Shown here: positions 1 to 25,473 of the stretch, in pieces
Layout: every line of letters begins with the position of its first letter
Position numbering within the stretch: the stretch's first letter is position 1
The notes under the pieces: generated by a model
The model's input: the letters and a program-made list of their open reading frames with translations, nothing else
The model's database searches: none
Told to the model about the DNA's origin: nothing
IMG/VR virus record: IMGVR_UViG_3300033067_000311
Span: 1-25,473 of that record
DNA length: 25,473 nt
Reading direction: 5' to 3' (one strand)
From: a virus
Taxonomy: Duplodnaviria > Caudoviricetes
Translations under genes and position numbers: made by a program

Positions 1-288
1 TACCGGACCTTCCCGCTGCCGCGCGTTCAAATCGCGGTCACAGACACACCGTTTACGTGGATCACCGTGACCGATGGTGAGAAGTTTGTTGTGACATCCG
101 TCACGGCAAGCAGCGAGAGCCGCGACAGCGTGGAGTGGACCGCACGCTTGCCGATACCTGATCCCGTCGTGCGCGCCACACTGCAAACCTCGCGCGACCT
201 CAAGACATGGGATGATCACCAGGTATTCGAGTTCCGCAAATCCAACGCCGAGTTTTTTCGCATCAAGATCGAACAACTGACGCCATGA
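1..288 (+). CDS. 3' part of a hypothetical protein (5'-truncated by window edge), possibly exported or virion-associated
   Basis: Frame 1 is open from base 1 (YRTFPLPRVQIAVTDTPFTWITVTDGEKF...) to TGA 286-288. It ends in LQTSRDLKTW...AEFFRIKI. The stop overlaps the next ATG (ATGA). Confidence 0.75.
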   Translation, partial: YRTFPLPRVQIAVTDTPFTWITVTDGEKFVVTSVTASSESRDSVEWTARLPIPDPVVRATLQTSRDLKTWDDHQVFEFRKSNAEFFRIKIEQLTP

Positions 289-416
289 AAACCATCGCCA
301 TTCTCACCTGTCTTGCCGTCTCCGGCTGCGGCGGCACGTTCACGCTGCGGACTGATGGCAGCTTGGCTTACACCACGCCGGAGATTTTGAAACCAATCAT
401 CGTCCACGAGAAGTGA
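285..416 (+). CDS. small putative lipoprotein, 43 aa (not in ORF track); possible o-spanin or accessory lipoprotein
   Basis: Hand translation MKTIAILTCLAVSGCGGTFTLRTDGSLAYTTPEILKPIIVHEK: basic N-terminus, short hydrophobic stretch, lipobox-like VSG-C. ATGA-coupled to the upstream gene and fills the gap before the fibre gene. Confidence 0.7.
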   Translation: MKTIAILTCLAVSGCGGTFTLRTDGSLAYTTPEILKPIIVHEK

Positions 417-440
417 CCATTACCATCAACTATTTACACC

Positions 441-2036
441 ATGAGCGCAGCACCTACCATATACGTTCCAAACGCGGACTTTTCAACTTTGGCGGCAACT
501 CCAATCACAAGTGCGGGGCTTCCAGGCTCCGAGCTTGATGCGGAGTTTTCCGAAATCGCAGCATCATTAACTGCCACGCAATCGCGTCTTGCTGAGATTC
601 AGCGGGATGACGGCGCGGTGCGCAATGGGGTTGTCGGATTCCTCGCCATGTCTGCGGACGTGTTGGCAGCATTCGCATCCATTGGGTCCAACTACCGCGG
701 ACAATGGTCTGCGGGTCAGGACTACGTTTCCGGCGATCTGGTGATTTCCGGTATCGACAACTATCCGTACCTTTGCGGCGTGCCTCACACGAGTTCCGCG
801 GATTTCAATTCGGACTTTTCTTCCGGTGTATGGGCGATTCTCGGGTATCGACCAACAACGGACAATTTGGTTATCAATAATTTCAGTGGGGACGGATCGA
901 CTGTCGCGTTCAACCTGACGAAAGACCCCGCGGATGAAAACAACACCCAGGTTTATGTCTCTGGTGTTTATCAGAAAAAAAGCACCTACACGGTGACGGG
1001 CACATCACCGGCGGTCCTGACATTTAATTCAGCTCCAGCTATCGGGACAAACAATATCGAGGTCGTGATCGGCGTATCCGCGGAACTTATCAGTTCCGTC
1101 GTGAACATCCCAAATAACTCGGTTGGCACATCGGCGCTTATCAACTTGAATGTGACCACTGGCAAGTTGGCGGATGGAGCGGTGACAACCGTGAAGCTCG
1201 CTGACTCAACAGGCGGTGAAGACGGGGTGACAACCGCGAAGATCGCCGACTTGAACATCACCACCGCCAAGCTGGCAGACTTGTCTGTGACCACCGCCAA
1301 GATTGCGGGAGCATCGGTGGACAGCAGCAAGCTCGCGGTAGGTTCAGTTCAGACGGCGAACATCCAGTCCGGCGCGGTGGACAACTCGAAGTTGGCATCA
1401 AGCGCGGTGGACTCCGTAAAGTTGGCAGCGAACGCGGTGACTACCACAAAAATCGCGAATGGTGCGGTGACGGCGGAAAAACTTGCGGTTGGCGCAATGG
1501 TTATTGCGGATGCCTCGATCACAACGGCAAAGCTTGCCGATGATGCCGTGACGCCGGAAAAGATGGCGGCAGGGATGCCCGTCAAGATCGAGCAGGTGGC
1601 CAAGACGGACCCGCAAACCATCGCGTCCGGGTCATGGACCGACATTTCCGGGTTGTCGATTGCGTTCACCCGCAACATGACCAACAGCAAGGTGAGGGTG
1701 CAGGCGCAGTTGAGCGGCTCATCCACCGTCGTGACGCCGATGGCGATTAGGATTTTGCGGGAGGCGACGGCGGTCGGGATTGGCAACGTGATCAGCAGCC
1801 GGACACAGGCGACAACCGCGTTGAGCGTCATTAGCGGCGACATTGCTGGCATTCAATGCGCGTCGATTGACTTTATTGACAACGTGTCGGCGGTTGCGAC
1901 CAACCCGCTCACCTACAAGTTGCAGGCGTTGGTGTCATCCGGCAGCGGGTATATCAACCGATCTTTCACGGACGGCACGACAAGCAACTATGTCAGCCCG
2001 ATTTCAACGCTGACATTGACTGAGATCACGGTTTAA
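441..2036 (+). CDS. tail fibre / receptor-binding protein, 531 aa
   Basis: N-terminal anchor-type segment (LDAEFSEIAASL...IQRDDG), a W-x5-Y-x2-GDLV carbohydrate-binding-like motif, a GDGSTVAFNL...VYVSGVYQ beta module, about 14 copies of a 10-aa VTTAKLADxx repeat, and a beta-rich C-terminal head. Confidence 0.8.
   Translation: MSAAPTIYVPNADFSTLAATPITSAGLPGSELDAEFSEIAASLTATQSRLAEIQRDDGAVRNGVVGFLAMSADVLAAFASIGSNYRGQWSAGQDYVSGDLVISGIDNYPYLCGVPHTSSADFNSDFSSGVWAILGYRPTTDNLVINNFSGDGSTVAFNLTKDPADENNTQVYVSGVYQKKSTYTVTGTSPAVLTFNSAPAIGTNNIEVVIGVSAELISSVVNIPNNSVGTSALINLNVTTGKLADGAVTTVKLADSTGGEDGVTTAKIADLNITTAKLADLSVTTAKIAGASVDSSKLAVGSVQTANIQSGAVDNSKLASSAVDSVKLAANAVTTTKIANGAVTAEKLAVGAMVIADASITTAKLADDAVTPEKMAAGMPVKIEQVAKTDPQTIASGSWTDISGLSIAFTRNMTNSKVRVQAQLSGSSTVVTPMAIRILREATAVGIGNVISSRTQATTALSVISGDIAGIQCASIDFIDNVSAVATNPLTYKLQALVSSGSGYINRSFTDGTTSNYVSPISTLTLTEITV
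1122..1574 (+). repeat. coding tandem repeat, 10-aa (30-bp) period, consensus VTTAKLAxxA
   Basis: VTTGKLADGA, VTTVKLADST, VTTAKIADLN, ITTAKLADLS, VTTAKIAGAS, VDSSKLAVGS, VQTANIQSGA, VDNSKLASSA, VDSVKLAANA, VTTTKIANGA, VTAEKLAVGA, ITTAKLADDA, VTPEKMAAG read directly from the translation. Confidence 0.9.
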
Positions 2037-2040
2037 TCCA

Positions 2041-3630
2041 ATGCCAGCCAAGCGAAAAGACCTCACGCCGCTGGAACAGGCCGAAATCCAGCTCAAAGCC
2101 ACCCGCCGGTTGCTGGCTGCGAAGAAGGCGCACTACTCGCTGATCGAGTTTGTGAGGCTGATGATGCCCGACCCGATGGACCCTGACGACGTGCAGCTTT
2201 CACGCTACATCGTCGCCAAACACCACGAGGTTCTTGCGGCGGCGTTGGAGGAGGTGGACAAGGGGAACATGCCCCGACTCATCATCACGCTACCCCCACG
2301 GCACGGGAAGTCGCAGATTGCATCGAAGGCGTTCCCCGCATGGTTCATGGGGCGCGATCCCTACCGCCAAATGATCGTGGCATCCTACTCAGCCACCATG
2401 GCGGAGGACTTCGGCCGCGAGGTGCGGGCCTACATGCAGACACCAGCCTACAAGCAAGTGTTCCCGGCTTGTTCGCTTCGCAAGGGTGGGGCAGCATCAG
2501 ACCGCGTGCAGACCGAGCAGGGCGGGCTTGGCGTGTTCGTGGGCGCTGGCGGTGCACTCACCGGCCGCGGCGCAGACGTACTCTTGATCGACGACCCGGT
2601 GAAAGACCGCGAGGACGCCGACAGCGCGACGATGCGCGACAAACTGTGGAGTTGGTTCACGGATGTTGCCATGACGCGCTTGATGGGTGGCATGGGGCGT
2701 GTGGTCATCATCATGACCCGCTGGCACGAGGACGATCTGGTCGGCAGGCTGACGGATCCCGGCAACCAGCACTACAACTCGGAGGAGGCGAAGCAGTGGA
2801 AAATCATCTCGTTCCCGGCATTGGCCGAGGACAACGACATCATGGGCCGCGAGAAGGATGAACCACTATGGCCCGACCGCATCACGAAAGAGTTTCTCAG
2901 TTCGCAGCGTCGGCTGAACCCACGGGGCTTCGCCGCGCTCTACCAAGGACGGCCGGCACCGGAGGATGGCGACTTCTTCAAACGCGAGTGGCTAGCCACC
3001 TACCAACCGAATGAGCTGCCGCGCAACCTTCGCTACTACTCCGCGAGCGACCATGCGGTGTCCGTGGCGCAAGATCGAGACCCGACAGTGCTGCTCACAG
3101 CAGGCGTGGACGATCAAGGGACCATCTGGATTTTGCCGGACGTGTGGTGGAGGCGGGCGCAGACAGACGATGTGGTGGACGCGATGCTCGACATGATGGC
3201 GCGGCACAAGCCGCTGATCTGGTGGGCCGAGCGCGGGCACATCTCGAAGTCGATTGCGCCGTTTCTGCGGAAGCGAATGCAGGAGGAACAGGTGTATTGC
3301 GCCATCGACGAGGTGGTGCCCGTGAAAGACAAGCAGACGCGGGCACAGTCGATCCGTGGCAGGATGAGCATGGGCAAGGTGCGGTTCCCTGGCTTCGCCC
3401 CGTGGTGGGAGGCTGCCCGCTCTCAGATGCTTTCATTCCCCGCAGGCAAGCACGATGACTTTGTAGATACCATCGCCTACATCGGCATGGGGCTTGGCCG
3501 GATGACGGCAGCCACCGCGCCGAGTCGCAAAAAGCCATCGCCCGCCACCGGCACGATTGGCTGGGTGCTGGCTCGCTCGAAGGCGCAACAACGCGAGAAG
3601 GCAAACATGAAGGCGGCAGCAGGATTCTGA
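2041..3630 (+). CDS. terL: terminase large subunit (Terminase_6-type ATPase plus RNase H-like nuclease)
   Basis: Walker A LPPRHGKS, GGALTGRGAD plus Walker B LLIDDP, coupling motif IMTRW, nuclease acidic motifs ASDHA and HDDFVD. Confidence 0.97.
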   Translation: MPAKRKDLTPLEQAEIQLKATRRLLAAKKAHYSLIEFVRLMMPDPMDPDDVQLSRYIVAKHHEVLAAALEEVDKGNMPRLIITLPPRHGKSQIASKAFPAWFMGRDPYRQMIVASYSATMAEDFGREVRAYMQTPAYKQVFPACSLRKGGAASDRVQTEQGGLGVFVGAGGALTGRGADVLLIDDPVKDREDADSATMRDKLWSWFTDVAMTRLMGGMGRVVIIMTRWHEDDLVGRLTDPGNQHYNSEEAKQWKIISFPALAEDNDIMGREKDEPLWPDRITKEFLSSQRRLNPRGFAALYQGRPAPEDGDFFKREWLATYQPNELPRNLRYYSASDHAVSVAQDRDPTVLLTAGVDDQGTIWILPDVWWRRAQTDDVVDAMLDMMARHKPLIWWAERGHISKSIAPFLRKRMQEEQVYCAIDEVVPVKDKQTRAQSIRGRMSMGKVRFPGFAPWWEAARSQMLSFPAGKHDDFVDTIAYIGMGLGRMTAATAPSRKKPSPATGTIGWVLARSKAQQREKANMKAAAGF

Positions 3631-3632
3631 GA

Positions 3633-3661
3633 TTGCCATTTTACAGACAGACAGACACCAT
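3633..3661 (+). promoter_or_regulatory. putative late promoter of portal gene, with CAGACAGACAGACA box
   Basis: TTGCCA (3633-3638)-N17-CACCAT (3656-3661). The 14-mer CAGACAGACAGACA (3644-3657) recurs exactly upstream of the scaffold gene. Confidence 0.5.
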
Positions 3662-3676
3662 TTTCAACCAGAAGCC

Positions 3677-5827
3677 ATGAAATATCCACCGACCCCAGCC
3701 GACCCCAGCATCGAGCAACCTTTAGCGGAGCCGGTCAAGAGCGGGATGACGCGCGACGTGCCCACGCCTGATCCATCGAGGGCCGCGCTTGTCCAGCAAT
3801 GGCAGGGAAAGGTCACAGCCGCGAAGTCGCATTGGGCAAAAGACTTCGAGCGGATGAAGGAAGACCAGGCTTTCCTTGGCGGTGCGCAGTGGGATGGGCG
3901 GGAAGCCCCCGACAAATACACGGCGAATATCATCCAGCGGCACATCAACCAGCGAGTTGCAGCGCTCTACGCCAAGAACCCGAAAGTGGTTGTCCGCAAG
4001 CGGCGCACGATGGATTTTACACAGTGGGACGGCACCACCGATGCGTTGCAAAGCATTCAGATGGCCATGGAGATGTCCCAGCAGGCGGGAGTTCCCATGC
4101 CGCCAGAAATTATGAACCTGATCGCGGACATCGCCCAGGGCGTGCAGCGCCGGTCGATGCTGGAGAAAATTTCAAAAACGCTGGAAATTCTCTACGATTA
4201 CACACTCAACCAGCAAATCCCGCCATTCAAGGTGCAGATGAAGCAACTGGTTCGCCGCGTCTGCACGACGGGTGTTGGCTTCGTGAAGCTGGGATTCCAG
4301 CGGGTGCTCGAACGCAGCCCCGACGACGTGGAGCGCATCAACGGGCTGACCGAGCAAATCTCCGTGATGGAGCGGATGCTTGCCGACGTGGCAGACGACA
4401 AGCTCGAAGAGGGTCGCGCCGAGCTTGAGCAACTGCGGTTGATCTTGGCGGATTACCAACAGCGCGAGCAGATGGTCGCCCGCGAGGGGTTGTGCTTCGA
4501 CTTCCCTACGTCCACAAGCGTCATCATCGACCCAGCCTGCCGCCACTTGCGTACGCTCACGGGAGCACGGTGGATCGCGGAGGAATATATCCTGCCAGTG
4601 GACACCATCAAGGAAATCTACGCCGTGGACTTGTCCACCGCCGGCAGTGCGACCAGCTACGACACCGAGAGCAAGACAGGCATCCCTGGACTGAAAGAGC
4701 GCATCAAGTCGGTTGTGACCGAGGATGGCGCACCGGAGCCACGGGCGAAGGACGGCAAGTGTGTGTGGGTAATTTGGGATAAGACGACCGGACAGACATG
4801 CACTGTCTGTGAAGGCTACGTCGATTTCCTTGTCGAGCCGAAGCAGCCCGACGTGTTCATCGAGCGGTTCTGGCCGGTATTTCCCTTGATTTTCAACGAA
4901 ACCGAGAACGAGGACAGCATCTATCCGCGCAGCGACGTGCATCTCCTCAAGCCACTCCAGAAGGAATACAACCGCTGCCGCGAGGGATTGCGCCAACACC
5001 GGATCGCAAACCGCCCGAAGACCGCGGTGGCTGCCGGCCAACTCGACGAGGAGGACACCGAGAAGCTGAAAAACCACCCGGCAAACGCGGTCATCACGCT
5101 CAACGCACTGCCGCCAAATGGCGACGTGGCGAAACTCCTTCAACCGATCAAAAACCCGCCAATCGACTCCGCACTCTACGATACCTCGCCGGTGTATGAG
5201 GATTTGTTGCGGGTTGTTGGACAGTCAGACGCCAGCATCGGCTCCGCGCAGGCTGGCGTGACTGCCACCGGCGACAGCATTGCCGAGCAGAACCGCACGG
5301 TGGCCATTGCTTCCAACGTGGACGACCTGGACGACATGCTCAACGAGCTTTCCCGAGCTGCCGGACAGGTGCTTTTCCTGGAAATGTCGCAGGAATCCGT
5401 CCAGAAGATCGCCGGCCCCGGCGCGGTATGGCCGCAACTCTCCACGCAGGATGTCGCAGACGAGTTGTTGCTGGAGGTTGAGGCTGGATCAAGCGGGCGC
5501 CCGAACCGCGCCACCGAGATCGCCAACATCGAACGCCTCGCGCCACTGCTCCTCCAGATGCCCGGCGTAAAGCCTGACTGGCTCGTCAAGCAACTCATCA
5601 TGCGCCTCGACGACCGTCTCGACCCGACAGACGCGATTGCCGCTGGTCTGCCGAGCATTGTCACACAAAACGCCATGGCCAAGGGGATGCAGGCAATGGG
5701 CAACAACCCCGAGGACCAAGGTGGCAACGGTGCCAACAACGAGGAGAAGCCACCGGGAGACGGCAGACCACCGTCCGGCCCGACCACTCCCCAGCAGCCA
5801 AACCCGAGCGGGATGATGGGCGGGTGA
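3677..5827 (+). CDS. portal protein (P22-like, 716 aa)
   Basis: Lies between terL and scaffold/capsid. Helical protein of the expected size, with ANIIQRHINQRVAALYAKNP, GVTATGDSIAEQ and EVEAGSSGRPN motifs and a low-complexity P/G/N tail typical of podoviral portals. Confidence 0.9.
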   Translation: MKYPPTPADPSIEQPLAEPVKSGMTRDVPTPDPSRAALVQQWQGKVTAAKSHWAKDFERMKEDQAFLGGAQWDGREAPDKYTANIIQRHINQRVAALYAKNPKVVVRKRRTMDFTQWDGTTDALQSIQMAMEMSQQAGVPMPPEIMNLIADIAQGVQRRSMLEKISKTLEILYDYTLNQQIPPFKVQMKQLVRRVCTTGVGFVKLGFQRVLERSPDDVERINGLTEQISVMERMLADVADDKLEEGRAELEQLRLILADYQQREQMVAREGLCFDFPTSTSVIIDPACRHLRTLTGARWIAEEYILPVDTIKEIYAVDLSTAGSATSYDTESKTGIPGLKERIKSVVTEDGAPEPRAKDGKCVWVIWDKTTGQTCTVCEGYVDFLVEPKQPDVFIERFWPVFPLIFNETENEDSIYPRSDVHLLKPLQKEYNRCREGLRQHRIANRPKTAVAAGQLDEEDTEKLKNHPANAVITLNALPPNGDVAKLLQPIKNPPIDSALYDTSPVYEDLLRVVGQSDASIGSAQAGVTATGDSIAEQNRTVAIASNVDDLDDMLNELSRAAGQVLFLEMSQESVQKIAGPGAVWPQLSTQDVADELLLEVEAGSSGRPNRATEIANIERLAPLLLQMPGVKPDWLVKQLIMRLDDRLDPTDAIAAGLPSIVTQNAMAKGMQAMGNNPEDQGGNGANNEEKPPGDGRPPSGPTTPQQPNPSGMMGG

Positions 5828-5870
5828 AATTATCCCCACCAACAAATCTTAGCCTTACCTAAGTTTTGGA

Positions 5871-5899
5871 TTGACGGGCGGCGCAGACAGACAGACATT
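5871..5899 (+). promoter_or_regulatory. putative late promoter of scaffold/capsid operon, with CAGACAGACAGACA box
   Basis: TTGACG (5871-5876)-N17-GACATT (5894-5899), with CAGACAGACAGACA at 5884-5897. The ATG at 5907 follows the -10 box after 7 nt. Confidence 0.6.
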
Positions 5900-5906
5900 C
5901 ACGGGC

Positions 5907-6929
5907 ATGACGCAAACAGAAGCGTCGGGTTCGTCGCCCGACACACAAATTGAGGAGATTGCCGCCGAGGTGCCAGCCACCGACGCAGCACCGGACGCCA
6001 CAGAGGTCGCACCGTCCACGACCGAAACCAAAGGCGAAACGCCGTTGACGTTGCTCGATCTCGTAAGAGACGTGGCTGCCAAGACAGGCGATGTGGCACC
6101 GCCGACCACGGAAGAACAGGCAGCGGAACCGGAAACCTCGTCTGAGGAGAATCCGGCCCACGATCCCAACGTACCTACGCCGAGTGGCGAGAAGGACGGA
6201 CAGGAAGGGCAGGAGGAAAAGAATGACGAACAGCTCCCGTTCCACAAGCACCCGCGATTTCAGGAACTCGTTCGTGAGAAAAACTCCTACAAGGAGGACG
6301 CCACACAGTTCCGGGCAATTTCAGACTACATGGCCGAAAATCGTCTGTCCGCAGACGAGGTGGACAAGGGGTTTGTCATCATGTCCGCGATCAAGAACGA
6401 TCCGGTAAAAGCGAGGGCAATGCTGGCTGAAACCATGCGACAGCTCGATGAGGTGACGGGGGAAATCCTTGGAGAATCAGAGACGCGCCTGGTGGATGAA
6501 GGTGAGATGAGCGAGACGGCGGCCAAGGAATTGAGCCGCTACAAAGCCCAAGTCGCCTTGCAAGAGCACCGACACCAAGAGGCACTGCAACAGCAGGCCG
6601 CCATGAGGGAACGGCAACTTGAGCAGAGCATTGTGAGCAGTGTGGAGCAATGGGAGCAGCAGATTGCGACACGCGATCCCGACTACGCCGCAAAGAAGTC
6701 GATTGTGTTCGATAAAATCCGCCTAGCGCAACTCCAGACCCCGGCCCGAAGCCCACAGGAAGCATTGGCCTATGCCGAAGCCGCCTACAAGCAAGCGACC
6801 GAGATTCTGAAAGCAGCGATGCCAAAGCGGGTGGCCATCCAATCACCGTCGAGTTCGCAATCAGTCACAAGTGCCCGTGCCGTGCCGAAAAGCCTGGCAG
6901 AAGTGGTGCGAATGGCTGCCGGTCAGTAA
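5907..6929 (+). CDS. capsid scaffolding protein
   Basis: Acidic disordered N-terminus, PFHKHPRFQEL motif and coiled-coil C-half, directly upstream of the capsid gene. ATG 5907 is preferred over the track's TTG 5871, which coincides with a -35 box. Confidence 0.85.
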   Translation: MTQTEASGSSPDTQIEEIAAEVPATDAAPDATEVAPSTTETKGETPLTLLDLVRDVAAKTGDVAPPTTEEQAAEPETSSEENPAHDPNVPTPSGEKDGQEGQEEKNDEQLPFHKHPRFQELVREKNSYKEDATQFRAISDYMAENRLSADEVDKGFVIMSAIKNDPVKARAMLAETMRQLDEVTGEILGESETRLVDEGEMSETAAKELSRYKAQVALQEHRHQEALQQQAAMRERQLEQSIVSSVEQWEQQIATRDPDYAAKKSIVFDKIRLAQLQTPARSPQEALAYAEAAYKQATEILKAAMPKRVAIQSPSSSQSVTSARAVPKSLAEVVRMAAGQ

Positions 6930-6949
6930 ATCTCTAACATCCTAATTCT

Positions 6950-8038
6950 ATGTCATTTTCACCATCTGCAACCGGCATCACTGCCGGCCAACTTGAGTCC
7001 ATCGCCTCCGCTGCTCTCGACTTCTACGTCAAGGGAGACGCGTTCGACCAGACCATCCAAGACAAGCCTTTGCTCTCCGCTCTGCGCGGCAAGCAGAAGA
7101 CTTTCCCCGGTGGCAAGGAGAAGATCAGCATTCCCGTTGTGGGCGAATATCTCAATTCGCACGCCGATTTCTTCAAGGGATTCAGCGGCACCGATGCCGT
7201 GACCTTCCAGAATCCGGCTTACCTCAAGCGGGCAGCCTACGGATACTACTCGATCCACGCCGGTATCACCGTGTCGTTCGACGAGTTGAAGGCTGACGGC
7301 ATCACCATCCTCGACAGTGCGTTTGGCGAGAAGACTTCCCAAGTCTCAGGCCGCGAGCTGACCGCCCTCACCTCCTTGCTGGATCACAAGCTCCAGTCGA
7401 TGAGCGAAGGCTGGGCACGCGAGATGAACGAGATGCTCTGGCGCGACGGCACGCAGGACGCCAAAGTCCCCGCGGGCATCCTCGCCTACATCACGGACGC
7501 CGTGACCACCGGCACCATCGGAGGCATCAACCGTGCAACCTCGACCTGGTGGCGCAACCGCCCGCTCGTGACCACGACTGCCGGCTCCGATGCGCTGACC
7601 ACCGCGCTCCGCAAGGAAGTGCGCCAACTTCGCCGTTACGGTGGCAAGCCGAACCTGATCCTCTGCGGATCGAAGTTCCTCGATGCACTCGAAGCTGAAG
7701 TCGCGGCCAAGTCCACCTACTCGCAGACCGGAGTGGCAGGCACCCGCAACCTCGCCAGCCCGACGCTGACAATCAACGGCATCGGCACGTTCCAATACGA
7801 CCCAACCCTCGACGACCTGCAAGCAGCGGGCGCCGGCGGCGGCTCGATTGACTACGCGAAACGGTGCTACTTCATTGACACCGACGCCATCTGCCTCTAC
7901 GCGATGGAAGGCGAAGACAACAAGGTGCACGCCCCCGCGCGCCCCCACGATGTCTATGCACTCTACCGCTCGATGACATGGACTGGCGGCACTGCCGTCA
8001 ATCGCATGAACTCCTGCGGCGTGCACGCCATCTCCTAA
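6950..8038 (+). CDS. major capsid protein (HK97 fold expected), 362 aa
   Basis: Follows the scaffold gene, has typical size and strongly C-ending codons, contains GGINRATSTWWRN and GGKPNLILCG motifs, and is followed by a terminator hairpin. Confidence 0.92.
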   Translation: MSFSPSATGITAGQLESIASAALDFYVKGDAFDQTIQDKPLLSALRGKQKTFPGGKEKISIPVVGEYLNSHADFFKGFSGTDAVTFQNPAYLKRAAYGYYSIHAGITVSFDELKADGITILDSAFGEKTSQVSGRELTALTSLLDHKLQSMSEGWAREMNEMLWRDGTQDAKVPAGILAYITDAVTTGTIGGINRATSTWWRNRPLVTTTAGSDALTTALRKEVRQLRRYGGKPNLILCGSKFLDALEAEVAAKSTYSQTGVAGTRNLASPTLTINGIGTFQYDPTLDDLQAAGAGGGSIDYAKRCYFIDTDAICLYAMEGEDNKVHAPARPHDVYALYRSMTWTGGTAVNRMNSCGVHAIS

Positions 8039-8050
8039 GCGGAGACTCAC

Positions 8051-8091
8051 AGGGAGGGGCCGGTCATGCTGGCTCCTCCCTCTTTCACTTT
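8051..8091 (+). terminator. probable intrinsic terminator after capsid gene
   Basis: AGGGAGGGGCCGG / CTGGCTCCTCCCT form a 13-bp stem (2 G-U pairs) with loop TCATG, followed by CTTTCACTTT. Confidence 0.75.
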
Positions 8092-8121
8092 CCACTCTCC
8101 CAAACCAAACCAACATCAACC

Positions 8122-8505
8122 ATGCAACACTGTTCCGTCCTGGTCGCCCGCGGTGGCGACCTCACCAATACCGTCCTGCGCGAAAACGTGTCTGTCCCCG
8201 AAATTGGCGTGCTAATCGGCATCCACGGCATCGACGGCGTGTTGCGAGTCCCCGACACCACCAGCGAACGCCCGGTGAAGCACGTCGAGGAGTATGACCG
8301 CATCCAGAACATCTACGGTGCTGACGCAACGGTGAGGATTCTTGGCCCGCGTGGTTTCACCATCAACCTGCCGACCCGATTGGCTGCCGTCTTTGCCGAC
8401 GTGGCCGAATCCGAGATGGCGGAGGAGGAGGCGCCGAAGCCCAAACGCGGCGGCATCAAGCTGTCTGCGAAAGCGGAGGATGCCGAAGAATTACTGACTG
8501 AATAA
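8122..8505 (+). CDS. phage hypothetical (head-associated?) protein, 127 aa
   Basis: ATG 8122 follows an A/C-rich leader. MQHCSVLVARGGDLTNTV...EIGVLIGIHG, acidic tail. The track start at 7978 overlaps the capsid gene and terminator, so it was shortened. Confidence 0.8.
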   Translation: MQHCSVLVARGGDLTNTVLRENVSVPEIGVLIGIHGIDGVLRVPDTTSERPVKHVEEYDRIQNIYGADATVRILGPRGFTINLPTRLAAVFADVAESEMAEEEAPKPKRGGIKLSAKAEDAEELLTE

Positions 8506-8516
8506 CCATCCACGCC

Positions 8517-9206
8517 ATGCCCGCAGGACAGACGCTTGACCAACTTGTGACGGCTCTCCGCGCGGAGATTGGCGACTCAACAAACGTCTCGATGGGGGCG
8601 GCGGCATTGCCTGGTCTTCATCAGACGTTGCGGAGGGTGCAGGAAACCTACTACGCGGATTTCAACTGGCCGCAGCTCCGCGTCTTCCGCGAGGAGGAAA
8701 TTCTTGCCGGTCAGCGGTATTACACGTTCAACCCAGATGTGGATTTCGAGCGGATTTATGGCGCATGGGCGCGTGAGTCCGATGTGACAAAACCGGAGTG
8801 GCGCGAAATCGACTACGGCATCACGCCAGCCGATTACAACGTGACCAACTCCGACGTTGGAGATGCCGAAGACAATATCCTCAAGTGGTGCCACTACGAA
8901 GGTAATCAATTTGAGGTCTGGCCAATCCCGACTTCGCCTGGCGCAATCCGCTTTCGCGCCATGAAAACACTGGCCCCGCTCGTCGCAGGCACAGACACCT
9001 GTGACATCGACGGGACGCTCCTCGTGCTCACTGCCGCAGCAGAGTTGCTGGCCCGTTCGAAGGCGCAGGACGCGCCACTCAAGCTCGCCATGGCGACGAG
9101 TCACTACAACCGTTTGAAAGGCCGCTACCAAAAGAGCGAAACCTTCATCATGGGCGGCGATACCACCATCACGCAAGGCTATACCCGCATTCGCGCACCG
9201 CGTTGA
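8517..9206 (+). CDS. head-tail adaptor / tail tubular protein A (P22 gp4 / T7 gp11 analogue)
   Basis: 229 aa, N-terminal TLDQLVTALRAEIG helix, FNWPQL and FEVWPIP motifs, syntenic position before the nozzle. Confidence 0.75.
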   Translation: MPAGQTLDQLVTALRAEIGDSTNVSMGAAALPGLHQTLRRVQETYYADFNWPQLRVFREEEILAGQRYYTFNPDVDFERIYGAWARESDVTKPEWREIDYGITPADYNVTNSDVGDAEDNILKWCHYEGNQFEVWPIPTSPGAIRFRAMKTLAPLVAGTDTCDIDGTLLVLTAAAELLARSKAQDAPLKLAMATSHYNRLKGRYQKSETFIMGGDTTITQGYTRIRAPR

Positions 9207-9209
9207 TCC

Positions 9210-10940
9210 ATGGCCTACATCTTCGTCAACTCGTTCAAGCAGGGACTTGACGCCCGTCGTTCAAAAATCAGTGCCCAGCAGGGCAGTTTGGTAAAAGGCA
9301 AAAACGTCCATATCAACCGAGGCGGCGAGATCGAGAAACGCAAGTCGTTCGTCTCGAAGTTCGCACTACCGTCCAACACGTTCGGTCTGCACGCCACGCG
9401 GTCGAAACTCTACGTCTTCGGGTCGATCACTCCGCCGGTGATGCCGACTGGTGTCACCTACCAGCGACTCGAAGCCCCCACTTCCCCCGCGATGACCGAA
9501 GTCATTTCCACCGACACCTACGGTGGAGTGCCCTACGTCGTTGCCCGCTACGCCAACGGCGCAATCCATCATTTTTACAACGGCGTGCGCGTCACCGATT
9601 GGGATTCGATGGTGGGCGATTGCTTCACGCTCGGGCAGGCACTTGCTGAGTTGGTGACGCTGGCTCCGGCTGTGTCTGCGGCATACGCTCCCGTCGCTGG
9701 CAAGGCGACAATCACGATTACCGCCGACGTGCCAAACGTGGCGTTCACGGTGTCATCCACGGTCGTTGGACTGGACGGATCGGCCCCGAGCATTGCCATC
9801 GTCAACACGGCGGTCGCCGGGCTTGGAGTGGCGCAAATCTCCACCATCACCCTGACGGTTGGCACCGCAGACACGGATCAGGTGGCATGGACGATCATCG
9901 TCAACGGCGTGACCTACATTATGTCCACCGGCGGCAGTGTGACGGGCAGTTCAGTGAGGACATTCCGCAGCAAGATGTATGCGACGGGGGTGGGTCTGCT
10001 TTATTTCTCCGACACCGGCGATCCTACCGAGTGGACGCCCGCCCCCACCGTGCCGACATCGTTTGCCGGGTTTGAAAATCTCTCGTCGCAGACAGGTCAG
10101 GCAGACTTGCTGGTGGCGATGGCACCTTACCAAAATTACCTCGCCGTGTTCGCGCGCCGCGCCACGCAGATTTGGGCGGTTGTCCCCGGCGATCCGGCAG
10201 ACAACGTGCCCGCGCAGATTCTCGATAACATCGGCACCGTCGCCCCGCGCAGTGCGATCAACTTTGGCGAGCTGGACGTGTTTTTCCTGTCAGACACCGG
10301 CATCCGCAGCCTGCGGGCACGGGACGCATCCAACGCCGCTGTCGTGTTCGACGTGGGGACTAGCATCGACCCGCTTGTCATCGCCCGCATGAAGACGCTT
10401 TCCGAGGCGAACCTTGCCAAGTGCTGCGGCGTGATCGAACCGCGCGAGGGTCGCTACATGCTGGCCATCGGCACAGAGGTCTTCGTCTATTCGTTCTTCC
10501 CTGCGTCCAACATCTCCGCATGGACGACCTACGAGCCGGGATTCACTGTGAGCGATTGGGCCGTGCAGGAAAGCAAACTCTACGCCCGCAGCGGCAATAC
10601 CGTGTATCTCTACGGCGGCGACGGCGGCGACACCTACGATACCAGCGTGGCAGAGGTTGAGCTGTCCTGGCTGGACGCCGACAAGGCCGCGCACCGCAAA
10701 CGGTTTCACGGGCTTGATGCGAGCTGCGAGGGAACGTGGCAGATCGACTACTCGCTCGACCCGGTGAGCAATGAGTTTGCACTGGCTGGGCATGTCATCG
10801 GCCAGAATTTCAGTCTCCCGTCTTTCGGACTCGCCGGCTACGGGACGCATATCGGGTTCAAATTCACTTCATCTGATGCCTCAAACGCTAAAATCTCCTC
10901 GTTCGCGTGCCACTTCGAGTTCACGGAACCGCCGAAGTAA
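9210..10940 (+). CDS. tail nozzle / tubular protein B (P22 gp10 / T7 gp12 analogue)
   Basis: 576-aa beta-rich protein with F-x-x-GLD...NVHINRGGEIEKRK N-terminus, LYFSDTGDPTEW, VFFLSDTGIRSL and ISAWTTY propeller-like motifs; synteny. Confidence 0.85.
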   Translation: MAYIFVNSFKQGLDARRSKISAQQGSLVKGKNVHINRGGEIEKRKSFVSKFALPSNTFGLHATRSKLYVFGSITPPVMPTGVTYQRLEAPTSPAMTEVISTDTYGGVPYVVARYANGAIHHFYNGVRVTDWDSMVGDCFTLGQALAELVTLAPAVSAAYAPVAGKATITITADVPNVAFTVSSTVVGLDGSAPSIAIVNTAVAGLGVAQISTITLTVGTADTDQVAWTIIVNGVTYIMSTGGSVTGSSVRTFRSKMYATGVGLLYFSDTGDPTEWTPAPTVPTSFAGFENLSSQTGQADLLVAMAPYQNYLAVFARRATQIWAVVPGDPADNVPAQILDNIGTVAPRSAINFGELDVFFLSDTGIRSLRARDASNAAVVFDVGTSIDPLVIARMKTLSEANLAKCCGVIEPREGRYMLAIGTEVFVYSFFPASNISAWTTYEPGFTVSDWAVQESKLYARSGNTVYLYGGDGGDTYDTSVAEVELSWLDADKAAHRKRFHGLDASCEGTWQIDYSLDPVSNEFALAGHVIGQNFSLPSFGLAGYGTHIGFKFTSSDASNAKISSFACHFEFTEPPK

Positions 10941-10947
10941 GCCCCGC

Positions 10948-11448
10948 ATGGTGCTTGGCCCGGTGGAATATGAGTCACTGTGCTACATCGTGCGCAACAT
11001 GCGCCAGCTTGACCGTGACGAGATATTCGCCACACACTTCCCCGTTGGGGACGAAAGCCCGCTGACCAACGACGACTTAATGGTCCAGCAGACCTACGAC
11101 GCAGCCACCCGTGACGGATGCGGCTGGGTCGCCAGCATCAACGGAGAACCCGTTGCGGTATTGGGGATTACAATGATGTGGCCGGGAGTGGCGTCTGTCT
11201 GGATGTATGCCACAGACAGTTGGCCAAAAGTCGCTTTGGCATTGACCCGCTGGGCGAAAAAAGCGATTTTCCAGATCATGCGTGATGCCAACATACACCG
11301 TGCTCAGTGCTGGAGTCTGTCTGGCCACGACATCGCCCATCGTTGGCTCAGACACCTGGGCGCGACAGAAGAGTGCATCAGCCCCGGCTACGGCAGGGAG
11401 GGTGAAACATTCCACCTGTTCGCGTGGTCAAGGGGAAGGGATTTTTAA
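10948..11448 (+). CDS. GNAT-fold-like virion assembly protein (T7 gp13 analogue)
   Basis: NMRQLDRDEI, GEPVAVLG, PGVASVWMYAT, AHRWLRHLG and YGREGETF motifs; lies between nozzle and ejection genes. ATG 10948 avoids overlap with the nozzle gene. Confidence 0.75.
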   Translation: MVLGPVEYESLCYIVRNMRQLDRDEIFATHFPVGDESPLTNDDLMVQQTYDAATRDGCGWVASINGEPVAVLGITMMWPGVASVWMYATDSWPKVALALTRWAKKAIFQIMRDANIHRAQCWSLSGHDIAHRWLRHLGATEECISPGYGREGETFHLFAWSRGRDF

Positions 11449-11450
11449 TC

Positions 11451-12131
11451 ATGTGCTCATCATCCAGTTCCAAAAAATCCGCAAAGGCTTCCGAGGCGCT
11501 TGCAGCCGAGCAATTTGCATGGCAGAAAGAGCAGGCCGCAAAGGTTGAAGCTGACGCCGCTGCCCGTCGCGCCGCGATGACCACCGGACTCGGGCAGATC
11601 AACTCGCAGTTTTCCGGCTTTGATGATCGCTACTACAAGGGGTTGCAGGACAACTACCTTTCTTACGCAAACCCGCAAATCCAACAATCACAGGAGCGGG
11701 CGCAGACAGGTCTGCGGTCGGCGCTTGCCAACAAGAGCAAGCTCAAGTCCTCGACGGACGCGGCGCAACAAGGCGAGCTTGCCAACACCTACGGCGGGAT
11801 TTTCCGCGATGCGCAATCAAAGTCGCTCGACTACGCCAACCAGCAGCGCAACCAGGTGCTTGCCGCCAAGCAGAACTCGATTGCGCAGATGTATGGGTCT
11901 GAGTCGCCCGACGTGGGATTGCAGGCTGCCAGCGGGGCAGTGGGGGCATTGCAGACCGGCCCGGCATTCGAGCCGATCAGTTCGCTGCTCGGGCAAGCCG
12001 CCCGCTACGCGACGATGGATTACAACAACTCGCTTTGGAACGGCCAGTCCTACGGCGTGTTCAGCCCGATGTTCAACAACAAGCAGTCGTCCGCGACGGG
12101 CGGTAGCAGCCAAGTCAAAACCATCAACTAG
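11451..12131 (+). CDS. internal virion / ejection protein 1, 226 aa
   Basis: Starts MCSSSSSKK. Ala/Gln/Ser-rich helical composition; position in the ejection cluster. Confidence 0.7.
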   Translation: MCSSSSSKKSAKASEALAAEQFAWQKEQAAKVEADAAARRAAMTTGLGQINSQFSGFDDRYYKGLQDNYLSYANPQIQQSQERAQTGLRSALANKSKLKSSTDAAQQGELANTYGGIFRDAQSKSLDYANQQRNQVLAAKQNSIAQMYGSESPDVGLQAASGAVGALQTGPAFEPISSLLGQAARYATMDYNNSLWNGQSYGVFSPMFNNKQSSATGGSSQVKTIN

Positions 12132-12133
12132 CC

Positions 12134-12934
12134 ATGTGCGAACCAGTCAGCATTGGAACCGTTCTTTCTATTGCCTCCATCGCAGCGGCGGCAGGCGGAA
12201 CCGCGCTTTCGATGAGGGCATCGAACGCGCAACAATCGGCGGCAGCCAGCGCGCGTCTCAAGGAGGTGCAGCGTCAGGGCGACATCATGCGAGACCAGAT
12301 TCGTCTGCAAGACCAGCAGCGCGAGGACGCATTGAATGCCCGCAAGGCGTTTCAAAACGAAACACTTTCCGCCTACACGCCAGACAAGCTGGCATCAGAC
12401 ACGGCAGCCAACCAAAACCCGTTGGCGGCGGCACTTGCAGCCGCGGGTGATCGAGCAGCGGCACCGCTTGCGGCAGACGCCACCCGCGCCACTGGCTCGG
12501 TGCAGGTTGAGAATGCCGGGCAAGGGCAAGACTCGCAGAAAGCGGGTTCATCCGCCTACGATGCCCAGCTTGCCGCGCAGTTGGCGCGCGCCAGCGGCAT
12601 CAACCAGCAGCAGTCGTCGGCGCAGGCAGCTATGCAGGCACTCACGCATGCTCGCATCACCGGCAACCAACGCCTTCAAGACAGTGCGAACGCGATCCAG
12701 CTCGCCGGCGCCCGCACGCAGGCACTCAACCGCCCGCTCGCCGCGAACAACCTGCTCTCGAACGCATCGGCGCAATACTACGGGTCGCAGCAAGAGGACG
12801 TGCTGAACAAAGGCGCTGGCACGGCTCTCGCCGGTCAGGCACTCAGCACGCTCGGCACCATCGGATACAGCTACGGCAGCCAAGGAGCGTTCAACAAGCC
12901 ACCGAAAGCCATCCCTGTCTCACCACAAAACTGA
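12134..12934 (+). CDS. internal virion / ejection protein 2 (T7 gp14-like)
   Basis: MCEPVSIG N-terminus with a hydrophobic Ala/Gly stretch, Ala/Gln coiled coil and Gly-rich C-terminal segment. Confidence 0.75.
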   Translation: MCEPVSIGTVLSIASIAAAAGGTALSMRASNAQQSAAASARLKEVQRQGDIMRDQIRLQDQQREDALNARKAFQNETLSAYTPDKLASDTAANQNPLAAALAAAGDRAAAPLAADATRATGSVQVENAGQGQDSQKAGSSAYDAQLAAQLARASGINQQQSSAQAAMQALTHARITGNQRLQDSANAIQLAGARTQALNRPLAANNLLSNASAQYYGSQQEDVLNKGAGTALAGQALSTLGTIGYSYGSQGAFNKPPKAIPVSPQN

Positions 12935-12938
12935 TCCC

Positions 12939-14741
12939 ATGGACTACCGCACCGCAGCAGCACTCAGCCAGAACATCGCCGGGATCGGTGACATGTTCAT
13001 GCAGATCAACGATCCAGCCACGCGCGCCCGTGCGGCACTGATGGGAAACCAGAACGCATTGCTTGGCGCGCAAGTGCGCGGCCAGGACATCGAGAACCAA
13101 TATCGACCCGGCATGTTTGCCGCGCAGACAGACGCCTACCGCGGCAGCGCGGCCAATGCGTTTGCCGGAGCGCGGTATGAGGATTCACGGGCACAAGGCC
13201 AAGGTATCCAGAATAAGGCTGGCCAGGCATTGCTCGACGGGTTCATGCAAGTTCCGACAACCAGTTACTCCCAAGGAGGAACCGCCGGACCCGACGAGAT
13301 GACCGACCCGTGGACGGAAAAGGGATACAGCGCGACAGGTAAGAATCTCAGCCCCGGCGTAGTGGCTGTAAATCCCAGCGTTCATCCGCTTGGCACGGTG
13401 TTTCAAGGGCAAGACGGAAAAACCTACATCGCCGCAGACAAGCACGGGAACAAAGACCCGAACGTGGTGGACATCTACCGATTGCCGCAGGAATACCAAG
13501 CGCAGTCAGGCCCGCAAAACCTCCGCGTCGTGGGCCGTGAGAAAATCCCCTACGGCACGACTGCCGACCAGCTTGCTGCCATGCGCGCCAAGTATGAGCG
13601 TGATGCGGCACTTTCGAACATCTTCGCTGGCGGCGGCGCGGCAGACCTTGCCACAGGCACAGCCAAAATGGCGGCGCTCAACGCGCCAGACGAGATGGCT
13701 GCCCGCCGAGCGCTTGCCGCGCAGGGAGTGGCGATGAACCAGGGAGAATACTTCGATCCGGGGATGTCCGACGCCTTCCAAGGCCGCGCGCTGCAAGGCG
13801 ACTTGAATCAGGAGGCATTGCGCCAACAAGGAGCGATGGACCGCACCGCGGCAGACAACGACCTCAAGGCACGGATATCCGTGTTCGATGCCATGACCGC
13901 CGGCGGCGGCACAACTGCCGGATCATCCACCGGCGGCCGCGGTCGATTCAATGCGTTCGATGGGGCAAAGGAAATTGGAGGCGCGACCGTCGCAAGGTTC
14001 GCGCTCGATGGTGCGACCGTCAGCCAAGAAGATCTACCGAAAGCCCAAGCATGGGCAACCTCTGTATCCACGCTCACCAGTCAAGGTGTCCCGTTTGAGA
14101 CTGCAAAGGCGATTGCCGACGCGCACCACGGACTGCCGACGATGGAGGACGGCTGGTTCTCGTCTCCTCGCCAGAACTACGGCGCGTTCAACGCCACAGC
14201 GATCACGCCGGAACAAGCGGCTGAGACCGCGGCCAGGTATGGTGTCGGTGGAAGTGGTGCGGCCGGGCCAGACATGCAGCGGATCATGTCAGCCGCGCAA
14301 GTCTTCGGGTATGGCGGCGGCCAGCAACAACCTGCCGCGCAACCGCAACCGCGGCCGCCGGGGCAACCCGCCGATCCAGTTCCACAGACAGGCGCGGACA
14401 AACCCGCCCGCGCAAGCGATGCGTTCAAGCCATTGGAGGGCAAGAACGACAAGAAAGACCGTGAGACACGGGAGAAGCGGGCAAGGCAGATTGAAAGCGA
14501 GATCAAAACCATCACGTCACGGCTAAAGACCAAGACGGTATCAAGCGGCGGAGTGGCTGGAGCTTACGGATTCAACTCTCAAGCATCCCCCACGAGTCGT
14601 CCGATGGACAACGACGAATACAACGCCAATCTCGCAAAGCTCCAGAAGCTCGAAGGCGACCTCGCCACGCTCAAGTCGCCGGCGAAGGCGACCACGAACG
14701 GCGTGCGGAAATACAACCCGGCCACCGGCACCATCGAATAA
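12939..14741 (+). CDS. internal virion / ejection protein 3 with 3D (MltA-like) muralytic domain, 600 aa
   Basis: TTSY...SATGKNLSPGVVAVNPSVHPLGTVF...YIAADKHG...VVDIY matches the 3D-domain pattern (TAY...TASG...IAVDP..IPLGT...A.DTGG...IDI). The rest is Ala/Gly/Gln-rich. Confidence 0.75.
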   Translation: MDYRTAAALSQNIAGIGDMFMQINDPATRARAALMGNQNALLGAQVRGQDIENQYRPGMFAAQTDAYRGSAANAFAGARYEDSRAQGQGIQNKAGQALLDGFMQVPTTSYSQGGTAGPDEMTDPWTEKGYSATGKNLSPGVVAVNPSVHPLGTVFQGQDGKTYIAADKHGNKDPNVVDIYRLPQEYQAQSGPQNLRVVGREKIPYGTTADQLAAMRAKYERDAALSNIFAGGGAADLATGTAKMAALNAPDEMAARRALAAQGVAMNQGEYFDPGMSDAFQGRALQGDLNQEALRQQGAMDRTAADNDLKARISVFDAMTAGGGTTAGSSTGGRGRFNAFDGAKEIGGATVARFALDGATVSQEDLPKAQAWATSVSTLTSQGVPFETAKAIADAHHGLPTMEDGWFSSPRQNYGAFNATAITPEQAAETAARYGVGGSGAAGPDMQRIMSAAQVFGYGGGQQQPAAQPQPRPPGQPADPVPQTGADKPARASDAFKPLEGKNDKKDRETREKRARQIESEIKTITSRLKTKTVSSGGVAGAYGFNSQASPTSRPMDNDEYNANLAKLQKLEGDLATLKSPAKATTNGVRKYNPATGTIE

Positions 14742-14743
14742 TC

Positions 14744-17700
14744 ATGCCACAGATCATCGAAGTCCCCGGAATGGGCCATGTGTCATTTCCAGACGGGATG
14801 ACCGATGCAGACATTTCCGCGGCTATCCAGCGGAACATGGCGCCCAAGGGTCTCGATTTTTTCGACCCGCTTTCCCCGACTAGCGTCAAGCGTGCCGCAG
14901 ACAGTCGGACGCCGCCGGACGTACCCAGCATGGGCGGGTCGTTCGCGCGCGAGGCAGCGCGATCCGTTGGGCCGGGTCTTGTCGGATTCAAGGCGGGTGC
15001 CGCATCCGGTGCTGCCCTTGGCGCGGCAGGACTCAACCCGGTGACGGTTGCGGCTGGCGCGGTGATCGGCGGTGTCGGCGGGTTCATGCTCAGTCGCAAG
15101 GTGTCAGACGAGGTGGCTGATGCCATCGCGCCAAACTCGTTCATGGGCACCAAGTCAGCGGAAGCCGACATGGCAGCGAACAAGTGGTCCACGATGCTCG
15201 GTGGCGCCATTGGCGGCGGCGGTGCTCCAGGCCCGCTCCGCGGTGTCACAGCAATCCCGAAACTTTTCACCACCGGCGGCAGACAAGCACTCACCGCCGG
15301 CTTGCGCGAGGGCGCGCCATTGGCAGCCCGCCAGGCATCGAGCGACATCATGGAGCCGCTGATCGGAGCGGGTGTCGGCGCGGGTCTTGGCGCTACGCAT
15401 GGAGCAGATGCCGCTGGCGTGGCCGAGCAAGCAGGGCTTGGACTGATTTTCAACCGCGGATGGATGCACCGGGTAGGTCGCACGCCGCAATCACTTCCCA
15501 CGGATTCGCAGAATGGTGTGCAGGGAGAACCTGCAACGGGGTCGTTGGCGGGAGACGGCGTTATCCCCCATGAAACAAATGCGGCCGTGGGAACTCGTGA
15601 CAATCCATCGCGCGCTTTCGCGATCATGGAGGCGAACGCGCTTGCCAACCGACTCAAGACCGGACAACCGCTGGAGACACCAACCCCCCCCGCCGCGCCG
15701 GAACCGCTGACATTCGATGGCGGTCCCGTCGTGCGCGGGCCAGTGGTGCGTGGTCCAGTTGTCGAGGGGCCAGTCGCGCGCGGTCCGATTGTCGAGGGGC
15801 CGCGTGGTCCGGTCGTCGGTGAAGCCATGCCCCGCGAGGCATGGCAAGGACCGCTCGCGCCGCGCGTCGAGGGACCACGAGTGCGCGGGCCGCAGATCGA
15901 CTCCCCGACAATGGATGGCCCGCTTGCCCCGCTCGTTGAAGGTCCGCGTGTGGGCATGGACGCGCCAGTCATCGCGCGCCCGCTGGCTGTCCGTGCCCCC
16001 GAGGTGCTCGCGCCGGATGGTCCGACGATGCTTGGCCCATCCGTTGACCGGCCGTTCGTCGATGGGCCACTCGGTCAAGAGGTGCTTGGGCCGCCCAAGA
16101 TCAAAGTGGGGCAGGACATTTTCACAGACACAGACAGCCCGTTGGCATCAACCCGGCTTGACCCCGCGTCAAGGCAACTTGGCGGCAAGCCATTCAACTC
16201 GACCGACATCGCTGCCCGCTTGCGAGCGCCGGCAGAAGCCCCCGCAGCGCCGGAGCCACCCGCGCCCGCTATCGCGGCGGAGGTCTCGCGCCAGATTGGC
16301 AACCAACAGTTCAACTCGACGGACGTGGCCGCGCGGATGCGCGCGCAACAGGAGGTTCAACCAACTATTAGCCCCGAGGCTAAATCTCCATCACTGCCTG
16401 ACGTGCCCGCCGTGCCCGCTACGCCAGAAGTAGCTCCACTCAAGGGCACCGTCGCACTGGCCACCGGCAGGCTGAACGCCGCTAAGAACCAACTCGCCAA
16501 GCTCGAAGCGAGCGGCAAGGCGACACCGGATCAACTCGCCAAGCGGCGTGCGTCCATCGCCACGCTCGAAGCGCAGATCAAAGCCGCACAACCGGACGCC
16601 CCCAGCAGAGAACGGGAACTTCAAAAGCGGGTGAGTGAGGTGCATGACTCCGGCGAGTTCGATCTTGTCGGTCGTATCCGCGAAATGGGTGGATTTGCGC
16701 CGCAAGGTAAGGAGGCTGGGCTGATCGAGGTGAACGCCCGCCGCGGTAGAAAACTCAGCGAGAAAAACCGCAAGGTGGCTGCCGGGTTCGGTGAGACCCG
16801 CGATGACGCGGCCCGCGCAAGCGACTTCCCTGACACGCCTGGTGGCAACCTGGCGGCGGCCACGCTGCGGAGTCTTCACAACAAGTCATCGACAGCACTG
16901 ACCGCGGACAAGATGGCCGAAGCTCTTGGCATGACAGTCCGCGACTTCCATGCGAAGCTCAATGCGGAGCTGGAGAGCATCCACCGCAACAACGGACCCA
17001 AGGCGAACGAGTATGACGTGCTGATGGCGCGCCAAGAGCGGCAAGCTGTCGATCTCGAGAAGGCTGTGGAGAACTCTCACCCTGATGACATAAGCACTCC
17101 TCGTGCGGAGGGTCTGGAAAAAGGTGACACGTTTGTCATCGACGGTGAACCGATCAAGGTGATCGAGTCAGACGGTGAGACCGTCACGCTCCGCGATGGC
17201 GAGCGGTTCGGCGAGCAGACGGTATCAAATGATACTCCGATCCCGATTGAAAAACTGACATCGCCCGCCCGTGTCCGCACGGCAGAGGAAATTGCCGCGC
17301 AGAAGGAGATGGATGCGGTGGCCGACAGCGAGGCGCGGGCACGCGCAGACTCGGAAATCCCCGCGGATGATGCTATTGCAGCAAAAAATGCGGAGGATAG
17401 TTCCGCGGAGTCCGCGAAAGTCGCAGACGACTTCGCACTCAAAGCGCATGAGTCAGACGCCGAGATTCTCGCAGAGAAGAAAGCGGCAGAGCAGAAAGCT
17501 GAACTTGCCAAGCGTCAGTCGGCACGCCTCAAGGGTGACGCCGGCGACCTGACGCCTGACATCTTCGGTGAAGGTGACACCCCGCTGTTCAACGAGCACC
17601 GCGACACGCCGCAACAGAAGTCGATACTCGACGGTCTCAAGGCGCACCGCGACGACGTGGACAACTGGCTGAAAAGCGAGAAGAAGTCGGGCCGGTTGAA

Positions 17701-20611
17701 CGCAATGCCCATCGACATCTTGGGCGCGACCGCTTACCGCACCGCGCTCGACCTCGTGGTCAAGGGTGTGGAGGCTGGCCAACGCATCGGCACCGTTGTC
17801 CGCAAGATCATCACAGACATCAAAAAGTCCAGAGCACTCACCCGCGACGAGGAAATCAGCATCAAGTCGGCGCTCATCAAGCAAGGCACCGACTACATGC
17901 GGTTCCAAGGTGAGCGTGACGCCAAGTTCTTCCACGAGATGCCGAAGGTCGCGGAGGAGCTTGCCGCGCAAGGCAAGCCCACAAACCTTCCTGACCTCAT
18001 CAACGGTCTGGCTGCCCGCTTCCCCGAGCACGCCGCTTACATCCGCGCCAACGGGGCGAAGATTCACGCAGACATGGTGTTCGCCCGCGACACGAGGTTG
18101 TCCCGCAAGACCGAAAGCCTGCGCGAATGGGGCGAGTGGGGAGACTCCGCACTCGAAGGAGCGAAGAAACTCATCTACGGCACGATCAAAGGGAGTCCAG
18201 CCACCCGCGCCAAGCAGCTCGCCACAAGTTTCCACGCCACCTACATGACGGGCATCGGCAACAAGATGCGCCACCTCGCACAAGGCAACATCACCGGGCA
18301 GGAGTCCACGGCGTTCGGCAAGTTCACGGAAGACCTGGTAGGACTGGCCAAGGGCAAAGACGGCGTGCATCGCGTGGCGACTGACCTCCAGATGCACAAC
18401 GACGTGACCACGTTTGCGAACCACCTGGATCGAATCAAGACGGAGTTGTTACCCACGCTCAAGGCGATGCCGCGCAACGAGCGTCAGGCATTCATGGAGC
18501 GGGTGGGCGACCACATCACAGACAGCAGCCGCGACGGCGAGCTTGCCAGCCAGCCGGCACTCAAGAAAGCGGTCGATTCTTACATCAAAATCCGCGAAGA
18601 CCTTCTCAAGCACATGAAGGATGCCGGCGTGGAAGTGGGCGACGTTGGCCCCCGCTCGATGCGCCGCGTGCTCGACCGCCCGACCGTGCTGGCAAACCCG
18701 AAGGAGTTCGTGAAGCAGGCTGCCAATGCTTACCGGGCGAAGTGGCGCGCGGAGACAGCCAAACTCAATGCGGAGGCGGCCACCCTCGATCCAGTGAAGG
18801 ACAAGGCGCGACTTGCGTCGATCCGCTCTGAACTTGCGGAGATCGCCAAGCGTGACGCCATCGACAGCGCGCAGAAGTATCTGACCAACATCGAAGCTGA
18901 CGAGACGGGAATCACGTCCAACGGCAACGATTTGTTCGAGGTTAACCGCGGCAACCCGTCATCCATCAAGTCCCGCGAGTTTGGCCCGGAGGCTGACCAA
19001 CTGCTCGGCAAGTTCTACCTGCGAGATCCCGACGCCATCCTGCGCCGCGAGATCGGTGATGCCGTCCGCGCTGCCGGCGTGGCCCGCACGTTCTCAGCGC
19101 CGAAACTCGATGCCGCGGGTAAGCCGCTTGGAACGGGTGAGATCGACCCGCTTGGCAAGTGGAAGAAACTCAGGCAAGACATGATCGACGAAGGCAACGC
19201 GGACATGGTGCCGCTCGCTGCCACCTTGCTGAAAGAACACTTCAACCTGGGCGGGCAGGACAACCCGACGATGCGGAAGGCACTGGAGATCGCCCACACG
19301 CACGCGCAACTGACGTTCCTCGCGCGCTCGGCACTCTCGTCGATGGGCGAGCCTGCGCTGGCCGGCATCCGCTCCGGCCGCATCTCCGACGTGGCCGCCG
19401 GCTACGTCAAGACGGTCAAGGGCATGGTCCGCGAGTTGCGCGGAGCATCACCGGAAGACGCCCGGCTAATGTCGAATGCCATCGGGGCATCCAGCGACGG
19501 CTTCAATTCGATCCTCGCCGCCAACCGCTTCCTTGACAGCTATGCCGTGGCGGGAAAGGCGGGCGAGCTTGTGGCGATGTTCCACGCGAAGACGTGGCTG
19601 ACCGCGCTGACCAACTCGACGCACGCCGCAGCCATCGACATCGGGCATTCATTCATCCGCACCCAGCTCGGCCTGCGCGCATCCGGCGGGAAGTTCAAGA
19701 CGACCGCGGGCAAGGCACTCAACGAGCTTGGCATCCAGACGAAGGACATCCCAGCCATGCAGAAGTTTGCTGATGACCTGGCAGTTGCCACAGACAAGGT
19801 GGCGCTCCTGTCTGCGAACACGCCGGAGGCGAAGATGTATCGGGATGCACTCCACCTGTTCAAAAACTCGGGGGCCTCTCTAAATGTTGTTCGCGGCACC
19901 CGCCCGCAACACGCCAACTCTCCTATCGGTGGGATGTTCTACGCGCTCAAGTCGTTCCTGTTCGCCTTCCAAGATCAAGTCTTGTCCCGCCACGCCCGGC
20001 TGATGAAGACTGCGGCCACGGGTGAGACGATGGTTGATGGGGCGATGGAGAAGCTATCCACTGCGGAACGCGCGAAGATGATCGGCGAGACACTGCAAGC
20101 AATCACCGTCATTGCGGCATCCCAATACGCCATCCAGAAAGTTCGTGAGTCGCTGTTTAACGACCCGGCGCGCAAAATCGAAGAGAACAAGACCGCAGCC
20201 GAACAAGCTCGGTTCCGGGCCTACTCGGTAGCCACTCGCTCCAGTTTCTTCGGTGGCTACGACATCGTGTTTAATGCGTTCACGGGTGCCCGTCACGGTG
20301 GAGACCCTGCAACCGCACTGCTCGGTCCATCACTCGGGCTGGCGTCATCCATTGCCGGGCAGGTTGCCGGCACTGGCGGCAAGAAGGACTCGGCCAACAC
20401 CAACACGCACGAGCGCAAACTTGCGCGCTCAGTATGGGATGCTGCCGCCAAGCCAGTCGTGAATGCCGCGTTTGCCACCATGCCAGGCTACAAGGTCGCG
20501 GCCCCGCTTGTTCAAGCGTTCAACCACCCAGGCACACGCGAAGCACTCGTCAAGCGAGTCGCCGGTCCACCCATGCAACACGGACCCATGAAGAAAAAGA
20601 AAGGATTCTAA
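14744..20611 (+). CDS. large internal virion / DNA ejection protein, 1955 aa
   Basis: Last and largest gene of the ejection cluster. N-terminal VSFPDGMTDADI motif, Gly/Ala hydrophobic segments, GP-repeat tract, long helical C-half with a FYALKSFLFAF motif. Confidence 0.8.
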   Translation: MPQIIEVPGMGHVSFPDGMTDADISAAIQRNMAPKGLDFFDPLSPTSVKRAADSRTPPDVPSMGGSFAREAARSVGPGLVGFKAGAASGAALGAAGLNPVTVAAGAVIGGVGGFMLSRKVSDEVADAIAPNSFMGTKSAEADMAANKWSTMLGGAIGGGGAPGPLRGVTAIPKLFTTGGRQALTAGLREGAPLAARQASSDIMEPLIGAGVGAGLGATHGADAAGVAEQAGLGLIFNRGWMHRVGRTPQSLPTDSQNGVQGEPATGSLAGDGVIPHETNAAVGTRDNPSRAFAIMEANALANRLKTGQPLETPTPPAAPEPLTFDGGPVVRGPVVRGPVVEGPVARGPIVEGPRGPVVGEAMPREAWQGPLAPRVEGPRVRGPQIDSPTMDGPLAPLVEGPRVGMDAPVIARPLAVRAPEVLAPDGPTMLGPSVDRPFVDGPLGQEVLGPPKIKVGQDIFTDTDSPLASTRLDPASRQLGGKPFNSTDIAARLRAPAEAPAAPEPPAPAIAAEVSRQIGNQQFNSTDVAARMRAQQEVQPTISPEAKSPSLPDVPAVPATPEVAPLKGTVALATGRLNAAKNQLAKLEASGKATPDQLAKRRASIATLEAQIKAAQPDAPSRERELQKRVSEVHDSGEFDLVGRIREMGGFAPQGKEAGLIEVNARRGRKLSEKNRKVAAGFGETRDDAARASDFPDTPGGNLAAATLRSLHNKSSTALTADKMAEALGMTVRDFHAKLNAELESIHRNNGPKANEYDVLMARQERQAVDLEKAVENSHPDDISTPRAEGLEKGDTFVIDGEPIKVIESDGETVTLRDGERFGEQTVSNDTPIPIEKLTSPARVRTAEEIAAQKEMDAVADSEARARADSEIPADDAIAAKNAEDSSAESAKVADDFALKAHESDAEILAEKKAAEQKAELAKRQSARLKGDAGDLTPDIFGEGDTPLFNEHRDTPQQKSILDGLKAHRDDVDNWLKSEKKSGRLNAMPIDILGATAYRTALDLVVKGVEAGQRIGTVVRKIITDIKKSRALTRDEEISIKSALIKQGTDYMRFQGERDAKFFHEMPKVAEELAAQGKPTNLPDLINGLAARFPEHAAYIRANGAKIHADMVFARDTRLSRKTESLREWGEWGDSALEGAKKLIYGTIKGSPATRAKQLATSFHATYMTGIGNKMRHLAQGNITGQESTAFGKFTEDLVGLAKGKDGVHRVATDLQMHNDVTTFANHLDRIKTELLPTLKAMPRNERQAFMERVGDHITDSSRDGELASQPALKKAVDSYIKIREDLLKHMKDAGVEVGDVGPRSMRRVLDRPTVLANPKEFVKQAANAYRAKWRAETAKLNAEAATLDPVKDKARLASIRSELAEIAKRDAIDSAQKYLTNIEADETGITSNGNDLFEVNRGNPSSIKSREFGPEADQLLGKFYLRDPDAILRREIGDAVRAAGVARTFSAPKLDAAGKPLGTGEIDPLGKWKKLRQDMIDEGNADMVPLAATLLKEHFNLGGQDNPTMRKALEIAHTHAQLTFLARSALSSMGEPALAGIRSGRISDVAAGYVKTVKGMVRELRGASPEDARLMSNAIGASSDGFNSILAANRFLDSYAVAGKAGELVAMFHAKTWLTALTNSTHAAAIDIGHSFIRTQLGLRASGGKFKTTAGKALNELGIQTKDIPAMQKFADDLAVATDKVALLSANTPEAKMYRDALHLFKNSGASLNVVRGTRPQHANSPIGGMFYALKSFLFAFQDQVLSRHARLMKTAATGETMVDGAMEKLSTAERAKMIGETLQAITVIAASQYAIQKVRESLFNDPARKIEENKTAAEQARFRAYSVATRSSFFGGYDIVFNAFTGARHGGDPATALLGPSLGLASSIAGQVAGTGGKKDSANTNTHERKLARSVWDAAAKPVVNAAFATMPGYKVAAPLVQAFNHPGTREALVKRVAGPPMQHGPMKKKKGF
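15722..16093 (+). repeat. coding Gly-Pro repeat tract (GPxxx pentamers degrading to longer units)
   Basis: GPVVR GPVVR GPVVE GPVAR GPIVE GPR GPVV... 16 GP dipeptides counted in about 124 aa. Confidence 0.85.
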
Positions 20612-20614
20612 CCC

Positions 20615-21115
20615 ATGAAGCAACCACCCGTCGCTATCCAGCTATCGCTCGCAGACCGCATCGCCGCCATTGCCGAATCGCAGGTCGGCGTGAGAGAAAC
20701 CAAGAAAAACGGCGGCGTAAAGATCGAGGAATACCAAGCGGCGACGTGGCTGCCAGTAGGGGCTTGGCCGTGGTGTGCCGCGTTCGTCTGCTGGGTTGTG
20801 AAGCAGGCAGTGGGTAAGACGAAAGTCTCATTCCCGCTACCGCAGACAGCCGGCGCATGGGACTTCGAGCGGTGGTGCCGCGGAGTCGATAACACGGTAA
20901 GACTGCGCAAGCCTCCGATGGGTGACGTGAAGCGTGGTGACATCGTGGTCTTCTATTTCAGTCACATCGGGATCGCCGTTGGGCCGCCGGACAAGCAGGG
21001 CAACGTGCCGACCGTCGAGGGAAACACAAACGCCGCCGGCCACCGGCTCGGCGATGGGGTGTATGCGAAGACCCGCCACATCTCAGCCATCCGCTCCCGC
21101 ATCCGCTTTCAGTAA
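20615..21115 (+). CDS. CHAP-domain amidase/peptidase, probable endolysin
   Basis: AESQVGVRE, PWCAAFVCW (catalytic Cys), GDIVVF..SHIGI (catalytic His) and TVEGNT motifs. Confidence 0.9.
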   Translation: MKQPPVAIQLSLADRIAAIAESQVGVRETKKNGGVKIEEYQAATWLPVGAWPWCAAFVCWVVKQAVGKTKVSFPLPQTAGAWDFERWCRGVDNTVRLRKPPMGDVKRGDIVVFYFSHIGIAVGPPDKQGNVPTVEGNTNAAGHRLGDGVYAKTRHISAIRSRIRFQ

Positions 21116-21323
21116 CGCGAGGATTTCCATTGCCGTCTCCAAGCTGACAGAGACATCGAACCGCAGACGGAACTGGTCATTGCAATCCTGTTGCAGATCG
21201 AACCCGCCAACACGCTTGGCGCGCGGCCTTGTCGGTTTGATGACAACTGCCGGCGGTGTCCACCCAAGCACGCGGGCGAGCTTGGTCAGCGAGTTTTCTT
21301 TTTTTGGCAGCTGGTTTTCTCAT
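21083..21323 (-). pseudogene. truncated or frameshifted XRE-like regulator remnant
   Basis: The minus frame is open from 21319 to 21083 (ENQLPKKENSLTKLARVLGWTP...FRLRFDVSVSLETAMEILALLK), resembling the end of an XRE HTH plus a C-terminal domain. It is closed upstream by TGA 21322-21320, and the nearby ATGs at 21323 and 21336 are out of frame across an A7 run. Confidence 0.5.
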
Positions 21324-21331
21324 TTGCTGTC

Positions 21332-21361
21332 AACATAAATCATGCCGAGGGGGGGGGTCAA
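21332..21361 (-). promoter_or_regulatory. leftward sigma70-type promoter with poly-C/G tract in spacer
   Basis: Minus strand TTGACC (21361-21356)-N18-TATGTT (21337-21332); G9 at 21349-21357. Confidence 0.6.
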
Positions 21362-21362
21362 T

Positions 21363-21433
21363 AGGATTTTATCCGTATTTTAATTAAGGTAGGATAAAAA
21401 CCTTGCGCGTCGGATTTTATCGGATTTAATCCG
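21363..21433. promoter_or_regulatory. four operator-like palindromes GGAT-N3-ATCC in a divergent control region
   Basis: aGGATTTTATCCg 21363-21375, aGGATAAAAACCt 21391-21403, cGGATTTTATCGg 21411-21423, cGGATTTAATCCg 21421-21433. A possible rightward promoter TTGCGC (21403)-N16-TTTAAT overlaps them. Confidence 0.7.
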
Positions 21434-21441
21434 CATTAGCA

Positions 21442-21639
21442 ATGAGCGAACCAACAAGCCCCAAGCCAGGCCGCCCCGCGAGCGGCATTACCAAAGTGAA
21501 GCCCGGACTGACAATCGACCGGAAGATTGTCGCGAGGGCAAAGAAAGCCGCGTTCCGACAAAACATGAGCCTGTCCGCTTTTGTGGAGCGCAGCATCGCT
21601 TGTTTTCTCGAAGCGCAGAAAGCGGAGGTTGCCCCATGA
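21442..21639 (+). CDS. ribbon-helix-helix transcriptional regulator
   Basis: KVKPGLTIDRKIVARAKKAAFRQNMSLSAFVERSI is a beta-strand plus two helices of RHH pattern, preceded by an AT-hook-like PKPGRP. First gene after the operators. Confidence 0.75.
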   Translation: MSEPTSPKPGRPASGITKVKPGLTIDRKIVARAKKAAFRQNMSLSAFVERSIACFLEAQKAEVAP

Positions 21640-21878
21640 TTGCCCACGTCGAGTTGTCGCTGGATGACGCACAACGGATCATCGCTGCGGCGACCGAGGC
21701 TGCAACCGAGCGCATCTTGGCAGAGGTTCTCCTGACCATTCAGGAAGCCGCAGACATGCTCAAGGTATCGACCGCGACCCTCAACCGCTTGCCGGTCCAT
21801 AGAGTCAAGCTGGGCGGTGCCACCCGATACCGCAGGCAAGACATCCTTGCCCACATTCAAGCGAGTCTTGAAAAATGA
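21636..21878 (+). CDS. excisionase-like helix-turn-helix protein (HTH_17 type), 80 aa
   Basis: LLTIQEAADMLKVSTATLNRL...VKLGGATRYRRQDI. ATGA overlap at 21636 with GGAGG 7 nt upstream. Confidence 0.85.
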   Translation: MIAHVELSLDDAQRIIAAATEAATERILAEVLLTIQEAADMLKVSTATLNRLPVHRVKLGGATRYRRQDILAHIQASLEK

Positions 21879-21885
21879 AAAACCT

Positions 21886-21962
21886 TTCCCCCGCCGTGAG
21901 GGTGGCGACCTCCGATGCCTGACCAACGAATTGAGGCGGTCTTAAAATGAACGGCGGGGGAA
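21886..21962 (+). other. structured intergenic element closed by a perfect 12-bp inverted repeat
   Basis: TTCCCCCGCCGT (21886-21897) / ACGGCGGGGGAA (21951-21962) enclose 53 nt with short internal stems. Confidence 0.55.
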
Positions 21963-21977
21963 TCCAAATTTAGAACC

Positions 21978-22241
21978 ATGAGACGATCCGAAAAAATCTA
22001 CCATCAGGCACGGCACGAGGCGCTGCTGTCTGTGATGTTCTCGGCAATGAGTGTGGCCGGGTGTGTATGGGCGGTGAGGGCTTGGTTGAGCGTGCCTGCC
22101 GGGGGGCTGGCTGCGTTTGCCTTGTCCCTCATCGCCCTATTCCCTGCCGCCGCGCACGCCCGCGAGTGCTCTCGCCTGCTCAACATGGCAAAGCGCGAAT
22201 CCGACTACGAGGCAAGGCGCTCGATCAGACCGCGCATCTAA
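21978..22241 (+). CDS. small membrane protein, two predicted TM helices
   Basis: Hydrophobic ALLSVMFSAMSVAGCVWAV and GGLAAFALSLIALFPAAA segments, with basic termini. Confidence 0.7.
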   Translation: MRRSEKIYHQARHEALLSVMFSAMSVAGCVWAVRAWLSVPAGGLAAFALSLIALFPAAAHARECSRLLNMAKRESDYEARRSIRPRI

Positions 22242-22251
22242 CCTTTCCAAC

Positions 22252-22973
<722 letters not shown>

Positions 22974-23036
22974 TTCATTCAATGTCCGGCCTGCTGGGTA
23001 ATCCCGGCAGGGGCTAGCCCGGACACCATTCAAATC

Positions 23037-23066
23037 GCCTCACCCTGCTAGACGGGGTGGGGCTTT
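23037..23066 (+). terminator. hairpin, possible weak terminator
   Basis: GCCTCACCCTG / CGGGGTGGGGC form an 11-bp stem (2 G-U pairs) with a 5-nt loop and only TTT after it. Confidence 0.45.
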
Positions 23067-23079
23067 CCGGGCAAAAACC

Positions 23080-23586
23080 ATGCCAACCATCGCCGAGATC
23101 ATCGCCGCCAAGAAAGCCGCCGCAGCAAAGGACGAGCCAAAGTTGTTTGATGCACTGGCAGAGAAAATGGCCAATGCCAAACAACGGATTGACGATTCCG
23201 ATGCCGAGTGGAAGGAAGCCATAGACCGCATTGACCCGCCGGGAAAGCACAAGGCGGCAGCCATCGTGCTCTCAGCATCGACACCCATGCAGCCGGCGGA
23301 GATCGCGCAGAAGGCTCACTACGCGGAGGAGCGCAGCCTGTCCCGCAGCCGGGGAGAGGCAATCCCGATGACGCCGACAGCCGCAGACAAGGAGGTGGCG
23401 ACGTGGCACGAGGCGCTGAATGCGTTCGAGTCGAGTCTGTGCATCATGCGCGACCCGAAGGAACCGGACGTGGTGTGGCTGGCGATTCGCCCCGACCGGG
23501 AGGGACTGCCTCCACTGCTGGTTCACCGCCTGCCGGTGCTGGTGTGGGATCACCCGACAGCCACCTACCGCAGCGAGCCGTTCTAA
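23080..23586 (+). CDS. hypothetical phage protein, 168 aa
   Basis: AACCATG start, phage-like codon usage, co-directional with neighbours. Confidence 0.75.
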   Translation: MPTIAEIIAAKKAAAAKDEPKLFDALAEKMANAKQRIDDSDAEWKEAIDRIDPPGKHKAAAIVLSASTPMQPAEIAQKAHYAEERSLSRSRGEAIPMTPTAADKEVATWHEALNAFESSLCIMRDPKEPDVVWLAIRPDREGLPPLLVHRLPVLVWDHPTATYRSEPF

Positions 23587-23759
23587 CGATCACCGAGCGG
23601 CTGGCACTTGAAGCCCGCCAACGGCGCGAGAAACCAATCCCCGACGACGAATGCGAGACATGCCATAGGAGATGGAGACGCGGGTTGCTCAAGACCTGCT
23701 GTGTCTGCACCGGGCACATCAATCTGACAGACAGGAATTTTTTCCCAAGAACACCATGA
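23580..23759 (+). CDS. possible small Cys-rich (CxxC...CxxC) protein, start uncertain
   Basis: 3' part of track ORF 23403-23759 (LTITERLALEARQRREKPIPDDECETCHRRWRRGLLKTCCVCTG) fills the gap, and its TGA overlaps ATG 23756. Confidence 0.4.
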   Translation, partial: VLTITERLALEARQRREKPIPDDECETCHRRWRRGLLKTCCVCTGHINLTDRNFFPRTP

Positions 23760-23953
23760 GCAAAGACCACAGAACCTACGAACCGCAGGACTTCGATGAT
23801 GTCAGAGAAGATCCTTACCGCTGCCCGAAGACCGACCGCTACGAGCGCGAGCTTGAACGTGCCGACTACTTGCGCGACGAGCGCAAAGACCGGGAGTGGG
23901 AGGCTGCGGTTGAGGCGTCTGAACGCCGCAAGGAAAAGGAGGGTAAGCCATGA
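23756..23953 (+). CDS. hypothetical charged protein, 65 aa
   Basis: MSKDHRTYEPQDFDD...ERADYLRDERKDRE; ATGA overlaps at both ends. Confidence 0.7.
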   Translation: MSKDHRTYEPQDFDDVREDPYRCPKTDRYERELERADYLRDERKDREWEAAVEASERRKEKEGKP

Positions 23954-24198
23954 TCTCGCCCGAACTCATCGCCGCCGCCAAGGCTGAGATTGCCAAGCTC
24001 CAGAAGGAGGCGGCCATCGCGCAACTCTCACCCGAAGACCAAGCACTGATGAAGAAATACCCACGCCACACGCTCGCGGCTGCACGGTTGATAGACAGCA
24101 CGCCACTTGCGCGCGGAATCACAGGCTGCCGTTCCGCCTTCGACCTAATCCAACTGCAAGAACGCAACAACTTCCACATCACAGACGACCACACATGA
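23950..24198 (+). CDS. hypothetical protein, 82 aa
   Basis: AGGAGG upstream; ATGA-coupled on both sides. Confidence 0.7.
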   Translation: MISPELIAAAKAEIAKLQKEAAIAQLSPEDQALMKKYPRHTLAAARLIDSTPLARGITGCRSAFDLIQLQERNNFHITDDHT

Positions 24199-24956
24199 AA
24201 ACAGACACCATGACAGAACCCGCCACACTCATCCTCGCTGGCTCCGGCTACGAGCTTGCCATCGCTCCCGAAGCGGAGAAGCGCAAGGCCGAGTTGCTTA
24301 AGATTGCGACCGCCGTGCGCCACGTCCGCGACAATCAGGAATCATCAGAAGCGCAGTATCACTTGCGCAACCTGGCCGCCATGCGGATCGAGGTTGAAAA
24401 ATCCCGCAAGATTATCAAGGAGCCGGTCATCCGCATCGGCAAGCTGATCGAGGCCGCTGCCGCCAACTTCATTGCCGATCTAGTGAACGAGGAGAAGCGC
24501 ATCGCGAAGCTCGTCGGCGACCATGCGGAAGAGGTGGTGAGAATCAAGCGCGAGAAGGAGGCTGCCGAGCGCAAGGCATTCGATGTAGCACGGGCCGCGC
24601 GTGAAGCCGCGGAGGCCGCTGCCGCTGCGGCGGAGAACACTGGCACCATCGCCGACGTGATCGCTGCGAAGAAAGCCGCGGCCGAGCGCGAGGAGACGCT
24701 GGCCGCGCGTCTGTCTGCATCCACTGAGGTTGCCGAGACCCGCATTGCCGATGGCGTGCGCTTCGCTTGGGACTTCGAGGTGGATAACATTGCCAATGTG
24801 TATCGGGCCGCACCGGAAATGGTGACGATGGAAATCAAGCGCGCCGCCGTGTTGTCATGGCTCAAGGTATTGGAAGAATCCGACGCCGATCCCGTTGCTG
24901 CTGCCTCGCTTATTGGCATCCGCGCGTTCAAAAAAAACGTAGTATCAACCCGCTGA
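24195..24956 (+). CDS. coiled-coil phage early protein (loosely Gam/Gp157-like architecture), 253 aa
   Basis: EVEKSRKIIKEPV...GKLIE coiled coil, Ala/Glu linker and a C-terminal WDFEV...GIRAF beta module, a layout common in phage recombination regions. Confidence 0.6.
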   Translation: MKTDTMTEPATLILAGSGYELAIAPEAEKRKAELLKIATAVRHVRDNQESSEAQYHLRNLAAMRIEVEKSRKIIKEPVIRIGKLIEAAAANFIADLVNEEKRIAKLVGDHAEEVVRIKREKEAAERKAFDVARAAREAAEAAAAAAENTGTIADVIAAKKAAAEREETLAARLSASTEVAETRIADGVRFAWDFEVDNIANVYRAAPEMVTMEIKRAAVLSWLKVLEESDADPVAAASLIGIRAFKKNVVSTR

Positions 24957-24972
24957 AATCCCCACCGAACCA

Positions 24973-25053
24973 ATGACTATGAAAACACAAGAAGTGAAGG
25001 CATGGAACGCTAGGGCTGTGACGCCCGGAGAGAAAGGAAACGCCAATGAGTGA
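24973..25053 (+). CDS. 26-aa leader ORF running into the first attC-like site
   Basis: Hand translation MTMKTQEVKAWNARAVTPGEKGNANE. The stop lies inside the attC loop, just after the next gene's ATG at 25046. Confidence 0.5.
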   Translation: MTMKTQEVKAWNARAVTPGEKGNANE

Positions 25054-25097
25054 AACTGAAAAGCTAGTCCGGGTCGATCACCAGCCCCTTGTTGTGC
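25002..25097 (-). mobile_element. integron attC-like recombination site 1 (96 bp)
   Basis: Minus strand: R'' GCACAAC, 5-bp spacer AAGGG, L'' GCTGGTGA (8 nt), TCGACCCGGA, loop, TCCGGGCG, L' TCACAGC (7 nt), 6-bp spacer CCTAGC, R' GTTCCAT. Confidence 0.8.
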
Positions 25098-25444
25098 CTC
25101 TTAATTTGTGGCTGCAATGGCATGGTGACGGCAACCCCGAAGATGACGGCGAGGTCTGCGAAAGCGAAGTGACCTGGTGCCGCGAGAAAATCTTTGATCA
25201 CGACGTTGAATATGTCCACGCCGACGAAATCCGCCGCGCCCTCATGGGACATCGCCGCTCCGAACTGTGGGGCGATACCGGACTGATCGCCGCCACCATG
25301 CGATGCGTCGAAGCGGTGGGGAAGTTGGAAGACCTCTACGCGCAAATGGACCCAGAAGGATTCTTCGCTCGCAAGATCGCGGCAATTCTTAAGCACAACG
25401 CTAGGGCTATGCCGCCCTCAACTGAATCAGACGATGGGAAGTAA
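25046..25444 (+). CDS. cassette-borne phage hypothetical protein, 132 aa
   Basis: AGAAAGGA plus ATG inside attC1. The core PLNLWLQW...EVTWCREKIFDHDVEYVHAD looks like a phage-type small domain. TAA lies inside attC2. Confidence 0.75.
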   Translation: MSETEKLVRVDHQPLVVPLNLWLQWHGDGNPEDDGEVCESEVTWCREKIFDHDVEYVHADEIRRALMGHRRSELWGDTGLIAATMRCVEAVGKLEDLYAQMDPEGFFARKIAAILKHNARAMPPSTESDDGK

Positions 25445-25473
25445 CAGCACAGCTATTGAGGGTCGGGCATCAG
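25393..25473 (-). mobile_element. integron attC-like recombination site 2 (truncated by window edge)
   Basis: + strand GCACAAC GCTAGGGCTATGCCGCCCTCAA ... TTGAGGGTCGGGCATCAG. Shares AACGCTAGGGCT with site 1, and the arms pair with the same three bulges. Confidence 0.75.
25434..25473 (+). CDS. probable start of next cassette gene (partial)
   Basis: ATG 25434 lies in the attC2 loop just before the TAA of the previous gene and reads MGSNSTAIEGRAS, open to the edge. Same layout as attC1. Confidence 0.45.
   Translation, partial: MGSNSTAIEGRAS

Follow-up and report, generated by a model that had tools for sequence, protein, structure and literature searches.

Integrons are known as bacterial devices, the attC recombination sites of which have the layout R''-L''/L'-R', extend over 57-142 nt and are crossed over between the A and the C of an AAC triplet (Bouvier et al., 2009; PMC2727003). 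Clusters of attC sites have also been described in phages, and the accessible text of that survey reports three complete integrons, one In0 and 17 CALINs in 10,705 phage genomes as well as recombination of five out of six phage sites with IntI1 (Qi et al., 2023; PMC9892861). CALINs are regarded as being mobilised in trans, at least in the part of a 2024 review that deals with them, and phage attC clusters had been read as rare captures. From our point of view, the right-hand end of the phage contig analysed here, which in its entire length of 25,473 nt is referred to as the window, very probably represents an integron-type cassette together with the start of the next one, in which the gene runs antisense to the attC top strand and in which a 391-bp unit would be excised, inserted and reordered by an IntI integrase. 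The first-pass annotation of this DNA had considered a phage-resident attC array unusual. This holds for the layout, but not for the presence of such sites as such, as phage attC clusters have been published (Qi et al., 2023; PMC9892861, as far as its text extends). What appears to be new is the flipped gene layout in a phage integron variant, phage attC arrays themselves being already known.

All coordinates that had been reported for the locus were borne out. The two related palindromes begin with AACGCTAGGGCT at 25006 and 25397 and lie 391 bp apart. Site 1 (25002..25097, with the minus strand as top strand) was identified by a geometry detector and a covariance model, and all 15 positions of its hairpin pair, from 25015 with 25085 onward, once C25082, A25077 and T25074 are looped out. 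Site 2 (25393..25473, likewise on the minus strand) ends one base into L'' at the contig end, and here too 15 of 15 positions pair, from 25407 with 25473 onward, with C25471, G25466 (or G25465) and T25463 being extrahelical. Read on the minus strand, site 1 shows the full attC spacing that had been proposed for it, R''-5-L''(8)...L'(7)-6-R' over 96 nt, with R'' at 25097-25091, a 5-nt spacer, L'' at 25085-25078, the stem and loop, L' at 25021-25015, a 6-nt spacer and R' at 25008-25002; its bottom strand, which carries the three extrahelical bases, is the + (coding) strand. The R' box of site 2 occupies 25399-25393, and the 7-mers GTTGTGC (25091-25097) and GCACAAC (25393-25399) are exact reverse complements of each other, with the R boxes fitting the consensus at AAC/GTT only. 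The predicted completion of site 2 by a GTT is found in the copy at locus L007, which is identical at 74 of 77 nt and ends with CAGCCCCTTGTT, and in run X1 a contig of 114 nt is free of mismatches to 25397-25473 and extends 37 nt further.

Site 1 is the sole match of the geometry detector in the window, and no match was obtained in order-2 Markov shuffles of 303,435 nt and of 355,380 nt. The attC covariance model, a check that the first-pass annotation had asked for, matched site 1 exactly (25097-25002, minus strand; 21.6 bits, E ~7e-4 by a rough calibration), and this was the only one of its three matches in the window below E 0.1. As the 17 chromosomal Verrucomicrobiales sites in the model had been picked with the same geometry detector, two of them being misaligned at one end, the model is only partly independent. 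Altogether it gave 47 matches in 15 loci, every one of which is an array-bearing locus, and it did not match the truncated site 2, which is too short for the model. Folding energy alone was not significant (z -0.8 to -1.6), Rfam gave no match at the locus, and the two sites were not among the top repeat families of a repeat finder.

The R''-L'' arm of either site has three extrahelical bases, in agreement with the rule of two or three such bases and a T 6-8 nt from the first. At the place of the canonical extrahelical G in L'' the bottom strand shows a C, and the RYYY/RRRY flanks are relaxed. Since chromosomal Verrucomicrobiales sites adjoining an IntI show an extrahelical C in 45 of 52 cases and RYYY in 5 of 52, we regard these features as a lineage trait and not as a bar to attC identity. 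With regard to the recombining strand, the strand given by the detector agrees with the one validated by Qi et al. for attC2 of TJE1, the R' AAC is succeeded by a G on the + strand of both site 1 and site 2, as it is in 52/52 chromosomal and 94/95 viral sites, and the junctions in related loci are located at the R' AAC. Recombination of the minus strand, which shows a bulged G, was considered as well and was rejected, since the bulge arm, the conserved T, the G after AAC, the host arrays and the junction positions all speak for the + strand.

From the homology borders and the crossover rule of Bouvier et al. (2009), a 391-bp cassette can be delimited at 25008..25398 on the + strand, which comprises the site 1 hairpin and the gene body, with predicted crossovers between the A and the C of AAC at 25007/25008 and 25398/25399. 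The window itself holds one real attC-bounded cassette, the array, attI and integrase being known from relatives only. The unit has complementary R boxes at its ends and moves as a unit in relatives; the usual cassette layout, in which a sense gene is followed by its own attC, is absent. Its gene (25046..25444, + strand, 132 aa) is antisense to the attC top strand, its first 16 codons lying within site 1 and its last 15 codons within site 2. The ATG at 25046 stands in the loop of site 1, 7 nt past a Shine-Dalgarno-like AGGA at 25035-25038 (together 25035..25048, + strand), and the stop codon is found in the loop of site 2, 8 nt past another ATG at 25434, from which a reading frame leads on to the following cassette beyond the contig end. 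A mini ORF of 26 aa (24973..25053, + strand) reaches into site 1, its stop lying 8 nt past the start of the cassette gene. It may act as a leader for translational coupling, and the AGGA/ATG in the loop would be used for translation. The integron-type reading of the first-pass annotation is supported by these data, whereas an antisense gene that is read through both hairpins had not been part of it.

The cassette protein has 58 homologues (a single-protein locus search for its gene in viral contigs confirmed 0 of 8 candidates; an alignment search was successful). Their conserved core starts with L-V, encoded by the CTT GTT of the right-hand GTT, and ends with H-N, encoded by the CAC AAC of the GCACAAC box; the tails beyond H-N differ in 35 of 40 homologues, and the heads are of the site-1 type in 20 of 51. 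Neither a PHROG nor a Pfam family could be assigned to the 132-aa protein, and Pfam also found none in 32/32 aligned members. The best ESM Atlas score of 0.85 is a lead only, and the AlphaFold model reached a pLDDT of 54.

The antisense polarity is not peculiar to this one gene. Viral arrays contained 100 antisense, 8 sense and 18 unclear units (n = 126), and when viral loci were merged by common sequence, 28 of 32 clusters were antisense, one was sense and three were tied. Verrucomicrobiales chromosomal arrays near an IntI, by comparison, had 40 sense, one antisense and nine unclear among 50 units, to which 11 of the 21 examined loci contributed, and an array from Acidobacteriota (L212 in genome G049) is mostly sense too. 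Pfam matches among viral-array ORFs were obtained for 14/77 antisense versus 2/80 sense ORFs, the latter both belonging to one HTH cassette, which means that true sense cassettes exist but are rare. A single cassette shared by two phages (L082, 12852-13082, and L070, 7290-7520) carries its HTH gene in the usual sense orientation; the HTH sense cassette is possibly host-derived or regulatory. The genes are antisense as well in AT-richer arrays with ACAT/ATGT boxes (L130, L136, L147 and L166), so that the layout is not limited to Verrucomicrobia-style sites. A hairpin ATG that opens a frame into the next hairpin is present in 38 of 102 viral units, compared with 7 on the other strand, and in 3 and 1 of 45 chromosomal units on the respective strands.

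Cassette-precise gain, loss and reordering, which had been expected for relatives of this phage, were indeed observed. The 4 nt inside the unit ends are complementary in 92/127 viral units, against a mean of 4.0 and a maximum of 11 in 1000 shuffles, and complementarity inside a single hairpin is found in 6/127 only. For the cassette of the window, homology to other contigs begins at 25005-25007, and the body stops at the GCACAAC box, after which a different hairpin follows. Cassette homologues at the DNA level were examined in 15 loci, 12 of which have a readable 5' core: the site-1-like left arm is kept in eight of them (22-23 of 26 nt) with seven different flanks before it, and in the other four another hairpin stands in place of site 1. 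Where the 3' end is readable, a different sequence follows the R box in 8/8 loci, with 6-11 of 26 nt agreeing with site 2. In run X3, the match of one contig begins at 25007, and in a contig of run X1 other DNA is joined to a site-2-type hairpin at 25397. The 391-bp circle that had been predicted did not turn up, as no joint from 25398 to 25008 was present in runs X1-X4, which were represented by contigs only, a form of data that drops rare forms.

Reordering is seen between two near-identical phages, L066 and L067, which share blocks of 96-100% identity. A 741-bp methyltransferase cassette is the eighth in one and the third in the other, with AAC at both borders, and the moved methyltransferase has 245 aa in one place and 258 aa in the other because the next hairpin supplies its C-terminal tail. 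Another cassette is present in the middle of L066 only, the ends near intI diverge up to the AAC of the attI-like site, and one 127-nt hairpin precedes two different bodies in the two loci. Among other cassettes, 5/5 informative pairs out of seven have the gene accompanied by its upstream hairpin, and three of these pairs represent one methyltransferase family. A hairpin change at the GTT side is not accounted for by bottom-strand recombination alone. A further attI-like site, accompanied by one cassette, is found in L066 (1940-2613) at a distance of about 3 kb from the main array; the attC there has the opposite orientation, and the R boxes are complementary. DNA methyltransferases make up 8/77 ORFs in the related arrays, two of them being one cassette, and this cargo suggests counter-restriction as one putative use.

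The contig is linear, about 59% complete by estimate, and encodes a terminase, a P22-like portal, an SU10-type capsid protein and adaptor, and a CHAP endolysin, followed by early genes on the + strand. The last backbone gene 5' of the cassette region (24195..24956, + strand) codes for a 253-aa protein without a family match in Pfam or PHROG; it has 41 relatives among viral contigs, and attC sites lie downstream in 5 of the 31 that have at least 2 kb of sequence there. Arrays are patchy among phages with the early genes of the window, one of which (G002) has six sites, the first being a homologue of site 2, and attC arrays are absent from three complete relatives sharing these genes. The structural genes of the window have no relatives among the fetched loci of related phages (tblastn, E 1e-5), so that the kinship is one of early genes and attC style only. 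The early genes at 21442-24956 have many relatives with 45-72% identity and the structural genes at 441-20611 are unmatched there, complete genomes included, which points to an early module that is common to different virion types. The contig further contains a run of AAC repeats at 22250-22280, directly before the start of a 230-aa gene, and proline-rich GP repeats at 15700-16100 inside a 1955-aa virion-region protein, where a long antisense ORF overlaps the repeats.

The claim that the phage carries a whole array can be maintained for related phages, which have 2-12 sites per array, but not for the window, where only one cassette and the incomplete site 2 are present. Neither a tyrosine recombinase nor an intI is encoded on the contig, and the window lacks an attI-like motif; the side on which intI would sit lies beyond the contig end. 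In relatives, proteins encoded directly downstream of arrays reach 180-313 bits on TIGR02249, with VchIntIA (2a3v) as the best solved relative, and both the catalytic motifs and the IntI insertion are preserved in these phage IntI-like proteins. In G004, 12 sites are followed by a 349-aa protein with TIGR02249 as its best family at 180 bits (cut-off 265), and the IntI-like genes after the arrays in G021, G027-G030, G033, G034 and G042 score 185-313 bits; the cut-off of 265 is passed by 1/27 records (G042). The tyrosine recombinase of G002 is not an IntI. In a quick tree, which leaves out L065, L259, L251, L213, L070 (cut short) and L066 (near copy), five phage-type IntIs stand on their own long branch and two on another. 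Only two of ten array-bearing virus records that are at least 90% complete encode an IntI, so that most of these phages would depend on an IntI acting in trans. At the 5' end of intI there is an attI-like motif, the R box of which is complementary to the last attC in 9/12 loci. Together with the placement of intI, this means that intI, attI and attC are arranged in the usual geometry and that the genes alone are reversed; as the cassette genes point towards attI, Pc could not drive them.

Two further loci deserve mention here. In L070 (9994-10144), the array continues directly into the final 46 codons of an intI, and the R box found at this transition agrees with the last attC, which looks like cassette insertion at a secondary site inside intI. 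In the virus Rctr41k, a gene annotated as xerD (L235, 4680-5678) carries the IntI insertion, and neither the detector nor the covariance model found an attC array in this virus despite the IntI-like protein. With respect to the host, a Verrucomicrobiales MAG holds an array of the phage type, and 41 of 101 genomes of that order pass the IntI cut-off. Based on the style of the sites and on two MAG contigs, the host is likely to be a member of the Verrucomicrobiales. Two chromosomal arrays (L244 and L243) lie downstream of intI and in the same direction as intI, unlike the other nine.

Taken as a working model, the IntI protein would be provided from beyond the contig end, by the likely Verrucomicrobiales host or by a co-infecting phage, and would act on the coding (+) strand, folding it and cleaving it at the AAC of every hairpin. 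We infer that it is also IntI that does the cutting at site 1. Recombination between the folded + strands of the two sites would free a 391-bp circle, with the R boxes pairing perfectly, and cassettes would enter or reinsert at attI, presumably at the far end of the operon. Transcription would come from a phage early promoter rather than from Pc, and the hairpin loop could serve as a ribosome entry point that couples the translation of neighbouring genes: because the hairpin precedes its own gene in reading direction, it would bring the start codon, and the next hairpin would lend the stop. Past the contig end, CCCCTTGTT would be expected, followed by more minus-strand sites and then perhaps by attI and intI on the + strand.

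Two other explanations can be imagined for the hairpins, namely that (i) they descend from attC sites and form part of a relic cassette, most of their shuffling in this phage now being due to homologous or annealing-type recombination wherever hairpins and gene ends are similar, with no help from an IntI; or (ii) they are RNA elements, such as processing, stability or translation-control stems, at the gene borders of an early operon, their likeness to attC being incidental. The former has several observations on its side, as the integrase is missing from the contig and from 8/10 near-complete array-bearing records, hairpins are exchanged at the GTT side, and a relative in runs X1 and X2 that replaces the cassette has its joints at 24969 and 25381, away from AAC. 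It would also fit the degeneration that is seen among the loci with cassette homologues, which affects the left box in L280 and L282 and the whole site in L283 and L284. We nevertheless consider it unlikely, since junctions are found at AAC even beside an unrelated hairpin (6-11 of 26 nt alike), where there is no homology for recombination to use. Moreover, the complementarity of the R boxes has remained intact in the 391-bp cassette and in the 92 of 127 units, and attI and IntI adjoin arrays of the same style.

The complementarity is equally difficult to reconcile with the idea of RNA elements, as it spans the unit and not the single hairpin (6/127), and so are the fixed 5/8/7/6 spacing and bulge positions, the restriction of all covariance model matches (47 in 15 loci) to array-bearing loci, the lack of an Rfam match at the locus and the weak folding z-scores. 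A location in the transcribed sense of the operon, together with start and stop codons inside the hairpins and a through frame in 38/102 units, would be expected of such elements, and yet we consider this explanation highly improbable. The IntI-driven cassette with an antisense gene hence stays our preferred reading.

If this is correct, phages would appear to operate an integron in favour of early accessory genes of their own, including methyltransferases, and the reversed gene polarity would let the early operon read the cassette genes. Phage integrons of this kind would be a site-specific source of mosaicism that has been overlooked, and equally one of variation in counter-defence. The arrays would further provide natural test material for the question whether the choice of the attC strand is independent of gene direction, and they touch on the question of cassette origin, with the same hairpin on different gene bodies and R-box complementarity restored. 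One could speculate that a group of phages has domesticated a mirror-image integron with phage-specific IntI and attI, hairpins that also act as modules for translation start, protein tails that change with every reordering, and grafting of hairpins onto new gene bodies at the R'' box. We put this forward tentatively and regard it as somewhat doubtful; if true, the phage array would be a place where new cassettes are made.

Compared with described systems, the closest counterparts are the phage CALINs and integrons of Qi et al. (2023; PMC9892861), which according to the accessible text likewise consist of attC clusters mostly without an integrase and carry methyltransferase cargo. The genes of TJE1, the sole phage of that study that was compared for orientation, are sense, whereas the cassette gene of the window is antisense and read through the hairpins. 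The complete integrons in that study are described in its text as host-type captures, whereas five phage-type IntIs stand on their own long branch here; shuffling between related phages, as seen in the present analysis, has no mention in the text (PMC9892861) as far as accessible, and no description of antisense phage attC arrays was found in the open-access literature. With the chromosomal integrons of the Verrucomicrobiales (11 arrays adjoining IntI), the phage arrays share the attC style, the spacing, the extrahelical C, the relaxed R boxes and the cross-unit R-box complementarity (45/50), and their intI is mostly divergent from the attC top strand. The chromosomal genes are sense, however (40/50, one antisense), in contrast to those of the phages, and a through frame from a hairpin ATG is rare there. 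No cassette bodies common to the phage set and the Verrucomicrobiales integrons were detected in a small sample (tblastx, E 1e-6).

In comparison with the class 1 and Vibrio attC sites, as covered in the available part of Bouvier et al. (2009; PMC2727003), site 1 agrees in its layout, in an R''-L'' arm with three extrahelical bases, the T lying 8 nt from the first, in the G after the R' AAC and in a length within 57-142 nt. It differs in that the first extrahelical base is a C instead of a G and in that, unlike in those sites, the bottom strand is the coding strand and the site lies upstream of its own gene and holds the start codon. Finally, integrons with an inverted integrase are described from Treponema and other Spirochaetota in the accessible parts of two reports (Cury et al., 2016, 10.1101/030866; Ghaly et al., 2022, 10.1101/2022.02.06.479319), in which intI is co-directional with the cassette genes, as it is in the phages analysed here. 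In Spirochaetota, however, it is intI that is flipped relative to attC, whereas in the phages the geometry of intI and attC is the usual one and it is the genes that are flipped.

What the first reader, a model, noticed from the sequence alone, without database searches (positions are those of the whole stretch)
25021..25473. attC loops double as translation couplers, and the cassette gene is antisense to attC polarity
Seen: the 8-nt L'' box and the bulges orient the sites on the minus strand, yet the credible gene is on +. Each loop holds the stop of the upstream ORF and, slightly before it, the ATG of the next (ATG 25046 / TGA 25051-25053; ATG 25434 / TAA 25442-25444). Site 1 also has an SD-like AGAAAGGA. 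Both upstream ORFs enter the site in the same frame and so end in a site-encoded NARAxxP tail (WNARAVTPGEKGNANE, HNARAMPPSTESDDGK). Established: ordinary cassette genes are co-oriented with attC and usually end before or within R''. Inference: each cassette carries its own start inside its attC and borrows a stop and C-terminal tail from whichever neighbour follows. Any order would then give a continuously coupled operon driven by the phage early promoter, and ribosomes crossing the hairpins might limit termination.
Basis: partly seen in the sequence, partly recalled or inferred. Interest (0 to 1): 0.82.

Follow-up and report, generated by a model that had tools for sequence, protein, structure and literature searches.

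The report
Backwards integron cassettes in a phage
This phage keeps a small gene as an integron-type gene cassette written backwards, starting inside its own DNA hairpin and ending inside its neighbour's, and related phages carry their own integron-like recombinase and a likely docking site, which would let them swap genes without breaking reading frames.

Summary
Confirmed and extended. Site 1 (25006-25093) has attC geometry on the minus strand; the contig end cuts site 2. The + gene is real: 59 homologues, third-position changes dominate, and the minus ORF is a shadow frame.

The unit between the two AACs behaves as a cassette. Its R''/R' ends match, as in 29 of 41 units in relatives (2.4 when permuted), and homology to relatives breaks at each AAC. 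An ATG-started antisense ORF enters in frame with the AAC at 67 of 76 sites. Start and stop lie within 15 nt at 30 of 39 (null 4.4). Host Verrucomicrobia integrons show the ordinary sense layout (53 of 56).

Eight related loci end with an attI-like motif and a co-oriented IntI of a distinct clade (at least 120 proteins). The intI/attC geometry is canonical; only the genes are flipped.

Limits: about 30% of sites lack an inner ATG, SD motifs are rare (6 of 40), and no intI lies in this truncated contig. Promoter, expression and anti-termination are untested. Seven literature searches found no description. This scan noted the layout earlier in at least 11 other genomes.

The parts
24195..24956 (+). 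253-aa core phage gene just upstream of the array (context, not a cassette)
   Evidence: Homologues at 47-65% identity in 12 locus records; in L007/L047 a different attC array follows it
24973..25053 (+). 26-aa mini-ORF that enters site 1 with AAC in frame and stops in its loop; likely an adaptor or leader, or a remnant
   Evidence: Sequence; similar short frame-0 ORFs precede sites in L003, L004, L005, L011, L040; translation not shown
25006..25093 (-). attC site 1: R' AAC 25006-08, 6-nt spacer, L' 25015-21, loop, bulges T25074/A25077/C25082, L'' 25078-85, 5-nt spacer, R'' GTT 25091-93. The bottom strand is the + (coding) strand
25008..25398 (+). Inferred 391-bp cassette unit: own attC first, then the gene without a stop codon
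   Evidence: GTTGTGC at 25091-97 is the reverse complement of GCACAAC at 25393-99; identity to relatives breaks at both AACs
25031..25038 (+). SD-like AGAAAGGA, 7 nt before ATG 25046
   Evidence: a near-identical site in L011 has AGAAAGGAG, but only 6 of 40 in-site starts have an SD core
25046..25444 (+). 132-aa protein of unknown function; starts in the loop of site 1 and ends in the loop of site 2, with 15 residues from the Asn onward encoded across the junction into site 2
   Evidence: 59 homologues; Asn in 43 of 59 then variable tails; third-position changes dominate in 4 of 4 comparable loci; no PHROG, Pfam or confident Atlas hit
25064..25396 (-). 110-aa minus-strand ORF, a shadow frame of the + gene and probably not a gene
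   Evidence: In-frame stops in 3 of 19 related loci; most changes fall on its first codon position
25397..25473 (-). attC site 2, cut by the contig end: AAC 25397-99, L' 25406-12, ATG 25434, TAA 25442-44, 7 of 8 L'' bases
   Evidence: near-identical complete 86-nt site in L018 with ATG at the same offset, +37; a relative in runs X1/X2 completes the site with an R'' GTT

Best explanation
The stretch is the start of a phage integron-type cassette array whose genes run opposite to attC polarity, and an integron integrase of a phage-associated clade likely cuts and rejoins the folded coding strand at each AAC, so that cassettes would be swapped with their reading frame kept. Shown by sequence and comparison: each unit is [own attC + gene without stop]; genes enter the next site with AAC as an Asn codon; the next site supplies the stop and, in about two thirds of sites, the next start close to it; relatives end such arrays with an attI-like motif and a co-oriented IntI. 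Inferred: new cassettes would enter at the promoter-distal attI; the array and intI would be read from an upstream phage promoter; ribosomes finishing one gene would open the hairpin and restart at the nearby ATG, replacing an SD. Arrays without intI, possibly this one, would rely on a helper phage or a host IntI.
For: attC geometry and covariation with no one-sided changes. R''/R' match in 29 of 41 units, permuted mean 2.4 and max 9, same-site control 3 of 83. Identity flips at the AAC: 5' end 0.29 left vs 0.77 right (11 loci), 3' end 0.78 vs 0.39 (8 loci). In run X1, contigs diverge exactly at 25397 and 25399, and a syntenic relative replaces 411 nt with 615 nt and rejoins near site 2. Frame rule: 69 of 82 sites have 50 or more open codons in frame 0 vs 11-27 in the other five frames; 67 of 76 vs 22 and 25 for ATG-started ORFs. 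ATGA overlaps at 13 of 39 (null 0.75, max 5); within 15 nt at 30 of 39 (null 4.4, max 12). Host control: a sense ORF ends at 53 of 56 sites; attC top strand opposite to intI at 55 of 56 host and 25 of 25 phage-clade sites. IntI: best family TIGR02249; insertion aligned to VchIntIA; K209/W219/H241 equivalents kept in 120, 111 and 114 of 120 (residue roles from PMC3053210 passages); one clade, 100/100, against 30 host IntIs. attI-like motif in 8 of 8 intI loci.
Against: No intI or attI in the window (contig ends in site 2), and none of the fetched loci that share its upstream core genes had an integrase hit. TIGR02249 cut-off not reached (180-229 bits vs 265); the H240 equivalent is Trp and the beta-4,5 region is shorter. 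18 of 58 sites lack an in-site ATG, 9 of 76 have no ATG-started frame-0 ORF, and 16 of 36 short units are not one site-to-site ORF. A stop inside the site is also common in other frames (64 and 53 of 85). In-site ATGs are mostly unpaired in only 18 of 38 predicted RNA folds, about background. The attI motif was defined on the same 8 loci. Loci were chosen by similarity to this site or gene, so they are related. No recombination or expression data.
Confidence: 0.8

Rival explanations
1. The cassettes are real and frame-locked, but the rule exists only to give each stop-less gene a short predictable tail. Starts sit in the site because it is the first DNA of the cassette, and no translational coupling is needed.
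For: 30% of sites have no in-site ATG; the frame at GTT is free, 22/17/13; A-rich loops could start translation without an SD.
Against: ATGA overlaps at 13 of 39 vs 0.75 expected (6.5% of null pairs vs 33% observed), and 30 of 39 within 15 nt; short frame-0 ORFs fill the gap where the main gene ends early.
Confidence: 0.2
2. The array is an orphan cluster of attC sites (CALIN) moved by the host's ordinary IntI or by homologous recombination between similar hairpins; the phage IntI clade plays no part for this phage.
For: No intI in the window or in loci sharing its core genes; decayed intI in L044, and an attI motif followed by another gene in L051/L052 and L058; 114 of 401 genomes of the host phylum have an IntI-like match; IntI1 recombines other phage attC sites (PMC9892861 section 3.4).
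Against: The same site family occurs in intI-bearing arrays (L002, L011, L040, L041). Breakpoints at the AAC and neighbouring dissimilar sites argue against homologous recombination. This rival changes who does the cutting, not the cassette design.
Confidence: 0.3
3. These are ordinary host cassettes inserted backwards, or RNA regulatory hairpins, and the real gene is the minus-strand ORF.
For: A 110-aa minus ORF starts at R'; 14 of 82 sites have the sense shadow frame as longest.
Against: Purifying selection on the + frame, and stops in the minus frame in 3 of 19 relatives; host cassettes end sense genes at R''; no G-U type changes; no relevant Rfam match.
Confidence: 0.03

Closest known systems
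Bacterial integrons (IntI, attI, attC cassettes), e.g. class 1, V. cholerae, and the Verrucomicrobia integrons fetched here
   Same: attC spacing and extrahelical bases, R''/R' match across a cassette, crossover at AAC, IntI with the extra insertion, attI next to the 5' end of intI, attC top strand opposite to intI.
   Different: Genes lie on the attC bottom strand and run towards attI and intI. The attC is at the gene's 5' end and is translated. Genes lack their own stop, and one reading frame is kept at the crossover. New cassettes would enter far from the promoter. PMC5027507 (passage) says cassettes facing the promoter had never been observed in mobile or chromosomal integrons.
Phage-borne integrons and CALINs (Qi et al. 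2023, PMC9892861)
   Same: attC clusters in phage genomes, often carrying DNA methyltransferases, many without an integrase.
   Different: The paper describes typical arrays and bacterial-type integrases. A find over its main text gave 0 hits for 'opposite', 'reverse' and 'start codon'. It notes divergent attC directions in one Polaribacter phage. My scan of TJE1 gave only weak hits and no inverted in-frame pattern. Supplements not read.
Translational coupling by ORF-11 in attI1 and by short ORFs inside attC (review PMC8876359, passages of 3.1, all of 3.2)
   Same: A reading frame that crosses the recombination site and takes its stop from the incoming cassette; termination-reinitiation across an attC hairpin.
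   Different: There the ORFs are short peptides on the sense strand. Here the cargo genes themselves start and stop inside attC on the opposite strand, at most junctions.
'Inverted' integrons of Treponema type (recalled; also named in scan notes; not tested)
   Same: intI co-oriented with cassette genes.
   Different: As recalled, there intI is flipped and genes stay sense to attC. Here the intI/attC geometry is canonical and the genes are flipped.

Membership tests
Integron attC / gene cassette | R''-5 nt-L''(8)...L'(7)-6 nt-R' imperfect palindrome with extrahelical bases | tested here: met
   bulges T, A, C (T-N7-C here; T-N6-C sites are excised by IntI1 per PMC3053210 passages)
Integron attC / gene cassette | R'' complementary to the R' half at the other end of the same cassette | tested here: met
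   7 of 7 in the window; 29 of 41 units 4/4 beyond the triplet vs 2.4 permuted
Integron attC / gene cassette | Mobility as a unit with breakpoints at the AAC triplet | tested here: met
   Comparative only:
Integron attC / gene cassette | Recombined by an IntI on the folded bottom strand | not testable with these tools
   Needs a recombination assay
Classical integron | Cassette genes co-oriented with the attC top strand, ending at or before R'', read from Pc near attI | tested here: not met
   Window and relatives are antisense; host control 53 of 56 sense
Classical integron | IntI with the integron-specific insertion and catalytic residues | tested here: inconclusive
   Relatives: insertion present and R, K, H, R, H, Y kept in 119-120 of 120, but TIGR02249 180-229 bits is under the 265 cut-off. 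Window: none, contig truncated
Classical integron | attI adjacent to the 5' end of intI (L box, 5-bp spacer, GTT) | tested here: inconclusive
   Motif ending AAT + 5 nt + GTT in 8 of 8 related intI loci and before two more intI remnants; motif defined on the same loci; absent from the window
Classical integron | attC top strand opposite to intI | tested here: met
   25 of 25 sites in 7 related loci; not testable in the window itself
CALIN | Two or more attC sites with no intI nearby | tested here: inconclusive
   Two sites, but the contig ends inside the second

The most novel reading that the evidence does not exclude
A lineage of phages has its own class of integron: a dedicated IntI clade, an attI at the 3' end of an early operon, and cassettes built as plug-in translation modules (attC first, start in the site, no stop, Asn codon on the crossover), so that genes are shuffled without breaking the operon and stay silent if a host integron captures them. 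This window is the first junctions of such an array.
Probability: 0.6. Interest if true: 0.88.

Novelty: new variant of a known kind. Interest (0 to 1): 0.8.

Why it matters
It offers a concrete, enzyme-driven route for the gene mosaicism of phage early regions, with a reading-frame rule that ordinary integrons lack. It predicts that many small phage proteins have N- and C-termini set by recombination sites and neighbours. It points to an IntI clade of at least 120 proteins, labelled XerD where named at all, that can be tested with the standard attC x attI assay. A phage-associated IntI clade also makes the speculation of a viral origin of integrons (PMC4792948, discussion passage) testable, though my tree could not be rooted.

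Tried and rejected
Single-protein search of viral contigs with the 132-aa protein: no relative; the alignment found 8 loci. The pattern gave 22 stretches, many of them chance. The Pseudoalteromonas hit had no credible site. Rfam: only one irrelevant weak match. Promoter and terminator scan: 4 promoter-like sites vs 1.4 expected, none assignable; terminators at chance level. No RNA holder listed. No contig joint that skips exactly the cassette; contigs drop rare variants. Function of the 132-aa protein: no PHROG, Pfam or Atlas hit at 0.9 or more. The cassette gene was not found in 401 genomes of the host phylum searched (no positive control), so capture by host integrons is not shown. Rooting the IntI tree failed: XerD fell among host IntIs on a long branch, so no claim on ancestry. 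No member of the phage IntI clade among 50,697 phage records; best hit 36% to class 1 IntI. A universal SD and a start always in an unpaired loop were rejected. Folding energy as evidence was rejected.

Full report
Context. The window is a whole 25,473-base virus record with tail fibre, terminase, portal, major head and endolysin genes; these genes all lie on +. The finding lies at the right end, and the contig stops inside the second site. The host is probably a Verrucomicrobia species. This is inferred from two MAG contigs, titled Verrucomicrobiales and Verrucomicrobiota, that carry the same site family.

Observation. All stated coordinates and peptides are correct. A strict scan for attC spacing found one hit on either strand of the window, 25006-25093, in minus polarity. 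The recombining bottom strand is therefore the + (coding) strand. The ORF entering site 1 is a 26-aa mini-ORF from 24973. Energy z-scores are weak. Across 30 aligned family sites, 95.6% of 480 cells pair, 13 of 17 pairs have two-sided changes and none has a one-sided change. That fits a single-stranded DNA site better than an RNA stem (inference). The structure was drawn from site 1 and the sites are related, so the shuffle counts are not probabilities.

The + gene is real. It has 59 homologues, itself included. Their core runs from (L)VxP, encoded by R'', to H-N; Asn is present in 43 of 59 and the tails after it differ. In 4 of 7 close loci that could be compared without indels, changes by codon position were 3/3/22, 3/3/19, 9/6/28 and 8/4/29. 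The minus ORF has stops in 3 of 19 related loci.

The unit is a cassette. R'' of site 1 is the reverse complement of the 7 bases ending at the AAC of site 2. A structure-only scan found 141 sites in 60 of 122 sequences, against 14 hits in shuffled sequence; 85 were unique. Of 41 consecutive-site units, 29 matched 4 of 4 beyond the triplet (permuted mean 2.4, max 9; same-site control 3 of 83). For this very gene, mean identity among relatives is 0.29 left and 0.77 right of the first AAC (11 loci, including near-duplicates), and 0.78 left and 0.39 right of the second (8 loci). In run X1, possibly the source sample, one contig joins other DNA to a site-2-like attC exactly at 25397. Another follows the gene's AAC at 25399 with DNA that resembles the attI motif but does not match it strictly. 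A syntenic relative in X1 and X2 replaces 411 nt with 615 nt. These are contigs of one study.

Frame rule and coupling. Frame 0 on the antisense strand is open for 50 or more codons at 69 of 82 sites, against 11-27 for the other five frames (3 sites with under 150 nt upstream were dropped). An ATG-started ORF enters at 67 of 76 family-like sites, against 22 and 25 in the other antisense frames. The frame at GTT is free (22/17/13), as expected if only the crossover is constrained. Among 58 non-redundant sites, 53 hold the stop, 40 a start and 39 both. Of those 39, 13 are ATGA overlaps and 30 lie within 15 nt; shuffled interiors gave 11.6 with both, 0.75 and 4.4. The window's offsets are -5 and -8. 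Against a universal rule: 18 of 58 lack an in-site ATG, only 20 of 36 short units are a single ORF from site to site (missed sites and two-gene cassettes contribute), SD cores precede 6 of 40 starts, and starts are no more unpaired than background.

Control. In 21 host regions next to ordinary intI genes (sites found in 16), a sense ORF ends at 53 of 56 sites, mostly 1-25 nt before the AAC, and the sense ORF is the longer at 49 of 56. In 8 phage-clade loci (sites in 7) the antisense ORF is the longer at 19 of 25 sites, and in frame 0 at 17 of 23.

Integrase and attI. Tyrosine recombinases lie 3' of the arrays, co-oriented with the genes, in L002, L011, L040 and L041. In L002 another attC-bounded stretch and about 1.3 kb lie between; L011/L028 has terminase and replication genes. 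The best family is TIGR02249 at 180-229 bits, under its cut-off of 265 and far above Xer models. They carry the integron-specific insertion. By my count on the alignment, the equivalents of VchIntIA K209, W219 and H241, which contact the extrahelical bases (PMC3053210, passages), are kept in 120, 111 and 114 of 120 proteins; H240 is Trp. Six of them form one clade (100/100) against 30 host IntIs; the group was picked by similarity and the root is unresolved. The best 120 of 524 hits all score 498 bits or more. Among 401 genomes of the phylum only the seed MAG had a clade member; the next score was 239 bits. In 8 of 8 such loci a motif reading L box ...AAT, 5 nt, GTT lies shortly before the intI start; the last gene enters it in frame and stops there. 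The attC top strand is opposite to intI at 25 of 25 sites, as in hosts (55 of 56). So the platform geometry is canonical and the genes are flipped. intI is decayed in L044, and another gene follows the motif in L051/L052 and L058. No locus sharing the window's upstream core genes had an integrase hit, so this phage may depend on a helper.

Mechanism. Shown: anatomy, boundaries, frame rule, start-stop clustering, and IntI/attI-like ends in relatives. Inferred: IntI recombines the folded coding strand at AA|C (crossover as in PMC4792948, passages); cassettes enter at the promoter-distal attI; one upstream promoter reads genes, cassettes and intI; terminating ribosomes open the hairpin and restart. 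A captured phage cassette would face a host's Pc and stay silent (inference from PMC5027507 passages).

Novelty. Phage attC clusters and integrons are published (PMC9892861: abstract, section 3.4 and passages read; supplements not read, and they may hold inverted arrays). Searches returned no description of inverted, translated, frame-locked cassettes or of this IntI clade; the library lacks most subscription journals. PMC5737381 (passages) describes a different motif. This scan's earlier notes report the same layout in at least 11 other genomes, and two mention a recombinase beside or downstream of the array. These are unchecked notes, seen after my reading was formed. Verdict: a real feature, a new variant of the integron, interest 0.8.

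Noticed in passing
L060:772, L062:315, L059:596: The left triplet is CAC instead of AAC, so the upstream protein has His in place of Asn; this may mark insertion at a non-canonical site or a variant R'.
   Followed up: no
L003:3692, L040:1900, L004:589, L005:7063, L011:7334, window 24973: Where the main gene ends early, a short ATG-started ORF (8-34 codons before the AAC) runs into the next site in frame 0, like an adaptor.
   Followed up: partly
P0001-P0059; L059:961, L066:484: The same gene core carries quite different attC sites, and so different N-termini, while keeping the R''/R' match. This suggests attC replacement on a cassette.
   Followed up: partly
L044 (attI motif at 11767 on the minus strand), L051/L052, L058:388: attI-like motif followed by an internally deleted intI, or by an unrelated gene: integrase decay in several phages.
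   Followed up: partly
L003, L008, L040, L041, L028:10045-10914: DNA methyltransferase genes (C5 and N6/N4 types) are recurrent cassette cargo.
   Followed up: partly
L070, L073, L081-L083, L100 and others: A 30-60 residue segment of the cassette protein (ELWGDxGLIAATMRC) occurs as a module inside unrelated coiled-coil phage proteins, many ending in xLxPxEP-like tails with ATGA overlaps and no attC.
   Followed up: no
window 23086-23123 and 24645-24682: A 38-nt repeat (84% identical) encodes a similar TIAxxIAAKKAA peptide in two different early genes.
   Followed up: no
window 22248-22280: An (AAC)n-rich run directly precedes the ATG at 22281; other starts nearby are also A/C-rich without an SD.
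   Followed up: no
L128, L126 (G001): One Verrucomicrobiales MAG holds a canonical IntI above the family cut-off, the phage-clade IntI and a further phage-clade fragment: a natural setting for cross-talk.
   Followed up: partly
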